Positions 1 through 64,000 of a stretch of DNA of 64,000 bases are shown here, piece after piece. This stretch comes from an uncultured Holophagales bacterium (GTDB lineage: Bacteria; Acidobacteriota; Thermoanaerobaculia; Multivoradales; UBA5704), in assembly GCA_963842525.1 (NCBI GenBank), contig CAWJGT010000025.1, forward strand, positions 96,001-160,000, read 5' to 3'. A program made the position numbers and the translations under genes. Below the pieces are notes generated by a model, which saw only the letters and a list, made by a program, of their open reading frames with translations, did no database searches and was not told the origin of the DNA. Each line of letters begins with the position of its first letter. Position 1 is the first letter of the stretch.

Positions 1-2
1 GC

Positions 3-1724
3 TACAACTGCGTCGACCGCCACCTGCCAACCCAGGGCGAGAGGACGGCGATCATCTGGGCCGGCGACGAGCCGGGCGAGTACCGCACGATCTCCTACCG
101 CGAGGTCAAGCACAACGTCGCCCGCATCGCCAACGTCCTCCTGAGCCTCGGGGTGCGCAAGGGCGACCGGGTCTGTATCTATCTGCCCATGATCCCCGAG
201 CTGGCCTACACGATGCTCGCCTGCGCCCGCATCGGCGCGGTCCACTCGGTGGTTTTTGCCGGGTTCTCCGCGGAGTCGCTGCGCGGCCGCATCCTCGATG
301 CCGGCACCAAGGTGGTCGTCACCGCCAACGAAGGGCTGCGCGGCGGCAAGCGCATCCCTCTCAAGCAGACGGTCGACCAGGCGATCGAGGGGCTCGGCGT
401 GGTCGAGACCGTGCTCGTCGCGCGGCGCACGGACCGTGATGTGCCCATGAAGACCGGCCGCGACCTGTGGCTGCACGAGGAGACGCAGAAGCAGAGGTCG
501 ACCTGCCCGCTGGAGTGGATGTCCGCGGAGGACCCGCTCTTCATCCTCTATACCTCCGGCTCGACGGGGCGGCCCAAGGGGGTCCTGCACACGACCGCGG
601 GCTATCTGGTCTACGCCGCGATGACCCACAAGTACATCTTCGACTACCACCCCGGCGACATCTACATGTGCGCCGCCGACGTGGGCTGGATCACCGGCCA
701 CAGCTACATCGTCTACGGGCCGCTCGCCAACGGCGCGACCACGGTGATGTTCGAGTCGATCCCCACCTACCCGGACGCCGGGCGGTACTGGCGGATCGTC
801 GACGACCTGGGGGTCAATATTTTCTATACAGCCCCGACGGCGATCCGCGCCATTGCCCGTGCCGGCGATGAGTGGGTGAAGCGCTACCGCCGCGATTCGC
901 TGCGCATCCTGGGGTCGGTGGGTGAGCCGATCAATCCGGAGGTCTGGATGTGGTACCACGACGTGGTCGGCGAGAGGCGCTGCGCCGTGGTGGACACCTG
1001 GTGGCAGACCGAGACCGGCGGGGTCATGATCACCCCGCTGCCCGGAGCCACGCCCTGCAAGCCGGGGTCGGCCACATTGCCGTTCTTCGGGGTGCGGCCG
1101 GTGCTCGTGGACGAAAAAGGGGGAGAGCTGACCGGCAACGACGTCTCGGGCAACCTCTGCCTGCGCGGCACCTGGCCGGGGCAGGCGCGCACGATCTACG
1201 GCGACCACCGGCGGTTCCGGGAGACCTACTTCTCGCAGTTCCCCGGCCTCTACTTCACGGGCGATGGCTGCCGCCGTGACCAGGACGGCTATTACTGGAT
1301 CACTGGCCGGGTGGACGACGTGCTCAACGTGTCTGGCCACAGACTGGGGACGGCCGAGATCGAGAGCGCCCTGGTGGCGCACGACGCGGTGGCCGAGGCC
1401 GCGGTGGTCGGTTTCCCGCACGACATCAAGGGGACGGGCATCTATGCCTATGTCAACCTCACGCCGGAGTACGAGAGCTGGGGCGAGGAGGAGCTGGTCG
1501 GAGCCTTGAAGGAGCAGGTGCGTTCGGCGATCGGGGCCATTGCCACGCCGGACCGCATCCAGATCGCGGCCGGCCTGCCGAAGACCCGCTCGGGCAAGAT
1601 CATGCGCCGCATCCTGCGCAAGATCGCCGCGGGCGAGTACGGCGAGTTGGGGGACATTTCCACTCTTGCCGATCCCAGTGTGGTCGAAAAGCTGGTGGAG
1701 GACCACCGGACCCGGCACGCCTGA
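3..1724 (+). CDS. acs: Acetyl-CoA synthetase (5'-truncated by window edge)
   Basis: The frame is open from base 3 (YNCVDRHL...). Motifs [41 protein letters not shown] and [11 protein letters not shown] are present. Confidence 0.97.
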
Positions 1725-1863
1725 ACGGCGCAAACCAAACGGAACCACAACCTCATCCGTAAACCTATTGCATCCTCGCGTCTCGACCGTGGTAGGATTG
1801 TTGTAGTCCTTCGGGTCGAAGTCCCATCTCTCCGGTCAGGTCGCTGACGCGATCCTCTCCTCA

Positions 1864-4473
1864 TGGACTGCTCCGCCGTCTACATCCTGCTTGGGTTCGT
1901 GATCATTTTCGTGGTCCTGGAGGCTCCGCCGCGCCGCCGAGCAGCGCCGCCTGGGGCATGAGGTCCGGCTCGAGATCTCGGGGCTCCTCGCGCGCCTCGG
2001 CCGGCTGGAGGCGCGCCTTGACCTGAGCTGTCTTCTCCCCGGGCAGAGGAGGCTCCAGTGGAGCAGCGCGCGGAGCCACCGCCGGTCGTAGCGGCCCAGC
2101 CGGTCCCTGAGGCACCTGCCGACATCCCGCCGCCCACCTCACTGCCAGAGGCGCTTCCGCCGGTTCCCGAGGAAGCTCCCGCGCCCCTGCCCCCTCGCGA
2201 CCCCGGTGCCGGTGCCGCGGCGGGCCGGCCTGGAGGAGCAGCTCGGAGCGCGGCTTCCGGTGTGGATCGGCTCGATCGCGCTCGCCCTGGCCGGCGCGTT
2301 CCTGGTCAAGTACTCGTTCGAGCGGATGTGGCTCTCGCCGACTGTCCGGGTGGGGTTGGGCGTGCTCTTCGGCCTCGGTCTGCTCGCCAGTGGCGAGGTG
2401 TTGCGCCGCAAGGCGGAGCGGATCTCCCAGGGGCTCTCGGCCGCCGGGATCGCCGACCTGTTCGCCTGCTTCCTGGCCGGAGTCCACCTCTACGGGATCA
2501 TCTCGCCAGGGGTCGGCTTCGCCCTCATGGCGCTGACCACCGCAGTGGCCGTGATCCTCTCGCTTCGCCAGGGGATCATGGTGGCGCTGATCGGGCTGAT
2601 CGGCGGCCTTCTGACGCCGTACCTCGTGCAGACCGGCGAGCCGAACGCCCGCGGCCTGTTCGTCTACCTGCTGCTGCTCCAGGTGGGTCTTCTCACGGTG
2701 GCGCGGCGCCGCGGCTGGCCCTGGATTGCAGGGCTGGCCCTGGGGGGCGGGCTTCTCTGGATGATTGCCTGGCTCGTGGGTCCGTTCGAGCCGCAGGACT
2801 CGCCATGGCTGGGAGGCTTCCTCCTGCTTTCGGTGATCGCTGCGCTGGCCGCAGGGTGGTCCGGTGTGAAGGCCACGGGCCCGCCGGGCTTCCTGCGGAT
2901 GTCGTGGGCGGCGGTTCCCTGCGGCCTGCTCGCTCTGGGCCTGCTTGCCGGCCGGGCAGGCTATACGACGATCGAATGGGCCTTCTTCGGGCTGCTCGCG
3001 GCCGGCACGCTGGTGCTGGCGCGGCTGCGGCCGGAGCTCGAAGGGCTCGCCTGGATCGCCGCCGGGACCGGCGCGGCGCTCCTCGGCGCCTGGGGCTGGG
3101 CGGTCGAAGAGCCGGACATCGACCGTTTCCTCCTCACCGCGTCGGGGCTCGGCGTCCTCTTTGCCGGCGGCTCCTGGCTCGCCCTGCGGGGCTCGGTGCG
3201 GCCGGGCCGCTGGGGCGCGCTCTGCGCCGCCTCCGGCCTCGCGTTCTTCCTGATCGCCTGGGCCTCCACCAACACCGAGCGGGAGATGCGCTGGGGCGCA
3301 TTCGCTCTGGCCCTGGCGGCGCTCTACCTGGTGGCGGCCGTGCCGGTGGCACGCTGGCGGCGGCAGCGGCCGGAGATGGAAGCTGCTCTGGCCGCTCTGG
3401 CAGTGTCGATCACGAGCTTCGTCAGCCTCGCGGTTCCCCTGGAGCTGGACCGCCACTGGTTGACGGTCGCCTGGGCCCTGGAGGTGACGGCGCTGGTCTG
3501 GCTCGCCGGGCGCTTCCGGCTGCCGGTCCTGCGCCACCTCGCCCTCGCGCTGGCCGTCCTCGTCGGGTTCCGGTTGCTGCTGAATGCCTCGATTCTCGAC
3601 TACCCGATCGGCGACCATCCGGTGTTCCATTGGCTCCTCTATGGGTACGGCCTGCCGCTCCTGGCCTTCGCGGCGGCGTCGGCCCTCGCCCGCCGGCAGG
3701 GGGATGGACGCCTGGCCGCTCTGCTCGAAGCGGAAGCCCTGGCCTTCGCCTTCGCCCTGGTGACCCTGGAGGTCCGGCAGATCTACCACCCCGGCCGGCC
3801 CGCGGTCGGCGCGGTGGGGCTGGGCGAGTGGGGGGCCCTGCTCTCCGCCTGGACGGCCCTCGGCGGCGGGCTGCTCGTTGCCAATCGCCAGCGCCGGCTT
3901 CAGACCGTCGAGATCGGAGGGCAGGTCGTGCTGGGCTTGGCGGCGGTGGCGACACTGCTCGGCCCGGTCCTGGCCGCGAACCCTCTGTGGGTACACGCGG
4001 CGGTGGGGGAGACCCCGGTCTTCAACCTCCTCCTCTGGACCTACGGTCTGCCGGCCGTGCTGCTGGCCTTCGCCGCCGCCGAGGTCCGCCGGCATGGGAG
4101 CGCCCGGCTGGCAGGGGCGCTGACCGCCACGGTCCTGGCGCTCGCCTTCATCCTCGTCTCCCTGGAGGTGCGCCAGGCCTTCCAGGGGACCTATCTGGAT
4201 GCCGGCACCACCTCTCTGGCCGAGGGCTATGCCTACTCGGCGGCCTGGATCGTCTTCGGGGTGGCGCTGTTGGTCCTGGGCATCCTGGGGAAGGGGAAAG
4301 CGTTGCGCTACGCCGCGCTGGCGGTCATGCTGCTGGCCGTGGCCAAGGTCTTCCTGTACGACACGTCCAATCTGGCGGGCCTGTACCGCGTATTCTCCTT
4401 CTTCGGCCTGGGAGTGAGCCTGCTGGTTCTCGCCTGGGTCTACCAGAGGTTCGTGTTCCGGGAGAGCGCGTAG
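1864..4473 (+). CDS. DUF2339-like polytopic membrane protein (5' part frameshifted in this assembly)
   Basis: ORF 2206-4473 has about 20 hydrophobic segments, starts LEEQLGARLPVWIG and ends KVFLYDTSNLAGLYRVFSF. The hydrophobic N-terminus (ATG 1864) and a Pro-rich linker (2058 frame) lie in other frames. Confidence 0.75.
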
Positions 4474-4484
4474 GATTGTCAGGC

Positions 4485-6419
4485 GTGGTTCGGACCGTCC
4501 GTGTGGTCCTCCCGGCTCTTCTCGGGATGCTGCTCGCCGCGCCCGCCTTCGCCGTCGAAGGGTTCGCCTATGTGCGCGACATCCAGGTGCCCGCCGCGGG
4601 GTGGGTCCGGGTGCCTCTCGACCTGCCGGCGGTCCAGCACATGGCCGCGGGTGGGATGGACCTCCACGTCTTCGGTCCGGAGGGTGCGGAGCGGCCGGTC
4701 TGGGTCGAGCCCCTGCTGCCGGCGAGCGAGCGGCGGCCCGTCGAGGTGGTGGAGGTGCAGCGCGGCGAGGATGGCTGGACGCTGGTCCTCGACGTCGGGG
4801 CCGAGCCCGTTCCGCACGAGCGGCTGTTCTTCGACTTCGTCCGGGCGACCGCAGCTCCGGCGGTGCGCCTGGAGGGGAGCTCCGACGGGGAGAGCTGGCA
4901 GACGCTCGCCGTGGGTGACCTCTTCCGGATCGGCGGGGACAAGGGTCTCCAGAGGTCTTCGCTCTCCTACCCCTCGACACAGGACCGGTATCTGCGCCTT
5001 ACCTGGCCGGAGGAGGCGGGCTTTCCACGAGTTTCCGCCGTGGAGGTCGAGACGATCCGCGGTCCTTCGCTGACTTTCTCCGCCCGCGGGGCGGAATGCC
5101 GGCCGGCGGTGTCCGGAGGAGTCTCCTGCGAGCTTCCGCTGCCGGCGCTCGGCCAGCTCCTGCGCCGGCTCACGGTGACGGTGCAGGGGACCGGAGCCGT
5201 AGGCTACCGTCTCTACACCCCGCACGAGGCCCGCTGGCAGCTCCTCGCCGAGGGGGTCTGGCATCGCGCCGGCGAGGAGACGAGCCATACCGTGGGCGGC
5301 GAAGGGGCGCCGGTCGAGGGAGCCTTCCTCTTCCTGGAGCTGTACGGTGCCGACGTGCCGCCCCGGCTTGCCGGGTACGGCGTCGACCTGGCGGTCCAGA
5401 CCGTGCGGTTCCGCGCCGAGGAGCCCGGCAGCTATGTGCTCGCCTATGGTGGACCGGTCCGCCGGAGTCGCGAGGCCGGCTCCACCACGATGGAAGAGCC
5501 CGTCTCGTGGCTGCAGGCGGGACCGGAGAGGGAACAGGCGCTGCCTCCTCTGCCGGGCGCGGAGGCCGCGCCGGGTGCTCCCCTGGAACGGCGGGCACGG
5601 TTCCGGAGGTCCTGGACGGTCCTGGCGCCGGCCGCGAAGCCCGGAGGTCTCGTCCGGCTGGAGCTGCCGGACCCCGTCTATGGCGCGGCGCGGTCCGATC
5701 TCTCCGATCTGCGGCTGGCTCTCGGCGACCGCCAGCTCCCCTTTTTCCGCTGGTCTCCTCTGGCGCCGGGGCTCGCCGTCCGGGGTCAGGACCTTCAGCC
5801 CCGGCCTCTCCGGAGATCTGCGGAGAGCGAGGTCGAGATCAACCTTCCCGCCGAGGGACTGCCGCTGACCAGCCTGCACCTGACCGTACAGGGTGGTCCT
5901 CTGCGGCGCCCCGTGGGAGTGCGTTACCGGCAGCCGGGTTGGCGCTCCCGGCGGCTCGGCGACGGCCGCGAGCCCCAACCCGTGGACCGGTCGGTCTGGA
6001 GCTGCGAGCCGGAGCCGCCGCTCCCCTGCCTCCAGCAGATTCCGCTGGAAGCATCGCCCTCTCCGTCCCGACTCGTGGCCGTGCGCTTCCACGACGGCGA
6101 CAACCCGCCGCTCTCCGGCCTTGGCGCGACCCTCTGGCGCCGGCGCGACGTGCTCCTCTTCGTCTGGCCCGAGGTGCAGAAGGGGGATGCGGTCCGGCTG
6201 CTGGCGGGCTCCGACCGCCTGGCTGCTCCGGTCTACGACTTCGCGGCCCTCGGCGAGGCGCTCCTCGCGCGCCCCTCGCAGCCGGCCGAGCTGGAGCTGC
6301 AGGGAGCCGCCGCCGAGGAGAATGGAATCGCGTGGGGACCCTGGGTCATGCCGGCCGTCCTGACCCTCGCGGGCATCTTCCTCCTGCTCCTCCTCCGTCG
6401 TATCCTGGCGGAAACCTGA
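4485..6419 (+). CDS. DUF3999-like secreted protein with C-terminal membrane anchor
   Basis: Signal peptide (LLGMLLAAPAFA), repeated 'VRLELPDPVY..ARSDLSDLRL'-type module, C-terminal TM helix. Sits directly after a DUF2339-like gene, the usual pairing. Confidence 0.6.
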   Translation: MVRTVRVVLPALLGMLLAAPAFAVEGFAYVRDIQVPAAGWVRVPLDLPAVQHMAAGGMDLHVFGPEGAERPVWVEPLLPASERRPVEVVEVQRGEDGWTLVLDVGAEPVPHERLFFDFVRATAAPAVRLEGSSDGESWQTLAVGDLFRIGGDKGLQRSSLSYPSTQDRYLRLTWPEEAGFPRVSAVEVETIRGPSLTFSARGAECRPAVSGGVSCELPLPALGQLLRRLTVTVQGTGAVGYRLYTPHEARWQLLAEGVWHRAGEETSHTVGGEGAPVEGAFLFLELYGADVPPRLAGYGVDLAVQTVRFRAEEPGSYVLAYGGPVRRSREAGSTTMEEPVSWLQAGPEREQALPPLPGAEAAPGAPLERRARFRRSWTVLAPAAKPGGLVRLELPDPVYGAARSDLSDLRLALGDRQLPFFRWSPLAPGLAVRGQDLQPRPLRRSAESEVEINLPAEGLPLTSLHLTVQGGPLRRPVGVRYRQPGWRSRRLGDGREPQPVDRSVWSCEPEPPLPCLQQIPLEASPSPSRLVAVRFHDGDNPPLSGLGATLWRRRDVLLFVWPEVQKGDAVRLLAGSDRLAAPVYDFAALGEALLARPSQPAELELQGAAAEENGIAWGPWVMPAVLTLAGIFLLLLLRRILAET

Positions 6420-6538
6420 AAGGAACCATTCACCGGTCGCCGGCCACCGCTCACCGATTCTCCCGGGACAGCGCCTGCCGGCTTCCGTAGCCTGGGATCG
6501 TCGGCGGTGCTCCCGCCGCATTCGAAAGGAGACGGACC

Positions 6539-7249
6539 ATGGAAGACCGGAATGAAGCACAGAGCGGATTCCGCCTCACCCCGCGCTTGATGGTGGGGTT
6601 CTTCGTCGCCCTCTTTGGAGGGCTCCTCCTGCTGGACAACCTTGCGCTGGTGGATGCGGGAGACTACTTCCGCTTCTGGCCCCTCGCTCTGATCCTGATC
6701 GGCGTCGCCAAGATCTTTCAGCGGCAGGGTCGGGGCTTCGGGCTGGTCCTGCTGGTCCTCGGCACCTGGCTGCTCCTCGACAACCTGGGCTGGGCCGAGC
6801 TCGATTCGGACGTCTTGATTCCGACGCTGATCCTGCTGCTGGGCCTCAATCTACTCTGGAAGGAGATGACGTGGAGGTCCCGTCATCTCCCGGAGGGCGC
6901 CAATCCTCGGGATGAAGTGAGCTCGTTTGCGATGCTCGGGGGGATCAAGAACATCGTGACCTCGCGGGCCTTCCGCGGCGGCAGCGCCAGCGCGGTCCTG
7001 GGCGGAGTCGAGATCGACCTGCGCCAGGCCGAGCTGGCAGGCGGGCAGGCCATCGTTGACACATTCGCCTGGTGGGGAGGAGTGGAAATCTTCGTGCCGG
7101 AGCACTGGGAGATCGTCTTCAGGGGCGTGCCGATCATGGGAGCCTTCGAGGACAACACGCGGCAGACCCCCGGCGAAGGCTCGCCGCAGCTCGTCATCAC
7201 GGGCCTGGCGATCATGGGCGCAGTGGAAGTCAAGAACGCTCCGAAGTAG
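6539..7249 (+). CDS. LiaF-like membrane protein (cell-envelope stress response accessory)
   Basis: Four N-terminal TM helices (FWPLALILIG) plus a C-terminal 'GGVEIDLRQA..GGVEIFVPEHW' beta domain. AGGAG RBS. Confidence 0.8.
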   Translation: MEDRNEAQSGFRLTPRLMVGFFVALFGGLLLLDNLALVDAGDYFRFWPLALILIGVAKIFQRQGRGFGLVLLVLGTWLLLDNLGWAELDSDVLIPTLILLLGLNLLWKEMTWRSRHLPEGANPRDEVSSFAMLGGIKNIVTSRAFRGGSASAVLGGVEIDLRQAELAGGQAIVDTFAWWGGVEIFVPEHWEIVFRGVPIMGAFEDNTRQTPGEGSPQLVITGLAIMGAVEVKNAPK

Positions 7250-7258
7250 GGGTAGAGC

Positions 7259-8344
7259 ATGCACCCGATCCTCACGCGGGGTGGAAGCCTCGGCCTGTAC
7301 CTGCTCAGTTGGCTGCCGCTGGTGCCCCTGGCCGCGCTGCTGCTCGCCGGAGCCGGAGTCGGCTGGGGGGAGGCGCTGGCCGAGGCCCTCCCCCTGGTCC
7401 TCGTCTACGCCTACCTCTGCCTGGCGTCCTGGTACATCTGCCGGGCGGTGCCTCTGCGGCCCGTCCGGCCCTGGCGGCTGGCGGCAGCGCACGGGCTGGG
7501 GGCGGTGCTGTCGAGCGCCCTCTGGGTCCTGCTCGGCTGGGGATGGGCCGGCGTGCTGGACGAGCTGCCGGCCTTCCAAGGGGCGGGCGAGCGCTACCTG
7601 GCGGCCTCGCCCCGGCTCTACGCTCTGGGAGTGCCGCTCTACCTGCTCTCGGCCGCAGTGCACTACCTGCTCCTGGCCCTGGAGAGCGCCCGCGACGCCG
7701 AACGCCGGGCCCTGGAGCTGCGGGTCCAGGCGCGCGAGGCCGAGCTGCGGGCCCTCAAGGCGCAGATCGATCCGCACTTCCTGTTCAACAGCCTCAACGC
7801 GGCGAGCGCGCTGGTGGGAAGCGATCCGGCGGGAGCGCGGAGGATGGTCCTCCTGCTGGCCGAGCTCCTGCGGCGCAGCCTGCGCCTGGGGCGGATGGAG
7901 AGCATCCCGTTGGGCGAGGAGCTGGCGCACGCCGCGGCCTACCTGGCAGTCGAGCGGGTCCGCTTCGGCGACCGGCTGGATGTCCAGGAAGACGTGGCGG
8001 AGGCGAGCCGCACCTGCCTCGTCCCCGCGCTCATCCTCCAGCCGCTGGTCGAGAATGCGGTCCGGCACGGGATCGCCCAACTCCTGGAGGGAGGAGCGAT
8101 CAGGATCGAGGCACGGCGGTCCGGCAGCCTCCTGCGGCTGGCCGTCGAGAACCCCTGCGACCCGGACCATCCGCCGGCGCGGGGAGAGGGCATCGGGCTT
8201 TCCAATGTCGCCGCCCGCCTGCGCACCCTCCACGGGAGGGAGGCCCGCCTGACGATTGCTCCAAACCCGGGCCGGTTCCGGGTGGAGCTGGAGCTGCCCG
8301 CGGTGGAGGCGCCGCGCGAGGAGACCCCGAGAGATGCCGACTGA
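7259..8344 (+). CDS. LytS-family sensor histidine kinase
   Basis: ALKAQIDPHFLFNSLN H-box, LQPLVENAVRHG N-box, GIGLSNV G-box, N-terminal TM helices. Confidence 0.93.
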   Translation: MHPILTRGGSLGLYLLSWLPLVPLAALLLAGAGVGWGEALAEALPLVLVYAYLCLASWYICRAVPLRPVRPWRLAAAHGLGAVLSSALWVLLGWGWAGVLDELPAFQGAGERYLAASPRLYALGVPLYLLSAAVHYLLLALESARDAERRALELRVQAREAELRALKAQIDPHFLFNSLNAASALVGSDPAGARRMVLLLAELLRRSLRLGRMESIPLGEELAHAAAYLAVERVRFGDRLDVQEDVAEASRTCLVPALILQPLVENAVRHGIAQLLEGGAIRIEARRSGSLLRLAVENPCDPDHPPARGEGIGLSNVAARLRTLHGREARLTIAPNPGRFRVELELPAVEAPREETPRDAD

Positions 8345-9086
8345 CGAAGGGAAGCTCCGCGCCGTGATCGTCGACGACGAGGAGTCGGCGCGGGCGCTGC
8401 TGCGCGAATACCTCGGCGAGCACCCGGAGGTCGAGGTCGTGGCCGAATGCGCCAACGGCTTCGAAGCGGTCAAGGCGGTCCAGGACCTCCGTCCCGATCT
8501 GCTGCTGCTCGACATCCAGATGCCCAAGCTGGACGGCTTCGAGGTGCTGGAGCTGCTCGACGAGCGCCCGGCGGTGATCTTCGCGACGGCTTATGACGAA
8601 TACGCGGTCCGCGCCTTCGAGGTCCACGCGGTGGACTACCTGCTCAAGCCGTTCAGCCCCGAGCGGCTGGCCGAGGCGCTGGTGCGCGCCGAAGCGCGGC
8701 GGGCCGGCGGCGAGCCCCAGCCGCTGCGCGAGATTGCGCGCCTGCGCGCGGGGCCGGACCGGCCGCTCGCCCGCATCGTCGTGCGCTCGGAGAGCCGCAT
8801 CCACGTCCTGCCGGTCGACCGCATTGACTATCTGGAGGCGCGCGACGACCAGGTGCGGATCAAGATTGGCGGCGAAGAGCACCTCAAGGCACAGACCCTC
8901 TCGGAGCTGGAGGATCTCCTGGACCCGGCCCGCTTCGTCCGCATCCACCGGTCCTATCTGCTCAACCTGGACCGGCTTGCGCGGCTGGAGCTCTACGCCA
9001 AGGACAGCCACGTGGCGATCCTCACGGACGGGACCAAGCTGCCGGTGAGCCGCTCCGGTTACGCGCGGTTGAAGGAGCTGTTGTGA
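8334..9086 (+). CDS. LytTR-family response regulator
   Basis: Receiver domain (IVDDE, LLDIQMP, DYLLKP) plus LytTR domain (FVRIHRSYLLN, LPVSRS). Overlaps the kinase 3' end. Confidence 0.95.
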   Translation: MPTDEGKLRAVIVDDEESARALLREYLGEHPEVEVVAECANGFEAVKAVQDLRPDLLLLDIQMPKLDGFEVLELLDERPAVIFATAYDEYAVRAFEVHAVDYLLKPFSPERLAEALVRAEARRAGGEPQPLREIARLRAGPDRPLARIVVRSESRIHVLPVDRIDYLEARDDQVRIKIGGEEHLKAQTLSELEDLLDPARFVRIHRSYLLNLDRLARLELYAKDSHVAILTDGTKLPVSRSGYARLKELL

Positions 9087-9112
9087 GCTGCCCGGTCTGT
9101 TACGCTTGGCCC

Positions 9113-9514
9113 GTGTCCGAGGAATCCACCGTCCTGCTCCTGGATCAGGTGACCGCGCTCGCCCGGCAGGCGTCCGGGCTGCGCCTGCTGATCCTCTTCG
9201 GTTCTCGAGCCCGAGGCGATGCTCACGCGCGATCCGACTGGGATTTCGGATTTCTCGCCGGCCGGGGCTTCGATCCGGATGAGCTGTTGACCCGGCTCAC
9301 GATCCTGCTCTGGACCGATCGGATCGATCTGGTCGATCTCTCTCTCGCCGGAGGCCTTCTCCGGTTTCGTGCCGCCAGCGACGGAAAGATCCTCTTCGAG
9401 ACCACCGCCGGCACCTTCGAACGATTCTGGCTCGAGGCCGTCTCGTTCTGGTGCGACGCCGGTCCGGTCCTGGAGGAGGCCTATGAGGCAGTCCTGGAGG
9501 GCTTGAGGTCGTGA
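9113..9514 (+). CDS. MntA-like minimal nucleotidyltransferase antitoxin (type VII TA)
   Basis: LFGSRARG...SDWD (GS-x10-DxD) motif and IDLVDL. Lies directly upstream of a HEPN gene. Confidence 0.85.
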   Translation: MSEESTVLLLDQVTALARQASGLRLLILFGSRARGDAHARSDWDFGFLAGRGFDPDELLTRLTILLWTDRIDLVDLSLAGGLLRFRAASDGKILFETTAGTFERFWLEAVSFWCDAGPVLEEAYEAVLEGLRS

Positions 9515-9952
9515 GCGGGTTCGAACCGGGCGATCCTGGCAGAGAAGACAGGGATCGTGGAGCGGCACCTCCGCCGGGTGGCGGAGCGGCTGCCGGCGAG
9601 TCCGGAGGAGCTCCAACCTTCCTCTGACGCCTCGGACGCAGTGATCCTCCATCTCTGGCAGGCGGTCCAGTTGGTCCTCGATCTGGCGGTCTCGGCCTGC
9701 GTACGCCTCTCCCTGGGAACTCCCAAGGGTTATGCGGAGGCCATTTTGCATCTGGCCGAGGCCGGTGTCCTGGACCGCGAGCTGGCCGAGCGGCTCGTCC
9801 GCGCGTCCGGGTTTCGCAACGCCGTCGCGCACGCCTACGAACGCCTGAATATGGAACGGGTGTTCCGGGCGGCCAGCGAAGGTCCTGCCGACCTCAGGGC
9901 TTTTCTGGTTGCGCTCGCCGACGCCACCACCGAAAGCACTTCAGACGTTTGA
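9511..9952 (+). CDS. HepT/DUF86-like HEPN RNase toxin (1-nt frameshift near 9525)
   Basis: GFRNAVAHAY (Rx4HxY) motif. GTGA overlap with the mntA stop. Removing one base near 9525 gives MSGFDRAILAEKTGIVERHL. Confidence 0.82.
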
Positions 9953-9961
9953 GGGAGGAAA

Positions 9962-10036
9962 TGGCTCCTCGGGAGGGATTTGAACCCCCAACATTTCGGT
10001 TAACAGCCGAACGCTCTACCGTTGAGCTACCGAGGA
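9962..10036 (-). tRNA. tRNA-Asn (GTT)
   Basis: Reverse complement TCCTCGGTAGCTCAACGGTAGAGCGTTCGGCT-GTT-AACCGAAATGTTGGGGGTTCAAATCCCTCCCGAGGAGCCA forms a cloverleaf with CCA. Confidence 0.97.
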
Positions 10037-10078
10037 GTGTAGGAAAGGAACCCTCCGGGATCGCTCCCGGAGGGCGAA

Positions 10079-10107
10079 ATCTTAGGCGGATCGAACCGCC
10101 CTGTCAA
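10079..10107 (-). promoter_or_regulatory. Sigma70 promoter for tRNA-Asn
   Basis: TTGACA-17 nt-TAAGAT on the minus strand. Confidence 0.75.
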
Positions 10108-10111
10108 ATCC

Positions 10112-11821
<1,710 letters not shown>

Positions 11822-11870
11822 AGTGCTCTCCCTATCATGCTTGAGGACATTCCACTCGAATGAAACAGGC

Positions 11871-13688
11871 CTAGACGGCCCCGCCGCTTGCACTGGGCCG
11901 GGTCCCCCGGTGTAAGCTGTGGCTCAAGCTGGTCTTCTCTTTCAGCAGGTGCTCGAGGCGCGCCTGATCGCCGCGGCGTTGCGCCTCGCCGATCTCGGTC
12001 GCCAGTTCCTGCAACCGCCGTTTCTGCCAGCGGCGCATCAACTTCTCCAGGGACGGTCCCGGTGGGCCGATTCTTTCGGAACCTGCGTTCTTTTCTACCA
12101 GAATCATGGCCAGCCGGGCAACCGCTTCCCCCTCGTGCCCCAGAGCGGTGGTCAGAGCCCGCACCTCGGGCCGGCTGCCTGCTCCTGCATATAGAGCGCA
12201 GAAGGCCCGGTAAATATTCCTGCATTCCGTATCGAGGAATGCCTCCGGCGGCGGCATCTCATCCGCCGGCGGCAGTGGCTCCTCTCCCCCGACCAGCCGC
12301 TCCAGAACCTGCTCTTCCAGGCTGCGCACCTCCCGCGGGCCGCTTCCTCCGTCCAGGGCCGCCGGCCCCGGCCTCTCCTCCATGCCTCGATCGCGATCAC
12401 TGCGATCCCCTCCGACGCGCCGGACCAGCATCTCGACCGGGACGGCCAGCCGCTCGGCCGCGACCCGCGCGTAGCCATAGCGCAGGATCGGGTCGGTGAC
12501 CGGCCGCAGCAGCTGCACCACGGCGGCAGCGGCCTTGGCCTGGGTGCGCGGCTCGCGGTTCGCGCCGGAGGGAATGAGCTGGTCCATCTCCGCGATCACG
12601 GCGTCCTCGGCGGCCGTCACCGCCTCCACCACCGCCTCCGGACCGGCTTCGAGCCGCAGCGAATCGGGGTCGTGGTTGCCCGGAAAGCGCGCCCGGCGCA
12701 CGCCGAGGCTGCTGGCGAGCAGCAGCGGCAGGGCACGCCGGTAGGCGTTCTCGCCGGCGCCGTCGCCGTCATAGGCCACCACCACGTCCTCGGCATAACG
12801 CGACAGGAGCTTCGCTTGTTCCGGGGTGAGCGCCGTGCCCATCCCGGCGATTGCCCCTTCGAGGCCGCAGGCGACCGAGCCGATGACGTCGAAGTAGCCC
12901 TCGACGAGCAGCGCGCGCCCGCTCTCCCGGATCTCCCGCTTCGCTTGGTGCAGGCCGTAGAGCAGGAGCCCCTTGTGGAAGCGGTCGGTCTCGCTGGTGT
13001 TGATGTACTTTGCCTTGTCGTCCCCCAGGGTGCGCCCGCCGAAGCCGACCAGCCGGCCGGACGGGTTGTGTATCGGGAACATCAGCCGGTGCCGGAAGCG
13101 GTCGTAGGGATCGCCGCCCTTCTCGGGCCGGGCCGCCAGGCCGGACGCTTCGAGGTCGGCCAGCGGCACCCGCGGATGGAGCGCCTGCACCAGGTTGCGC
13201 CAGCCGTCGGGCGCGTAGCCGAGGCCGAAGCGCTCGACGAGCTCGGGGGGGATCTGCCGGTCTTCGAGGTACTTGCGCGCCCCGGCCGATTTGCGGAGCT
13301 GGTCGGCGAAGAACTCCGCCGCGGCTTCCAGTGCCCCTTCGAGGTCGCGCTCGGGCGGCCGCCCGGCCCGCCGCTCGGTCCGCGACGGCAGCGGCACGCC
13401 GTAGCGTGTCGCCAGAGCCTCGATCGCAGCAGGAAAATCGTCCCCGCTGGTCATCATGTGGAGCTTGATGGCGTCTCCGCCGGCGCCGCAGCCGAAGCAG
13501 TAGAAAAGCCCCTGCACGGGATCGACGCTGAACGACGGAGTCTTCTCCTTGTGGATCGGGCAGAGCCCCTGATAGCGCCGCCCCGCCTTGCGCAGGCGGG
13601 TGTGCTCGGAGGCAACAGCCACGATGTCCGCGGCGTCACGGACAGCCTGAACGAGCTGGGGGGTGATGTGGATGTTGCCGAGGGACAT
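11871..13688 (-). CDS. dnaG: DNA primase
   Basis: CHC2 zinc finger ([15 protein letters not shown]), [21 protein letters not shown] and YDGD. Upstream of rpoD. Confidence 0.97.
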
Positions 13689-13732
13689 CTAATTACCTGG
13701 TGATGCTAGCGGTCGGTTCGTGACAGAAGGCC

Positions 13733-13836
13733 GCCCGGGCATGAATGCCCGGGCTAGGAACAGCGCCGGGTAAACCCCGGCTTGAAAGCCCCATTCATGG
13801 GGCGCCGTTCCCAGCCCGGCGATTCATCGCCGGGCT
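13733..13836. repeat. REP/BIME-like cluster of four palindromes
   Basis: GCCCGGGCATGAATGCCCGGGC, GCCGGG-TAAAC-CCCGGC, GCCCCATTCATGGGGC and AGCCCGGCGATTCATCGCCGGGCT. Confidence 0.7.
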
Positions 13837-16280
13837 CACCCCCCGCGCAACGTCACGACCGTGGCGCCGTTGCCCCCTTCGTTGGGCGCGCCCGGCCGTT
13901 GGCTGGCGACGCCGGCATGGGCCCGAAGGTGGTCCCGTACCGCCTGGCGCAGGCGCCCGGTGCCGTGGCCGTGGACGACGCGCACCTCCCGCCGCGAGGC
14001 CACGAGCGCTTGGTCGATATAGGCGTCCAGCTCTTCGAGCGCTGGCTCGACGCGCATGCCGATCAGGTTCAGCTCCGGAGGCACCGACGCGGCCTCGTCC
14101 AGGTCGCTGCGGCCGCCGCTCCGGGAAGCCGGACGGTCCTCTCTCACGGCGCGGACCGGCGTCTCCCTCCGGGCTGCGTTGACCGGCGCCAGCTCCTCGG
14201 GCCGGCAGCGCACGCGCTTGCCCTTGACCAGGACCTCGGCCCGCCCTGGCTCGAGCCTCTCGAGGACCCCCTGCCAGCCCAGCCCGATATGGCGGACCGT
14301 CTGGCCGGCCTCGACGGGTCCCGCCGGCTCGGGCTGCCCGGCAGCGAAACCCGGCGCCGCGGCGAAGAGCTGCTCGACCGCCTCGGCCTCCAGCCCGCGC
14401 CGCCGGCCCTCTTCGAAGCGCTCCCGCATGCGCTCGACCTCGCCGCGCAGGCGCTCCGTGGTCTCGCGGCGGAAGGAATCCAGCTCCCCCTTGAGCCGCT
14501 TGGCGACCGTCTTGCGCTCCTCCTCCGCGGCGGTCAGCTCGGCCTGCAGGCGGCGGCGGAGCTTTTCGGCGTCAGATCGTTCGATTTCCAGCTCCTCGCG
14601 GGTCTCGGCCAGCTCGCGGCGCACCCGCTCCACCTCGGCGATCAGCCGCCGCAGGTCGCGGTGCTCGGAGCCGAGCCGCGCCTCGGCGCGGTCCAGCCAT
14701 TCCGCGGGCAGGCCCAGGCGGCGGGCCAGGGCCAGCGCCTCGCTGCCGCCGGGCGGGCCGGGGACCAGCCGGAAGGTCGGCCGGCCGGTCACCGGATCGA
14801 ATTCCATGGCCGCGCAGGAGGCGCCGCGGAATTCCAGCGCGGCGCCGGCGAGCTGGGCGAGATGCGTCGTGATCACCCCCAGGCTCTTCGTCTCCAACAG
14901 CCCTTCGAGGAGGGCAATCGAGAGGGCGGCCCCCTCCTCCGGGTCCGTGCCCGAGCCCAGCTCGTCGAGCAGGATCAGGGCGTCCGGTCCGGCAGCTTCC
15001 CATGCCTCCTTGAGCCGCAGGAGCCGGCCGCTAAAAGTGGATCGATCGGCAAGGAGGTCCTGGTCGTCGCCGACGGTCGCCACCGCGCTGCGCAGGAAGG
15101 GGACCCGGCTGCCTGCCGCCGCCGGGATCGGCAGACCGCAGAGCGCCGCCAGGGAGAGGAGCCCCGCCGTCTTGAGGGCGACCGTCTTGCCGCCGGCGTT
15201 CGGTCCCGTGATGACCAGGATCCGCCGCTCGGAGCTCAGCTCGACGTCCAGCGGGACGATGTCGCCCGCGTGCCCCGCCTGGCCCAGGGCCTCCTCGCGC
15301 AGCTCGGCGAGGCTGGGGTCGAGCAGCGGATGGCGCGCCGCGGTCAGCCGTAGCTCGTGCCGCGGCCCGATCTCCGGGAGGTGCCCGTCGCAGCGCTCGC
15401 CGAAGCGGACCGCCGCTTGCAGCAGGTCGAGCTCGGCGAGGAACCCCGCGTGGGCGCGGAGCGCCGGCATCATCGCCCGCACCTCGGCCAGCAGCTCGGC
15501 CAGGATGCGGCGCCGCTCGGCCTCCTCGTCCTCCACCGACTGCTGCAGCGTGTTGTTCGTCTCGACAACGTGCAGCGGCTCGAAATAGAGGCTCTTGCCG
15601 GTGGCCGACCGGCCGTGCACCAGGCCGGCGCTGCGGCCTCGCGAGCCCGCCTGGAGCACCACGACGAGGCGCCCGCCGCGCATCGGGACCGTCTCTTCGG
15701 AGAGCTCGTCCTTGTGGCCGGCGACGAACTCGCCGAGGTCGCGGTAGATCTGGTCGCGCACCCGGCGGATCTGCGAACGCAGGGCCTGGAGCCGGGGGCT
15801 CGCGTCCTCCCGTACCTCGCCGCGGCGGTCGAGCGTCCTGTCGATGCGGCGCAAGAGCGGCTCGAGGTCCGGCAGCTCGACGGCGAGCGCCTGGAGCCCC
15901 GGACAGGGAGGAACCGCCTCGCGGATGCGCTGCACCGCGGCCCGGGTCGACTTCCCCAGGTCGGCCAGCCGCACCAGGTCGATCCCTTCGATGGGAGGCC
16001 GGCCGCTCACCATGCGGTCGAGCAGCTTGCGCACCGGGACGTCGAAGTCGGGGACGAGCGGACGCTCGCCGATCAGCCGCGCCGCCTCTTCGAACCGGCC
16101 GCGCTGCTCGCGCAACGCCTCTTCGTCCGCGTAGGGGGCCAAGGCCAGCACGCGCTCCCGGCCCAGGTCGCTGGCGGCGAGCTGGGCGATCACCGCCAGG
16201 AGGCTGGGGAGCTCCAGCGCCTGGGCCGTGGCCCGCGAAAGAACAGGGGCGGAGATCCGGAGAAGCGCAACGGTTTCCAC
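13836..16280 (-). CDS. mutS2: MutS2 (ATPase + Smr domain)
   Basis: ITGPNAGGKT Walker A, LLDELGSGTDPEEG, C-terminal Smr VVHGHGTGRL..GGNGAT. Confidence 0.95.
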   Translation of the reverse strand: METVALLRISAPVLSRATAQALELPSLLAVIAQLAASDLGRERVLALAPYADEEALREQRGRFEEAARLIGERPLVPDFDVPVRKLLDRMVSGRPPIEGIDLVRLADLGKSTRAAVQRIREAVPPCPGLQALAVELPDLEPLLRRIDRTLDRRGEVREDASPRLQALRSQIRRVRDQIYRDLGEFVAGHKDELSEETVPMRGGRLVVVLQAGSRGRSAGLVHGRSATGKSLYFEPLHVVETNNTLQQSVEDEEAERRRILAELLAEVRAMMPALRAHAGFLAELDLLQAAVRFGERCDGHLPEIGPRHELRLTAARHPLLDPSLAELREEALGQAGHAGDIVPLDVELSSERRILVITGPNAGGKTVALKTAGLLSLAALCGLPIPAAAGSRVPFLRSAVATVGDDQDLLADRSTFSGRLLRLKEAWEAAGPDALILLDELGSGTDPEEGAALSIALLEGLLETKSLGVITTHLAQLAGAALEFRGASCAAMEFDPVTGRPTFRLVPGPPGGSEALALARRLGLPAEWLDRAEARLGSEHRDLRRLIAEVERVRRELAETREELEIERSDAEKLRRRLQAELTAAEEERKTVAKRLKGELDSFRRETTERLRGEVERMRERFEEGRRRGLEAEAVEQLFAAAPGFAAGQPEPAGPVEAGQTVRHIGLGWQGVLERLEPGRAEVLVKGKRVRCRPEELAPVNAARRETPVRAVREDRPASRSGGRSDLDEAASVPPELNLIGMRVEPALEELDAYIDQALVASRREVRVVHGHGTGRLRQAVRDHLRAHAGVASQRPGAPNEGGNGATVVTLRGG

Positions 16281-16284
16281 CCTC

Positions 16285-17817
16285 TCAGTCTATCTCTGTC
16301 AGGTCACCCCACGGAACGCGCGACGGGATGCGGCCGGATGTTGAGGACGGGGGGCCGGACGGAGCCGAGGAGAGGAGGAAGGCCATGGCGTACGGCGTGG
16401 GGGTCTCGACCCGTGCCACCGGCGCCGAGCCGACCGGAGCCCGGGGACCGGCCAGGCAGTGCTGGACCTCGACGAGGAACCCGGGCGCGGCGCTCCCGCC
16501 CTCGGCCAGCCCCCGGAAGGCCAGCAGGGCGGCCAGCGAGTCGTGGCTCTGGTGGACGTCCCGCACCCGCAGGATCGGCGACAGCTCCTGCGACAGCCGC
16601 AAGACCTCGGGCGTACGGTCCTGACGGGCGTAGAGCAGGGCGAGGTGGATATGAGAGATACCGGCCTCCCTGCCGAGGCTGGCGGCGAGGAACGCCTCGC
16701 GGGTCTCCCGGTAGATCGCATCGGCGGCCTCCAGGTTCCCTTCCGACTCCTCGATCCGCCCCTCCAGCCGGCGCAGGCGGAGCAGGTTGGGCTGGTCGCC
16801 GAGCACGGTGTAGAGAGAGCGCGCTCCGTCGACGGCCTGCAAGGCTTCCTCGGCGCGGCCGGCCTCCTGGAGGAGCCCGGCGAGGCGGTGCAGGGTGTCG
16901 GCCGCGAGCGCCGGCCGGGCCCGCTCGTCGATCCGGCCGAGCCCCTCCCGCAGCAGGTCGACGGCCCGCGCCGCCGCCTCCGGCCGTCCCACGGCGGCGA
17001 GGAGCTGGCCCTTCTGGATCAGCGCCTCGCCGAGAAGCCGGCGCTCGCCAGCCTCTTGGTAGATGGCGATCGCCTCGTCGACGGAGCGCTCGGCCTGGTC
17101 GTACTTCCGGGCGTCCTGGGACAGGCACGCCTCGAGACAGCGGAGCTCGGCGCGGTCGAGCGGGTCCGGGTCGATCCGGCCGAGCAGCGCTTCGGCCACG
17201 GCGAGAGCGCGCTCCGCGCCGGCCGCGTCGCCGGCCAGCCGGCGGGCGTTGCCCAGGTAGGCCCAGGCACGGGCGTGGAGCGTGCCGGCGAGCGGGGCAC
17301 CCCAGAGCTTCGCGTCGAGCCTGCTCGCGATATTTTCGATGGTGGCGACCGCGACCTCGGCCGTCTCGACGCCCAGCAGCGGGTCGAGCTGCATGTCCTC
17401 CCGGCTCTTCTCGATCAGCAGCTCGCAGAGGGCCAGGTTCTGGAAACCGTGGTCGCCGCAGACCAGCCCGAGCCGCCGCGGACGCGGCTGGGCGAGGATC
17501 TCGGCGAGGAGCCAGGGAGCCCGCGCGCGTTCCTGGGCGACCTTCCGTTCGCGGCGCCGCCCCGGGCCGGCCAGGCGGGAGATGACACCAGGATGTCCAG
17601 AGGGCGCAGGACGGCCGGCACGGTCCGCGGCGAGGAGGTCGAGCAGCTCGGGCGGGGCGTCGGGAGGCGGGTCTCCGAACGTCCAGAAGCGGCGCGTCAC
17701 GTCGAGGCATTGTGAGCAGCCGGAGATCAGGTGGCGGACGATCCGTTTGTTGTCGGCCCCGGCCAGCTCGTTGCGCATGAAGCGCTCGATGAGGTGGGGA
17801 TCAGGATGCTCTCGCAT
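16285..17817 (-). CDS. TPR-like helical repeat protein with N-terminal zinc-finger-like (anti-sigma-type) motif
   Basis: N-terminal HPD...RHLISGCSQC, then helical repeats (ARAWAYLGNARR, AIAIYQEAGE, ARSLY). Probable ATG at 17817. Confidence 0.65.
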   Translation of the reverse strand: MREHPDPHLIERFMRNELAGADNKRIVRHLISGCSQCLDVTRRFWTFGDPPPDAPPELLDLLAADRAGRPAPSGHPGVISRLAGPGRRRERKVAQERARAPWLLAEILAQPRPRRLGLVCGDHGFQNLALCELLIEKSREDMQLDPLLGVETAEVAVATIENIASRLDAKLWGAPLAGTLHARAWAYLGNARRLAGDAAGAERALAVAEALLGRIDPDPLDRAELRCLEACLSQDARKYDQAERSVDEAIAIYQEAGERRLLGEALIQKGQLLAAVGRPEAAARAVDLLREGLGRIDERARPALAADTLHRLAGLLQEAGRAEEALQAVDGARSLYTVLGDQPNLLRLRRLEGRIEESEGNLEAADAIYRETREAFLAASLGREAGISHIHLALLYARQDRTPEVLRLSQELSPILRVRDVHQSHDSLAALLAFRGLAEGGSAAPGFLVEVQHCLAGPRAPVGSAPVARVETPTPYAMAFLLSSAPSGPPSSTSGRIPSRVPWGDLTEID

Positions 17818-18043
17818 GGCGCGCCTCGCTCCATCTTCTACAAATCGGCGATCCGGACCCCTTCCGGAGGCGTTTCCAGTACGGATTGCGGGGACCCGGG
17901 AGACAATTTTTGTAACATCGTTCGAGTACATCTTGTCAAGCGAGACAACTTTAGTCGGCTACTTATCCCGTTGTCAAGAATAAAGATCTGATGGCAGAGA
18001 ACCTTTTTCCCGATCTAAGTGATTGACCAGTATAAGTTTGCGC

Positions 18044-18072
18044 TTGCCATAAGGGCGCGGAGAAGGTAAATT
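18044..18072 (+). promoter_or_regulatory. Sigma70 promoter, probably leaderless, for the XRE regulator
   Basis: TTGCCA-17 nt-TAAATT, then 6 nt to ATG 18079. No RBS. Confidence 0.55.
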
Positions 18073-18078
18073 TCGCGC

Positions 18079-18576
18079 ATGTCCATCTTCCATGGTCTCG
18101 GCAGGGCCCTACGGTGGCTCCGTGACAGGCAGGGCAAAAGGCAGTACCAGGTGGCCGACACGGCCGGCATCACGAAGGCGATGCTGTCCGCTTATGAGAC
18201 GGGCAAGCAGAAGCCGTCTCTCGACACCCTGGAGAAGATCCTCGCCGCACTGGAGTGTGATCTCAACGACCTGCACAACGCGCTGCAGATTGTCAACGAG
18301 CGCCCCGAAGCGATTCGTCGAGGGAGGGACGGCGGTTGGACCGGCTCCCGCCCTGGCGAAGGCCGCGACGGCGGAGAGGGCGCTCCCTCCAACGTCTACA
18401 ACATCCTGGGCATCAACCGTCCGTTGCCGCCCATGGAGGAGCAGGCCCTGAGCGAGATGCTCCAGGGTTTCCACAAGCTCGTCCGCTATCTGCACGATGG
18501 CTTACAGGCCGTCCCCTCCCGCGAGAGGGCGCCCGAGGAGCCCCCGAAGGCAGCGCCGGACGAAGAGCCCACCTGA
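18079..18576 (+). CDS. XRE-family HTH transcriptional regulator
   Basis: LRWLRDRQGKRQYQVADTAGITKAMLSAYETGKQKPSLDTLEKIL is an HTH_3-type motif. Confidence 0.9.
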   Translation: MSIFHGLGRALRWLRDRQGKRQYQVADTAGITKAMLSAYETGKQKPSLDTLEKILAALECDLNDLHNALQIVNERPEAIRRGRDGGWTGSRPGEGRDGGEGAPSNVYNILGINRPLPPMEEQALSEMLQGFHKLVRYLHDGLQAVPSRERAPEEPPKAAPDEEPT

Positions 18577-18829
18577 GCGGCGGTCCGCACTCGCGGACCC
18601 CGCCTCTCTCCCGCGGCGACCGGCGGCCCTGCGGTCCATCGACCCCAGGAGCCGCCCAGAAGGGCTTTCTTCGCCTCATTTCCGCGCGCACGCTTCTTGC
18701 AGTCGCCCTCTTGGCGAAACGCGAGCACGTCTCGCAAACGTCCAGAGGGGTGACACATGAAGGGTCGGCTGAAGACAGGAGAGATCGGGTCGTGGCGGTC
18801 CGCCCGCGCGTGCAGCGAAGGGCGGTGCC

Positions 18830-20665
18830 GTGGCCAGTGACCTCGAGCGCCGGTTCGCGCGGCTGAGCCGGGGTGGACACCTCTGCCTGGTCTTCGACAC
18901 CCTCGCCGAGCAGTCGGCCGCCCTCGCGGCCTTCCTCAAGGCCGGCAACGCCGCTGGCGAACGCTGCCTCTACATCGGCTCCAGCGGCGGCGCGCACGGC
19001 CTCGAGCGCGCCCTGGAGGCCGAGGGGTTCCCTCTCGGGCGCGAGATCGAGCGGGGCGGGCTCGTCCTGTTGACCGACCGCAAGCGCTGGCTGCCGGCCG
19101 GCCGCTTCGATCCCTGGGAGCTCATGGACCTGCTCCGCCAGACCGAGCAGCAGGCGCTCGACGACGGCTTCACCGGCCTGCGGGCGACCTGGGACATGGA
19201 ATGGATCCTGGACGGGGCCCCAGGCAGCGAGCGCCTGATCGAGTACGAGGCCCAGCTCAACCGCTTCCTCGCCGGCAGCCGGACCTCGGTGCTCTGCCGC
19301 TACTCCCGGCCCCATACCTCGACTGCTGTCATCCAGGGCGTCCTCGAGACCCATCCGGTGGCCGTGCTCGGCGACCAGCTCTGCCCCAACGCCTACTACG
19401 AGCCGCCCGAGATGGTGCTCGGCGGCAGCACCCCGGAAGACCAGGTCGAATGGCGGATCGCCCAGCTCCGGCGCGCCCGGCTCAACGAGGAAAAGCTGGA
19501 GGAGGTGACGCGCCGGCTGGCCCGCAACCGCGCCGCGCTGGAGCGCGCCGACCGCGCCAAGGAGAGCCTCCTGGCCATGCTCGCCCACGAGCTGCGCAAC
19601 CCGCTGGGCACGATCAGCAATGCGCTCCAGGTCCTCCGCCTCAAGGGCGAGGGGGACGAGACCTGGCGGCGGGCGATCGACACCGCCGAGCGGCAGGTGC
19701 TCCACCAGGCCCTGCTGGTCGACGACCTGCTCGAAGCCTCGCGCGTGAACCGGGGCGAGGTCGAGCTGCACTGCGAGAACCTGGACCTCGTCCGACTCGT
19801 CCGGGAGACGGTGGAGGGCTATCGAGAAACCCTGCGCAGCGCCGGCCTGGAGATCGATCTCGACTTGCCCGCCGAGCCCCTGAGGGTGCGCGGCGACCGC
19901 ATGCGGCTCTCCCAGGCGCTGTCGAACCTCCTGCACAACGCCACCAAGTTCACCTCGCCGGGCGACCGGATTCAGGTGCGCGCCGGCCTCGGCAAGGGAG
20001 GACGGAGAGCCGAGGTCACCGTGCGCGACAGCGGTCAGGGGATCCCGGCCGCGGTCCTGCCGCGCGTCTTCGACCTCTTCACCCAGGCCGACACCAGCCT
20101 GGACCGCTCCCAGGGAGGGCTCGGCGTCGGCCTCGCGGTGGTCCGGGGGCTCATCGAGATGCACGGCGGCGAGGTCGAGGCGCGGAGCGAAGGGGAAGGC
20201 CGGGGGGCCGAGCTCACGCTGTGGCTGCCCGTCCTGGCCGAGCCCTCGGGACCCGAGTCCCGCGAGGCGGAAGCCGCCGCAACAGCCGACACCGGCGCGC
20301 GGCGCATCCTCGTCGTCGAGGACAACCCCGACGCCGGAGCCATGATGCGGGACTTCCTTGTGCTCTCCGGCCACGAGGTCGAGCTCGCCACCACCGGCGA
20401 CGAGGGCCTGGAAGCCGCCCGCAAGTTCCATCCCGAGGTGGTGCTCTGCGACCTCGGCCTGCCCGGAATGAACGGCTTCGAGGTCGCCGAGCACCTGCGC
20501 AGCGACCCCGAGACCTCGTCGGCCCGCCTGATCGCCGTCACCGGCTACGGCCGCGAAGAGGACCGCCAGCGCTCCAAGGAGGCCGGCTTCGACCTCCACC
20601 TGACCAAGCCGGTCGACCCGATCCAACTGCGCAAGCTGCTCCAGGAGGGCCAGCCGAGGCGTTGA
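18830..20665 (+). CDS. MEDS-domain hybrid sensor histidine kinase/receiver
   Basis: GHLCLVF...GLRATWDM..CRY MEDS pattern, LAHELRNPL, NLLHNATKFT, GGLGVGL, C-terminal receiver domain. Confidence 0.9.
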   Translation: MASDLERRFARLSRGGHLCLVFDTLAEQSAALAAFLKAGNAAGERCLYIGSSGGAHGLERALEAEGFPLGREIERGGLVLLTDRKRWLPAGRFDPWELMDLLRQTEQQALDDGFTGLRATWDMEWILDGAPGSERLIEYEAQLNRFLAGSRTSVLCRYSRPHTSTAVIQGVLETHPVAVLGDQLCPNAYYEPPEMVLGGSTPEDQVEWRIAQLRRARLNEEKLEEVTRRLARNRAALERADRAKESLLAMLAHELRNPLGTISNALQVLRLKGEGDETWRRAIDTAERQVLHQALLVDDLLEASRVNRGEVELHCENLDLVRLVRETVEGYRETLRSAGLEIDLDLPAEPLRVRGDRMRLSQALSNLLHNATKFTSPGDRIQVRAGLGKGGRRAEVTVRDSGQGIPAAVLPRVFDLFTQADTSLDRSQGGLGVGLAVVRGLIEMHGGEVEARSEGEGRGAELTLWLPVLAEPSGPESREAEAAATADTGARRILVVEDNPDAGAMMRDFLVLSGHEVELATTGDEGLEAARKFHPEVVLCDLGLPGMNGFEVAEHLRSDPETSSARLIAVTGYGREEDRQRSKEAGFDLHLTKPVDPIQLRKLLQEGQPRR

Positions 20666-20719
20666 CACCGGCGTTCGAGCGAGGACGGTATGCTAGCCTC
20701 GGTTCCTCAGGAGGTGAGC

Positions 20720-21514
20720 ATGCCTGAGACCGCCCATGCCGCAAAAGACACCGCAAAAGACACCCGGCAGGAAGCGGAACCGGGAGATCCGGTCCGCATC
20801 TCGACCAAGAGGATCGATCCCGAAGACCGCCTGATCTTTGCCTTGGATGTGCCAAGCGCCGGCGAGGCCCGGCGTCTGGTGACGACCCTGGGCGAGGCCG
20901 TACGCTTCTATAAGGTCGGCCTCGAGCTGTTCCTCTCCGGAGGCGCCTTCGAGCTGGTCGACTGGCTCGTCGAGCAGGACAAGCAGGTCTTCCTGGACCT
21001 CAAGCTCTACGACATTCCGGAGACCGTGGCCCGCGCCGTCCGCCGTCTCCGCGAACGGCCGGTCACCTTCCTCACGGTCCACGGCGACGGCGCCATCCTG
21101 GAAGCTGCCTGCCGCGAGAAGGGGGACCTGAAGATCCTCGCCGTCACCGTCCTGACCAGCCTCGACCGCACCGGCCTCCGCGAGCTCGGCTTCGCCGGCG
21201 AGGTCCCGGACCTCGTCGTCTCCCGCGCCCGCCGAGCCCGGGAGCTCGGCTGCGACGGCGTCGTCGCTTCCGGCCAGGAGGCCGCCGCCCTCAAGGACGC
21301 CTGTGGCGAGGACTTGCTCTACGTCATGCCAGGGATCCGTCCCGCCGAGAGCCGGCCGGCCGACGACCAGAAGCGGGTGGTGACCGTCGAAGAAGCGATC
21401 CGCAACGGCGCCGACTATGTCGTCATCGGCCGCCCCATCCGCGACGCTCCCGATCCCTACCAGGCGGCGCTGGACGTCCAGGGGACGCTTCAGGGGCTGT
21501 TTCTATCCGCCTGA
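20720..21514 (+). CDS. pyrF: Orotidine-5'-phosphate decarboxylase
   Basis: IFALD, FLDLKLYDIPET, VTVLTS, PGIRP, DDQKRV, VIGRPI. GGAGG RBS. Confidence 0.96.
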   Translation: MPETAHAAKDTAKDTRQEAEPGDPVRISTKRIDPEDRLIFALDVPSAGEARRLVTTLGEAVRFYKVGLELFLSGGAFELVDWLVEQDKQVFLDLKLYDIPETVARAVRRLRERPVTFLTVHGDGAILEAACREKGDLKILAVTVLTSLDRTGLRELGFAGEVPDLVVSRARRARELGCDGVVASGQEAAALKDACGEDLLYVMPGIRPAESRPADDQKRVVTVEEAIRNGADYVVIGRPIRDAPDPYQAALDVQGTLQGLFLSA

Positions 21515-21516
21515 AC

Positions 21517-21912
21517 CTACTTTACGGCAGAGGGTGTGACGTCGGTCTGAGGGAAGTCGTCACCCTTGTAGAGCAGCGGTTCGCCTCGCACCGTCGCGAG
21601 CGCATACGAAAAGCAGTCACCGTAATTGAGCCCGGCCCGATGGCGACCCTTGCCAAATCGACTGAACGCCAGACGGGCCACGTGTGCCTGCTCGGAATCC
21701 ACAGCGGCGAGCTCGATACCTGCCCGTTCGATGAACAGGTCGAGATCTCGAATGCCCTCGGCGCCAAAGCGCGACTCGATGACCATCGAGGCCTCGACGA
21801 AGGTTGCTGTCGACATCACTCGGGATTCCGCCACTTCAATGGTTTCGTTGAACGTGCGGCGTTCGGGCTCGTCGAGCAGGATCGCCAGGAGAGCGGAGGT
21901 GTCGATGACCAT
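21517..21912 (-). CDS. vapC: VapC PIN-domain toxin
   Basis: MVIDTSALLAIL, LNYGDCFSYALA, LLYKGDDF. Confidence 0.93.
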   Translation of the reverse strand: MVIDTSALLAILLDEPERRTFNETIEVAESRVMSTATFVEASMVIESRFGAEGIRDLDLFIERAGIELAAVDSEQAHVARLAFSRFGKGRHRAGLNYGDCFSYALATVRGEPLLYKGDDFPQTDVTPSAVK

Positions 21913-22166
21913 CAGCTCGGCAGCCCGTGCTCGTCATATCCGAGGATTTCGTCGGGCGTCCTCGAATCCCGCACAGGCAACCGAGAGCAATGCCGAGCAA
22001 TGTCGTCGAGCTCGTCGGCGAGGCGTCGCTGGGTTCGCTCACGGCGCAGGCGCGCCAAGCGGTCGCGGAGCGCCCGCGTGACCGCCTCCGTCTTGGTTTC
22101 GCCTGTCAGCTTGGCCAGCATCTCCGCAAGCTTCTCGGTCTCGGTGTTCCGGATGTTTAGCGCCAT
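21912..22166 (-). CDS. vapB: VapB antitoxin (Rv0623-like)
   Basis: MALNIRN..LAKLTGETKTEAV..DEILGYDEHGLP. TGATG overlap with vapC. Confidence 0.88.
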   Translation of the reverse strand: MALNIRNTETEKLAEMLAKLTGETKTEAVTRALRDRLARLRRERTQRRLADELDDIARHCSRLPVRDSRTPDEILGYDEHGLPS

Positions 22167-22275
22167 AGATCCTCACGTGTAGACAGTCATCTACACGGTA
22201 ACACTTCGAGCCACCTCCGGCAACCGCTCGACTTTGGATGGCGACCGCCAGCGGCTGCGCACGGGGCTGTCAGCC

Positions 22276-22719
22276 TCAACGCCGCTGATTCGGGCTGTCC
22301 ATGTCGGACATGATCAGCCAACGTCCGTCGGAGCCCTTGCGCAGCGTCAGGGTGAATTTTCCGATATCCGGCTGCCCTTCCTGCCGCGCGAATCCGCCGA
22401 GGATGTATCCGACAGAGCCCTCGGTCGCGAAGGCGAAGGCGCGTAGCGCGAGCGGGCCGCCGGCGCCGGTGTAGTGCTTCTGGATGGCGGCACGGCCCCG
22501 CACAGGAGGGCCGCCGTTCGCCAGCACGAAGCCGTCCTCGGCAAAGAGCCCCGCCAGTGCGGCGGCATCGCGGCTCCGCCAGGCCGCCTCGTAGTCGGTC
22601 AACACGCGCGCCAGCTCGGGCGGAAGCTGGACGCTCGGCTCCTGCGCCACGGCCTGCTGCTCCACGGCGGCAGCCTGTGCTCCCAACAGCAGGCTGAGTG
22701 CGAACACTGCGATGTTCAT
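22276..22719 (-). CDS. Secreted NTF2-like (DUF4440/YybH-type) protein
   Basis: Signal peptide, 'YEAAWRSRDAAALAGLFAEDG..GRAAI', 'DGRWLIMSD'. Confidence 0.75.
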   Translation of the reverse strand: MNIAVFALSLLLGAQAAAVEQQAVAQEPSVQLPPELARVLTDYEAAWRSRDAAALAGLFAEDGFVLANGGPPVRGRAAIQKHYTGAGGPLALRAFAFATEGSVGYILGGFARQEGQPDIGKFTLTLRKGSDGRWLIMSDMDSPNQRR

Positions 22720-22749
22720 CGACCGAGTCTAGCACCACGCCCATCGACC

Positions 22750-23655
22750 TCAGCTCGGATTCAAGCACGCGCGGGAAACGCTCTCCCTGCGGACTCCGTG
22801 CTCCAGTGCCTCCCGCAACAGCGACACGACCTCTGCGTGGCCTCCCTGCTGCGCAATCTCCAGAGGCGTAACTCCTTCGTTGCGGCCCAGAGAAGGATCG
22901 GCACCTGCTGCCAGGAGCACCTCGATCGTTTCCTTGTGCCCCTTCGCCGCGGCCCACCAGAGCGCCGTGTCACCGCTGCTGTTCCGTGCATTGACCTCGG
23001 CGCCGGCTGAAAGCAGGATCCGGACCCGGCACGCGGCGCCGAAGGCAGCAGCCCACATCATGGCCGTGCTGCCGTGGTCGTCCTTGGTGTCGACCTTGAG
23101 CCCCTTCGCCACCAGGTACGCCGCGTTCTCGGGTTTCGCATACCACAGTGCGGTCTGTCCCGAAATGTCTCGCGCATGCAGGTTCGCTCCGCGGGCCAGG
23201 AACAAGTCGAGCATCGCCTGGTCGCCACCCCTGGCAGCGCACATGAGCGGGGTCATCTTGCTGCCAACACGGGCATTCACGTTGGCACCTGCCGCGACCA
23301 GATAACGGACGACCTCGCCATGGCCGTGGAGCGCGGCCACGGCGAGAGGCGTCTTACCGTCCGCGCTGAAATAGAACTTCCGCTCCCGCCGCTGGTCGAT
23401 CCTGGCCCCCGCGGCGAGCACCGCCTTGACGGAGTCCAGATCGCCCTGGCTGGCGGCAACGGTCAGAGGAGTGTCCCCTTCGAGGTCGCGAGCATTCGGG
23501 TTATGCCCCTTCCGAAGGAGCCGCTGGAGCTCCGCGACATCCTTTTTCCCGATGGCTTCTCGGAGCTGGAGGTGCTCGACATTCACCGAGACGCAGGAGG
23601 TCAGCAGGACCAGGCCTTGGATGAGGACGACCAAGAAGAGGATGCGATGTCGCAT
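22750..23655 (-). CDS. Ankyrin-repeat lipoprotein
   Basis: LLTSC lipobox and multiple G-TPL..AA..G repeats. Confidence 0.85.
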   Translation of the reverse strand: MRHRILFLVVLIQGLVLLTSCVSVNVEHLQLREAIGKKDVAELQRLLRKGHNPNARDLEGDTPLTVAASQGDLDSVKAVLAAGARIDQRRERKFYFSADGKTPLAVAALHGHGEVVRYLVAAGANVNARVGSKMTPLMCAARGGDQAMLDLFLARGANLHARDISGQTALWYAKPENAAYLVAKGLKVDTKDDHGSTAMMWAAAFGAACRVRILLSAGAEVNARNSSGDTALWWAAAKGHKETIEVLLAAGADPSLGRNEGVTPLEIAQQGGHAEVVSLLREALEHGVRRESVSRACLNPS

Positions 23656-23844
23656 GGGAAGCACCTCCAATCTTTGCCCGGGAGCGGGTCGGCACCGTGA
23701 AGGAGCGAGAGGCATGCCATGGGAGGCAGCGATCCGCAAACCTCTGCACATCTTTGCTTTAGGCCGGAAACGCCTGACTTTGCGTCACGGCGCTGAAGGA
23801 CTGCCGGACACATTCTGTGTAGGCCGGGTGTACACGGCATGCAG

Positions 23845-23879
23845 GACCCGAAGCGGGTGGTGACCGTTGATGAGGCGGT
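23845..23879 (+). repeat. Diverged duplicate of a pyrF 3' segment (21365-21399)
   Basis: 30/35 identity with an exact 18-bp core GAAGCGGGTGGTGACCGT. Encodes DPKRVVTVDEAV versus DQKRVVTVEEAI. Confidence 0.8.
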
Positions 23880-23924
23880 GGCGCAGGCGGCGGAGCGCGG
23901 GCGGTCCGGCCCGATCTCGCGGCT

Positions 23925-24086
23925 TCCACCTGTCCACGATGGACAGTCGGTCCCGGTCTCCTGCTGTCCACCGGTCCGCGGTGGACAGTCACTGCCGGTT
24001 CCGGCGCCGCCACCAGTCCGGGTCGGACAGTTCATCCTGAGCGATGGACGGTTGCAGCCTCAGGAGGGACTGTCCGACCTGCACCG
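23925..24086. repeat. Left part of a degenerate 21-bp-period repeat array
   Basis: GGACRG at 23941, 23983, 24025 and 24046 (multiples of 21 apart), followed by CTGTCCGACC at 24070. Confidence 0.65.
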
Positions 24087-24255
24087 GGTCGTGTCCTAAT
24101 TCGATGTGGGTGCCCCAGGCATAGGGGGTGGGGGTATCGAACTACTATACCTTCCCTCTCCAGGAGGAATTTACCTCTCCGCTGACAATCTGGTAGCGGC
24201 CCGACAGGGTGTCGTTAGCACCCCGCCGGACCTACCCGAGCAAGGGAGTTACCCC

Positions 24256-24600
24256 ATGCCCGAGCAGTCTGATTCTACCCCTCCGCCCGTCCCCGAGCAC
24301 ACCGCCGAGGAGATCGCAGCGCAGATGGTCGTCAAGTGCTGCGGCTCCTTCCTCAAGACCGCCCGGCTCTGTCTCCAGGCATTGGAGGAGGAGCTGGCCT
24401 ACCCTGCCGACAGTGAAGCCATGGGAGAGTGCCGCGTCCCGCAGTCCGTTGTCTTCGCCCTTCGTGGCACTCTGGAGTGCATCCGCGTTGACGACCTGGA
24501 GCCAGCGATCCTCGCACTCGAAGAGGCAGCCGACCTCACCCCCGAGGATCTGTACGCAGAGTGGCGACGTCGGCAGGCGGAGAAAGGGGAGGAGGTCTAA
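24256..24600 (+). CDS. Hypothetical acidic helical protein (transposon cargo)
   Basis: GGGAG RBS, preceded by a leader hairpin at 24198-24232; 114 aa. Confidence 0.65.
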   Translation: MPEQSDSTPPPVPEHTAEEIAAQMVVKCCGSFLKTARLCLQALEEELAYPADSEAMGECRVPQSVVFALRGTLECIRVDDLEPAILALEEAADLTPEDLYAEWRRRQAEKGEEV

Positions 24601-24601
24601 C

Positions 24602-24899
24602 ATGGCGTGGTACCACGAGGACCGCCGCAAGCTTCTCGCTCCCGTGGGTGAGTACCGCCCGCAGAAAGTAGCCGTCACCATCCATGACACCTTCGACCAG
24701 CGCCGGCTCGACGAAGCGGCACGGCAAGCTCTGGGGAACGGTACCCCGCTTGCGAAGTTCCTCCTTTACTGCGCTGACCACGTCATCCGTCACCATCCCA
24801 AACTCAAAGAGACGTTCCGCGAATTCGAGCGGGAGCGGCGGGAAGCTCCAGGCGAAACGGAAGGCCGAAGAGGCGGAGATACCCAACCGATGGGCATGA
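24602..24899 (+). CDS. Small RHH-like protein (probable 1-nt frameshift near 24843)
   Basis: GGAGG RBS. VAVTI strand, helix, G-TPLAKFLL helix. The alternative frame ends KLQAKRKAEEAEIPNRWA* with an ATGA overlap onto the next gene. Confidence 0.5.
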
Positions 24900-25348
24900 A
24901 GACGGCCTCCTTCACTGTCAGAGCCGACGTCCGGCAATCGGCGCGCTGGAAGATGGCGGCCGAGTCCGAGGGTTTCGCTTCGGTCGGGGCATGGGCCGCA
25001 GGAGCCCTAGACGCCTATCTGGAGCACCGCAGAACCGCCGGCCGTCCTCTCCCCCTGGCTTGGCACCTTGGGCGCTTCCGCGTGCGCCTGGAAGATGGCA
25101 CGGAGCCGGAGCTGCGGGGGTGGCTCTCCAGGCCGTTCGGGATCTTCCACGGCTCGTCCGCAGGGCCGATCCCGACCGGCTCCACGCACACCTACTCCCT
25201 TGTGTTCCTGCCGGAGCGCAAGCTGCTCGCGACGTTCCGCTATGCCCGTCACTGCCGCAGTCTTGCCGGCGAGCTGGCACCTCTTCTCCTGCGGGATGAA
25301 CAGGCGGCGGCGGCTGTCACGGCGCGGCACGTCAGGGAAGCCACGTAA
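24896..25348 (+). CDS. Protein with N-terminal RHH-like domain and unknown C-terminal domain
   Basis: FTVRADVRQSARWKMAAESEGFASVGAWAAGALDAYL fits a strand-helix-helix pattern. Confidence 0.55.
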   Translation: MKTASFTVRADVRQSARWKMAAESEGFASVGAWAAGALDAYLEHRRTAGRPLPLAWHLGRFRVRLEDGTEPELRGWLSRPFGIFHGSSAGPIPTGSTHTYSLVFLPERKLLATFRYARHCRSLAGELAPLLLRDEQAAAAVTARHVREAT

Positions 25349-25356
25349 AGGACCCG

Positions 25357-25390
25357 GGGGCCGGCTTCCTAGAGGGGGCCGGCCCCTTTT
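25357..25390 (+). terminator. Rho-independent terminator
   Basis: GGGGCCGGCTTCCT/AGGGGGCCGGCCCC stem followed by TTTT. Confidence 0.75.
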
Positions 25391-25400
25391 GTCGCACCAA

Positions 25401-25430
25401 TTGACAAGCAGGGGCAAATTGCCCCATGAT
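25401..25430 (+). promoter_or_regulatory. Promoter with palindromic operator in the spacer
   Basis: TTGACA-18 nt-CATGAT. GGGGCAAATTGCCCC palindrome at 25411-25425. Confidence 0.55.
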
Positions 25431-25498
25431 GCGGCATTATGACCCAAGCTAGAACTTCGTCTCTACGGCGCCATCGACAAATGCTACCCTTCAACCCT

Positions 25499-25954
25499 AT
25501 GAGCCTGATCGACGACCTTAAGCCGCTACTCGATGAGCATACACAGGAAGCTCAGAAGGCAGAGAAGCGATGGAAAGAGCTGAGGGAGAAGTGGCTGGAA
25601 GTACGGCGCTCGGTCATCTTGCCGCCTCTGCAACAAGCAGTGCAGTTGATCGCTGACAATAATCCTCTGGGACTGGAAGCATCGGCGGACCTCGGGAAGG
25701 AAGACGAGGTCGCGCTCTACGTCAGGTATCAGACCGCTACGAAGGTTGAATATTTCCTGCGGTTTGATCTAGACGCGAGTTTCGAGATTGTCTGCTCATC
25801 CTCATTTGATGAGACCCACCCGCAACCGCGAATGCACGGACTTGACTCCGTAGACACCGCGGATATTGATGGTCGGATTGTGGATTTCTTCAAGCGCTTT
25901 TTGCTCCATCGCTCAGCGTATGATGGTAGAGGCATCCGCGAATTCACGCGGTAA
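25499..25954 (+). CDS. Hypothetical low-GC cargo protein
   Basis: 151-aa ORF with an N-terminal coiled coil, convergent with the transposase. Confidence 0.6.
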   Translation: MSLIDDLKPLLDEHTQEAQKAEKRWKELREKWLEVRRSVILPPLQQAVQLIADNNPLGLEASADLGKEDEVALYVRYQTATKVEYFLRFDLDASFEIVCSSSFDETHPQPRMHGLDSVDTADIDGRIVDFFKRFLLHRSAYDGRGIREFTR

Positions 25955-26942
25955 GCAGATCCCGCACCGTCCAGGGCTTCCTTACAATCCCTGCCTTCAT
26001 CGCCGGAGTCATCCGGATAGAGGAGTGAATCCAGGTGAAGTTGTAGGCGGCGAAGTGGACCGCCAGTGCCGCCCGCAGGTTCTCCCGCTTCCGAGAGAAT
26101 GCGTTCGTCAGTCTGGTGAATCTCCGCATCTGCATTCTGATATGGAGATTGTTCCGCTCTACATGGCTAGTGCAGATCCGATGCTCATCCGGAGTCCCCT
26201 GAATCACGATCTTCTCAGAGGCTATTATGGACGGCGGGCTGTACCGCCGTTCGCTGTCGAGTCCCTCCCCTGAGTAGGTCTTGACTAATTGTGCGTAATC
26301 GACCCGGGCACCGAGATGCCGCTCGATTGCCTCGGGATATGCCGGCCATCCATCCGTCGTGAGTTGATAGGTTTCCTGCCCGTCCTTCGCCGTTGCAGCC
26401 GTGGCGAGCTTGGCGACAAAGACCGACGTATCCTCAGAGGTCCGGTGACCCATGTGGTGAGTCAGGACAAGCTTGGACTCCCGATCGTGAGCCACGAAGG
26501 TATAGGCATCGCCGAATTCCGGGTCCGTCTCGCCTTTGCGGGCCTTTGTCTTCTCCTTCATGCCCACGAAGCACCACAGCTCGTCCGCCTGGACGTCCTT
26601 CACCGGGACGGCCCGTAGGTGCTTGCCCAGGATCGCCTCGCACTTGCCGCCCGCGAGCCGCAGGAGCCGCATGATCGTGTCCCGGTGGATTCCCGTGACC
26701 CTCTCTGTGCTCCGAATCGAGGCGCCCTCTGTCAGGAGGGACACGCAGAGGACGGCCTTGTCCAGGTCGATCCGCATCCGGCCGAGGGGGCGCTCTGGGA
26801 TGAGCCCGAACGTCGCCCCGCACGTCTTGCACTTCCGGCGCGGGTTGCCGCCCTTGTCCTTGCCCCAACCGATCGTACGACCGCCGCAGGACCGGCAGGG
26901 GGTCCCTTCGAGGGTGGGCAGGGTGAGGGTTGGGGCGTCCAT
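25944..26942 (-). CDS. IS1-family DDE transposase (single ORF: Zn ribbon + HTH + DDE)
   Basis: CRSC...CKTC zinc ribbon, GASIRSTERVTGIHRDT HTH, QADELWCFV, TTDGWPAY, TSHVERNNLHIRMQMRRFTRLTNAFSRK. Confidence 0.92.
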   Translation of the reverse strand: MDAPTLTLPTLEGTPCRSCGGRTIGWGKDKGGNPRRKCKTCGATFGLIPERPLGRMRIDLDKAVLCVSLLTEGASIRSTERVTGIHRDTIMRLLRLAGGKCEAILGKHLRAVPVKDVQADELWCFVGMKEKTKARKGETDPEFGDAYTFVAHDRESKLVLTHHMGHRTSEDTSVFVAKLATAATAKDGQETYQLTTDGWPAYPEAIERHLGARVDYAQLVKTYSGEGLDSERRYSPPSIIASEKIVIQGTPDEHRICTSHVERNNLHIRMQMRRFTRLTNAFSRKRENLRAALAVHFAAYNFTWIHSSIRMTPAMKAGIVRKPWTVRDLLTA

Positions 26943-26957
26943 GTCTCTCTTGATCTC

Positions 26958-27041
26958 TACGGACATTGTACGGACACAGTACGACTATGTCAAGGGGTTT
27001 GGACCTTGAATCTTCCGGAAGTTTTCCGTACACTGTCCGTA
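26958..27041. promoter_or_regulatory. Back-to-back sigma70 promoters with twin operators
   Basis: Minus strand TTGACA-17-TACAAT (26993-26965) and plus strand TTGAAT-17-TACACT (27006-27034). Each -10 is embedded in TCCGTACA(A/C)TGTCCGTA. Confidence 0.8.
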
Positions 27042-27235
27042 TGCCTAGATCCATGCCATCCGCCAAGGACTCCCGCCTGGAGATCCGCGTCTCTGAGGAC
27101 GAGAAGGAGCAGTTTCAGAGAGCTGCCGATCAAGACGGCCGGCCCCTGTCAAACTGGATCAGGGACCGGCTCTTGAAGGCCGTACGTGTCGAGCTGGAGC
27201 CGATCGAGCCGCCCGCCGTGAAGAAGAGCCGCTAG
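27041..27235 (+). CDS. RHH (DUF1778/MobC-like) DNA-binding protein
   Basis: KDSRLEIRVSEDEKEQFQRAADQDGRPLSNWIRDRL. ATG lies 6 nt after the -10. Confidence 0.8.
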   Translation: MPRSMPSAKDSRLEIRVSEDEKEQFQRAADQDGRPLSNWIRDRLLKAVRVELEPIEPPAVKKSR

Positions 27236-27421
27236 CCGGTATCCAGGCCCGCGGGAGGGACTTCAGGTTCAGGCCCCAGATGAATCGATGTCGGGGTACA
27301 GATCCGCCGTAGAAGTGTGCCATAGGCATCTCCGGTCTTGACTCGGAGGAAGCCATGGCTTAGGATGGCAGACGGACAGAGCTGCATCCTTGAAGCCATT
27401 TGGCTTCTCGGGTCGGTTCAG

Positions 27422-27491
27422 TGGAGCGGAAGGGAATCGAACCCTCGGTCAGGGGGTCTCAAGCCACGACCGTGGACCATCCACCCGCCCC
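27422..27491 (-). ncRNA. tRNA-like element (atypical)
   Basis: Acceptor stem GGGGCGG/CCGCTCC+A, T-arm GAGGG-TTCGATT-CCCTT, minimal D-arm GGA-TGG-TCC, long imperfect arm with a CTTGAGA loop, no CCA. Confidence 0.55.
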
Positions 27492-27507
27492 GTGTTTCAC
27501 CTAGAGA

Positions 27508-27536
27508 GCCCCGCTCCGGCGGGGTTTTCGCTTTTT
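27508..27536 (+). terminator. Rho-independent terminator
   Basis: CCCCGC-TCCG-GCGGGG followed by TTTTCGCTTTTT. Confidence 0.75.
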
Positions 27537-27674
27537 AGTCCTCCGTGGCGCCCTCCTTCGGAAGAAGTTGTAGCTTGATCTGGCGCCACAAGTCAAGCCA
27601 GAAATGAGCCAATCAGGAGAAAAGATCTGCGGTACTGACTCAGGACGTACTGAGTACGTACTCTAGGCAGGGAA

Positions 27675-28277
27675 TCAGCGGTAAGAGATGGACGGGAGAC
27701 CGATAAGCTTCTGGTGTGGCGATGGCAGGCGAACTGTCAACCTGAGCTTCAGTCCGGGGCGGTTCAGGATCGGCTTATTGTCTGCGGTTACTGCTACGAA
27801 GAAAAAGTAGCATCTTTGCTCGGAACGCGCCGGAATCGTGTACTGTCCTTCCGGGAAGTGTAAATAGTCGGCCACCCGGCCCATGGGATCAATAGCCATC
27901 CTTGGCCCGACCGTGACCGGGATGATTTTCGTCCGGCGCCACCGCGCAACATGAACCAGAGCCGGATCGGTCGGGCGTACCGTTACCGCGTTGTCCGTGT
28001 CGTTGTGTACGGCTATCAGCAGGGTGAGGTATAGGCCGTTCGGCTCGTGTCGGTCCTCTTGCCTGAACTCTGCTTGGGTGACTTGGGCATTGAAGGTCAC
28101 ACGGCCCGCTCCCGTCTTTTTTCGGCGAAGGTCAGGCCAGAATCCCCACAACAGGCATGCCGCGACACCTACCAGGGAGACCGCCGCTTTGACCAGATCT
28201 TCGGTCACGGCGTACACCGTTGCCACGGCCGTACAGGCGAGCCCAACGGCGGTAAGACGCCGAGTCTGAAGATCCAC
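27675..28277 (-). CDS. Hypothetical membrane-anchored cargo protein
   Basis: Two N-terminal TM segments followed by a beta-rich domain. TATACT lies 6 nt before the GTG. Confidence 0.65.
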   Translation of the reverse strand: MDLQTRRLTAVGLACTAVATVYAVTEDLVKAAVSLVGVAACLLWGFWPDLRRKKTGAGRVTFNAQVTQAEFRQEDRHEPNGLYLTLLIAVHNDTDNAVTVRPTDPALVHVARWRRTKIIPVTVGPRMAIDPMGRVADYLHFPEGQYTIPARSEQRCYFFFVAVTADNKPILNRPGLKLRLTVRLPSPHQKLIGLPSISYR

Positions 28278-28356
28278 GGGAGGAGTATAATTAGAGGGCG
28301 GTTCCAGCTCTTCAACTTACGCCTCTGTACCACCTACATCGAATTAGGACACGACC

Positions 28357-28590
28357 CTGCACCGCGATCTGTCCGTCCTGCGCTGGAAACCGTCCGACCC
28401 GCGGAAGAGACTGTCCGACCTGCGCTGGAACAGTCCGTCCCACGGAAGAGACTGTCCGACCTGCTGCGTCAACCGTCCGACCCGCACGGCGAACTGTCCG
28501 ACCTGCAGGAGAAACCGTCCGTTCCGCAGGTCCAACTGTCCATGGACCACAGCCGTTCGCGCCAGGATCGGGGCCGACTGTCCGGTGCGG
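28357..28590 (+). repeat. Right part of the 21-bp-period repeat array
   Basis: About 9-10 units beginning C(T/C)GTCCG(A/T)CC, e.g. CTGTCCGACCTGCAGGAGAAA. Confidence 0.8.
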
Positions 28591-28653
28591 CAGTCCCTCC
28601 TACGGAGGATCCGCGGCAGGCACCGCAGGTATTTCGACCTCTGCGGTCGCTCC

Positions 28654-29316
28654 TTACGGATCACTCCAGAGCCGCGTCCAGAGCTCCGGACCCAGATCGC
28701 CCAAACCGTCCACCACGGCGTCGGCCAGCGCGAAGCGCGGATCTTCGCACAAAGCAGGCTCCGGGATCGCGATGCACTTCATCCTGGCCGCCTTGGCCGA
28801 CAGCAGGCCATTGGGCGAGTCCTCGACGGCAGCGCACCGGCCAGGCTCTACACCAAGCTTCCGGGCCGTCGTCAGGTAGACGGCAGGATCCGGCTTCCCC
28901 CGCTCCTCCTCCTCGGCCGAGTGGACCACCTCGAAAACGGACTCCAGGCTGAAGGTGTCGAGGACGGTTCGGATGACCACATAGGGCGATGACGAGGCGA
29001 TCGCCACCCGCAGGCCGCTGCCCCGCGCGAACCCGAGGGCCTCCTCCACGCCAGGCTTGAGGCACCCACGCCGGCGTACTAGCTCGATAAGCCGATCGAG
29101 GATCGAAGTGATCAGCTCCGCACGGACCGGCGCGAGCCCGGGATGCCGCGCGCACCAGAAGTCCACCGTCGCATCGACGCGCAGCCCGGTCGTCAGCAGG
29201 CAGTCGTCCGGCCCCAGCCGCAGCCCCGCCTCGCCGAAAGCAGCCATCTCGGCCTCCTGCCAGAGCGGCTCGGAGTCGATGAGGACTCCGTCCATGTCGA
29301 AGATCAGCGCCCGCAT
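28654..29316 (-). CDS. HAD-family sugar/hexitol phosphatase (YniC/HxpB-like)
   Basis: IFDMDGVLIDSEP, IASSS, GKPDPAVY, AVEDSPNG. Confidence 0.88.
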   Translation of the reverse strand: MRALIFDMDGVLIDSEPLWQEAEMAAFGEAGLRLGPDDCLLTTGLRVDATVDFWCARHPGLAPVRAELITSILDRLIELVRRRGCLKPGVEEALGFARGSGLRVAIASSSPYVVIRTVLDTFSLESVFEVVHSAEEEERGKPDPAVYLTTARKLGVEPGRCAAVEDSPNGLLSAKAARMKCIAIPEPALCEDPRFALADAVVDGLGDLGPELWTRLWSDP

Positions 29317-29329
29317 GGCGGCGCGCACC

Positions 29330-30142
29330 TTACCGCCCCTTCCAGGGTTCGCCGGGCAACCGGGTGAGCAGGGCTTCTTGAATCTGCCGCGCAGCTTCTT
29401 CCAGATTCCAGTCGACCCCTGAGGAAAGAAGAGGGGCCAAGTCCTGGGTGAAGACGGGGTCCTCGAGCTTTGCCAAGAGGTTCGACTCAAACTCAGCCCT
29501 GGAGATCCGTGTTCCGCCCCGATTTGTATATTCCAGAAAGCAATGGACAATCCTCTCCATGTTCGCTCTCTCCTGCCGGAGAGCGAGCCAGAGATCAAAA
29601 AGATCTCTGCTTTTCCTCCGCTGATAAAGAGCCCTCAGCTTGGTTCCCAGAAGCTCGTCCAGACAGAAGCTCCGAATGTTGGCGTCTCCCGAGAACCAGC
29701 GCGAGCGGACCTCAAACCGGTGTTCCTCCATATCAAAGACTGAGAAGTGTTCCCGTGAGTTGATCTCTACCTTGAGCCGCATTGGCAAGACCGGCGGCCC
29801 TTCGGATTGCATCCTGTACGTCAATGCGACCCGCCCTTCTCCAAAGCTCCGCTTGGGAAACCCCAACCAGGGATCGAGCGCTCCACGGATCGCGGTCAAA
29901 ACGGGACCGATCGGCTCTGGCCGTACCTGCACGAGGTCGATGTCTTCCGAATATCGAAACCCTGGTCGGAGGTGCAGTTTGTAGATTGCAGTCCCGCCGC
30001 GGAAGACCAGGGCATCGGCAATCTCCGGCCGGCTGAACATCTCGACGAGCGCGCGACAAATGATCAGGTCCTGTTCGACCTGAATGTCCCGGATCCAAGG
30101 CGCGTGTTGGCGCCACTCGGTGATGAAAGCAGCGGGGATCAG
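29330..30142 (-). CDS. AbiEii nucleotidyltransferase toxin (type IV TA), probable CTG start
   Basis: QVEQDLII, VFRGGTAIYK, RYSEDIDL, KLRALYQRRKSRDLFDL. The frame is open to a CTG overlapping the abiEi stop. Confidence 0.88.
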   Translation of the reverse strand: MIPAAFITEWRQHAPWIRDIQVEQDLIICRALVEMFSRPEIADALVFRGGTAIYKLHLRPGFRYSEDIDLVQVRPEPIGPVLTAIRGALDPWLGFPKRSFGEGRVALTYRMQSEGPPVLPMRLKVEINSREHFSVFDMEEHRFEVRSRWFSGDANIRSFCLDELLGTKLRALYQRRKSRDLFDLWLALRQERANMERIVHCFLEYTNRGGTRISRAEFESNLLAKLEDPVFTQDLAPLLSSGVDWNLEEAARQIQEALLTRLPGEPWKGR

Positions 30143-30921
30143 AGCTCGGCCTCAACCGTGGTGTTGACGGCCACCTTCCAGCGAGGGTCGCGAGGGGTCC
30201 CTCTCATCGGGGTGGCCGGAGCGAGGGGGGTCACGTGAGGGGCCTTGTCCGCCACGAGCCCGGCAAGAGCACCCGCGGCTTCGGTCGCTCCCAGGTGGTC
30301 CAGGAGATAGCCCAGACGCTGTGCCCAGGGTAGCGGCGAGAAGCGGGCGGCCTCGGCAAGCCGGTCCGGGTCGAGAGTCTCCGCCAGACTGGAAAGCACG
30401 GTCGCGACATTGTCCAGGCCGGCGCAGTGCTCCGGGTAGCCCACCAGGTCCAGGGCTGTCGCTTCAGAGGTAGAGACCCGGATAGTGCCCCGAGGGGTGT
30501 TGAAGAGCCGGACCGGGATTTCGTGGGCGTTGTTCCGCGCGATGAAGGCAACCTGGACTTGGCCGCAGTCCACGGCTGGGCGGTTCCTCTCGGTGATCAC
30601 CTGCAACTGCTGGGGGCTGTGATGGGCGGCGCCGTAGTACTCGGCAGCGCTGAGGAGCCCGACATAGTAGGGCTCGCCTAGGTGCCCCATGAGCTCATCG
30701 AGGAACTGCTCCCCCGGGAGGCAGCCGATCCGCCGATACTCTGGCGGGACGATGACGTAAAACCCCCGGAACGGCACTGCGATCTCGCCCTTCCGCATGA
30801 GCCGGCGCAACGCGGCACGCACGGCTGGGAGCGATACCCCCAAAGCGCTGGCAGCCTCTTCTGTGGTGAAGCAATACCGCCCGAGGGAGGCTAGAATGGC
30901 AATGTACTGAGCGGTGGTCAT
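30139..30921 (-). CDS. AbiEi antitoxin (type IV TA)
   Basis: N-terminal wHTH (GRYCFTTEEA), GFYVIVPPEY, YYVGLLSAAEYYGA, VSTSEATALDL. Confidence 0.88.
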   Translation of the reverse strand: MTTAQYIAILASLGRYCFTTEEAASALGVSLPAVRAALRRLMRKGEIAVPFRGFYVIVPPEYRRIGCLPGEQFLDELMGHLGEPYYVGLLSAAEYYGAAHHSPQQLQVITERNRPAVDCGQVQVAFIARNNAHEIPVRLFNTPRGTIRVSTSEATALDLVGYPEHCAGLDNVATVLSSLAETLDPDRLAEAARFSPLPWAQRLGYLLDHLGATEAAGALAGLVADKAPHVTPLAPATPMRGTPRDPRWKVAVNTTVEAEL

Positions 30922-30943
30922 GATGAGCCTCAAAGATGACTCC

Positions 30944-30972
30944 ACAAATGTAACACTTGGCGTTACTTTTGT
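30944..30972. promoter_or_regulatory. Imperfect inverted repeat, candidate AbiEi operator
   Basis: ACAAATGTAACAC-TTG-GCGTTACTTTTGT just upstream of abiEi. Confidence 0.5.
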
Positions 30973-31039
30973 CGAGCGATCTTCATCCGACGCCAAGGCA
31001 CAACCTGTGGAATCATAGGAAAGCCTGGGAGCCAACCTC

Positions 31040-31516
31040 ATGGACAAAGACCAGATCCTCCGCGACCACCACCTCGAGCTGCTGCGAGGCAGCAGCGCCC
31101 ATGCCGACTTCGACACCGTCATCAAGGGCATCCCGCCCGAGCTGCGCGGCAAGAAGGCACCGGTCCTGCCGCACACCCTCTGGCAGCTCCTCGAGCACCT
31201 CCGCATGGCCCAGTGGGACATCCTGGACTTCAGCCGCAATCCCGATTACGCCGCGCTCAAATGGCCCGACGACTACTGGCCCGAGGCCGAGGCCCCGCCG
31301 GATGAAGCCGCCTGGGATCGCAGCGTCGAGGCGTTCCGCCGGGATCTCCAGGAGATGAAGGATCTGGTGGCCAATCCGGAGACGGACCTGTACGCAAAGA
31401 TCCCCTGGGGAGAAGGACAGACGATCCTCCGGGAGGCGATGCTGGTGGCGGACCACAACGGCTACCACCTGGGGCAGATGGTGTCGGTGCGGCAGGGGTT
31501 GGGAGCGTGGGGGTAG
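31040..31516 (+). CDS. DinB-family protein
   Basis: HTLWQLLEHLR, YWP, LREAMLVADHNGYHLGQ. Confidence 0.88.
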   Translation: MDKDQILRDHHLELLRGSSAHADFDTVIKGIPPELRGKKAPVLPHTLWQLLEHLRMAQWDILDFSRNPDYAALKWPDDYWPEAEAPPDEAAWDRSVEAFRRDLQEMKDLVANPETDLYAKIPWGEGQTILREAMLVADHNGYHLGQMVSVRQGLGAWG

Positions 31517-31519
31517 CTC

Positions 31520-33142
31520 TCAGTTAACCAGCAAAGAGTCGATCGTCACGGCCAGAGCTTCGGCATCGAATAGCGGTAGAGGGGTTGTGCGCATTTCTCC
31601 CGCTCGACTCAGTCTGATCAACATCCCTTTCCCATTGTAGGAGGGCAAGTCCAGGCCCATTTCCCTGAAAGCTTCTTTCGCCTCAATCCATTCCATCTGG
31701 ATGCTCGTCGTCCAGGAATCGATTTCTGGGGGCATCACAAAAAGAACCTTTGATAGCATATTCCTTTCGACAAGCCACTGAACCTCCCATTTAACCGACG
31801 TCCGGTTTGCTGGTACAAGGAAAATGGCAACGGCGCATTGCGCAAGCTGTGCGAAGGCATATTGCCAGTTATCGTCTGCAGTTGGAATGCGCCCTCCAAC
31901 ATCCGTCTCACCTGGAAACCCCAGCGCAACAAGTGGTTTCGAGGTCGATACGCTGCGACTTAGGAGAGCTTCCAGCGTCAGCTTTCGAGGTTCCGAGTGG
32001 AATGCAAGATCAATAGCAACAGAGCTGCTGGCGGGATTGCGGAAGCGGGTTTTCCGCGAAAGCTGGAATGCTCGAAGAAACAAAGAGAACTTAACTTCAA
32101 CTCCTATTGTTAGAGCAGCCAAGAGCAGAGACTGGGCCCATTCGTCTCGTTGGTTCTGCCAGTGCTCTTTTATCCGTCTTCCTGCTTCCTTGCCCAGGGC
32201 CGAGAATAAGCCGCCTAGCCCAAGCCCCCCAATCCACTCATCCTTGGTCTCGCTCTGAGCCTTCAGCCGAGCAGTTAAATCGTGTATCGTAATTGATCTG
32301 CCATCAACCAGGGGACTCTCTCGGACGGCGAGCAAGGCGGAGTAAATCGCCCTATGGTCGGCTTGACCGCTTTCGGCACCTGCCAAGAGAAGGCTCTTGA
32401 CCAGGTCTGCTCGATGGTTGCGGAACGCTAAGTCGAGAGGTCTCATGCCCGCCGAGTTTTGTACCGAAACATCGGCGCCGGCCGACAACAGGTCTGGAAC
32501 TATGGAGGTCTCCTTTAGGCCGCAAGCCAGAATAAGCGCAGTGTTACCTTCATCGTCTTCTAAGTCTATATTGGCACCGGCTCGCAGGAGCTCACGGACA
32601 ATCTCATCGTGGCCGTACTCGACCGCCAAGTGCAACGCCGCCTTCCCGTTGTAGCCTCTCTGGTCGACATCTCTGCCGGAGGCGAGGCACTCTCTCAGCG
32701 TGGCGAGGTTGCCCCAGCGGGCAGCCCAGAGCAGAACGGTCCATCCGAGCTCAGGGTGTTCCTCGGGTGGCGGCTGTCGGGGATCCAGGAGCGGATCGGA
32801 AGGAGGCTCTGTTATGAGAATTTCTCGGGCTGCCTCTATGTGATCAGAGTCTACCAACACCTCATACTTCGAGCCGAAGGGGGGAACGATGGACGGGTTT
32901 TCCTCCAGCCGGCAGCTGAGTCCTCGTTTTTCAAGTTCAGCGTAAATCCGCAAAGCTTCCGACAACGCCCCAAAGCTGGCGAGATGGCTGTAGGTAGTCG
33001 GAGCCGCCGCTTCATCAAAATGGGGTTTCTGAGTGACGAGAAGCGCGCCACAATCTGCACAGTGCACGATGTTATCCATATACTCCGCAGTCCTGCTGTT
33101 ACTCTCGCGAAATGCGCACTTGGAGTTAGGGCAGTACTTCAT
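31520..33142 (-). CDS. Low-GC multidomain protein: Zn ribbon, DUF2007-like domain, ankyrin repeats, C-terminal Rossmann/TIR-like domain
   Basis: CPNSKC..CADC, ankyrin repeats (GKAALHLAV, GNTALILAC), and a C-terminal LFLRAF...DDNWQ...VKWEVQWL segment. Confidence 0.65.
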   Translation of the reverse strand: MKYCPNSKCAFRESNSRTAEYMDNIVHCADCGALLVTQKPHFDEAAAPTTYSHLASFGALSEALRIYAELEKRGLSCRLEENPSIVPPFGSKYEVLVDSDHIEAAREILITEPPSDPLLDPRQPPPEEHPELGWTVLLWAARWGNLATLRECLASGRDVDQRGYNGKAALHLAVEYGHDEIVRELLRAGANIDLEDDEGNTALILACGLKETSIVPDLLSAGADVSVQNSAGMRPLDLAFRNHRADLVKSLLLAGAESGQADHRAIYSALLAVRESPLVDGRSITIHDLTARLKAQSETKDEWIGGLGLGGLFSALGKEAGRRIKEHWQNQRDEWAQSLLLAALTIGVEVKFSLFLRAFQLSRKTRFRNPASSSVAIDLAFHSEPRKLTLEALLSRSVSTSKPLVALGFPGETDVGGRIPTADDNWQYAFAQLAQCAVAIFLVPANRTSVKWEVQWLVERNMLSKVLFVMPPEIDSWTTSIQMEWIEAKEAFREMGLDLPSYNGKGMLIRLSRAGEMRTTPLPLFDAEALAVTIDSLLVN

Positions 33143-33287
33143 GCAGCGACCTCCTGCTCAACTCGCCGGTCTCTCCGAGGCTGATGGGTACTGGCTAACT
33201 CCAGGACCTCAAGGCTTCCCCTCCTCAAACCTGCCGGTGGCACAGATGCTGGTGCTTCGACTCTCGCCAAGCTGGTACCTCCCCAGA

Positions 33288-34417
33288 TCAGCCTTCGAGA
33301 ATCGACAGAACCCCTCGCGCACAGAACACCCGGCCTCGCTTCGCGTCCGTCAACGGAGTGAGAATGCCCTCCGCTTCGAGCCGCTCCACTGCCCTCCTCA
33401 CGGTGGTGTAGGCGACGTTCAAACGGGCCGCGAGGCCTTGGATTGTCCAGTAGGGATTCTCCGCAAGCAGGTCGACAATGGCGCCGGGGACGCGCGAGGG
33501 AAGGACGGCGACGGTGGCACGCCAATCATCCAGCAATGCATTGATACGGCTGGCACGGTCCACGGCATCCTCGGCCTGCCGGGCGACACCGTTCAGGAAG
33601 TACTCGAGCCAAGCCTCCCAGTCTCCATCCCGGCTGACGGCGAGGAGACGGTCGTAGTAGTCACGGCGAGTCGCCTCAAAGAAGGCACTCAGGTAGAGGA
33701 GCGGCGCCGGGAGGAGGGCGCGGTCCAGGAAAAAGAGCGTGATGAGGAGGCGGCCTACCCGGCCGTTGCCGTCCAGGAAGGGATGGATGGCCTCGAACTG
33801 ATAGTGGAGGAGCCCGGCCTGCACCAGCGGAGGCAGGGAGGTGTCGTGGAAGAAGCCCTCCAAGGCATTCAGGCTCTCCATCATTTCGGCGGGAGGGGGA
33901 GGGATGTAGGTCGCGTTGGCGGGCGAGCTGCCCGGCGGACCGATCCAGTTTTGGGAGCGCCGGAATTCGCCCGGCACCGATTGGCCGCCGCGGACACCCG
34001 CCATGAGCCTCTCGTGGAGCTCACGGAGGAGGCGCAGGGAGAGAGGAAGGCTCTTCAGTCTCGCGACTCCGTATTCCAGTGCGACGACGTAGTTGGCGAC
34101 CTCCCGCAGGTCCGCCGGGCTCCGCTCGACGCTGGCGCCGGCCTCCGCGGCCAACAGCTCGCCCAGGGTGGCCTGGGTTCCCTCGATCCGGCTGGAGAGG
34201 ACGGCTTCGCGGCGGACGAAGGGCCGGATCAGGAGGTGCGGATTCGGCAGACGGGAACCCTCGCCCGCCAGCCGGCCCACGGCGCGGTCGGCATCGGAAA
34301 GGGCACGGACCAGTGCGGGGTTCCAGATGAGGGCAGGCGGGAGCGGGTCCGGCACGAAGGCGTCATAGCCTCGGGGGTCCGGACATACCGGCCAGCAGCT
34401 TGGCGTTCCTGGGCCAC
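33288..34417 (-). CDS. Fic-family protein (frameshift near 34370)
   Basis: EAVLSSRIEGT and HPFLDGNGRVGR. The N-terminus MAQERQAAGRYVRTPE is in an adjacent frame. Confidence 0.88.
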
Positions 34418-34495
34418 TGTTTTCGTCCGCGAAAAGAGCCGGAGCCGCTATTAGCGGAAACGGCCTGAAACGAAAATAGCACAGGTCGGCCCCCC

Positions 34496-36251
34496 TCACT
34501 TCACTTTCGGCGCGGTCTGCTCCTGGCCGTCCTGGGTCAGGACCATGTGCGTCACCTTGCCCTCCGGGCTCAGGACGAAGCGCAGGCGGCTCGTGGCGGC
34601 CTCGTAGAAAAATTCGGTCTCGGACTCCGGGCGGGCCAGCAGGACGGCGCCGCCGGTGCGTTGGGTGAAGAGCTGGTCGCCGACGAGGAAGACCTTGCGC
34701 TCGTTCTTGTCGTCGATCCGGTAGGTTCCAGACGTACCTCGCCAGAGTCTCGGGAGACACCTTCGCCACCTTCCGCGGCTTCGTAAAGTGCGGTGGGGGC
34801 AGCTCGATGCGGGCCACCGGGAGGGGTTGGCCCCGCAGGAAGGCCTGCATGGCTTCCAGGATCTTCGGCGAGGAGAGGAAGAGCGGGTCGCTGTGGCCGG
34901 CACCCTCGATCACCAGGTGGACGCCGTTCTTGAAGCCGCGGAGGATCTCCTCGGCGTTTTCGGGCGGAGTGCGGCCGTCCAGGGTGCCGCTGATGAAGAG
35001 GGTCGGGACGTCGGAGATCACCGGGGAGCGGAAGGCGTCGCCCAGGTCCGGCACGTTCCAGCCGACGCAGAGGCCCGGGAAGGGGAAGTTGATGGCATCG
35101 GCCAGGAGAGTGGTCTTCGCCTCGTCGGCGATCCGCTTGCGGCGGGCCGCTGTGGCGGCGGAGGCGCAGTCCATGGCGAAGGTCATGGCGGAGACCGGCA
35201 GGCTGCCGCTACGCTGAGGAACGACGTTGAGGGCCAGCGGGAGCCAGTCGCCGGCGGCCAGGCGGAAGTAGAGGTCCGGCAGGACTGCGAAGCTGTCCGG
35301 CCCGGTGAGGAGCTCGGCGGTGGCGACCTGGAGGTCGAGCTTCGAGAGCCCCACCCGGGTGGTTTGGCCGGTCCGCGGGTCGGTGACCGTCGCGAAGGCC
35401 GGCTCCTTCTCGAGCCGGGACAGGGTGGTGCGCATCAGGCCCAGGAGGTCGGGGACGAGGGGGCCCGCGTTCGGGTCTTTCTTGACCAGGGCGGCGATCG
35501 CTGCGAGCAGCTCCTGCTGCTGGTGCGGGGGCTTGTCGGTATGGTCCGGCCCTTCGATGCCCGCCAGGATGGCCCGGTGGATGTGGGGGCCGTGGCGTCG
35601 GATCGTGGCCAGGGAGAGGTGGGTGCCGTAGCTGATGCCCCAGAGGGAGATCTTTTCGGCGCCGAGGGACCGGCGCAGGTCGTCGAGGTCGTCGGCGTTT
35701 TCTTCGGTGTTGTAGGCGGCGAGGTCGATCCCCCGCTGGCGCATGACCTCCGCGCAGCGGCGGGACTGGGCAATCCAGGCGTCGAGGTATTCGTCCTTCG
35801 AAACCGGCCGGTCGAGCGGCAGGTTGCGCGCCGGGGTGTCGGAGCAGACCATGGGCGGGTCCGACTCCCCTGTGCCCCGCTGGTCGAAGGCGATCACATC
35901 GCCGAATTCACGCAGAGCCTGGAACAGGGGGAAGCGGGAGCCCCGGGCGGCCTGGATGCCGGAGCCTCCGGGTCCGCCGGCCAGGTAGACGATGGGCGGG
36001 CCGGGCTTCTCGCCGGTGGCCTTGAAGCGGACGAAGGCAAGCCTGATGGTGCGGCTCCCCGGCTTCTTCCGGTTCTCGGGGACCGTAAGCCACCCCTTCT
36101 CCGCGTCGACCGCCTGCCCGCCGGCGATTTCGAATTGGTAGGGCTGCAGCTCGACGCGGGGGATGGCGGGGGGCTCGGCCGCGCGCAGGGCACTCCCGGC
36201 GAGCAGCAAGGACCCGAGCAGGACTCCCATCTTGCAGGCTTTCGGAAGCAT
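34496..36251 (-). CDS. Secreted alpha/beta hydrolase (TAP-like peptidase) with DUF3471-like C-terminus (frameshift near 34728)
   Basis: Signal peptide, YLAGGPGGSG, DQRGTG, GISYG nucleophile, DGRTP, GAGH. The tail continues GTYRIDDK...APKVK in another frame. Confidence 0.85.
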
Positions 36252-36398
36252 TGAGGGACCCTCCAGAGAAAAGCTCTCTGCCGTCAAACGTTCCGGAGCG
36301 CCGCAGGTTTCATTATGCCAGTTGGCCCGTGAAGGCTGGAGGAACTATGCTGTTTCCCCATTTTCCTTTAGAATGGAGCCTGTCCCCAAGGAGACGCC

Positions 36399-39300
36399 AT
36401 GCCCGACCTCCTCCGTAGGGCTGTTCTTATCCTTCTCGTGTTCCCCGCTCTCGCCGGAGCCGCGCAACCGGTGCAGGTGGCCGACCTCAATACCCGGGCG
36501 GACAACGGCAGCGGCCTGGCGGCAACGGAGATGCTGGACATCGACGGCGTCCTCTATTTCGTCGCGCGGGATGCGGCCCATGGCCGGGAGCTGTGGCGCA
36601 GCCAGGGGACATCGGGGACGACACGCCTCGTCCGGGACATCTGTCCGGGCCCTTGCGACTCCAGCCCCGAAGCGCTCGCGGAGCTCGACGGGGATCTCTA
36701 CTTCTTTGCCAGCGATGGAATCACCGGCCGGGAGCTCTGGCGCAGCGACGGCACCGCTGCGGAGACCCTTCTCGTCCGGGACATCTGCCCGGGGGTGTGC
36801 GGCAGCACTTCGGAGCTGGCAGGCTTCGATCGAGTGCCGCCGAGCACGCCGCTCGTACAAATGGCCGGCAAGCTGCTCTTCAATGCCTATCCTGGTGGCC
36901 TCTGGCGTACGGACGGAACCCGCGCCGGGACTCAGCCGTTGCCGGATCAGCCCTTCGGCAAGATTTCCGACCTGATCTCGAACGGGTCCATGGTGTTTTT
37001 CCGCGCCGAGTCCAGCGGGCGTGGCGTGGAGCCCTGGAGGAGCGACGGCACCGTGGAAGGAACCTCGCTGATCCAGGATCTGTGCCCCGGCTCCTGCTGG
37101 TCCGGCGACCAGAACTCCGGCTGGATCACGACGTCCGGAAGCGATCTCCTGGCCTGGCGCATCGCGCCGCCTCCCCCCCAGGGTGGCTTTTGCCGCGAGC
37201 TTCTGAGGAGCGCCTCGAGCGTCTCCGCCCTCAGTCCGATCGGTGAAGTCTGCGGGAGGTCCGACGAGCCGCCGCCACGTCTGGTGGAGCATGACGGGGC
37301 CTGGTATTTCGGCTTCGACAAGCAGCTCTGGCGAGCGGATTCCTCCGGAATCACCCTGCTCGTCGTTTTTTCCGACACTCCCTCCGAGCTGACCCGCCTG
37401 GGCGCGAAGATCTACTTCGCCGCCAGCTCCGGCTCCTCCGGCCGCGAGCTCTGGGTGACCGACGGCACCGCTGTCGGCACGTACAGGGTCCGCGACATCC
37501 GGCTTGGCGCCGGCTCGTCGAGCCCGGAGAGCCTCACGGTGATGGAGGGCCGGCTGTACTTTGCCGCCGGCGGATCGGAGCTTCTGGGTGAGCGACGGCA
37601 CCGAGAGCGGCACGGTCCGCCTGATGGAAACCGCCGTCTCCGGCCCGGGTGACCACCAGCCCGCGAGCCTGACGGCTGTGAATCAGCGGCTCTTCTTCAC
37701 GGCCGAGCGGACCGGCACCGGGCGCGAGCTGTGGATCACCACCGGCACCCCCGGCGACACCTACCTGGTGCGGGACATCCACGCCGATCCCGGCTCCGCG
37801 GACCCGCGGGGGCTCCGCCCCTTCCGTGGCTCGGTCCTGTTCGGCGCCAGGGACGAGAACGCGGTCGGCGGCGTGACGCACAGCCTCCATCTCTCCGATG
37901 GAACGGCCGCCGGCACCATCCAGTTGGCGGAGCAGGCCGGGGTGCCCGAGCTCGGTGCGCGGATGGGCAACGACTACTTCGTGACCGACAGCACCGGTCT
38001 GTGGATCACCGACGGAACCGCCTCCGGCACGCGGCGGTTCGAGCCGCATCTTCAGGTGACAGGCCTGATCACCGCCGGCAACAGGCTGCTCCTCGGCGCC
38101 GAGCGGCAAGGCGTGGAGGAGGAGGCCGGCTTCGAGCTCTGGGCCTCCGATGGAACCTCCGCCGGCACTGCGCTGATGAAGGACATCCAACCGGGCCTGG
38201 GAACAGGGCCGTCGCCGAAGCCCCTTTCCTCGCGTCCGCGCTACTTCACCCCACTGGGCCTGCCAGGATCGACCGTGCTCTTCGCCGCGACCACCAGCAC
38301 CGAAGGGACCGAGCTGTGGCGGACAGACGGCACGGCGACCGGCACCATTCTGGTCAAGGATCTCTACCCAGGGCGCTTCGGCTCATCTCCCTCCAACCTC
38401 ATCTCCCGCGGGCCGGCGGCCCTGTTCACAACCTACGGCGAAGATTCCGGCGAGGAGCTTTGGCAGAGCGACGGCACCACAGGCGGCACCTTGCAGGTCG
38501 CCGACCTCGTCCCGGGAATCGACAGCTCTTCGCCCAGCGACCTGACCGTCTTCCAAGGTCAGATTTTCTTCTTCACGTACGACCGACAGGGCCGGGATCT
38601 GCTCTGGAAGAGCGACGGCACGCTCCCGGGCACGGTCCTGGTCCAGGAGGTCGCGGCGGCGGGGCTGCCCCGGACCGGCCACCAGCCGGTGGTCGCCGGT
38701 GACCAGCTCTTCTTCACCGCCTGGAGCGACGATGCCGGCCAGGAGCTGTGGGTGAGCGACGGCGCCGGCGCGCGCAGGGTCGCCGACATCCTGCCCGGTC
38801 CGGCCAGCTCGTACCCCCGGTGGCTCACCGCGGCCGGCCGCGTCGTGCTTTTCGCGGCCGACGACGGGTCGACGGGAGGCGAGCTGTGGGTGAGCGACGG
38901 GACCGCCGCCGGCACCTCCCGCGTGCAGGACCTCGCTCCGGGGCCCGACTCCTCGGCGCCGTCCGAGATCACGGTCGCGGACGGGCGCATCTTCTTTGCG
39001 GCGACCTCCCCGGAAGGCCGCGAGCTCTGGTCCCTCCCGAACATCGCCGTCATCACGCCTTGTGTCCCCGGGCCGGACCGCCTCTGCCTGGCCGGCGGCC
39101 GGTTCGAGGTCGCGGTCCGCTGGCGCGACCAGCACAACGGGGGTCTGAAAGGAGTGGGGCAGGCCGTGCCGGAGAGCCTCGAATCGGGGTTCTTCTGGTT
39201 CTTCGATCCGGCCAATCTGGAGCTGGTCGTCAAGGTGCTCGACGGCCGGGAGATCAACGGCCGCTGGTGGGTGTTCTTCGGCGCCCTCACGGACATCGAG

Positions 39301-39819
39301 TACGAGGTGACCGTTACCGACCACGAAACCGGGCAGGTCCGCACCTACCGGAACCCGGCCGGCACCTTCTGCGGCCAGGCGGACACGACAGGCTTCCCCG
39401 GAGAAGGCGGGAAGGTCGTCGAACCGGACTTCGAGCTGCTCAACGCTGCGGCCATGGAGCTGCCGCCGCCGCAGGAATCGACGGGCCCATGCCTTCCCGG
39501 AGCCGAGGGCCTCTGCCTGTTCGGCGGACGCTTCCACGTCGAGGCGCGCTGGAAGACGGGCACGGAAGAGGGGCAGGCCGGCGCGGTGCCGCGGACGGAT
39601 GCGACCGGCTCGTTCTGGTTCTTCGATCCGGCCAACGTCGAGCTGTTCGTCAAGGTCCTGGACGGCCGGCCCCTGGGCGGCAAGATCTGGTTCTTCTACG
39701 GCGCCCTCTCCGACGTGGAGTACTGGATCACCGTGACCGACATGCAGACCGGCGCGGTCAAGACCTACCACAACCCGCCGGGGACGTACTGCGGGAAGGC
39801 GGATACCAGGGCGTTCTGA
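36399..39819 (+). CDS. ELWxxDGT-repeat surface protein with two C-terminal GxFWFF domains (frameshift near 37580)
   Basis: More than 10 ELWxSDGT repeats across two ORFs, a signal peptide, and two LCL.GGRF...GxFWFFDPAN.EL.VKVLDG modules. Confidence 0.88.
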
Positions 39820-39827
39820 CCTCTCTC

Positions 39828-39886
39828 TTCCCCCCTCTCCCGGTTGGGGGGAGAGCGATGGGTCAGGGGGGCCAGGGGGGTGAGGA
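39828..39886. repeat. Half copy of a REP-like palindromic element
   Basis: GGGGGGCCAGGGGGGTGAGG matches the arm of the element at 62454-62672. Confidence 0.6.
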
Positions 39887-40636
39887 TTCGAACCGCACGA
39901 CCACCGGCGCGTGATCGCTGGTGCCGACGCTGGCGAGGACCTTCGACTCCTGCGCGGTCGCGGCGAGGGACTCGCTGGCCAGGATGTAGTCGATCCGCCA
40001 GCCGATGTTGCGCTGGCGCATGTTCCGCCACGGCGCCCACCAGGTGAAGAGGTCGGCGTTGTCCGGATCGAGGGCGCGGCCGACGTCGACCAGCCCCTGG
40101 GCGAGGAGGTCGGCGAAGAGCTGGCGCTCCTCGGGGAGCTGGCCGATGATCTTGGGCTTGCGCTCCTTGGGATGGACGTCCTGGTCGGACCGCGTGACGT
40201 TCAGGTCGCCGCAGAGCAGAAGGCGCCGGCCCGAGCGGTGCACCTCGCCGGCCCAGTCCCTGAGGGATTCCAGGAACCGCATCTTGGCGGCGAAGTCCTT
40301 GCCCCCGTTCGGCACGTAGACCGAGGCCACCACCAGGTCGCCCGCCTCGGCCGTGACGATCCGCGTCTCGTGGTCGAAGGCGGGATGGCCATAGATGGGG
40401 ATCTGCGGGAAGGCGTCCCGTCGGAGGTTGAGGCTCACCCCGGAGTAGCCGCCGGCGCCATGCCAAAAGCACCAGTAGCCGTCCAGGCTGCAGATCGTCT
40501 CGTTGAGCTGGGCCGGGGCGGCCTTGATCTCCTGCAGGCAGATGACATCCGGCCGGTCGCGGCCAACCCACTCCAGGAACTGCTCCTGGCGGGCGCGGAT
40601 TCCATTGACGTTCCAGGTGGCGACAGTCAGGCTCAT
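39863..40636 (-). CDS. xth: Exodeoxyribonuclease III
   Basis: ATWNVNGIRAR, CLQEIK, YVPNG, GDLN, GWRIDYIL, SDHAP. Confidence 0.95.
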   Translation of the reverse strand: MSLTVATWNVNGIRARQEQFLEWVGRDRPDVICLQEIKAAPAQLNETICSLDGYWCFWHGAGGYSGVSLNLRRDAFPQIPIYGHPAFDHETRIVTAEAGDLVVASVYVPNGGKDFAAKMRFLESLRDWAGEVHRSGRRLLLCGDLNVTRSDQDVHPKERKPKIIGQLPEERQLFADLLAQGLVDVGRALDPDNADLFTWWAPWRNMRQRNIGWRIDYILASESLAATAQESKVLASVGTSDHAPVVVRFESSPPWPP

Positions 40637-40997
40637 GCCGGGATCATAGCGGAGGCGCGCCGCAACGGAAAACGGTGCCGGGAAAGCGGAACTGGTGCCC
40701 GGGAAACAGGGACCGGGTCCGCCGGAACACAGCAGACCCGTCCAGGCGGACGGCGGAGCCCTTGGACCCGGGGGCCGCCGTCCTTCTCTGTTGTCAAAGA
40801 GCCTGACGCTCCCGATCGTCTTACTCGGTCGATCGGTATCATCGCGCCTCCTTCAATATGCGGTAGACTGACACACTCGACGGGAAAATTCAACGAAGCC
40901 CTTGACATAGGGCAGCAAGCCGTGCAGTCTATGCGCACGTCAGGCGCCGCTTCCGGCACCGGACGGTCGAGCCCTCGGGCTCAAGAAGGAGAAGCAA

Positions 40998-41372
40998 ATG
41001 TCTGAACGTACCTATGCAGGGAAACTGGGCGCTCTGGCACGGTTCATCGCCGCGCTGCTCGCCAACGCTGCCAACATCCCCCACCTGGACGGCATTCGGG
41101 TCCGGATCGAGGCGATCCTGGCCGAAGCGCAAGGAGTCGCGCGGGAGCAGGCCGCACTCACCGCCAGCAAACAGGAGGCGAGCCAGCGAATCAGGGCGCT
41201 GCTCACCGAAGGCGAGAGGCTGGCGACCGCGGCAGGCAAGGTCCTCCAGGAGCACTACGGCCTGCGATCGGAAAAGCTCGCGGAATTCCACCTGCAGCCC
41301 TTCCGCGGCCGCAAAGCCAAAACGCCGCCCGACCCCATCACTCCCGCGGCACTCGCGATCAATCCGCAGTAA
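40998..41372 (+). CDS. Small helical/coiled-coil hypothetical protein
   Basis: Strong AAGGAG RBS; 124 aa; ends YGLRSEKLAEFHLQPFRGRK. Confidence 0.75.
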   Translation: MSERTYAGKLGALARFIAALLANAANIPHLDGIRVRIEAILAEAQGVAREQAALTASKQEASQRIRALLTEGERLATAAGKVLQEHYGLRSEKLAEFHLQPFRGRKAKTPPDPITPAALAINPQ

Positions 41373-41396
41373 GAGCGCCTAACAAAACCGGCCTAA

Positions 41397-41500
41397 CGGG
41401 CCGGGAGATTCTAGCCCAGGGCATCTGAGGCCGAAGGCCGATGCCCTGGGTCAATAAGCCCCTACAACCCTGCGGTCTGAAAGACCGCGAGAGCTCTCCA
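41397..41500. repeat. REP-like palindromic element
   Basis: CCCAGGGCATC...GATGCCCTGGG and GCGGTCTGAAAGACCGC hairpins. Confidence 0.65.
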
Positions 41501-41616
41501 GTCCCAGACGTAGCGTTGGTCAAACTCGACCTCACGGGCCTTTCCCCGGGGAGCGTGCCCGCCACGCTCCCCCTTGTTCCGCGCCCTTCTCCACAGGCAT
41601 CCACCGCTGTTTAAAT

Positions 41617-41966
41617 TATCTGGCGCCGAGAACGTTATCCAGCTCAGTGTAAGCGTATCCGACACAGATAAGCATATCCAAGCCGGATAAGCGTATCTGG
41701 CGCGGATAACACTATCCGGCGCGGATAACGCTATCCACGCCAGTGTAAGCTTATCCAGCGCAGATAAGCTTATCTGGCCCAGATAACACTATCTGCCGCA
41801 GATACCGTTATCCAGCACGGATAAGCTTATCCGGCGCAGATAAGCTTATCCAAGCCAGTGTAAGCTTATCTGGCGTGAATAACACTATCTGGCGCAGATA
41901 CCGTTATCTGAGCCAGTGTAAGCTTATCCAGCACAGATAAGCTTACACTGGGCAGATGGCAGTATC
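41617..41966. repeat. Array of 18 palindromic 19/20-bp units
   Basis: Consensus TATCY-N5-RGATA-AGCT. Four units carry an AGTGTA half-site variant (20 bp). Confidence 0.9.
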
Positions 41967-42132
41967 CCCAACCGATGCCTCCATCCCGTGAATACGCGCC
42001 TATGGACGATAGCAGCTCCACCCCGTCAGTTACATGGAACCGCAAGAACGATATGTAGACCCGTCTTCGCTGGGCTGCGTCAGAAGCCGCTTTTCACGCC
42101 TTCAGCCGCGATCCTCTGCGGCCGGCACGTCA

Positions 42133-42200
42133 GTCCTGAACGACGTAGATGGGCCTTCAGCTGCGGCGCCAGCCGTCCGCTGCAAGGCTCGGGCTGGGCG
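42133..42200 (-). other. Degenerate attC-like site
   Basis: GCCTT-G-CAGC...GCTG-AAGGC stem with an extrahelical G, between an eroded GCCCAGC box and a GTT box. Confidence 0.4.
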
Positions 42201-42801
42201 CAGAATTTGGCAGCCAGTTCTGATAGCGTAATAGCTCCATGATTAGACTGTAGATCTCCGGCCGGGCAAAACTCAGCTGCTTACGATACTCAATTGCGAA
42301 CTGCCTCTTCTCCTCCTGTTCACGTGGATCTGGAAGGCCACCTACGCTGATCCCACTTCTAGAAGGCATAGCTGTCAACTCGGCGATGCGCTTACAATAA
42401 AACTGTCCCATCTGAAGGTGGAAGACGAAATCGACCAGCTCTTGTGCTCTTCTTGCTAAGTCATCAATCCGCTCCGTTTCGGCAATATGGGCTAAGAATC
42501 TGAACCGGGAAAATAGAGGCTCGAACTGAGGAGAGAGTATCACCGGGTCTTTGTACTTACGAAAAAGGGCCAGCTTCTCGGGACTCGTTGGAACAGTCGG
42601 ATTGTGGTAATCAGTGAGATGGCAATTAGGACAAATTGGCAAGAGATTATCGAGAGTATTGTTGCTTGGGTCCTCATCGATGTGATGGATTTGCGGCCTA
42701 TCAGCTCCACAGATCGCGCAGCGATGATTGAACTCACGTAACACCGATTCCCTGACGGCCGGTGCAATCGGTATACGTCTTTTCTTTTCTGGCACAGTCA
42801 C
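42157..42801 (-). CDS. HNH endonuclease
   Basis: RCAICG..QIHHIDEDPSNN..NLLPICPNCH; low GC; GAGGAG RBS. Confidence 0.85.
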   Translation of the reverse strand: MTVPEKKRRIPIAPAVRESVLREFNHRCAICGADRPQIHHIDEDPSNNTLDNLLPICPNCHLTDYHNPTVPTSPEKLALFRKYKDPVILSPQFEPLFSRFRFLAHIAETERIDDLARRAQELVDFVFHLQMGQFYCKRIAELTAMPSRSGISVGGLPDPREQEEKRQFAIEYRKQLSFARPEIYSLIMELLRYQNWLPNSAPSPSLAADGWRRS

Positions 42802-42821
42802 GGCTTGAACGCTCCTCTTAT

Positions 42822-42893
42822 GCCGCCAACGTTGCCGGCGATGAGTGACGGCTTGCCGTCCGCTCGACCGCCTGGCACACCGGAGTAGTTATC
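42822..42893 (-). other. Degenerate attC-like site
   Basis: GATAAC just after the upstream gene's stop, an internal hairpin (GGCGGT..GACGGC-AA-GCCGTC..ATCGCC), then GTTGGCG before the next RBS. Confidence 0.45.
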
Positions 42894-42900
42894 AAGACGG

Positions 42901-43203
42901 CTACTCCATGACGATCTGAATCACCAATAGAATCGTGTACACAAAAAAGACAGCAGCCGCAAGCAGCTTCACGGCCGCGCTGGTTGACGTTATGTTCGGT
43001 CCCTTAGCGGCAAGCAGGCCAAACAGAATTGCAATCGTTAAGTGCTTTGATACTCTAACCCAACTTTCTCCCTCTGAGAATGCTAGAAAGGCAAAAAATA
43101 GGGACGCCATCGAAACAAGAATAAAAGCAATACGAAGGCCGCCCCACCCTGGCCGAGAGCGCCTTTCCTTATCCTGGCCTTCTACTATCCACCAAGGGCT
43201 CAC
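42901..43203 (-). CDS. Small three-TM membrane protein
   Basis: Three hydrophobic segments; low GC. Confidence 0.55.
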   Translation of the reverse strand: MSPWWIVEGQDKERRSRPGWGGLRIAFILVSMASLFFAFLAFSEGESWVRVSKHLTIAILFGLLAAKGPNITSTSAAVKLLAAAVFFVYTILLVIQIVME

Positions 43204-43246
43204 CGCGTTTTATCCTTTGAGGGCGCTTCCAATCACCAAGTCCTGC

Positions 43247-43340
43247 TGAACCGTGTTCTCCCGCGAAGCGACGGCGGCCACGAAACGTGCCGACTACCGC
43301 GACGCCCCGCCGCCGTTCGCTGCAGCGCATAGTTAAGGCG
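43247..43340 (-). other. Degenerate attC-like site
   Basis: CCTTAAC contains the upstream gene's stop, followed by TATGCGCTGCAGCGAACGGCGGC...GCCGCCGTCGCT and a GTT. Confidence 0.5.
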
Positions 43341-43899
43341 TTTTCGGTTCATTGGATTTGTTGGGTGGTTGGGTAACCTTCTTTTGAGGTTGGACCTGCT
43401 TGACCTCGTCGCGAAAAATCGAAGGTTGAATCTTCTTGAGCTCGTAGTGAAAGACGCTATTGTCTTGAAAACCTGGGAATTCGCCAAAGGTTTTCGGCGG
43501 CTCTACGGCGCTGGCTTGGATCCCGACCAAGGTCAGTGTCCCATCCTCAATCTTGAAGATGGCGAAGACCACTTTACCGATGTCATCGCACGGTTGCGGA
43601 CAATCTTTGATTGTGGCGTGTAGCTGCTGTGGGTATGTGCCTGCAGGCAGTGTAAATGTCGTCTCAAACCAAAAGTTCGTGTCTCGGCTAAAGTGGAGTG
43701 AATTGCCGGTGATCGTCACGGTGATTTTGCCGTCCGACTCATTACCCACCATGACTCCCTCCCATGTTCCTTGGAGAGGTTGTAGTTCTGCAGCGATTGG
43801 TTGGTTGGTCGGGCCAGCGGCTTGCGCGCAAATAACCCCACAAGGCATGAGGATGGAAAGCATCGTGACGGCGAGTGTCATTTTGATGGTCATTCTCAT
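43333..43899 (-). CDS. Secreted TIGR03067-like beta protein
   Basis: Signal peptide, ELQPLQGTWEG, AIFKIEDGTLTL. Confidence 0.6.
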   Translation of the reverse strand: MRMTIKMTLAVTMLSILMPCGVICAQAAGPTNQPIAAELQPLQGTWEGVMVGNESDGKITVTITGNSLHFSRDTNFWFETTFTLPAGTYPQQLHATIKDCPQPCDDIGKVVFAIFKIEDGTLTLVGIQASAVEPPKTFGEFPGFQDNSVFHYELKKIQPSIFRDEVKQVQPQKKVTQPPNKSNEPKTP

Positions 43900-44099
43900 C
43901 GGACTCTCTTTTTTCGGTTGCTGTCGGATAAAGGATTCGTGCAGAAAGCTGCGGCGGGAAATCACGCATGAAGGTGTCCTGGAAGGAGGCTCAAGCCCTG
44001 GCAAGTCAATGGCGGCGGAAGAGTGGTCCCGGTTGTTGAAAAAGAGCCTCGGCGGCGAAGCCCGGCCGCTGCAAGCCTCGGATTCTCGCCAGTGTGTAA

Positions 44100-44312
44100 T
44101 CATGCCGACAGCGGAGTCAGTCGGTACACGCGCCCAATCTTGCTTGCTTCTCTGACATCGCCGTGGCGAAGGGCTTCACGGGCAGCGTCGAGCTTCTCAG
44201 CATCCTCAAGTGACAAATACGGGGACCACTCTTCCTCTGCCTCGATGAGATCGACCTCAACCTCCGCAGCGTACTCTCCTTCATGAACGAACTTCCTGTG
44301 ACGCCTGCTCAT
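44100..44312 (-). CDS. Small acidic protein, putative antitoxin partner of the DUF4258 gene
   Basis: KFVHEGEYAAEVEVDLIE..WSPYLSLEDAEKLD; ATGA overlap with the upstream gene. Confidence 0.65.
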   Translation of the reverse strand: MSRRHRKFVHEGEYAAEVEVDLIEAEEEWSPYLSLEDAEKLDAAREALRHGDVREASKIGRVYRLTPLSA

Positions 44313-44635
44313 TGCCTTCTCCTACGTTTGTAGTCGTCGGTCCATTTCTCACGCTTTGGCCTATACGCCGTCACCACTACGGCTGGGGATGATTTGCCGC
44401 TCGGGATACCCCACACAACATGAATCGGCGTGCCGCCTTGATCCCTCTGCAACACCAGAACGCAAGGGCCTTTCCGATAGTCTGGGTAGTCTTCAATCAC
44501 CTCACCCTCGTGGACACCAGCGACAACATCACGGACGAGAATGCCATCGGCTGCGAGTTCGTCGTAGCCATGCTCCGAGACCCGCACATCACGGCTCGCA
44601 ACCAAGATGACGATCTGTTCAAAAGTTCGGCTCAT
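44309..44635 (-). CDS. DUF4258-domain protein (putative toxin)
   Basis: SEHGYDEL, EVIEDYPD, PIHVVWG, VVVTAYRP..W. Confidence 0.78.
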   Translation of the reverse strand: MSRTFEQIVILVASRDVRVSEHGYDELAADGILVRDVVAGVHEGEVIEDYPDYRKGPCVLVLQRDQGGTPIHVVWGIPSGKSSPAVVVTAYRPKREKWTDDYKRRRRQ

Positions 44636-44894
44636 GGAATGGTTTGGTCATTTGCGCTGCCGGGGTGCCTTTGGCGTAGAGACCTCTGCCTCACATATTC
44701 GCCGATACACTGCCCGCGGGCATATACGAAACAAGCTGCGGGTTGACTCCATGGCCGGTTGTAGGGTGTCGAGCGTACAAGATGCTTATCCTCTTCGACT
44801 TAGCGGCACTCTACGCCTCTTCCTAACCTGCGTCAAGAGCGCCGAGGCACCTTGAGAAGGAGTTTGGCAGCCTTGGTGCCGCGAAAGTCGCAAC

Positions 44895-45040
44895 TAGTAG
44901 GGGCGGCAGCAAGCCTGTGCCCTGCCGATCTGCTGCCGCCCCTCTGGGGCTTTGGGAACATTTTTCATTTCCAGACCCGGGGCCGCCGCTCCTTCGTCGC
45001 TCTGGCCCCGGGCTACACGCCGTGGACCCCTCCGGGGCCT
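44895..45040. repeat. REP-like palindromic element
   Basis: AGGGGCGGCAGCA/TGCTGCCGCCCCT arms, GCCCCTCTGGGGC, and CCCGGGGCC..GGCCCCGGGCTAC. Confidence 0.65.
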
Positions 45041-45092
45041 TTCCCGCTGTACCCGCTGCCGTGGGTTGATCGATAAGTTAACGCCCGTGGGG

Positions 45093-45839
45093 TCAGGGGA
45101 TGAGGGCTCGGGCACGGATCGCGCGCAGCCACATCACCCGGATGAACGAGCTTCCTGGGTAGATGACGCGCCAGTAGGGCGCGAAGCGCCGGCCGGCCCT
45201 GGCGTCCGTTGCATAGACCCGGGTCTCGGTGGTCACGCGGGTCCAGCCGCCCCCTTCGTCCTCGATCCGGAAATTCATTGCGGCCTTGGCGTAGCCGGGC
45301 TGCTCGAGCGCGGCGAATTCGGCCGGGGTGAGCCGCGGCCTGCCTCCCGGAGCGACGACGATCGTGCCGACGACGAGCTCCCGGTTGGGCTCCTCAGCGA
45401 GCTCCAGGAAGGTCGTGGAAGTCGCGACCTCAAGGATCGGCAGCTTCTCCGGAGCATTGAGGATGGATATGTCGCCCCGGCGCGGCGCGCGGAGCCAGGT
45501 GAGGGTCCGGAAGAGCCAGATCTCCTCGGCCGTGACGTTCTTGATCGCATCCCAGACCTTGTCCGGCGGGGCCTGGACCCGGATCTCATGGAATTCCGCG
45601 AACTGCCAGGCCGGCACGAAATTGTCTATGAGCGCCTCCCGGCGCGCGGCCCGGCGCAGCGAGGCCGGCAGCGACATCCCGGCGACAATGGAGGCCAGAC
45701 CGAGCCCGAGCACGGCGGCGCCACGCCAGCGGCTTCGGATCCCCAGGAACCGGAGCGGTTTGATCAGCGAGACCGTTCCAAGAAAGGAGGCCGCGATCCC
45801 CGCGTCGATCAGGAGGACGCCGAGGATCTCCATGGTCAC
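45093..45839 (-). CDS. Hypothetical membrane-anchored SRPBCC-like protein
   Basis: Two TM helices, then EFHEIRVQAPPDKVW...TETRV...FAPYWRVI. Confidence 0.6.
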   Translation of the reverse strand: MTMEILGVLLIDAGIAASFLGTVSLIKPLRFLGIRSRWRGAAVLGLGLASIVAGMSLPASLRRAARREALIDNFVPAWQFAEFHEIRVQAPPDKVWDAIKNVTAEEIWLFRTLTWLRAPRRGDISILNAPEKLPILEVATSTTFLELAEEPNRELVVGTIVVAPGGRPRLTPAEFAALEQPGYAKAAMNFRIEDEGGGWTRVTTETRVYATDARAGRRFAPYWRVIYPGSSFIRVMWLRAIRARALIP

Positions 45840-46282
45840 TCCTCTCCGATGTCTTCGTTCCAGATCTCGGGATGCGCGGCGATCCAGTCACCGAGGAGCT
45901 TGATGCACTCCTCGGACTGCAGGTCGATCACCTCGACGCCGTTTGCCCGCAGCCAGTCGACGCCGCCTTGAAAGTTGACGGACTCGCCGACGACCACGGT
46001 GCCGATCTGGAACTGGCGCACCAGGCCGCTGCAATACCAGCACGGCGCCAGGGTGGTGACCATGATCTTGTCGCGGTAGCTGCGCTGCCGGCCGGCTTTC
46101 CGAAAGGCGTCGGTTTCGCCGTGGACCGAAGGGTCGCCTTCCTGCACCCGCCTGTTGTGGCCGCGCCCGAGCAGGAGGCCCGTGCGGTCGAACAGCGCGG
46201 CGCCGATCGGAACACCCCCTTCGGCCAGACCCTGGCGGGCTTCCTCCAGGGCAACCTGCAACATCGCTTCGTAGTCGGTCAT
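45836..46282 (-). CDS. Cytosine/nucleoside deaminase
   Basis: GVPIGA, HGE and PCWYC zinc motifs. Confidence 0.9.
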   Translation of the reverse strand: MTDYEAMLQVALEEARQGLAEGGVPIGAALFDRTGLLLGRGHNRRVQEGDPSVHGETDAFRKAGRQRSYRDKIMVTTLAPCWYCSGLVRQFQIGTVVVGESVNFQGGVDWLRANGVEVIDLQSEECIKLLGDWIAAHPEIWNEDIGEE

Positions 46283-46339
46283 GGCGGAACGCTATACCAC
46301 TTCGCGCCGCGATATGTCCCCCGCGATAGAGTACGGACC

Positions 46340-47599
46340 ATGCTCCGGGCCCGCGCCTTCACCCTGCTCTGTCCCCTCCTGATCGCGCTCCTGCTCCCCC
46401 CGGCCAGCTTCGCCCAGGATGAGACTGGAAGCGCGACCTTCGATCCGATCTTCGTCGGCTATGAGACCGAGCCGGGGATGGACTTCGGCGGGCGCACCGT
46501 GGCCTCGCTGCACAGCGTTGTGAGCCGGGCCTTCGGGTCGATCCCGGGCCTCAAACGCCACCCGGGGGTGGCTCCGGCCTATGAGTTCCCGGTCGCCGCG
46601 GCCCTCCTGCTGGTCCAGCACGAAGTGGGCGGGCACGGCGGCCGGGGGCGGGAATTCGGGCTCGGGCCCAGCTATGTCTTCAACTACGACTTCTCCGGCG
46701 GCACCTCGGTGGACAGGGCCCCGCGGACCAACGAAGAGAACATGCTCCTCGCGGCCGGCGGCGCCGAGGCGGACGGGGTGCTTGCCCACCGGATCCTGCT
46801 CGACGCGCTCCGGCCGGACGGGGTCGACGGCGCCAAGATCCCCCTGGCCCTGATGACCAAGCTCGACCTGACGGCCTACATTCTGGAGACGGCGAAGCCG
46901 GACGACGAAGGAGAGGACGGCTTCGTCGACCAGTACCAGAAGGGGAACGATGTCGCCTTTTATCTCGTGGCGCGCCAGGCCCAGCGGCGCGGGACTGCCC
47001 CGGAGGACGTCTGGAACGGCGTCTATGCCGTCGACCTTTCGGAGCACCTGCTCCACGACATGTCGGATGACCTGCGGACCGCCGCGATCTGGAATGCCCT
47101 GGACCCGTCCCTGATCTCCGCCGTCTACGCCTACTTCCGCGACCACGTGATCGGCGGCCGGACCCGGGTCCATCCGCCGGTCCTGAGGCTCGGCGACGGC
47201 CTCGGCCTGACCCTCGGCACCCGCGCCGCCCTGGGTCCCCAGGAGGTCTCGCGTTTCCTCGACCTCCACGCCGCCACCCGCTGGGGGGTGCTGACCTTAT
47301 ATATAAGGGACCTCGACTCCTCGGTCGACCGGACCTACGGCTTCGGCGCCGCGATTCACGGTCTCAGGCTCGGCGAGCGGCTGGATCTCGCCGTCCAGGC
47401 GGACACCTGGGACGAGCCCGTGTCCCGGGAGGCTCTCTACGAAGGGACCGGCTGGAACGTGAACGCCGAAATCGACGCCCGTCTCGGCCCGCGCTGGGGC
47501 CTGGCCGCCAAGGTCGGCTCCAAGTCCGACGGCTTCTTCCCCGGCCGGCCCCGCGACGAAGGGGTCTACGCGGGGTTCGGCGTCACGGCTTTGTGGTGA
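46340..47599 (+). CDS. Secreted hypothetical protein, possible outer-membrane protein
   Basis: Signal peptide, an HEVGGH motif, and a beta-strand C-terminus ending in W. Confidence 0.6.
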   Translation: MLRARAFTLLCPLLIALLLPPASFAQDETGSATFDPIFVGYETEPGMDFGGRTVASLHSVVSRAFGSIPGLKRHPGVAPAYEFPVAAALLLVQHEVGGHGGRGREFGLGPSYVFNYDFSGGTSVDRAPRTNEENMLLAAGGAEADGVLAHRILLDALRPDGVDGAKIPLALMTKLDLTAYILETAKPDDEGEDGFVDQYQKGNDVAFYLVARQAQRRGTAPEDVWNGVYAVDLSEHLLHDMSDDLRTAAIWNALDPSLISAVYAYFRDHVIGGRTRVHPPVLRLGDGLGLTLGTRAALGPQEVSRFLDLHAATRWGVLTLYIRDLDSSVDRTYGFGAAIHGLRLGERLDLAVQADTWDEPVSREALYEGTGWNVNAEIDARLGPRWGLAAKVGSKSDGFFPGRPRDEGVYAGFGVTALW

Positions 47600-48719
47600 G
47601 GGCTTCGAAGGGGTCTTCGATCCCCTTCTTCTCGCGCACCCGATCGCGCAGCTCGCGCAGGAACGGCGAGGCCATGTAGAAGCGGCCTCGCTTTTCGCCT
47701 TTCGACATGAGCAGTCCCTGGTCGACGAGGGTCTTGAGGTCGCGACCCGCAACCTGGTCCGACACATCCGCCGCCGACCGGTAGATGGAATTCCGGATGC
47801 GGTGGCCCAGCGCCCCATCGGCCAAGGCCGGGATCATTCTCTCGGGCAACCCCCGCCTCGCCACCTCCTGCTCGAGAAGGCTCCAAAGCCGTTCGAGCTC
47901 GCGGCTCCTCCGCAAGAGGGTCCCCGCCTGACGGTAGTGGGCCGTCAGGCAGAAGCGGATCCAGGGGCGCGCATCCCGTTCCGGCTGCCAGGAGCCTCCT
48001 CCCACGGCAGCGAGGATCTCGTAGTAGGCCTGTGTGTTGTGTCCGAGGTACTCCTCGATGCTGGCGAATTGCGGAGCCAGGGTCCCGCTACGGGCCAGGA
48101 CCAGGCTCTGGAGGCCGCGCGCCATGCGGCCGTTGCCGTCCGAGAAGGGATGGATCATGACCAGGTTGAGATGCGCCAGGGCCGCCCGGACCAGGTCGGG
48201 CTGCGTGTCGCGCGCGTTCAGCGACTCGACGAGCTCCTCCATCAGCGTGGGGACCACCCGCGCGTCCGGCCCCTCGTAGACCACCTCATCTCGATCCTGG
48301 TCGTGCACCAGGATCGGCCCCGGTCTCCAGCGGCCGGGGTGTTTCGTGAGCCGGTGCTGCAGCATCATGAAATGCAGGCTGCGGATCAGGTCCGTCGAGT
48401 AGCGGAAGTGCGGATCGTCCGCCAGTTGCAGGACGTAGGTCATGGCCGTGCGGTAGCCGAGGATCTCCTGCCACACCTCCTCGCTGGCCTCCAGCGGCTC
48501 CTCGCCTTCCGCCGCGGCGATCGCATCGTCCAAGGTGACGTTGTACCCCTCGATGCTGTTCGACCCGCGGATCACCCGGGCGAACGAGCTCCGCCGCAGG
48601 AGGCCGGACCACCTCCGGGGTCCGGTGGTCACGGCATAGCGAAGCGTCCGCTTCAGCTCTTCGATCTGATCGAGGGCCTCTTTTTCCTGGGGCTGGAGGG
48701 GAGGAATTCGGAAAAGCAT
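47583..48719 (-). CDS. Fic-family protein with C-terminal wHTH
   Basis: GSNSIEG, HPFSDGNGRMAR, AGRDLKTLVDQGLL. Confidence 0.9.
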   Translation of the reverse strand: MLFRIPPLQPQEKEALDQIEELKRTLRYAVTTGPRRWSGLLRRSSFARVIRGSNSIEGYNVTLDDAIAAAEGEEPLEASEEVWQEILGYRTAMTYVLQLADDPHFRYSTDLIRSLHFMMLQHRLTKHPGRWRPGPILVHDQDRDEVVYEGPDARVVPTLMEELVESLNARDTQPDLVRAALAHLNLVMIHPFSDGNGRMARGLQSLVLARSGTLAPQFASIEEYLGHNTQAYYEILAAVGGGSWQPERDARPWIRFCLTAHYRQAGTLLRRSRELERLWSLLEQEVARRGLPERMIPALADGALGHRIRNSIYRSAADVSDQVAGRDLKTLVDQGLLMSKGEKRGRFYMASPFLRELRDRVREKKGIEDPFEALTTKP

Positions 48720-48861
48720 GATGGATATACGGTTAGTTAACCACTGGATGATAGATAACAACCGCCTGGAGGTCAATAGGAATACGTATAACCGTTCGAG
48801 AGATTCTGCTGGGATGGCCGTGCTACGATCCGGCCGTACGTTCCTCTTCCAAGGAATCGCC

Positions 48862-49260
48862 ATGGCACCGAAAGCCCTGTCCGCCCTCTGTGCCCTGCTG
48901 TGCGCCGCGCCGCTTTTCGCGGCTCCTGACCCCGTCACCGTCCTCCGCTGCGGCCGGCTGCTCAATCCGGTCGACGGCTCGATGGCGGGTAACACCATGG
49001 TCCTCATGCGCGGCGACCGGGTCGAACGGGTGGGGCCCGGCGCTTCGGTGCCGGCGGGGGCGCAGGTGGTCGACCTGTCGGCCTACACCTGCCTGCCGGG
49101 GCTGATCGACAGCCACACGCACGTCCTGCTCCAGCCCGAGGACGAGCGTGGCGCGCCGCCGGTGGTCACAAAGTCGCAGGCATTCCGGACCATTCAGGGA
49201 GTGGCGGCGGCGAAGAAGGATCTGGAAGCCGGGTTCACCACCATGCGCGATGTGGACAGA
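48862..49260 (+). pseudogene. 3'-truncated secreted amidohydrolase
   Basis: Signal peptide, LPGLIDSHTH and AGFTTMRD. Similarity stops abruptly at the end of the convergent gene. Confidence 0.7.
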
Positions 49261-49273
49261 GACCTCCCGCCCC

Positions 49274-50527
49274 CTAACTCATCTTGCGCACGAAGGCGGA
49301 GCGCTGGCGCAGCTCGTCGTCGGTGTCGAGGCTGAAGCTGCGGCCGTGGCCGAGGTCGTCGGTAATGAAGCCGGCGAGATCCTCGGCGGCGGACCGGATG
49401 CGGTTTTCGGTGTCCGTCGACACCGTGTCGAAAAAGCCGGTCGCGACCTCGCGGGCGTCGGGGTCGTACTCCCAGAAGCCGACGATCCGGCCGTCGGCGA
49501 CGATGGACCGCATCTGCATGTGGCGCGACTCGCCGAGGGTCGAGTCCTTGGACGACCCCCAGCTCGGCACCCGGGTGTCGTGATAGGCCGGGTCCACCAG
49601 GAGGCTTGCGCCGCCGTGCAGGGCCGTGATGTTGTCCTCGAACGGCAGGAGGGCCACCGCCTTGGCGGCCTCCTCGGCGATCTCGGGCAGGTCGCGCAGC
49701 TCTTCGAGGATCCAGTGCATGTCGCCGACCTCCTCGATGGCGACCGGCCGGAGCGGCAGCCGTTCCATGGCTTCCTTGGCGTCGCGCTGTGCGATCCCGG
49801 CCCAGGCCGCGAAGTCCTTCTGGGTGCCGAGGCCTGCGGTCCGGAAGAAGATCTCGGCCAGGCGGGTGTAGAGGTCGATCGGGTCGTCGGGCAGGTCGGC
49901 CTCCTCGAAGGGACTCTCCGCGAGGGGGCGCCAGAGATAGCGTTCGCTGTCGAGCCGCCTGCCTTCGAGCACGCGCTCGATCCGGCCGTCGAATTCGAGC
50001 AGCCGCAGGGCCGGCGGCAAAGGCGAGGAGATTCCGACCTTCTTGCCGGCCTCGCCGAGGCTGCGGACGACGCCGTCGGGAAGGGCCTTGCGCAGGGCGT
50101 CCGTGGTGAGGGAGCCGCGCTCTTCGAGCACCTGGAAAGCCGCCTCGGCGACCTCTTCGACCTCGCCGGGCCGGATGCCGGCCTTCTCGTGGTCGCGCTC
50201 CGACCGCGAGCGGGAGAGGAGCTCCGCGACGCGTAGCGCGAGGGGGACATCCCGCCGCGGCACCAGGTAGATGCAGCCGCGCACCGACGGGACCACCTGG
50301 GCTGCCTGCTCCGCCACCGCTGTATCGAGGTCCTCGCGCCGCAGGCCGGGCCGGCGTGCCCGCACGGCGATATAGACGTCCACTCCGCCCAGGGTGCGTA
50401 CGAAGCCTGTGTCCTCCAGGAGCCGGGCCGGCGGCCTGCCGCCGCGCGCGGGCAGTCCCTGCGCGGCGAGAAAGATCTTCCGGGCACGATCGAGCGGGAG
50501 TCGCAGGTCGGGTTTCGGCGCGGCCAT
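49274..50527 (-). CDS. HTH_42/AlkZ-like winged-helix protein (putative DNA glycosylase family)
   Basis: VRGCIYLVP, DFAAWAGI, VALLPFEDN, IVADGRIVGFWE. Confidence 0.65.
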   Translation of the reverse strand: MAAPKPDLRLPLDRARKIFLAAQGLPARGGRPPARLLEDTGFVRTLGGVDVYIAVRARRPGLRREDLDTAVAEQAAQVVPSVRGCIYLVPRRDVPLALRVAELLSRSRSERDHEKAGIRPGEVEEVAEAAFQVLEERGSLTTDALRKALPDGVVRSLGEAGKKVGISSPLPPALRLLEFDGRIERVLEGRRLDSERYLWRPLAESPFEEADLPDDPIDLYTRLAEIFFRTAGLGTQKDFAAWAGIAQRDAKEAMERLPLRPVAIEEVGDMHWILEELRDLPEIAEEAAKAVALLPFEDNITALHGGASLLVDPAYHDTRVPSWGSSKDSTLGESRHMQMRSIVADGRIVGFWEYDPDAREVATGFFDTVSTDTENRIRSAAEDLAGFITDDLGHGRSFSLDTDDELRQRSAFVRKMS

Positions 50528-50581
50528 CGGGGGCTCCTTTTGGCGAGTGCTCGAAGGCTATCACGTTAGAATGCCGCTCCC

Positions 50582-51805
50582 ATGCCCTTCACCGAGACCG
50601 ACTGCCTCCGCTGCCGTCTTGGTTTCCCCGCGCTTGCCCGCACTGTCAACGGCCGCCCCGCCGCCTTCCTGGATGGACCGGCCGGGAGCCAGGTGCCGGA
50701 GGCCGTGATCGATGCGATCTCCCGCTATTACCGGACCTCGAACGCCAACACTCATGGCGAGTTCGCCACCAGCCGCGAGACCGACCGGATGCTCCTCGCG
50801 GCCCGCGAGGCGGCCGCCGCCTTCCTGGGCGCCCCGAGCTGGCGCGAGGTCTCCTTCGGCCAGAGCATGACGACGCTGACCTTCTTGCTGAGCCAGGCCC
50901 TGGCGCGAGAGATGCGTCCGGGCGACGAGATCGTCATCACCCAGCTCGACCACGAAGGTAACCGCGGCCCGTGGCTCTCTCTGGAAGAGCGCGGGATCGT
51001 GGTCCGCGAAGCGGCGATGCGGCGGGACGGCACGCTCGATCCCGAGGACCTGGAACGGCAGATCACGGAGCGCACCCGGCTGGTCGCGGTCGGCGCGGCG
51101 TCGAACGCCTTGGGCACGGTCAACGACCTGGCCCTGGCCCGCCGGCTCTCCGCGGCGGTCGGTGCCTGGCTCCTGGTCGACGCCGTCCACTACGCCGCCC
51201 ATTTTCCCGTGGACGTGATGGAGCTGGACTGCGACTTCCTCCTCTGCTCGGCCTACAAGTTCTATGGCCCGCACGTCGGCCTTCTGTACACCCGTCCCGG
51301 GCTGCTCGAGCGGCTGCGCACGGACCGGCTGCGCACCCAGGAGGTGACCGCACCCGACCGGATCGAGACCGGCACCCTGGACCATGCTGCGATCGCCGGG
51401 GTCCACGCCGCCATCGAGTACATCGCCTCCTGGGGGCAGGGAGAGACGCTGCGCGAGCGCGTGGTCTCGGCGATGACGGACATCGCCGCCTACGAGCACG
51501 GCGTGGCGGGCCACTATTTCGAGAACGTGCGGCAGATCCCAGGAGTCACCGTCTGGGGGCCTGATTTTTCCTTACCTTGCCGGGCGCCGACCGTCTCCAT
51601 CACACTGGAAGGGCATCGTCCGATCGAGGTCGCACGGCGGCTCGGCGACGAGGGCATCCAGGTCTGGGACGGCCATTTCTATGCCCTCCGGCCCGTCGAG
51701 GCCCTGGGGCTCGCCGAGCACGGCGGCCTCCTCCGCACCGGCATCTGCATGTACAACAGCCGCGAGGAGGTCGACCGCCTGCTCGCTGCGCTCACGGACA
51801 TGTAG
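50582..51805 (+). CDS. Cysteine desulfurase-like class V aminotransferase
   Basis: FLDGPAGSQVP, LDHEGN, VDAVHYAAH, CSAYKFYGPH (PLP lysine), ETGT. Confidence 0.9.
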   Translation: MPFTETDCLRCRLGFPALARTVNGRPAAFLDGPAGSQVPEAVIDAISRYYRTSNANTHGEFATSRETDRMLLAAREAAAAFLGAPSWREVSFGQSMTTLTFLLSQALAREMRPGDEIVITQLDHEGNRGPWLSLEERGIVVREAAMRRDGTLDPEDLERQITERTRLVAVGAASNALGTVNDLALARRLSAAVGAWLLVDAVHYAAHFPVDVMELDCDFLLCSAYKFYGPHVGLLYTRPGLLERLRTDRLRTQEVTAPDRIETGTLDHAAIAGVHAAIEYIASWGQGETLRERVVSAMTDIAAYEHGVAGHYFENVRQIPGVTVWGPDFSLPCRAPTVSITLEGHRPIEVARRLGDEGIQVWDGHFYALRPVEALGLAEHGGLLRTGICMYNSREEVDRLLAALTDM

Positions 51806-53123
51806 CGAACGCGCCCGTGTCCTGGACCGGCTGGAAGGCCCTGCCCTGGGGGTTTGTGTACTGCTTCACGGTCCCCCGGAGGGTGTCCGTGACCGTGATC
51901 TGGACCCGGGTATTGGTCAGCCCGCCGGCAAAGACCCAGTAGCGGTTGTTGAGCGCGCAGGCATTCAGCACCTTGACGATCAGCTCCACGTTGGAGTTGG
52001 AGAAGAACCAGAACCAGCCGGTATCCGAGGTCAGAGGCACGGCGCGGCCTGAGCCGGTGTCGCCGTCGGCCGTAGTCCAGCGGACTTCGATTTGAAAGCG
52101 GGAGCCGCCCAGGCAGAGCCGGGTGTTGCCGGGCGCGCACGGAGCGGTCGCGGACGGCTTCCAGCCGAGCTGCACCACCTCGAAGTCGGAGGCGCGCAGC
52201 GAGGCGAAGGCGGGGTTGAGCACGTCGTTGTCCCAGCGTGCGTCGTGGGACCCGGTGATGTACATGTCCGTGCCGTTGTCGGCGAGCAGGAGGCCGTAGG
52301 TCTTCATCGCCTGGAAGATCCTCCGCACCTCGGGCGGGTAGCCCGAGAGGTCCTTGCCCGCCTTGAGGCGCAGGCGGGTGCCCATGGGCGGCGCGCCGGA
52401 CGTGTTCCCGGCCGTGTGCGAGGCGGGCCAGACATGGCCGTTCGTCCGCCTCACGGTGAAGCGGAAGGCGTGACGGATCGGGTCCGGGCCAAAGGCCTCG
52501 TCGTGGCGGACGAGGCCGGGAAGGATCGCCAGGCCGGCGGCATCGGCGCTCGTCCACCCCTCCGGCCGGCGGGCGTTCGAATCCAGCGGGAAGACTGCGC
52601 CGGAGCCGGCCTCCCAGCGGTCGAGATCCTCGTTCCAGAAGGTGTGGTAGAGCTCGAAAAGGAGCCGGCGGTCGCGGTCGACGAGCAGCATGTGCCGGTC
52701 GCCGGAGACATCCACATTGCCCGGCAACCCACCTTCGATGTAGCCCGGCTGCGTCTTCGCCGCGGGAGGGATCGGATAGCCAGGCGGCCGGCCCGGCGCT
52801 CCATCGTCGCTCTCGTCGCCGAACTCGACGAACGTGACCGGCACCAGCGGCTGGCTCCCCGGTACGCTGACGTAGATCACCCCGTAGGTCAACGGGGGGG
52901 CCTCGAAGCCGCCGAAGTCGGGGTGAAGCCGGGTGTCCGCACCGATGAAGTCGATGTAGGAGTTGCTGTTCGGATCGACCGGCGCTGAGCTGATGTCCAC
53001 GTTCCACCAGTTGTCCGGCGGGAACAGAGGGAGCGGAAGAGGGCCGCCCGGCTGAGCGGCGGCCGGGGCGGCGGACAAAGAGACCGCGAGGAGTCCTGGG
53101 AGGACCATGTCTTTGAGATTCAT
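51792..53123 (-). CDS. Secreted protein with C-terminal GxFWFF domain
   Basis: Signal peptide, FPPDNWWN, GDRHML, WTSADAAGL, and a C-terminal LCLGGSRF..GWFWFFSNSNVELIVKVL module. Confidence 0.75.
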   Translation of the reverse strand: MNLKDMVLPGLLAVSLSAAPAAAQPGGPLPLPLFPPDNWWNVDISSAPVDPNSNSYIDFIGADTRLHPDFGGFEAPPLTYGVIYVSVPGSQPLVPVTFVEFGDESDDGAPGRPPGYPIPPAAKTQPGYIEGGLPGNVDVSGDRHMLLVDRDRRLLFELYHTFWNEDLDRWEAGSGAVFPLDSNARRPEGWTSADAAGLAILPGLVRHDEAFGPDPIRHAFRFTVRRTNGHVWPASHTAGNTSGAPPMGTRLRLKAGKDLSGYPPEVRRIFQAMKTYGLLLADNGTDMYITGSHDARWDNDVLNPAFASLRASDFEVVQLGWKPSATAPCAPGNTRLCLGGSRFQIEVRWTTADGDTGSGRAVPLTSDTGWFWFFSNSNVELIVKVLNACALNNRYWVFAGGLTNTRVQITVTDTLRGTVKQYTNPQGRAFQPVQDTGAFATCP

Positions 53124-53175
53124 AGTTGACGATGAGCTTATCTCCGATTGGGTTAGATTGGAGCGGGAGGCACCT

Positions 53176-53949
53176 GTGGAGCTCCGTGACTTCGCCCAGA
53201 CCGTCCTGACGACCGAGGACCTTTCTATCAAGCTGGCTCCGCCGCGGGAGGAGCTGACGGACGAGCAGCCCGGGCCGGCCTTCCGGGCCGAGGGGCCGGG
53301 CCGGCTGCTGGGCCTCCGGTTCTCCAAAGTCGACGTCCCCTCGATCGAAGGGATGCCGGACCCGGCGCAACGGCCGCGCATCCTCCACGGCCTGGCCAAC
53401 CACGAGCTCCAGGCGGCCGAGCTGTTCGCCTGGGCGCTCCTGGCGTTTCCGGACACGCCGGCCGAATTCCGGCAGGGGCTCGCCCGCATCCTGCTGGACG
53501 AGCAGCGGCATACCCGCATGTACATCGCCCGCCTGGAGGACGCCGGGGCACGCTTCGGCGACTACCCGGTCAACGGCTATTTCTGGAAGAAGGCCGTCTC
53601 CATCCATTCGCCGCTGGACTTTATCTGCGCCATGTCGCTGACCTTCGAGAACGCCAACCTCGACCACACGGTCGACTACGCCGAGGCGGCACGGCGGGCC
53701 GGCGATCCCAAGACGGCGGCGGTGATCGACCAGGTCCACCGGGACGAGATCGAGCACGTCCGCTTCGGTTGGACCTGGCTCCAGGTCTTCAAGGGAGAGG
53801 AGGAGTCGGCCTGGGACGCCTGGCAAAGCCACCTCACCTGGCCGCTCCGCCCAGCCCGCGCCCGTGGGACCCGCTTCCACCGCGAAGGCCGCGAAGCCGC
53901 CGGGCTCGACCCCGAGTTCATCCGGCGGCTCGAGGAGAGCGAGTTGTAA
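53176..53949 (+). CDS. Ferritin-like DUF455 protein
   Basis: LHGLANHELQA, DEQRH, FENANLD, DEIEHVRFG. GGAGG RBS before the GTG. Confidence 0.82.
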   Translation: MELRDFAQTVLTTEDLSIKLAPPREELTDEQPGPAFRAEGPGRLLGLRFSKVDVPSIEGMPDPAQRPRILHGLANHELQAAELFAWALLAFPDTPAEFRQGLARILLDEQRHTRMYIARLEDAGARFGDYPVNGYFWKKAVSIHSPLDFICAMSLTFENANLDHTVDYAEAARRAGDPKTAAVIDQVHRDEIEHVRFGWTWLQVFKGEEESAWDAWQSHLTWPLRPARARGTRFHREGREAAGLDPEFIRRLEESEL

Positions 53950-53952
53950 CCC

Positions 53953-54570
53953 TCACCTCGCGCTCTTCACGAGCCTCTCGAGACAACGGAGACAGCGCCG
54001 AAGGCTGTCCGCACTTTCGGCGCCGACCGCCGGCCGCCATCCCTTCTCCAGATTCCGAACGTACTCGATGATCCGTGACGTGTATGCGGGTCCCACAGTC
54101 CGCCCGCTTTCCGGTCTCGGCACCATGTCCTGCCTCACCTCTTTACGCCGGGAGATGCGGGCCAGATCCACGACGGCACGCTTGGGGTCGAGCAGCTCCT
54201 CCGGCCGCGCCGGTACCTTGGAGAGAGGAATACCGAAGAACGAGGAAAAGCGTTCCCTGTCGGCAAGCAGCCAGGCCTCGACCTCCCGGAAGGCAACCCG
54301 GAAACAGAGATGTGGGGCAGGGCTTTCCAGGTGCCGTTTGACGAAAGTCGGCGCGCAGTCGTCGTCGCGGTCAAGGTCGACCAGGATGACCCAGGGATGG
54401 TGGCGGGCTGCAAGGTTGTAACCCCCAATACGCTGCAGGAGGCGGCCCTTGCCATTCTTGCCGTAGACCGTGCCGGCCAAGCCGCCGCAGTCCTGCACCA
54501 GCCTCCGCAGGACGGCCTCGTCGGTCGGACCTTCCACAGCCCCGGAGATCAAGAGGTGGTCCGCCGGCAC
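53953..54570 (-). CDS. DUF4276/TOPRIM-like putative nuclease
   Basis: AVEGPTDE, LVDLDRDDDC, EVEAWLLAD, DPK. Confidence 0.7.
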   Translation of the reverse strand: MPADHLLISGAVEGPTDEAVLRRLVQDCGGLAGTVYGKNGKGRLLQRIGGYNLAARHHPWVILVDLDRDDDCAPTFVKRHLESPAPHLCFRVAFREVEAWLLADRERFSSFFGIPLSKVPARPEELLDPKRAVVDLARISRRKEVRQDMVPRPESGRTVGPAYTSRIIEYVRNLEKGWRPAVGAESADSLRRCLRCLERLVKSAR

Positions 54571-54578
54571 AGGACAGC

Positions 54579-55745
54579 TCAGCTCTCGAACAGGGAGAGT
54601 TGTTCGGCCCTCTCGGGGCGGGTCCGCGGAATGACCACCTCCGCCAGAGTCAGGCCGCCTTCCAGGAGATCTCCGACCTCACGCAGAGAGCTGGCGGGCC
54701 GCACGACGGTCCCCTCGCTGCCCGGCTCGAGCAGTAGAACCTCATCGACGCCGATTCCTTCGTCCTCGAGAAGCTCTTTGGAATGTGTGCTGAGCAGTGC
54801 CTGGCGGCCCGATGCACGTTGCACCCTGTGGAGCAGCTGAGGAAGGAACCGCACGACTTCGGGGTGGAGCGACAGCTCGGGCTCTTCGAGCAGGAGCGGG
54901 CCCGAGCCATCCAGCACAGCCCACAGGAGCCCAATCAGCCGGAGGGTTCCGTCGGAGAACTCCTCCTCCGTCTGCCATGCTTCCTGCGGGCGCCAGTGCT
55001 TGTACTTGCCCCGCAGGTGAGGGGTCCCACGGACCGGATCGCGCCAGAGCTCGAGATCTTCCAACTGGGGGACCGCCACCTCGAGCGCCTCACGGATTCG
55101 GCGCAACCTCGCGTCCCGCGTCTGGGCCTGGCTGCTCGCGATCTGCTCCAGGAAGTCACCCCCGTAGGGATCGTCTTGGCGCCCCACTGAACGGTCTGGC
55201 TCGCGGATGAGCTGCGGAACAACGTGGAGGTACCGGACAGAGCCGAGAAACTCGGTGACGTCCCGAAATTCCCGGTTCATGTTCACCTGCTCAAGATAGG
55301 TCTGGGTCAGCCGCTCAGGGTCTTGCAAGTCCGCCTCGTCCGGACGGACGAAGAGATCCCGCTCATGGTGTGCTACGCGCTCATACTTCAGCAGGGGTCG
55401 TCGGGAGCTGTCCTGCGTGAACCGGATCTCGTATTCCCAGATCGAGTGATCCTCATCTGTACCGATCTGAACGCGGATTCCGACCTGGGTCTGCTGGCCG
55501 CGGGCGGCGAGAGACCGGAGCTTCGAGACACTTCCACGTCGGCCGACGGCGTCTCGAAATCCACCTCCTACCGAAACGATGTCCTGGAGAAAGCGGAAGG
55601 CGTCCAGGAAATTCGACTTCCCGGATGCATTGGGGCCGACCAGAAAGACCCGGTCCCGGAGGGAGACCTCCACCGAGGTGAAGTTCCTCCAGTTGAGCAA
55701 CCCGATCCACGTGAAGCGCAGGGACTGACCCTTCGCTCTCTTCAT
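54579..55745 (-). CDS. ABC/AAA_21-type ATPase
   Basis: GPNASGKS, FSDGTLR, LLLEEPELSLHP, STHS. Confidence 0.88.
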   Translation of the reverse strand: MKRAKGQSLRFTWIGLLNWRNFTSVEVSLRDRVFLVGPNASGKSNFLDAFRFLQDIVSVGGGFRDAVGRRGSVSKLRSLAARGQQTQVGIRVQIGTDEDHSIWEYEIRFTQDSSRRPLLKYERVAHHERDLFVRPDEADLQDPERLTQTYLEQVNMNREFRDVTEFLGSVRYLHVVPQLIREPDRSVGRQDDPYGGDFLEQIASSQAQTRDARLRRIREALEVAVPQLEDLELWRDPVRGTPHLRGKYKHWRPQEAWQTEEEFSDGTLRLIGLLWAVLDGSGPLLLEEPELSLHPEVVRFLPQLLHRVQRASGRQALLSTHSKELLEDEGIGVDEVLLLEPGSEGTVVRPASSLREVGDLLEGGLTLAEVVIPRTRPERAEQLSLFES

Positions 55746-55750
55746 CGGGT

Positions 55751-57769
55751 CTATCTCACCAACCCCTCGATCCGCTCCGCCACCTTGTCCGCGGTGAAGC
55801 CGAATTCGGTGGCCAGATCCTTGTAGGGGGAGGAGGCGCCGAAGCGCTCGATGCCGTGAATCTCGCCCTGGTCTCCCACGTACTTGTGCCAGCCGAAGGG
55901 GCTGGCCGCCTCGACGGCGAGGCGCTTGCGGATGGCGGGTGGCAGGACCGAGTCGCGGTACTCCTGCGGCTGGCGGTCGAAGAGCTCCCAGGACGGCATG
56001 CTCACGACCCGCGCCCGCACCTTGCCGGCGAGACTCTTCGCGGCTTCGAGGGCGACGTGGACCTCCGAGCCGGTGGCGAGCACGATCACCTCGGGGTCGC
56101 CGTCCGGCGGGTCGAGGAGGACGTAGGCGCCGCGCCGCACCCCCTCGCGCGCCTTGGCCGCGGTCTCTTCCAGGATGGGCACGGCCTGCCGCGTCAGGGC
56201 GAGGGCCGTAGGCGCGTGCCGGTTCTCGAGGGCCGCCCGCCAGGCCTCGGCCGTCTCGCAGGCGTCCGCCGGCCGGATGACGGTCAGGGTCGGGATGGCG
56301 CGCAGGGCCGCGAGCTGCTCGACGGGCTGGTGGGTGGGGCCGTCCTCGCCGAGGAAGATCGAGTCGTGGGTGTAGACGTAGATCACCTGGATCTTCATCA
56401 GGCAGGCCAGGCGGATCGGCGGACGCATGTAGTCCGAAAAAATGAGAAAAGTGCCGCCGTAGGGGATCCACAGCCGCGACAGAGACATGCCGTTGAGGAT
56501 CGATCCCATGCCGTGCTCGCGCACGCCGAAGCGGAGATAGCGGCCATCCGGGTGTTCGGCCGAGAGGCTCTCCGAGCCCCTGATGAGGGTGTCGTTGGAC
56601 GGCGTGAGGTCGGCCGAGCCGCCCACCAGCTCGGGCAGCCGGCCGCCGATGGCGTTGAGCACCTGTCCCGAGGCCGAGCGCGTGGCCATCGGCTTGTCGC
56701 CGGGCTCGAAGGTCGGCAGGGCCTCCTCCCAGCCTTCGGGAAGCTTCCCGGCCAGCCGGCGGTCGAGGTCGGCGGCGTCTCCGGGGTGCGCTTCGCGGTA
56801 GCGCCGCAGCAGGTCGTTCCATTCCGTTTCCAGCCGCCGGCCGCGCTCGCGGGCCTCCTCGAAGGGCTTTCGCCCCTCGTCCGGCACCAGGAAGGTGGGC
56901 TCGGTGGGCCAGCCGAGGGCCTGCTTGGTGGCGATCACCTCGTCAGGCCCGAGCGGCGAGCCGTGGGCCTCGGCGGTCCCGGCCTTCTTGGGGCTGCCGT
57001 AGCCGATGATGGTGCGGACGACCACCAGGGTCGGCCGCTCGGCCTCGGCCTCGGCTTCGGCGATCGCCTTTTCGAGCTGGTCGAGGTCGTTGCCGTCCGC
57101 CACCCGCAGGACGCGCCAGCCGTAGGCCTCGTAGCGCTTGCCCACGTCCTCGGAGAAGGCGAGGCTCGTCGGACCGTCGATCGAGACCTCGTTGTCGTCG
57201 TAGAAGACCTTGAGCTGCGAGAGCTTCAGGTGGCCGGCGATCGACGAGGCCTCGGAGGCCACGCCCTCCATCATGTCGCCGTCGCTGGCGATGACCCAGA
57301 CGCGGTGGTCGAAGAGGGGGAACCCGTCGCGGTTGAATCGCGCCGCGGCCATCTTGGCGGCGATGGCCATGCCGACAGCGTTGCCGAGGCCCTGGCCGAG
57401 TGGGCCGGTGGTGGTCTCGACGCCGCGGGTCAGCTCGTGCTCGGGATGGCCCGGGGTCTTGGAGCCGAGCTGGCGGAAGCGCTGCAGCTCTTCCATGGGC
57501 AGGCCGTAGCCCGCGAGGTGGAGCAGCGCGTAGAGCAGCGCCGACGCGTGGCCGGAGGACAGGACGAAGCGGTCCCGGTCGGGCCAGTCGGAGTTGTCCG
57601 GGTTGTGGCGCATGTGCCGTGTCCACAGGAGATAGGCGAGCGGCGCCTGTCCCAGGGGGGCTCCCGGATGGCCTGACTTCGCCTTCTCGACCATGTCCAC
57701 GGCCAGGAAGCGAATCGTGCTGACGGCGGTGAGATCGGTGTCTTTGCCCATGTCGCCCATGTCCCTCAT
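55751..57769 (-). CDS. tkt: Transketolase
   Basis: [45 protein letters not shown]. Confidence 0.97.
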
Positions 57770-57835
57770 GTCTCCCTCAGGAATACCCGGCGGGAGGCTG
57801 TAGTTTATCCGTTCGTCCTTCCCCCGAGGTCTGTT

Positions 57836-57864
57836 TTGACTCGCGGGCGGGGGGTCTCTACAAT
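57836..57864 (+). promoter_or_regulatory. Sigma70 promoter for tRNA-Ser
   Basis: TTGACT-17 nt-TACAAT. Confidence 0.78.
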
Positions 57865-57885
57865 GAGAGCCCCTGTTGGACCCGT

Positions 57886-57982
<97 letters not shown>

Positions 57983-58024
57983 CCGTTCGCCATTCGCAAT
58001 TACCCCTCCTGGGCCGGGTGTGTC

Positions 58025-59383
58025 ATGAAAGCAGTCAATCCCGCGACCGAAGAGCTGATCCGCGACTACCCCGAGCCGGACGCGCGCGAGGTCGCCGAGC
58101 GGCTGGCCGCCGCCGAGCGGGCCTTCGCCGCCTGGCGCAAGGTCCCCTTTGCCGAGCGCGGCCGGCTGATGCGCTCTGCCGCCGACCGGCTGCGCGAGCA
58201 CCGCGCCGACTACGCCCGGCTGATGACCGACGAGATGGGCAAGCCCATTTCCGCATCAGAGGCCGAGGTCGACAAGTGCGCCTGGGTCTGCGATTTCTAC
58301 GCCGAGCACGCCGAGGGCTTCCTCGCCACCGAGCCGGCGGCGACCGACGCCTCGCGGAGCTGCGTCCGCTACGACCCGCTGGGGCCGGTCCTCGCGATCA
58401 TGCCCTGGAACTTCCCGTTCTGGCAGGTCTTCCGCTTCGCCGCCCCGTCCCTGATGGCGGGCAACGTGGGGGTCCTGAAGCACGCGTCCAACGTCCCGGG
58501 CACCGCGCTGGCGATCGAGGAGGTCTTCCGCGAGGCAGGCTTCCCGGAGGGCGTGTTCACGACTCTGCTGGTCTCGTCGGACCGGGCCACGGAGCTGATC
58601 GGCCACCCGGTGATCCGGGCCGTGACCCTCACCGGCAGCGACCGCGCGGGTCGCGAGGTCGCCGCCGCGGCGGGCCGGCACCTCAAGAAGTCGGTCCTCG
58701 AGCTCGGCGGCTCCGACCCCTTCATCATCCTCGCCGACGCCGATCCCGCGGCCACTGCGCGCGAGGCCGCCCGGGCGCGCACCATCAATTCCGGGCAGAG
58801 CTGCATCGCCGCCAAGCGCTTCCTCGTGGACGAGAAGATCGCCGACCGCTTCGAGGAGGAATTCGTCGCCCGTATGGCGGAGCTGAAGGTGGGCGATCCG
58901 CTCGACCGCGCGAACGAGGTCGGCCCCCTGGCCCGCGCCGACCTGCTCGACGCTCTCGACGACCAGGTGAAGCGGTCGGTCGAGGCGGGCGCGCAGCTCC
59001 GCACCGGCGGCCACCGCCTGCCGGGCAAGGGCTGGTACTACGCGCCGACGGTGCTCACGGGCGTGCGGCCGGGCATGGCCGCCTTCGACGAAGAGACTTT
59101 CGGGCCGGTCGCGGCGGTGACCCGGGCGGACGGCCGGGACGAGGCCATCGAGCTGGCCAACCGGTCGCAGTTCGGCCTCGGCGCGAGCATCTGGACGGCC
59201 GATCCGGTCCTCGCCGAAGCGCTGACGTCCGAGATCGAGGCCGGCTGCGTCTTCGTCAACGGGATCGTCAAGTCCGATCCGCGGCTCCCCTTCGGAGGCA
59301 TCAAGTCCTCGGGCTACGGCCGCGAGCTGTCCGAGGTCGGGATCCGCGAGTTCGTGAACATCAAGACGGTCTGGGTCAAGTAG
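58025..59383 (+). CDS. NAD(P)-dependent succinate-semialdehyde dehydrogenase
   Basis: [45 protein letters not shown]. Confidence 0.9.
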
Positions 59384-60306
59384 GCCTCCGCACCGTCATC
59401 ACCGGACAGTTGGCGTGCTGCACCACCCGCTCGGCGGTGCTGCCCAGGAGCAGGTGCCGCAGGACGCCGTGACCGTGGGTGCCCATGGCGATCAGGTCGG
59501 CGCCGCGCGCCTGGGCCTCTTCCACGATGACCATGGCGGGATCACCTTCCCGGGCGACCGTCTCCACCGTCAAGCCCTCCCGTGCCAGTCCGTCCGCGGC
59601 CTCCTGGAGGAGCCTCTCGGCTTCGAGCCCGGCGTCCTGGAGGTAGTTGAACGAGGTCGGGATCGTGCCGTAGGCCGTGTACTCGATCGGCAGGTTGAAT
59701 GCGTGGATCAGGATCAGCCGCGCGTCCTGCTCGAGCGGGGCGAGGAGCTGGTGGGCGGTACGGATGGCGTTTCCGGCGTCCTCCGAGAAATCGGTCGGCA
59801 CCAGGATGGTCCGGATCGGCCGGTGCCGGCCGAGGTCGTCGGGGTGGACGGCGAGCACGGGACATGGGGCGCGCGTGGACGACCCGCTCGGTCGTACTGC
59901 CCAGGAGGAGATGGCGCCAGCCGGTCAGCCCGCGGGTCCCCATGACGATGGCGAGAGCCGAGGTCTCTTCCGCCCGGTCGAGGATCACCTGCGACGGGGT
60001 GCCCAGGCCCAGGTGGGTGTCGACCTCGACGCCTCTCTCGCGGAGCAGGGCCGCGGCCTGGCCGAGCCGGCCGAGGGCGGCGTCGCGCACCTCCTCGTCG
60101 AAGACGGGTCCGGGCGCGACATAGCCCGGCATCGACGGCGGGATCGAGACCGCATGGACGAGCTCGATGCGGGCGCCCTGCTGTCGCGCCAGCTCGACGG
60201 CCCAGTCGACGGCCGCTTCCGCGGTCGGGGAGAAATCGGTCCCCACCAGGATCGTGGGGCCGGCCGGAGGCTCTGGGGCTGTTGTGGGGGTTGTCTCGGG
60301 GGTCAT
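59376..60306 (-). CDS. Tandem-domain universal stress protein (frameshift near 59868)
   Basis: Two ILVxTDFS...MGTxG...LLGSTxERVV domains split over two frames. Confidence 0.88.
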
Positions 60307-60340
60307 GGCCTCAGTATAGAACCGGCGCCGCCGCCCCGAT

Positions 60341-63300
60341 TCATTTCGGGGGGGTGGCGACCAGCCGCAGGAGCTCGCGGCCGTACTTGGTGACGATCGA
60401 TGGGCCGATGCCGGAAACGTTCAGCAGCTCCACCTCGTCCTGGGGCCGGGTGGAGGCGAGGGCGTGGAGCGCCCGGTCGGTGAGGATGCGGAAGGCGGGC
60501 AGCCCGCGGCGCTGGGCTTCGTTCCTTCGCCACGCCTTGAGGGCTTCGACCAGGGCCGGCAGCGGCTGGTCGAGGAGTTCTTCGGCGCCGGGGAGCGCCG
60601 ACTGAACCGGCTTGCCGTCGCGGGAGCGGGCCGGCTGCGGCCCGGAGTCCTGCTCTTTCCGAGATCTGGCAGTCTTCTTCTCCCGTTTCCTCGACGGTGG
60701 ATCGGGCTCCAGGGTGAGGGGCACGAGCAGGGCGGCGTCCGGTCCGCCGTGGAGGCCTTCGTGCGTGAGCGCGGCGCGCTGGAACCGGATCAGCTTCCCC
60801 TCTTTTTCGAAGGAGTCCTCGCGGATCTCGACCAGGCTGGCGCGGGTGAGCCCACCCAAAAGGCGGTCGAAGGCCTTGCGGGCGGCGGCCAGGGCGGCGG
60901 GAGAAGCGCCGTCGCCATTGCCGTTTCCGGAAAGCTCGCGGAAGAGCTGGCCGGTGCTCTGGCCGTCCCGGCGGCGCAGCGCGCGCAGAATCCGCTCCAG
61001 GTCCCGCGCCTCGTCCGGCGTGGGGAGGTGGAAGTGGCGGACGGCGCAGGCGGCCGTGGCGCAGACGTCGCAGATGCCGCAGGCCTGCCCCGAGTCCTCC
61101 TGGTCGCCGAAGTGGCGGACCAGATGGAGCATGCGGCAGCCGTGGGAGGTGGCGAAACGCACGATCTGGTCGAGCTGGGCGAGCCTGTGGTCGCTCTGTG
61201 CCTGGTAGGGCCGCTGCCAGGCGGCCTCGCCGCGGCTGACGTTGCCGTCGGCGTCGACGCGGGCGCCGCGATGGATCCAGAGCTTTTCCAGCGCCTTTTC
61301 GAAGACCTCCCCGTCGAGGTCGAGCTTCCGGCGGATCTTGTCGCCCGGCAGGGGCTCGGGGCCCAGCATCCGGAAGATGCCGTCCAGGACGTGCTGCTCG
61401 GGATAGTCGCGAGTATGGAAGAACTCGTGGTTGCGGCGGTCGGCCCAGGAGAAGAGGAGGATGGCGCGGGACGGCTTGCCGTCGCGGCCGGCGCGGCCGA
61501 TTTCCTGGTAATAGCCCTCGACGCTCCCCGGCAGGCCGGTGTGGATCACGGTGCGGACGTCCGCCTTGTCGACCCCCATGCCGAAGGCAATCGTAGCGAC
61601 GATCACCTCCAGCCGGCCGGCGAGGAATGCGGTCTGGACGCGGTCGCGCTCGGCGCCGGTCATCCCGGCGTGGTACGCGGCGGCCCGCATCTCGGCCCGC
61701 AGCTCCTCGCCCAGAGCATCCGCCTCCTTGCGGGTCGGGGCATAGACGATAGCGGGCAGGCGCCCCTCCGCGGCGAGGACCTGGCGCACCATCGCCCGTC
61801 GCTCCGAGGGGCGCAGCTCGGCCACCTCGACGGCGATGTTGGTGCGGCGGAAGCCGTGGATGAAGCGGCCCGGGGTCTGCAGGCCGAGCTGGGTCGAGAT
61901 GTCGTCCTGCACGACCGGCGTGGCGGTCGCGGTCAATGCGATGACCGGCGATGGGCGGAGCAGCGGGAGGCGCTGGCCGAGCATCCGGTACTCGGGCCGG
62001 AAGTCGTGCCCCCACTGCGAGATGCAGTGCGCCTCGTCGACCGCGACCAGCGCCGGCTTGCGCTTGGCGAGCATCTCGGGGAAGCCGGGCACGGCGAGGC
62101 GCTCGGGCGCGATGAAGAGATAGTCGAGCCGGCCGGCCAGGTAGTCGACGCAGGCCTGGCGCGAGGACGCCCGGTCGCGGCCGGAGTGGATGCGCTCGGC
62201 CCGCAATCCCACCTCGCGCAGCTTGGCGACCTGGTCCTCCATGAGCGCGATGAGGGGCGAGACCACCAGCGTGACGCCGCCCCGCGCCAGACCCGGGAGC
62301 TGATAGCAGAGAGACTTGCCCGCCCCGGTAGGCATGACGAGGAGGACGTCACGCCCCTCGGTGACCGCGCGGCAGACGTCCTCCTGGAAGGGGCGGAAGG
62401 ACTGGAGGCGGAAGGCGTGGCGGAGGAGGTCGTGGAGGTCGCGGCTGCGTGGACCCTCACCCCCCTGGCCCCCCTCTCCCATCCGCACTCCCATTCCCCC
62501 GGGAGAAGGGGGAAGAGGCGTTCTGTCGCCCCTCCGGGGCTCGGAGATGTTTTGGCGGGCCTCCTCCCCGGGGCTTACGCCCCGGGCTACGTTCTGTCGC
62601 CCCTCCGGGGCTTTCTCCCCCTCTCCCGGAAGGGTGGGAGTGCGGATGGGAGAGGGGGCCGGGGGGTGAGGGCTACGGGTGGGGGCGCCCACGACTTCAC
62701 TGACATACGCCTCGATCTCCTGGAGGAAGCTCGCCAGCTCTCCCTGCCCGCGCTGGATGCGCTGGAGCTGCGCCTCCCACTGCCCGGTCATCGCCGGGCT
62801 CTTCACGTGCGGATGGACGATCTGGATCAGCCGGACCCCCTTGTCCGTGGCGTGCAGGGCCTTGCCCTGGCGCTCGATATAGCCACGGCGCAGCAGGGTC
62901 TCGATGATCTCCGCGCGGGTGGCCGGCGTCCCCAGGCCGCTCTCCTTCATCGCCGCGGAGAGCTCCTTGTCGTCCAGGGTCTTACCGGCCGTCTCCATGG
63001 CCGTCAGCAGCGTGGCCTCGGTGAAACGCTTCGGCGGGCGGGTCTGCTTGGACACGGCCTTCGCGTCGAGCACCCGTTGCGGCTGCCGGGCGGCGAGGCC
63101 GGGCGGCAGATCTTGGGATTCGTCGGCCTCACGATCCTCCACCTCCCCGTCCTCTTTCTTCTCCTTGTCCTTCGACCGGTCCTTCCTCTTGAGCTCGATG
63201 TCCAGGACCTTCCAGCCGGCCTGCTCCACCGCGGTCCCGCTGCTGTGGTAGCGATCCACAGGCCGGAATGGGATTCGTGCTCGTGATGGCCGTGATCACC

Positions 63301-64000
63301 GTGGTCACCGACCAGACGTGGTCATCGTGCCAGGCCATGAGCAGGCGCCGGCAGATCAGGTCGTAGACCTTCCGCTCGTCGTCGGTGAGATCGCTCCTGT
63401 CGGGCGATGTCGGGGTCGGCAGGATCGCGTGGTGGTCGGTGACCTTGGCGTCGTCCACGAACCGGCGGCCCAGCGGTTGCTCGCCGGTGCCGGGGGCGAG
63501 GAGGCCCTCGTACCGGCCGGCGACAGCGCGCACCACGTCGCTCAGGGTCGCGGCCACGTCCGTCGAGAGGTGCCGGCTGTCGGTCCGCGGATAGCTGATG
63601 AGTTTCTTCGCCTCGTAGAGCGATTGGGCGAGGCCGAGCGTCTTCTGGGCGCTGAACCCGTAGAGGCGGTTGGCATGCCGCTGCAGCTCGGTCAGGTCGT
63701 AGAGCAACGGCGGCGGCATGCGCTTCGTCTCGGCGCGGACCGACTCGATCTCGGCCTTGCCGGTGCGCGCCCGCTGGACGATCTGCATCGCCTCTTCGAG
63801 GTCCGCTCCCGGCCGCGCGGGGTCCGCCTTCAGGCGCTTCGCCTCGGACGTCGGGCTCTCGCCGCGGAACCAGGTGCCCCGATAGAGGGGTATCCCCTCG
63901 GCGGGTCCCTCCAGGACGGGCGTGAAGGTGGCGGCCACCTCCAGGTAGTCCTCGGGGACGAAGGCGCGGATGGCCAGTTCGCGCTCGGCGACGATCGCCA
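60341..64000 (-). CDS. DNA topoisomerase III-RecQ helicase-HRDC fusion (5'-truncated by window; frameshift near 63260)
   Basis: Type IA topoisomerase motifs LISYPRTDS and [13 protein letters not shown]. The latter is in frame with RecQ motifs [44 protein letters not shown] and an HRDC domain. Confidence 0.9.
62454..62672. repeat. Nested REP-like palindrome inside the TopoIII-RecQ linker
   Basis: About 39-bp outer inverted arms and an inner direct repeat TTCTGTCGCCCCTCCGGGGCT. 219 bp long, in frame. Confidence 0.8.

Follow-up and report, generated by a model that had tools for sequence, protein, structure and literature searches.

A complete 4.27-kb IS1-family transposon with passenger genes, an RHH repressor gene and a conserved RNA module, inserted in a 21-bp tandem array

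Few insertion-sequence families have been known for as long as IS1, which is usually seen as a minimal element: classical IS1 measures about 0.8 kb and encodes its transposase in two open reading frames (ORFs) joined by a -1 frameshift. Members of the family have inverted ends of the form GG...TG and make 8-9-bp duplications. In the window analysed here, a stretch of 64,000 nucleotides from an uncultured Holophagales bacterium, positions 24087-28356 hold a complete 4.27-kb transposon of this family, which raises the question of what accompanies the transposase over such a length and whether the unit can still move. It is highly probable that it represents a complete, probably still competent IS1-family tIS that is regulated, carries helper genes and an RNA module, and inserts into arrays of period 21. 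Its limits lie as follows:

23900-28560, no strand: host target, a period-21 tandem array in intergenic DNA that flanks the element left and right (sequence, repeat search)
24079-24086, no strand: target-site duplication, left copy (8 bp, CTGCACCG), identical to 28357-28364
24087-24112, plus: left terminal inverted repeat, 26 bp, GGTCGTGTCCTAATTCGATGTGGGTG, starting GGTCGTG
28331-28356, minus: right terminal inverted repeat, the reverse complement of GGTCGTGTCCTAATTCGATGTGGGTG with one mismatch
28357-28364, no strand: right copy of the 8-bp duplication CTGCACCG (sequence)

The inverted ends match at 25 of 26 positions, and a repeat search gives 27-nt arms that are 96% complementary. When the element and one copy of the duplication are removed, CTGTCCGACCTGCACCG joins CGAT and then CTGTCCGTCC, leaving the 21-bp register unbroken. 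A preliminary description had reported 26-bp inverted ends, a perfect 8-bp duplication and a host repeat restored by excision, all of which hold; so does its general claim that an IS1-family transposon is present in full, together with passenger genes and regulatory parts of its own, borne out by the ends, the transposase, the cargo and the RHH gene. The element is single-copy in the source genome; an empty insertion site was looked for in relatives and none was found. All core ORFs are open, and the interior contains the following features:

24256-24600, plus: orfA, 114 aa, helical, first gene inward from the left end
24602-25348, plus: orfB, 248 aa (family comparison, model, structure search)
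25357-25392, plus: terminator-like GC-rich hairpin and T-run 3' of orfB (sequence, repeat search; not listed by the terminator scan)
25401-25430, plus: promoter-like site TTGACA-18-CATGAT ahead of cargo gene 1 (promoter scan)
25439-25954, plus: cargo gene 1, coding for 171 aa (this copy only; family searches negative)
25944-26942, minus: IS1-type transposase, 332 aa from ATG 26942 (Pfam, NCBIfam, alignment)
26958-27041, no strand: operator-like repeats (sequence)
26965-26993, minus: transposase promoter TTGACA-17-TACAAT, 11/12 consensus positions (promoter scan)
27041-27235, plus: RHH (Arc/CopG-like) repressor gene, 64 aa (Pfam, NCBIfam, PHROGs)
27338-27417, plus: long imperfect hairpin of the non-coding module (alignment, covariation, folding; -40.7 kcal/mol, z -4.15)
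27418-27501, no strand: 84-nt insertion between the two module hairpins, this copy only (alignment)
27419-27491, minus: tRNA-like cloverleaf, 73 nt, G3:U70, A73 (folding, Rfam, ARAGORN at 95% threshold)
27504-27537, plus: 3' hairpin with TTTTCGCTTTTT, terminator-like (alignment, terminator scan)
27675-28277, minus: cargo gene 2, coding for 200 aa, the N-terminus hydrophobic as judged by eye (this copy only; family searches negative)

The transposase combines a CxxC-16-CxxC zinc finger, a helix-turn-helix (HTH) and a DDE triad (D120, D197, E262). It matches Pfam PF03400 (DDE_Tnp_IS1) at 34.6 bits (cut-off 24.1, E 2.9e-08), and its best NCBIfam model is that of IS1 (NF033558), at 77.2 bits and under the curated equivalog cut-off of 100; the IS1595 model NF033547 gives 23.7 bits for a cut-off of 75. 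A 2009 paper by Siguier et al. is said to deal with IS1595/IS1. Models of the zinc finger and HTH match weakly (NF050000, 23 bits, cut-off 28; HTH_29 and HTH_28), and the nearest annotated plasmid genes, 36-42% identical, are labelled 'IS1 family transposase'. The CxxC..CxxC motif and the three catalytic residues are invariant across 10 aligned sequences, down to 35% identity, the 16-residue spacing being kept in every aligned sequence long enough to cover the zinc finger; a block ER.N...R....R..RLT...S is also kept. By its sequence, the transposase is nearest to IS1 but divergent. Translation most likely starts at ATG 26942 and not at 26966, since ATGGACGCC is the start conserved in relatives and 26966 falls within the -10 box. 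The gene is one unbroken 332-aa ORF, without the two-ORF -1 frameshift arrangement of classical IS1, and the element is therefore grouped with the single-ORF IS1 subgroups, of which ISfinder has examples such as ISMhu11, rather than with classical IS1. The central transposase had been called intact, and its open frame, its PF03400 match above cut-off and its full set of catalytic residues agree with this.

A search with the ends and the transposase, proposed in the preliminary description, recovered a whole family, of which no published description was found in the literature searched. Five elements were delimited in the source genome and 21 in 44 related loci drawn from Acidobacteriota and Planctomycetota metagenome-assembled genomes, making 26. 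The others in the source genome measure 4661 bp (E2), 4072 bp (E3), 839 bp (E4) and 7784 bp (C1a). Those in the related loci have GGT-initiated ends, exact 8-bp duplications and sizes of 2.9-7.2 kb; related ends starting GGT and duplications of 8 bp occur in 26 of 26 delimited elements, in a search that tried duplications of 8 bp first. At the DNA level, the closest paralogue shares 79% identity with the element in the transposase/RHH block (query 1868-3283) and 77-92% in the remaining matched blocks.

Comparison of core and cargo, likewise proposed, separated the two. Of the 26 loci with a transposase identity of 60% or more, 25 have orfB (the exception ends 0.8 kb past the transposase), and the RHH gene was detected in 15; of the 18 loci that are more distant, 2 have orfB and 2 a detected RHH gene. 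At the seven transposase loci of the source genome, orfB is nearby in all seven, even at 39-45% transposase identity, and orfA in six. Neither orfA nor the two cargo genes were found in any of the 44 related loci; only seven proteins of the orfA type occur in a collection of 5.8 billion, three of them from the source genome. Judged from gene content, three genes besides the transposase make up the conserved core: an Arc-like RHH repressor gene, transcribed away from the transposase gene, and orfA and orfB at the opposite end, orfA being of a rare type. A structured RNA module follows the RHH gene on its 3' side in many, not all, members.

The two cargo genes, earlier called variable-looking, have no relatives in the paralogues either, and the GC content of cargo gene 1 is 53-55%, that of host DNA 66-70%. 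An insertion sequence that carries passenger genes is named a tIS (PMC7986276, excerpt). Because passenger genes are carried inside its ends, the element is, on its gene content, a tIS: passengers lie within the inverted ends of an IS-like element and vary from copy to copy. Unlike in other tIS, part of the apparent cargo (RHH, orfA/orfB, RNA module) is conserved across the present family, and it is therefore probably machinery and not passengers.

No match to orfA was found in Pfam or NCBIfam. orfB starts 1 nt past the orfA stop, and its residues 97-248 correspond to a conserved family protein of about 155 aa with an N-terminal RHH fold and an unmatched beta/alpha domain, residues 1-96 being an extension that forms a separate ORF in E2. 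The N-domain was predicted with an RHH fold (pLDDT 88), and the best 25 matches of a wide structure search with it were all RHH proteins (Z 5.1-6.8). As orfA and orfB travel with the transposase to about 40% identity, and as orfB is predicted to bind DNA through an RHH fold and has a further domain, their position and conservation suggest transposition helpers rather than cargo. Of three RHH-like genes initially noted, the one at 27041-27235 is supported by Pfam and PHROGs and orfB residues 97-150 by the model and the structure search; a third, at orfB residues about 20-65, was seen by eye only.

The RHH gene at 27041-27235 is divergent from the transposase gene and probably leaderless. Between them lie two copies of TACGGACA (26958-65 and 26969-76) at a spacing of 11 bp, which overlap the transposase promoter at its -10 box, and an inverted copy, TGTCCGTA, lies at the RHH gene start (27034-41); their position and conservation suggest that they are bound by the RHH protein. 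The promoter scan of the element gave 4 promoter-like sites against 0.9 expected, in line with the several promoters noted before. The two terminators also noted correspond to the hairpin at 27504-27537, retrieved by the scan, and to the GC hairpin and T-run at 25357-25392.

The non-coding module is close to one element end. RNAalifold on its alignment gave 29 pairs, with compensatory changes in 13. A covariance model of the module matched 19 of 48 sources with E up to 0.023, always on the RHH strand and, at all loci with a detected RHH gene, just 3' of that gene; it did not find the module in paralogue E3 or in the planctomycete relatives. In 16 sequences, counted on an alignment fitted to the covariance model, 91.7% of cells were paired versus 41-58% with partners slid, and 18 of 29 pairs covaried, which none of 500 shuffles reached. 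G-U outnumbers A-C by 26:0 in the 3' hairpin and by 20:10 in the long one, and the 3' hairpin was assigned to the RHH-sense strand because of its G-U pairs. The 5' arm of the long hairpin contains a promoter-like TTGACT-17-TAGGAT (27338-27366), and TTGAC is invariant across the module alignment. Transcription from this internal promoter would leave the 5' arm outside the RNA, so that either the promoter or the RNA-hairpin reading is incomplete. The module most likely represents a small RNA, or else a structured region in which the RHH transcript ends; its putative role is regulatory. Regulatory RNAs are encoded by other insertion sequences, namely RNA-OUT by IS10 and art200 by IS200. Like these, the module would be a small structured RNA with its own (predicted) promoter inside the element; unlike these, it is not antisense to the transposase gene, and its complementarity to the transposase 5' region of its own element nowhere exceeded cross-element controls.

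In this copy, the conserved module is split by the 84-nt insertion. The tRNA-like RNA inside it forms a cloverleaf whose acceptor stem is of alanine type; over 27 nt, the T arm and the 3' strand of the acceptor match host tRNA-Ala(GGC) at 96%, and the fold has z = -0.44. With default settings ARAGORN called no tRNA in the element, the cloverleaf being called only at the 95% threshold, and in Rfam it stays under every gathering score (best tmRNA ends, 26.1 versus 47 bits; mascRNA, 29.3 versus 42.5 bits). The tRNA-like RNA of the preliminary description is real as a cloverleaf, although detectors at default or gathering thresholds do not call it. As a module of the family it is not supported, the insertion being without counterpart in 12 aligned relatives, and no full-length relative of the RNA was found in 300 other genomes of the same class. 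In the excerpted text of Mukai et al. (2017), acidobacterial non-canonical tRNA genes adjoin transposon-related and RHH 'antitoxin-like' genes (PMC5389517; review PMC7609411), and UAU-type allo-tRNAs were proposed to be possibly tied to transposable elements (PMC5389517). IS1 is not named in either article (0 occurrences of the term in PMC5389517). The present element resembles these loci in that a tRNA-like gene stands beside transposon and RHH genes. Allo-tRNAs have 8/4 or 9/3 acceptor/T stems and a long variable arm. An 8/4 acceptor/T reading is possible by eye, but the cloverleaf differs from allo-tRNAs by its 73 nt, its lack of a long variable arm, its alanine-type acceptor stem and its lack of relatives. 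UAU-type tRNA-like genes of 93-98 nt lie inside three delimited planctomycete members (L051, L056 and L058), and a UAC-type gene of 93 nt inside L021. The family may thereby offer a genomic home for those 'orphan' tRNA genes of non-canonical type whose link to transposons was suspected by Mukai et al.

With IS1, the family shares a zinc-finger and HTH N-terminal region, a DDE domain passing PF03400, GG...TG-type ends and 8-bp duplications. It differs from classical IS1 (about 0.8 kb) by its size (3.6-7.8 kb) and its single long ORF without programmed frameshift, and from IS1 in general by the missed NCBIfam equivalog cut-off, a conserved RHH repressor with a strong internal promoter of its own, conserved orfA/orfB helpers, a conserved structured RNA and insertion into 21-bp arrays. 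It would represent an IS1 branch grown to 4-8 kb, with an added repressor, two helper proteins, a covarying RNA and an array preference. In the proposed mechanism, the single-ORF zinc-finger/HTH/DDE transposase would recognise the 26-bp ends and cut the target with an 8-bp stagger, assisted by orfA and orfB, while the Arc-like RHH protein would bind the 8-bp repeats spaced 11 bp apart and repress both divergent genes. The long covarying hairpin, with its promoter-like TTGAC-17-TAnnAT, and the terminator hairpin after it would form an RNA of putative regulatory role. In this copy the module is split by the tRNA-Ala-like insertion and two unrelated passenger genes have come in, and the copy shares the preference of the family for host tandem arrays of period 21.

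Could the element instead be a dead relic, a once-mobile IS1-type transposon now immobile, its genes drifting or domesticated? It is single-copy, the transposases of its closest paralogues are only 72-87% identical, its conserved RNA module is split by 84 nt, and two other transposase loci in the source genome are broken or impossible to delimit. The intact transposase ORF with all catalytic residues, the open core ORFs, the ends matching at 25 of 26 positions, the perfect duplication and the near-consensus transposase promoter all speak against decay and make a relic unlikely. Another possibility is that an integrative element of phage-like or satellite type, or an island of toxin-antitoxin genes, merely contains an IS1 transposase; it draws on the Arc-like repressor (PHROGs), on its weak matches to the antitoxin families TacA1 and RelB and on the divergent promoters and terminators. 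The neighbour of the RHH gene is the transposase gene. No toxin family was matched among the element proteins in Pfam, NCBIfam or PADLOC; the products of orfA, orfB and the two cargo genes matched no family at all there and might include a novel toxin. The 'phage-like layout' first suggested is not supported either: PHROGs recognised only the transposase and the Arc-like repressor among six element proteins, with no replication, packaging, structural or integrase match, although phage genes might have escaped notice among the four proteins without family, and PADLOC gave no defence match. In 26 independent elements, what moved is precisely the segment bounded by the two ends, with an 8-bp duplication, and an integrative element or island of this kind is extremely improbable.

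The reading of a competent, regulated transposon leaves the choice of target to be considered. The strongest trait of the family is insertion into 21-bp arrays, a preference for which host lineage is a confounder. Of 26 reconstructed empty sites, 15 are spanned by arrays with a period of 20-22, 41-42 or 63, compared with 49 of 78,903 bases (0.06%) at the same loci more than 400 bp from insertions and 23,743 of 9,949,763 bases (0.24%) genome-wide. All 15 are insertions of Acidobacteriota-type elements, and none of the 6 delimited planctomycete and Blastocatellia elements lies in an array. Insertion sequences homing to host repeats are known, such as IS1397/ISKpn1 in REP/BIME and IS621 in REP. 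The present family resembles them by a strong preference for one class of short repeated intergenic host sequence and differs by its transposase family and by its target, a tandem array of fixed 21-bp period and varied sequence; the host unit here has a core CYGTCCGACC followed by 11 variable bp. Delimited elements lie in arrays in 15 of 20 cases with orfB versus 0 of 6 without. The predicted DNA-reading strand of orfB differs between elements: L030 and L041 have identical strands and both lie in arrays with a GACCCnnGGGTC core, and E1 and E2 (orfB 89% identical) lie in arrays sharing GACCTGC, the array of E3 being different; L020 is an exception to this pattern, in a small sample. It is conceivable, if rather doubtful, that orfA and orfB steer the IS1-type DDE transposase into period-21 arrays as a target-selection module with an associated small RNA, in which orfB may be an RHH protein of the cooperative tandem-repeat-binding kind. 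If true, this would be a system of targeted transposition, accompanied by a small RNA, that has no earlier description. The family would provide a simple set of two or three proteins with which to study how a plain DDE transposase is directed to its target.

Bridge or guide RNAs direct target choice in other IS families, and a non-coding RNA, either the module or the tRNA-like RNA, might similarly pair with target DNA and direct the DDE transposase, although we know of no RNA-guided IS1 transposase. In this copy, the apical loop of the long hairpin includes GACGGACAGA, which could pair with 10 nt of the host array beside the insertion, and the module is conserved and near an element end. Matches of at least 10 nt nevertheless arise in 5 of 132 cross-pairings of the RNA of one element with the flanks of another, the best own matches of the other 11 elements range from 0 to 12 nt at differing RNA positions, the loop TTGTCTAGG is kept in most members while targets differ, and the tRNA-like RNA is restricted to this copy; guiding by RNA is accordingly very unlikely. 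The array preference of the transposon family also turns attention to the period-21 arrays themselves, which are the commonest tandem repeat in the 10-Mb source genome.

The identity of the element at 24087-28356 as a transposon is firm, and regulatory, RNA and targeting roles are inferred for it. Its ends were read directly, the right one being the reverse complement of the left with one mismatch, and a repeat search of the window returned 27-nt arms, 96% complementary, at both element ends. The 8-bp duplication CTGCACCG is found at 24079-24086 and again at 28357-28364. A tandem array with a 21-bp period (repeat families D1 and D2) occupies the DNA on either side of the element, at 23900-24086 and 28357-28560, and the continuity of the 21-bp register over the reconstructed empty site that the preliminary description had claimed was borne out, the array flanking both ends. 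The element contains six credible open reading frames.

Features of the element (window coordinates, strand)
24087-24112, plus: left end, GGTCGTGTCCTAATTCGATGTGGGTG
24256-24600, plus: orfA, reading inward from the left end
24602-25348, plus: orfB, reading inward from the left end
25439-25954, plus: cargo 1, a passenger gene with no named match
25944-26942, minus: transposase (Pfam DDE_Tnp_IS1, 34.6 bits against a cut-off of 24.1)
27041-27235, plus: RHH gene, 64 residues, divergent from the transposase (matches to the NikA-like, TacA1 and RHH families)
27675-28277, minus: cargo 2, a passenger gene with no named match
28331-28356, minus: right end

The best NCBIfam model for the transposase is IS1 (77 bits, under the cut-off of 100), IS1595 scoring 23.7 bits, and the nearest annotated genes in the plasmid collection are named 'IS1 family transposase' at 36-42% identity. 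The CxxC-16-CxxC finger and residues D120, D197 and E262 are kept in 10 aligned family members, down to 35% identity, as is an arginine-rich block that follows the glutamate. The transposase has its closest relatives in Thermoanaerobaculia (Acidobacteriota) MAGs. Its start is most likely the ATG at 26942, because ATGGACGCC is the start common to relatives and the upstream ATG falls within the -10 box of the promoter TTGACA-17-TACAAT. The element is a tIS as an excerpt of PMC7986276 uses the term. The 'phage-like layout' once attributed to it was not upheld, as none of the element proteins matched a phage or defence gene family (PHROGs, PADLOC). Literature searches, which did not cover ISfinder, retrieved no published description of this family, its RNA or its target.

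The window (C25:96001-160000) belongs to a 9.95-Mb assembly of 34 contigs. The search by ends and transposase that had been proposed for this and related genomes recovered further elements and told conserved core from variable cargo. In this genome, a whole-element search together with a search with the end sequence yielded E2, E3 and E4, and C1a was found in addition.

Other delimited elements of this genome (contig positions, length, duplication)
E2: C9:1428911-1433571, 4661 bp, TCCTGCGG
E3: C25:397346-401417, 4072 bp, CAGCCGCG
E4: C3:1051712-1052550, 839 bp, AGATCAGG
C1a: C1:34437-42220, 7784 bp, TCCCGCGG

The transposases of E2 and E3 are 86% and 72% identical to that of the present copy. 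E4, located within a 21-bp array, retains the left end in full, 12 bp of the right end and an orfA remnant, and is a deletion product or a non-autonomous copy. C1a, placed in a 21/63-bp array, represents a more distant subfamily with a transposase about 45% identical, its own orfA and orfB, and ends starting GGTAGTGCTGCC.

Scanning one genome per species with a back-translated pattern identified 44 related loci. The end finder required at least 17 matching bases out of 22, identical first two bases and an exact duplication, 8 bp being tried first. It delimited 21 of the 44 loci (2,914-7,201 bp), all with an 8-bp duplication and with a GG start in every pair found; the undelimited loci were cut by contig ends or failed these criteria. 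Solo end sequences also occur in this genome at C9:167098 and C10:28817, no partner end being found under the same criteria. Of the 26 loci with a transposase at least 60% identical, 25 had orfB by tblastn and the remaining one is truncated; of the 18 more distant loci, two had it. The corresponding counts for the RHH gene are 15/26 and 2/18, the short protein limiting sensitivity. The same method found orfA, cargo 1 and cargo 2 at none of the 44 loci, and in 10 elements the orfA position is taken by another small gene family, similar in its proline-rich start. In this genome, orfB lies near all seven transposase loci and orfA near six, among them loci whose transposase is 39-45% identical. 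Wherever it occurs, the orfA-orfB pair points inward from one element end, which can be either one relative to the transposase. The minimal map runs, on one side, from an end through about 300 bp to a structured non-coding module (hereafter the RNA module), the RHH gene and the transposase, and beyond the latter through a variable stretch to orfB, then orfA or its analogue, and finally the opposite end. The smallest elements measure about 3.6-4.0 kb. An empty site in relatives was also sought via neighbour genes and none was obtained in 20 other genomes of the family: the ankyrin-repeat neighbour had an orthology-level match in none of the 20 (one match reached 39%), and the HAD-type neighbour was found in four, merely 60-71% identical.

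Many element flanks are visibly repetitive. Arrays of period 20-22, 41-42 or 63 span 14 of 25 empty sites reconstructed with 400 bp on each side, and 15 of 26 when C1a is added. At a score of at least 60, they span 10 of 15 insertion points, against a background, counted at distances above 400 bp from the insertions in these 15 acidobacterial loci, of 49 array bases in 78,903 (0.06%). In this genome, where arrays of period 20-22 cover 23,743 bp (0.24%) and 200 of the 712 tandem-repeat clusters detected by TRF have period 21, four of the five delimited elements lie within an array, the other being 16 bp away from one (at E3, the array stops 16 bp short of the insertion site). No array was found at the related loci L020, L036 and L038, nor at six planctomycete and Blastocatellia elements; at L037 the right flank is cut. 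Array units differ from site to site, and a weak (not-G)C...GGG tendency is all that the 8-bp duplications have in common; no target motif is as consistent as the array context.

What might select these arrays was considered for several parts of the element. Guidance by the RNA is disfavored, as complementarity between RNA and flank was not consistent between elements. The operator of this copy, TGTCCGTA, resembles the host array core, and a link between operator and target array was ruled out by L021 and L040, which have an identical operator and sit in unrelated arrays. The orfB product is a candidate for the selection of target arrays, on thin evidence that is confounded with host lineage. 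Residues 97-248 of orfB correspond to a family of about 155 residues, devoid of Pfam domain and named only 'hypothetical', with 182 matches by a word-based search; when 1.84 billion representatives were searched with a full profile, 232 matched at E ≤0.001 and 141 at ≤1e-10. The AlphaFold model (pLDDT 88) has an RHH fold at the N-terminus and a beta/alpha domain in the remainder. In a wide structure search, the top 25 rows were all RHH proteins (Z 5.1-6.8; rmsd 1.1-4.3 Å over 43-55 residues, 19 of the 25 under 2.5 Å); Z values below 8 are modest, yet the list is uniform. Only this part was matched in that search. For the C-terminal domain, no PDB match with E ≤0.001 came from Foldseek, no family from scanning 36 members with Pfam, and nothing credible from a sequence profile search of the PDB. 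The two cargo genes had no named match in Pfam, NCBIfam, PADLOC, PHROGs or the Atlas, which held unnamed clusters only; cargo 1 has a GC content of 53-55% vs 66-70% for the host.

The RHH protein matches Arc-like repressor families in PHROGs, and no toxin partner for it was found among the element proteins. The repeat TACGGACA occurs as two copies that overlap the -10 box of the transposase, at a spacing of 11 bp, and as an inverted one at the RHH start, while relatives bear different repeats at the operator position. This arrangement fits element-specific autoregulation by the RHH protein at putative operator repeats. The start codons of cargo gene 1 and the RHH gene lie 7-9 nt past a -10 box (25401-25441 and 27006-27043; the RHH promoter, under the threshold of the promoter scan, is our own reading), a spacing that suggests leaderless mRNAs for both genes.

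Downstream of the RHH gene, blastn of non-coding pieces identified two conserved blocks; the distance between them is about 50 nt in relatives vs 132 nt here. The alignment of this RNA module (A1) begins with an invariant TTGAC followed 17-18 nt on by TAGGAT, TAGAAT or TACGAT. It continues with a hairpin of variable stem and largely conserved loop TTGTCTAGG, then a second pairing region, TAGAGAG, a GC hairpin and TTTTCGCTTT. Single-sequence folds agree on one long imperfect hairpin with the promoter-like hexamers in its 5' arm; that of this copy reaches -40.7 kcal/mol (z -4.15), and none of 200 shuffles folds as well. RNAalifold on 10 sequences predicted 29 pairs, 13 with compensatory changes. 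The covariance model R1 has matches in 19 of the 48 sources (E up to 0.023), all of them on the RHH strand and, at every source with a detected RHH gene, immediately 3' of it; in this genome it matches only the present copy and E2. In the 16 best matches, whose alignment was fitted to the model R1, 91.7% of cells pair vs 41-58% with slid partners, and 18 of the 29 pairs covary, a number reached by none of 500 shuffles. G-U to A-C counts stand at 26:0 for the 3' hairpin and 20:10 for the long one, and therefore the RNA strand is the RHH strand.

The RNA module is read either as a small RNA gene or as a structured 3' end belonging to the transcript of the RHH gene. One transcript does not fully explain both its internal promoter and its hairpin. 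Single-stranded-DNA promoters are known from conjugative plasmids, and by analogy such a promoter is a further possible, candidate reading of the module. Pairing of a small RNA with its own transposase 5' region was unsupported, the mean duplex energy being -37.2 for own vs -36.6 for cross pairs and the own rank scattered from 1 to 13 of 14. For this copy, matches to the loop of the hairpin (ACGGACAG) occur both in the operator repeat and in the region of the transposase start; as a family rule this link was ruled out, since L040 and L021 share the operator with a differing loop and other elements lack the link. The ends of C1a contain CCTAGACAA, the complement of the loop TTGTCTAGG conserved in the other subfamily, a complementarity which could be due to chance.

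An 84-nt insertion (27418-27501) sits between the two module hairpins. The tRNA-like RNA it encodes on the minus strand had been regarded as part of the system: the cloverleaf does exist in this copy, and the insertion is absent from the other 11 of the 12 aligned. The cloverleaf has a 7-bp acceptor stem with G3:U70 and A73 and a normal T arm, and a 27-nt stretch shares 96% identity with the 3' portion of the host gene for tRNA-Ala(GGC). The alanine identity elements suggest that the RNA could be charged. ARAGORN made no call at default settings, the score is under all Rfam cut-offs, and the fold energy is unremarkable (z -0.44, matched by 60 of 200 shuffles). A search of 300 other genomes of the class revealed no full-length relative, partial matches covering about 22-40 nt, mostly the T arm, the best of them within a host tRNA-Ala gene.

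Odd tRNA genes were detected within 1.6 kb upstream of the transposase at five of the 44 loci (ARAGORN default). L021:1371-1463 is a 93-nt class-II-like tRNA with valine anticodon UAC and a long variable arm, which passes the Rfam tRNA cut-off (51.7 bits) and lies inside the ends of a 5.8-kb family member with the same operator repeats as the element of this window. The odd tRNA of L043 also passes this cut-off (59.7 bits). Six loci from Planctomycetota MAGs (L049, L051, L052, L056, L057 and L058) have transposases 43-47% identical, without RHH and orfB. All except L051 have, on counts that rest on ARAGORN, a UAU-type tRNA-like gene 390-530 bp upstream of the transposase. These genes measure 76-98 nt (93-98 nt in four, 76 nt in L049), have 8/4- or 9/3-like stems, score under the Rfam tRNA cut-off, and in L056 and L058 lie inside the delimited ends. 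At L051, ARAGORN makes no call even at 90% thresholds, and what is seen there, inside the delimited ends and about 700 bp from the transposase on its upstream side, is limited to a T-loop motif and a TAT anticodon-loop context. Mukai et al. (PMC5389517) suggested a possible link of UAU-type allo-tRNAs to transposable elements, and the present family may be the association in question.

Left of the insertion (23930-24086), the array motif recurs in opposite orientation and also forms short palindromes, e.g. CTGTCCAC..GTGGACAG; the intergenic region (pairs I1, I2 and I4) is therefore one large, imperfectly inverted arrangement of array units. The 21-bp period is by far the commonest among tandem repeats of this genome, with further clusters at 42, 63 and 126. 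In many 21-bp arrays, a shared core such as CYGTCCGACC or GACCTGCGGGTC precedes some 11 bases that vary. A 20-bp unit, TATCCACCGCGACRTAAGCT, forms two 16-copy arrays on separate contigs (C1:320911-321232 and C3:42649-42969). A 2.1-copy 21-bp repeat with units TGGCGAAGCTCACAGTTCTCT and CAAGACAACGCTGAGCTTCGC occurs in either orientation at at least nine sites of the genome (e.g. C1:39357, 81556, 132584, 161260 and 688842; C11:31142 and 171718; C17:10566), one copy being inside C1a, and is probably part of another multi-copy element.

Follow-up and report, generated by a model that had tools for sequence, protein, structure and literature searches.

The window analyzed here, 64,000 nucleotides from an uncultured Holophagales bacterium, contains an IS1-family transposon of 4,270 bp (24087 through 28356). 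A first inverted-repeat search near the transposase stop codon returned none, and the ends were located via the repeat sequence from a sister clade: one terminal inverted repeat, GGTCGTGTCCTAATTCGATGTGGGTG, occupies 24087 through 24112 on the plus strand and the second lies on the minus strand (28331 through 28356). The repeats are 26 to 27 nt long and 96% complementary, and the element is flanked by an 8-bp target duplication, CTGCACCG, at 24079 through 24086 and again at 28357 through 28364; duplications of 8 to 9 bp are typical of IS1. The genome holds three such transposons, the window copy and two paralogs, each with its own 8-bp duplication. The DDE transposase of the IS1 family is a single ORF (minus strand, 25944 through 26966; PF03400, 2.9e-08, 34.6 bits against a cut-off of 24.1) with zinc-finger-like CxxC pairs at its N terminus and a likely start at 26942 (MDAP...); its plasmid homologs are annotated as IS1 family transposase. 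Two passenger genes of 379 and 171 residues (plus strand, 24209 through 25954) have no Pfam family and are syntenic with the transposase in many relatives.

A divergent control region (26958 through 27041) comprises the palindrome TACGGACATTGTACGGA / TCCGTACACTGTCCGTA, 94% complementary, and the transposase promoter (TTGACA-17-TACAAT, minus strand, 26993 through 26965; 11 of 12 consensus matches). The ribbon-helix-helix (RHH) gene (plus strand, 27041 through 27235; NikA-like at 3.3e-06, TacA1 and RHH_5 each at 2.5e-04) runs antisense to the transposase and converges with a small ORF of 54 residues (minus strand, 27159 through 27323; Shine-Dalgarno GGAG at 27333 through 27330), which is situated upstream of both the RHH gene and the transposase. 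Fifteen homologous peptides define a conserved core in the first 27 to 31 residues of the small ORF (...RPxYRWxxGLLLxSLPRRFIP; 15 loci). Its leader holds a long imperfect hairpin (minus strand, 27340 through 27414; −34.1 kcal/mol, z = −4.57), present as the earlier note on this DNA had described it, and a 70-nt tRNA-like element (minus strand, 27422 through 27491). The inverted repeats and target duplication enclose both, which establishes the earlier placement of these features inside the transposon and co-oriented with the transposase. The transposase's own promoter lies downstream of the tRNA-like element, which is therefore outside the transposase mRNA. A role as a bridge- or omega-like guide RNA was rejected in view of the classical inverted repeats and the target duplication, and has no support.

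Anatomy and origin of the tRNA-like element

Read from 27491 to 27422, the element folds into a compact cloverleaf, and CUG follows to 27419. The 7-bp acceptor stem (GGGGCGG/CCGCUCC) includes G3:U70 and is accompanied by discriminator A73; the T-arm (GAGGG-UUCGAUU-CCCUU) is canonical. The D-like hairpin has 3 to 5 bp and a UGG loop, and the elongated, bulged central arm (5 bp and 2 bp separated by an internal loop) closes on the loop CUUGAGA and is longer than an anticodon arm. The two hairpins abut with no linker bases, position 8 is a paired G, there is no variable region and CCA is not encoded, CUG standing in its place. In the 70-nt extent, acceptor stem, discriminator, T-arm and central arm, as in the missing variable arm and CCA, the sequence agrees with the earlier description. 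The cloverleaf is the minimum-energy fold (−32.1 kcal/mol), and the fold energy of the 73-mer is unremarkable (z = −0.88; 41 of 200 shuffles are equally stable). Judged from sequence, the case that the element is beyond chance is thus one of homology and not of fold energy.

Neither tRNA detector called the element, in keeping with the earlier expectation of a pseudo or absent call. ARAGORN found two tRNAs in the window and none at 27419 through 27491; Rfam at its gathering score gave three matches in the window and none, RF00005 included, at the element. In E-value mode, Rfam returned only subthreshold matches there, the best being mascRNA-menRNA (29.3 bits against a cut-off of 42.5). The tmRNA model, as the best clan match (26.1 bits), falls short both of its own cut-off of 47 and of the tRNA cut-off of 29; it aligns the acceptor and T-arm alone, reaching from end to end by skipping its middle, with 35 nt replacing 328 model positions. 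The element resembles the tRNA-like domain of tmRNA, and the alanine minihelix, in its GGGGC... acceptor with G3:U70, its A73 and its T-arm, but it has no mRNA-like part and no pseudoknots; we reject the view that it is a tmRNA fragment. The genome's real tmRNA lies at C25:27584-27939 (168.4 bits).

In canonical tRNAs, the linkers U8/N9 and N26 and a variable region are present, and the anticodon arm has a 5-bp stem and a 7-nt loop. The element has the 7-bp acceptor and the 5-bp T-stem with a GTTCGAnTC-type T-loop, and none of these other parts. With no ARAGORN or RF00005 call, no linker or variable bases and an elongated central arm, it is not a canonical tRNA and, as had been suggested, not a decoding one. 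Because linker and variable bases are missing, it is uncertain whether it adopts the canonical L-shape.

Across the T-arm and 3′ acceptor strand, 26 of 27 bases are identical to the host tRNA-Ala(GGC), the T-arm itself being identical throughout, and 27 of 27 are identical to tRNA-Ala(CGC) of genome G055. Compared with the host tRNA-Ala(GGC), both bases of pair 6:67 are exchanged, and both parts of the alanine identity set, G3:U70 and A73, are present. As an AlaRS determinant, G3:U70 also works in minihelices. It is named as the major determinant of AlaRS recognition in the available text of a review (PMC7609411). The element is best read as a derivative of tRNA-Ala that has retained the acceptor/T-arm half with its alanine identity pair; the other two arms of the linker-less four-way junction are not tRNA-like.

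A match to a host tRNA's 3′ half had been named in advance as the mark of a simple att-site remnant. Such identity is literally present, but an integrase att-site remnant is not borne out, because a separate 5′ acceptor strand is also there and bears the compensating swap at 6:67, homologs occupy the same internal position in other genomes, and no integrase family matched among the transposon ORFs scanned. It is also internal to the transposon's inverted repeats rather than at an island border.

Recurrence and covariation in related transposons

The tRNA-like element forms part of an 84-nt segment (minus strand, 27419 through 27502) made up of an 11-nt linker, AGGUGAAACAC, the element and CUG. 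Exactly these 84 nt are missing from the two paralogous transposons of the same genome; the paralog on contig C9 has the same junction (GGGGCTCTCT / AACCGA) without them. Homologous tRNA-likes lie at the same leader position in L023, from another genus, and in L124, where the linker is homologous too and an intact AlpA gene stands in place of the truncated AlpA-like remnant found just upstream of the element in the window. Only 3 of the 15 leaders of the window's clade carry a tRNA-like, and of 151 genomes sampled across the class, just 3 give a model match. The element is, by these counts and its absence from both paralogs, dispensable.

A pattern fixing the acceptor stem and T-loop retrieved 70 metagenomic loci, 11 of which have an IS1-like transposase directly downstream; these represent nine distinct elements (L079, L081 and L092 share one sequence). 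In all five complete copies examined, the tRNA-like lies between inverted repeats belonging to the same family. Among Acidobacteriota loci chosen by transposase alone (29 of 30 were used; L180, genome G338, was left out), six have a tRNA or tRNA-like within 300 nt upstream on the transposase strand, and two further clades of the transposon family also contain tRNA-likes. IS1-like loci on four alphaproteobacterial plasmids gave no tRNA-like at E values up to 5 (best, 13.7 bits), and Rfam assigned no family to the relatives L098 and L092.

Of the 55 family members aligned, 54 have G3:U70; in the row for L154, where pair 3:69 is misaligned, the pair was read by eye as G3:U70. Together with A73 it is kept on five unrelated acceptor sequences (GGGGCGG, GGGGGCG, GGGCCAC, GGGCCGA and GGGGGTG), and CCA is encoded in four relatives, as read by eye. 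The anticodon-like loop, in contrast, varies (CUUGAGA, CUUGGCA, CUYUACA, CUUUAGA), and position 37 is often C. Because this loop is not conserved, the earlier proposal of a decoy for anticodon nucleases is without support.

For the covariation analysis, 47 of the 70 metagenomic loci entered the alignment. The 23 left out were duplicates (L081, L092, L101, L105, L121, L123, L128, L130, L139, L148), canonical tRNAs by eye (L085, L089, L091, L119, L135, L137, L138, L142, L144) or tmRNA-like matches of 78 to 79 nt (L095, L111, L120, L145). Across the 13 transposase-linked elements, 92.1% of cells pair and 13 of 22 pairs change on both sides; the covariation score of 0.407 compares with 0.120 in shuffles, is reached by 0 of 500 shuffles and exceeds the slid controls (0.14 or less). 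With all 55 family members, the paired share of cells is 92.4%, and two-sided changes occur at 15 of 22 pairs. Compensatory changes among homologs, which the earlier note had asked for, are already visible by eye between the window, L124 and L023, in that order: central stem pair 3 reads U-A/C-G/C-G, pair 4 C-G/U-G/G-C and pair 5 G-U/G-U/U-G. Covariation of the cloverleaf is strong, with alignments that were fitted to the model and so lean toward it: because the retrieval pattern also fixed the acceptor stem and T-loop, covariation there is uninformative, and outside them it leans toward the model used for alignment.

These data bear on whether the element is a decaying relic, that is, a functionless pseudo-tRNA derived from tRNA-Ala that was dragged into the leader, perhaps with the AlpA-like fragment, and kept by chance. 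The near-identity to the 3′ part of the host tRNA-Ala, the 12 of 15 leaders and two paralogs without it, the truncated AlpA-like remnant here where L124 has an intact gene, and the unremarkable fold energy all fit such a history. We nevertheless regard it as quite improbable: the cloverleaf is complete in three diverged lineages with pairs changed on both sides, tRNA-likes recur in the other two clades, G3:U70 is kept on unrelated acceptor stems, and the element sits within the inverted repeats and not at an island border. Given its recurrence in related jumping genes, it is probably a functional RNA component of the transposon, not debris.

Convergent signals in the small-ORF leader

The long hairpin is found in all 15 homologous leaders, where differing sequences give z values from −1.2 to −6.7 in single-sequence folds; these, rather than a consensus fold, were the basis of assessment, and RNAalifold on a MAFFT alignment of the leaders recovered only three pairs. 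Since all 15 leaders have the hairpin and 12 of them are without a tRNA-like, the hairpin is an independent leader module, separate from the tRNA-like element. The suggestion that the tRNA-like serves to release the hairpin RNA is contradicted by the same counts. Pairing of the T-box kind, with the leader meeting the anticodon-like loop, was also considered and rejected, as it amounts to only 4 to 5 bp (CUUGA with UCAAG) and by eye is inconsistent in the sister clade.

On the plus strand, a sigma-70-type promoter-like site (TTGACT-17-TAGGAT, 27338 through 27366; two sites in the scan against 0.2 expected) falls within the hairpin's 3′ arm and base and is directed across the tRNA-like element toward an intrinsic-terminator-like hairpin with a U-tract (27504 through 27539; found by scan, with partial Rfam terminator matches). 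A TTGACN-17/18-TAGGAT-like site is conserved on the opposite strand in 14 of 15 leaders, the block AAAGCGAAAA and the GC hairpin of the terminator region are conserved in relatives, and the same convergent layout was seen by eye in the sister clade. Promoters and terminator alike are recognized only by their match to consensus, and a convergent promoter facing a terminator implies a putative antisense RNA across the tRNA-like element; the terminator would end this RNA and possibly also the RHH transcript. On the minus strand, the promoter proposed earlier (TTGACT-18-TACAAC) is present as a sequence at 27596 through 27567, but it fails the rule of the promoter scan, and this weak site falls within the 25-codon remnant of the AlpA-like gene.

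If the plus strand were the functional one, the segment would be the body of an antisense sRNA extending from the hairpin promoter to the terminator, and the cloverleaf would offer only kissing loops, as in the sense/antisense kissing control of IS10 RNA-IN/RNA-OUT. The conserved plus-strand promoter and terminator are consistent with this, as is the sister clade, in which the predicted antisense RNA would be almost entirely the complement of the tRNA-like. We judge it very unlikely, since G-U pairs, including the invariant G3:U70, turn into A-C mismatches on the complement (82.9% paired, versus 92.4% on the sense strand), where the T-loop consensus and A73/CCA are meaningless, and since the antisense unit occurs without a tRNA-like in 12 of 15 leaders of the window's clade. 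The folded strand is the sense (minus) strand.

Antisense RNAs control transposase or small-ORF expression in IS10 (RNA-OUT) and in type I toxin-antitoxin loci such as tisB/istR. As in those systems, a small-ORF or transposase leader here has a long structured 5′ region, and an outward-facing promoter and an intrinsic terminator would define a short cis-antisense RNA. The small ORF, with its core conserved in 15 loci and with conserved promoter and terminator motifs, is at most a candidate for a type I toxin-antitoxin-like or antisense-controlled gene. Unlike those systems, the antisense unit here is predicted from motifs only and would contain the complement of a tRNA mimic.

Proposed excision and relation to known systems

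Our leading reading, held tentatively and with appreciable doubt, is that the element is an excised, probably alanine-accepting tRNA mimic that doubles as a leader-processing signal internal to the 4.27-kb IS1-family transposon. We infer that it would be transcribed on the minus strand and recognized by the tRNA-maturation enzymes via its acceptor/T minihelix. RNase P would cut at the 5′ end, before G27491, and 3′ trimming and CCA addition would follow, yielding a stable RNA of ∼70 to 73 nt that is probably chargeable by AlaRS; the same cuts would part the upstream leader from the hairpin-small-ORF mRNA. The convergent antisense RNA predicted on the plus strand (promoter 27338 through 27366, terminator 27504 through 27539) would cover and counteract the tRNA-like. 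A search of sequencing runs listed seven, all with small shares (0.04 to 0.05) and none of RNA. The earlier note was right about a non-decoding RNA carried in the transposon, co-oriented with the transposase and beside a real hairpin. Its suggestion of RNase P/Z processing is plausible, release of the hairpin as the product is not borne out, and the nuclease decoy gains no support.

The element might instead be a free-standing, trans-acting cargo RNA, an alanine-charged mimic that acts on host machinery (by miscoding, by binding the ribosome, EF-Tu or AlaRS, or as a decoy for tRNA-targeting toxins) and whose position in the small-ORF leader is incidental; the antisense RNA would then be its dedicated antagonist in an RNA-only toxin/antitoxin-like or sensor module. 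This is an unlikely reading in our view, and one with several points in its favor. In L154/L175, L171 and L096 (read by eye), as in the window, the transposase promoter is a separate one that lies downstream of the tRNA-like. In some relatives, a promoter close to consensus precedes the tRNA-like by ∼50 nt, and TATAAT follows it directly on the opposite strand. The four encoded CCA ends and the five acceptor sequences with G3:U70 point the same way, as do the UUA or CUA in many anticodon-like loops and the report, in the available text of Mukai et al., that two of six converted allo-tRNA(UAU) variants killed Escherichia coli (PMC5389517). However, a central arm that exceeds an anticodon arm in length and a frequent C at position 37 make decoding unlikely, the unconserved loop speaks against a specific anticodon-nuclease decoy, and there is no consistently linked partner protein. 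It is similarly a long shot that the mimic and its convergent antisense RNA form a self-contained RNA module coupling the transposon to host tRNA processing and charging, either as an RNA-only addiction pair or as a translational-state sensor gating the transposon genes.

tRNA-like structures act as processing signals in the mascRNA of MALAT1, in plant mitochondrial t-elements and in the RNase P-processed C4 RNA of phages P1 and P7. Returning to excision with leader processing, the element would likewise be a compact cloverleaf in a longer transcript, in which an RNase P/Z cut would set the ends of the neighboring RNAs. It differs in having no homology to these RNAs and in its bacterial transposon context, and G3:U70/A73 together with the CCA encoded in relatives suggest that, unlike in those cases, the excised RNA itself matters.

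In the available texts, the closest precedent is the allo-tRNA/transposon link of Mukai et al. 2017 (PMC5389517), which connects allo-tRNA(UAU) pseudogenes and irregular tRNAs of Acidobacteria with transposon-related proteins and with toxin-antitoxin loci (reviewed in PMC7609411). Both cases concern non-decoding tRNA-like genes of soil Acidobacteria that adjoin or overlap a transposon-related gene; some of the reported elements have G3:U70, and clusters of irregular tRNAs occur (PMC5389517, PMC7609411). Allo-tRNAs, as defined there, combine a 12-bp acceptor branch (8/4 or 9/3) with a long variable arm and with a D-stem that is long and capped by a tetraloop. The element described here instead has a 7/5 acceptor/T arrangement (8/4 would need a G8-U pair), 70 nt, no long variable arm and no linker bases; only its short-looped D-like hairpin resembles the family, and we do not count it as a member. 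The tie to one IS1 clade with defined inverted repeats and a convergent promoter and terminator goes beyond what these two reports describe, at least in their available text. Outside them, our literature search found no tRNA-likes in IS1 elements, supplements aside (Supplementary Figures S5 and S6 of PMC5389517 may show related elements).

Non-decoding tRNA-like RNAs that selection maintains are rare among bacteria and mostly lack an established role; here, one type retains the alanine identity pair across five or more unrelated acceptor sequences and recurs within a single DDE transposon family, flanked by convergent promoter and terminator signals. If it undergoes the proposed processing and charging, the RNA would be a concrete, testable case of a mobile element using host tRNA maturation and aminoacylation for its own control, and would offer a genomic explanation for the earlier unexplained irregular tRNAs near transposon-related genes in Acidobacteria. 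The 84-nt insert, which one of this genome's three paralogous transposons carries, provides a small test system. Allo-like UAU elements also lie upstream in Planctomycete relatives of the transposase family.

Anatomy, Origin and Host Transposon of the tRNA-like Element

The tRNA-like element (positions 27491-27422, minus strand) reads GGGGCGG, a D-like hairpin, a long bulged hairpin with a CUUGAGA loop, GAGGG UUCGAUU CCCUU, CCGCUCC and A, followed by CUG. At minimum energy it folds into a cloverleaf whose four helices abut without linker bases. Taken alone, the fold energy is unremarkable (z = -0.88), so the case for more than chance rests on homology. The earlier note had expected a pseudogene call or none from tRNA finders and Rfam; ARAGORN reported only a tRNA-Asn and a tRNA-Ser in the window, and Rfam at gathering score gave no match at the element. 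The best matches in Rfam E-value mode all lie below cut-off, among them mascRNA-menRNA (29.3 bits vs. 42.5) and tmRNA (26.1 bits vs. 47; only acceptor stem and T-arm aligned). The same contig carries the true tmRNA of the genome at another position (168.4 bits).

Judged by sequence identity, the origin of the element is ordinary, namely tRNA-Ala. The T-arm and 3' acceptor strand (27 nt) are identical at 26/27 positions to the host tRNA-Ala(GGC) on contig C1 and at 27/27 to tRNA-Ala(CGC) of another genome (G055). Compared with the host tRNA-Ala(GGC), acceptor pair 6:67 reads G-C instead of C-G, a change on both sides, with G3:U70 and A73 retained.

The surrounding genes are an IS1-type DDE transposase (PF03400; 26966-25944, minus), a ribbon-helix-helix (RHH) gene on the opposite strand (27041-27235), a small conserved ORF starting at 27323 (minus), and two plus-strand passenger genes (24209-25954; 379 and 171 aa) that matched no Pfam family. 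A terminal inverted repeat, GGTCGTGTCCTAATTCGATGT..., at 24087-24112 has its complement at 28331-28356 (96% complementary; ends recognised by means of the repeat sequence of a sister clade of transposons), and the direct repeat CTGCACCG flanks both ends. Together these repeats define a 4270-bp IS1-family transposon (24087-28356) and enclose the tRNA-like, which thus lies inside the transposon and is co-oriented with the transposase, as first proposed. Because the transposase has its own promoter (TTGACA-17-TACAAT, 26993-26965), the tRNA-like is outside the transposase mRNA. A 17-nt palindrome pair (26958-27041, 94% complementary) overlaps the -10 box of this promoter and the RHH gene start, and is probably an operator for the RHH protein.

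Three complete elements of this family (74-87% mutual identity) are present in the host genome, each flanked by an 8-bp target duplication of its own; the two diverged relatives are at C9:1428911-1433571 and C25:397346-401417. Among the three, the tRNA-like is confined to the window copy, and a model search of the whole genome returned one match. The C9 paralogue joins GGGGCTCTCT to AACCGA where the window carries 84 additional bases. REP-like motifs (GACTGTCCGACC / GGTCGGACAGT) are repeated on both transposon flanks (24013-24087 and 28370-28515), and the transposon seems to have inserted into a cluster of such motifs. Just beyond the transposon is an AbiEii/AbiEi toxin-antitoxin pair (29330-31239); an Acido-Lenti-1 RNA (58.6 bits) is found near the window end (62567-62612).

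Recurrence in the Transposon Family and Covariation of the Fold

A homologous tRNA-like occupies the equivalent place in two further sequences, flanked by the same GC hairpin and the same long hairpin and followed by the same small ORF: L023, from a different genus of the same family (genome G035), and L124, a metagenomic contig. The tRNA-like is present in 3/15 aligned leaders of this type. Read by eye, the outer central stem is GGUCG/UGACC in the window, GGCUG/UGGCC in L124 and GGCGU/GCGCC in L023, so that three pair positions change with pairing retained, and T-stem pair 49:65 is G-U, G-C and G-C, respectively. L124 has an intact AlpA-family gene (PF05930, 2.2e-14) where the window has a 25-codon open remnant (27538-27612, minus; ...LLPKEGATED*) resembling the C terminus of such a gene; the sense promoter suggested earlier (near 27570-27597) falls within this remnant.

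A metagenome scan with a pattern that combined a T-arm with the unusual G8 acceptor start returned 70 loci, 11 of which have an IS1-like transposase directly downstream (tblastn); these are nine distinct elements, since L079, L081 and L092 are one sequence. Same-family repeats (GGTAGTGTCCTAATT) enclose tRNA-like, transposase and passenger genes in L092, L134, L080, L100 and L132. L107 (oriented 8200-8331), with a right inverted repeat ~50 nt after the tRNA-like and no transposase, is a deletion derivative. In five Planctomycetota loci (L065, L067, L068, L072 and L074), allo-tRNA-like UAU elements (93-98 nt) or T-loop-bearing look-alikes lie on the transposase strand, preceding a transposase of the same family by ~450 nt. 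The allo-tRNA-like elements there have a long variable arm and read UAU in the anticodon loop, a small opposite-strand gene separates tRNA element and transposase, and the T-arm of L067 is interrupted by a ~220-bp insert with inverted ends.

A set unbiased by the RNA pattern was drawn from the best 30 transposase matches in 401 Acidobacteriota genomes (29 analysed). Four of the 29 loci (L158, L175, L179 and L183) have an upstream model match on the transposase strand (E < 0.001), and ARAGORN places irregular tRNAs within 300 nt upstream on that strand in L171, L174 and L179. In all, 6/29 have a tRNA or tRNA-like within this distance on the same strand; the chance expectation is well below 1%, a rough estimate assuming ~50 tRNA genes in 5 Mb. 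Inverted repeats again surround the tRNA in L158 and L174.

Matches were aligned to a covariance model built from eight sequences. Among 13 transposase-linked elements, 92.1% of cells form standard pairs and 13/22 pairs change on both sides; among 55 family members the values are 92.4% and 15/22. The covariation scores (0.407 vs. a shuffled mean of 0.120, and 0.403 vs. 0.101) were each reached by 0/500 shuffles, a test that the relatedness of the sequences inflates, and slid controls of the 13-element set scored ≤0.14; the alignments were fitted to our own model. As the retrieval pattern fixed the acceptor stem and three T-stem pairs, the information comes from the two other arms (D-like and central) and from T-stem pairs 49:65 and 50:64; every one of these regions changes on both sides. 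Beside these compensated changes, the reading of the tRNA-like as a functionless relic appears quite unlikely. It is the minus strand that folds, since on the complement pairing drops from 92.4% to 82.9%; function on the plus strand only is accordingly given still less weight and seems improbable.

Read by eye, G3:U70 and A73 recur on unrelated acceptor stems at loci found without the pattern (L154 GGGGGCG, L158 GGGCCAC, L179 GGGCCGA, L183 GGGGGTG), and CCA is encoded in L158, L179, L183 and L100. The anticodon-like loop is variable (CUUGAGA in the window and L124, CUUGGCA in L023, CUYUACA or CUUUAGA elsewhere; C is frequent at position 37 in relatives), which makes the earlier proposal of an anticodon-nuclease decoy unlikely.

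The Structured Leader, Its Opposite Strand and a Proposed Mechanism

The hairpin at 27340-27414 folds as the earlier note described (-34.1 kcal/mol, z = -4.57). A long imperfect hairpin, differing in sequence, forms in 15/15 leaders (z from -1.2 to -6.7) and is therefore independent of the tRNA-like. The best-conserved letters of the hairpin, ATCCTA and GTCAAKAC, correspond on the plus strand to TTGACY-17/18-TAGGAT, called as a promoter by scan (27338-27366) and kept in 14/15 leaders. On that strand, about 140 nt further on, there follows a hairpin that, with its U-tract, resembles an intrinsic terminator (27504-27539); its block of AAAGCGAAAA and GC stem is conserved in relatives. Promoter and terminator-like hairpin imply an antisense RNA, which on sequence would be ~85 nt in most elements and ~165 nt in the window, where the complement of the tRNA-like must be crossed. 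The sister clade, read by eye, brackets its tRNA-like likewise: a near-consensus sense promoter and an opposite-strand hairpin with U-tract lie upstream, and an opposite-strand TATAAT just downstream.

The small ORF has a conserved core of ~27-31 aa (...RPxYRWxxGLLLxSLPRRFIP) behind a long, structured leader; an anti-Shine-Dalgarno CUCCG is able to pair with its GGAG. The layout of 27159-27539 (small ORF, structured leader, opposite-strand promoter and terminator) resembles a type I toxin-antitoxin system or an antisense-controlled leader peptide.

The family retains the acceptor/T minihelix, G3:U70, A73 and sometimes CCA, and does not retain position 8, the linkers or the anticodon arm. The retained features are those recognised by RNase P, 3' processing, the CCA-adding enzyme and AlaRS. 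Beyond this anatomy we infer, as the favoured reading though somewhat short of probable, that tRNA-maturation enzymes would cut the tRNA-like out of the minus-strand transcript as an alanine-accepting mimic unable to decode. With the same cuts these enzymes would shorten the leader of the hairpin-sORF mRNA, and excision, mimic and shortening would all be counteracted by the convergent antisense RNA. None of the sequencing runs listed as containing this sequence is an RNA run. Alternatively, the tRNA-like could be a cargo RNA that acts in trans and is countered by an antisense RNA of its own, which we consider unlikely, if less so than a relic.

Relation to Known Irregular tRNAs and Further tRNA-like Loci

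The role of G3:U70 as the main determinant for AlaRS is stated in excerpts of a review (PMC7609411). Excerpts of Mukai et al. 2017 (PMC5389517) describe irregular tRNAs in Acidobacteria, allo-tRNAs with G3:U70, clusters near toxin-antitoxin genes and a pseudogene of allo-tRNA(UAU) that overlaps a transposon-related ORF, and suggest a link with transposable elements. A literature search, with supplements outside its scope, found no precedent besides these two. The excerpts do not mention the compact linker-less form, the association with a single IS1 clade whose ends are defined, the presence or absence of the 84 nt among paralogues or the convergent promoter/terminator frame. The unusual aspect is a selected, transposon-borne alanine-type tRNA mimic, which offers a very small, directly testable system. 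Allo-tRNA identity was ruled out: the element is neither 8/4 nor 9/3, and the long variable arm is absent.

Other metagenome loci (L084, L098/L121, L112/L148, L083, L103, L131 and others) hold tRNA-likes of ~67-72 nt with G3:U70 and frequently encoded CCA, among housekeeping genes (TsaE, polyprenyl synthetase, thymidylate synthase, class II aaRS, chaperonin); no Rfam family matches this type. In L098, L112 and L083, the flanks are able to pair into a stem surrounding the tRNA-like. The 78-79-nt elements of L095, L111, L120 and L145 join a tmRNA-type 5' end (GGGGCGGGAAGGTTTCGAC...) via one helix to a tmRNA-type 3' end, resembling the tRNA-like domain of tmRNA without its coding part. Paired copies, tandem or close, occur on single contigs (L114 571-715; L090 2270-3030; L122 4567-4988; L087 2040-2343) and recall the "polycistrons of irregular tRNAs" described in the literature.
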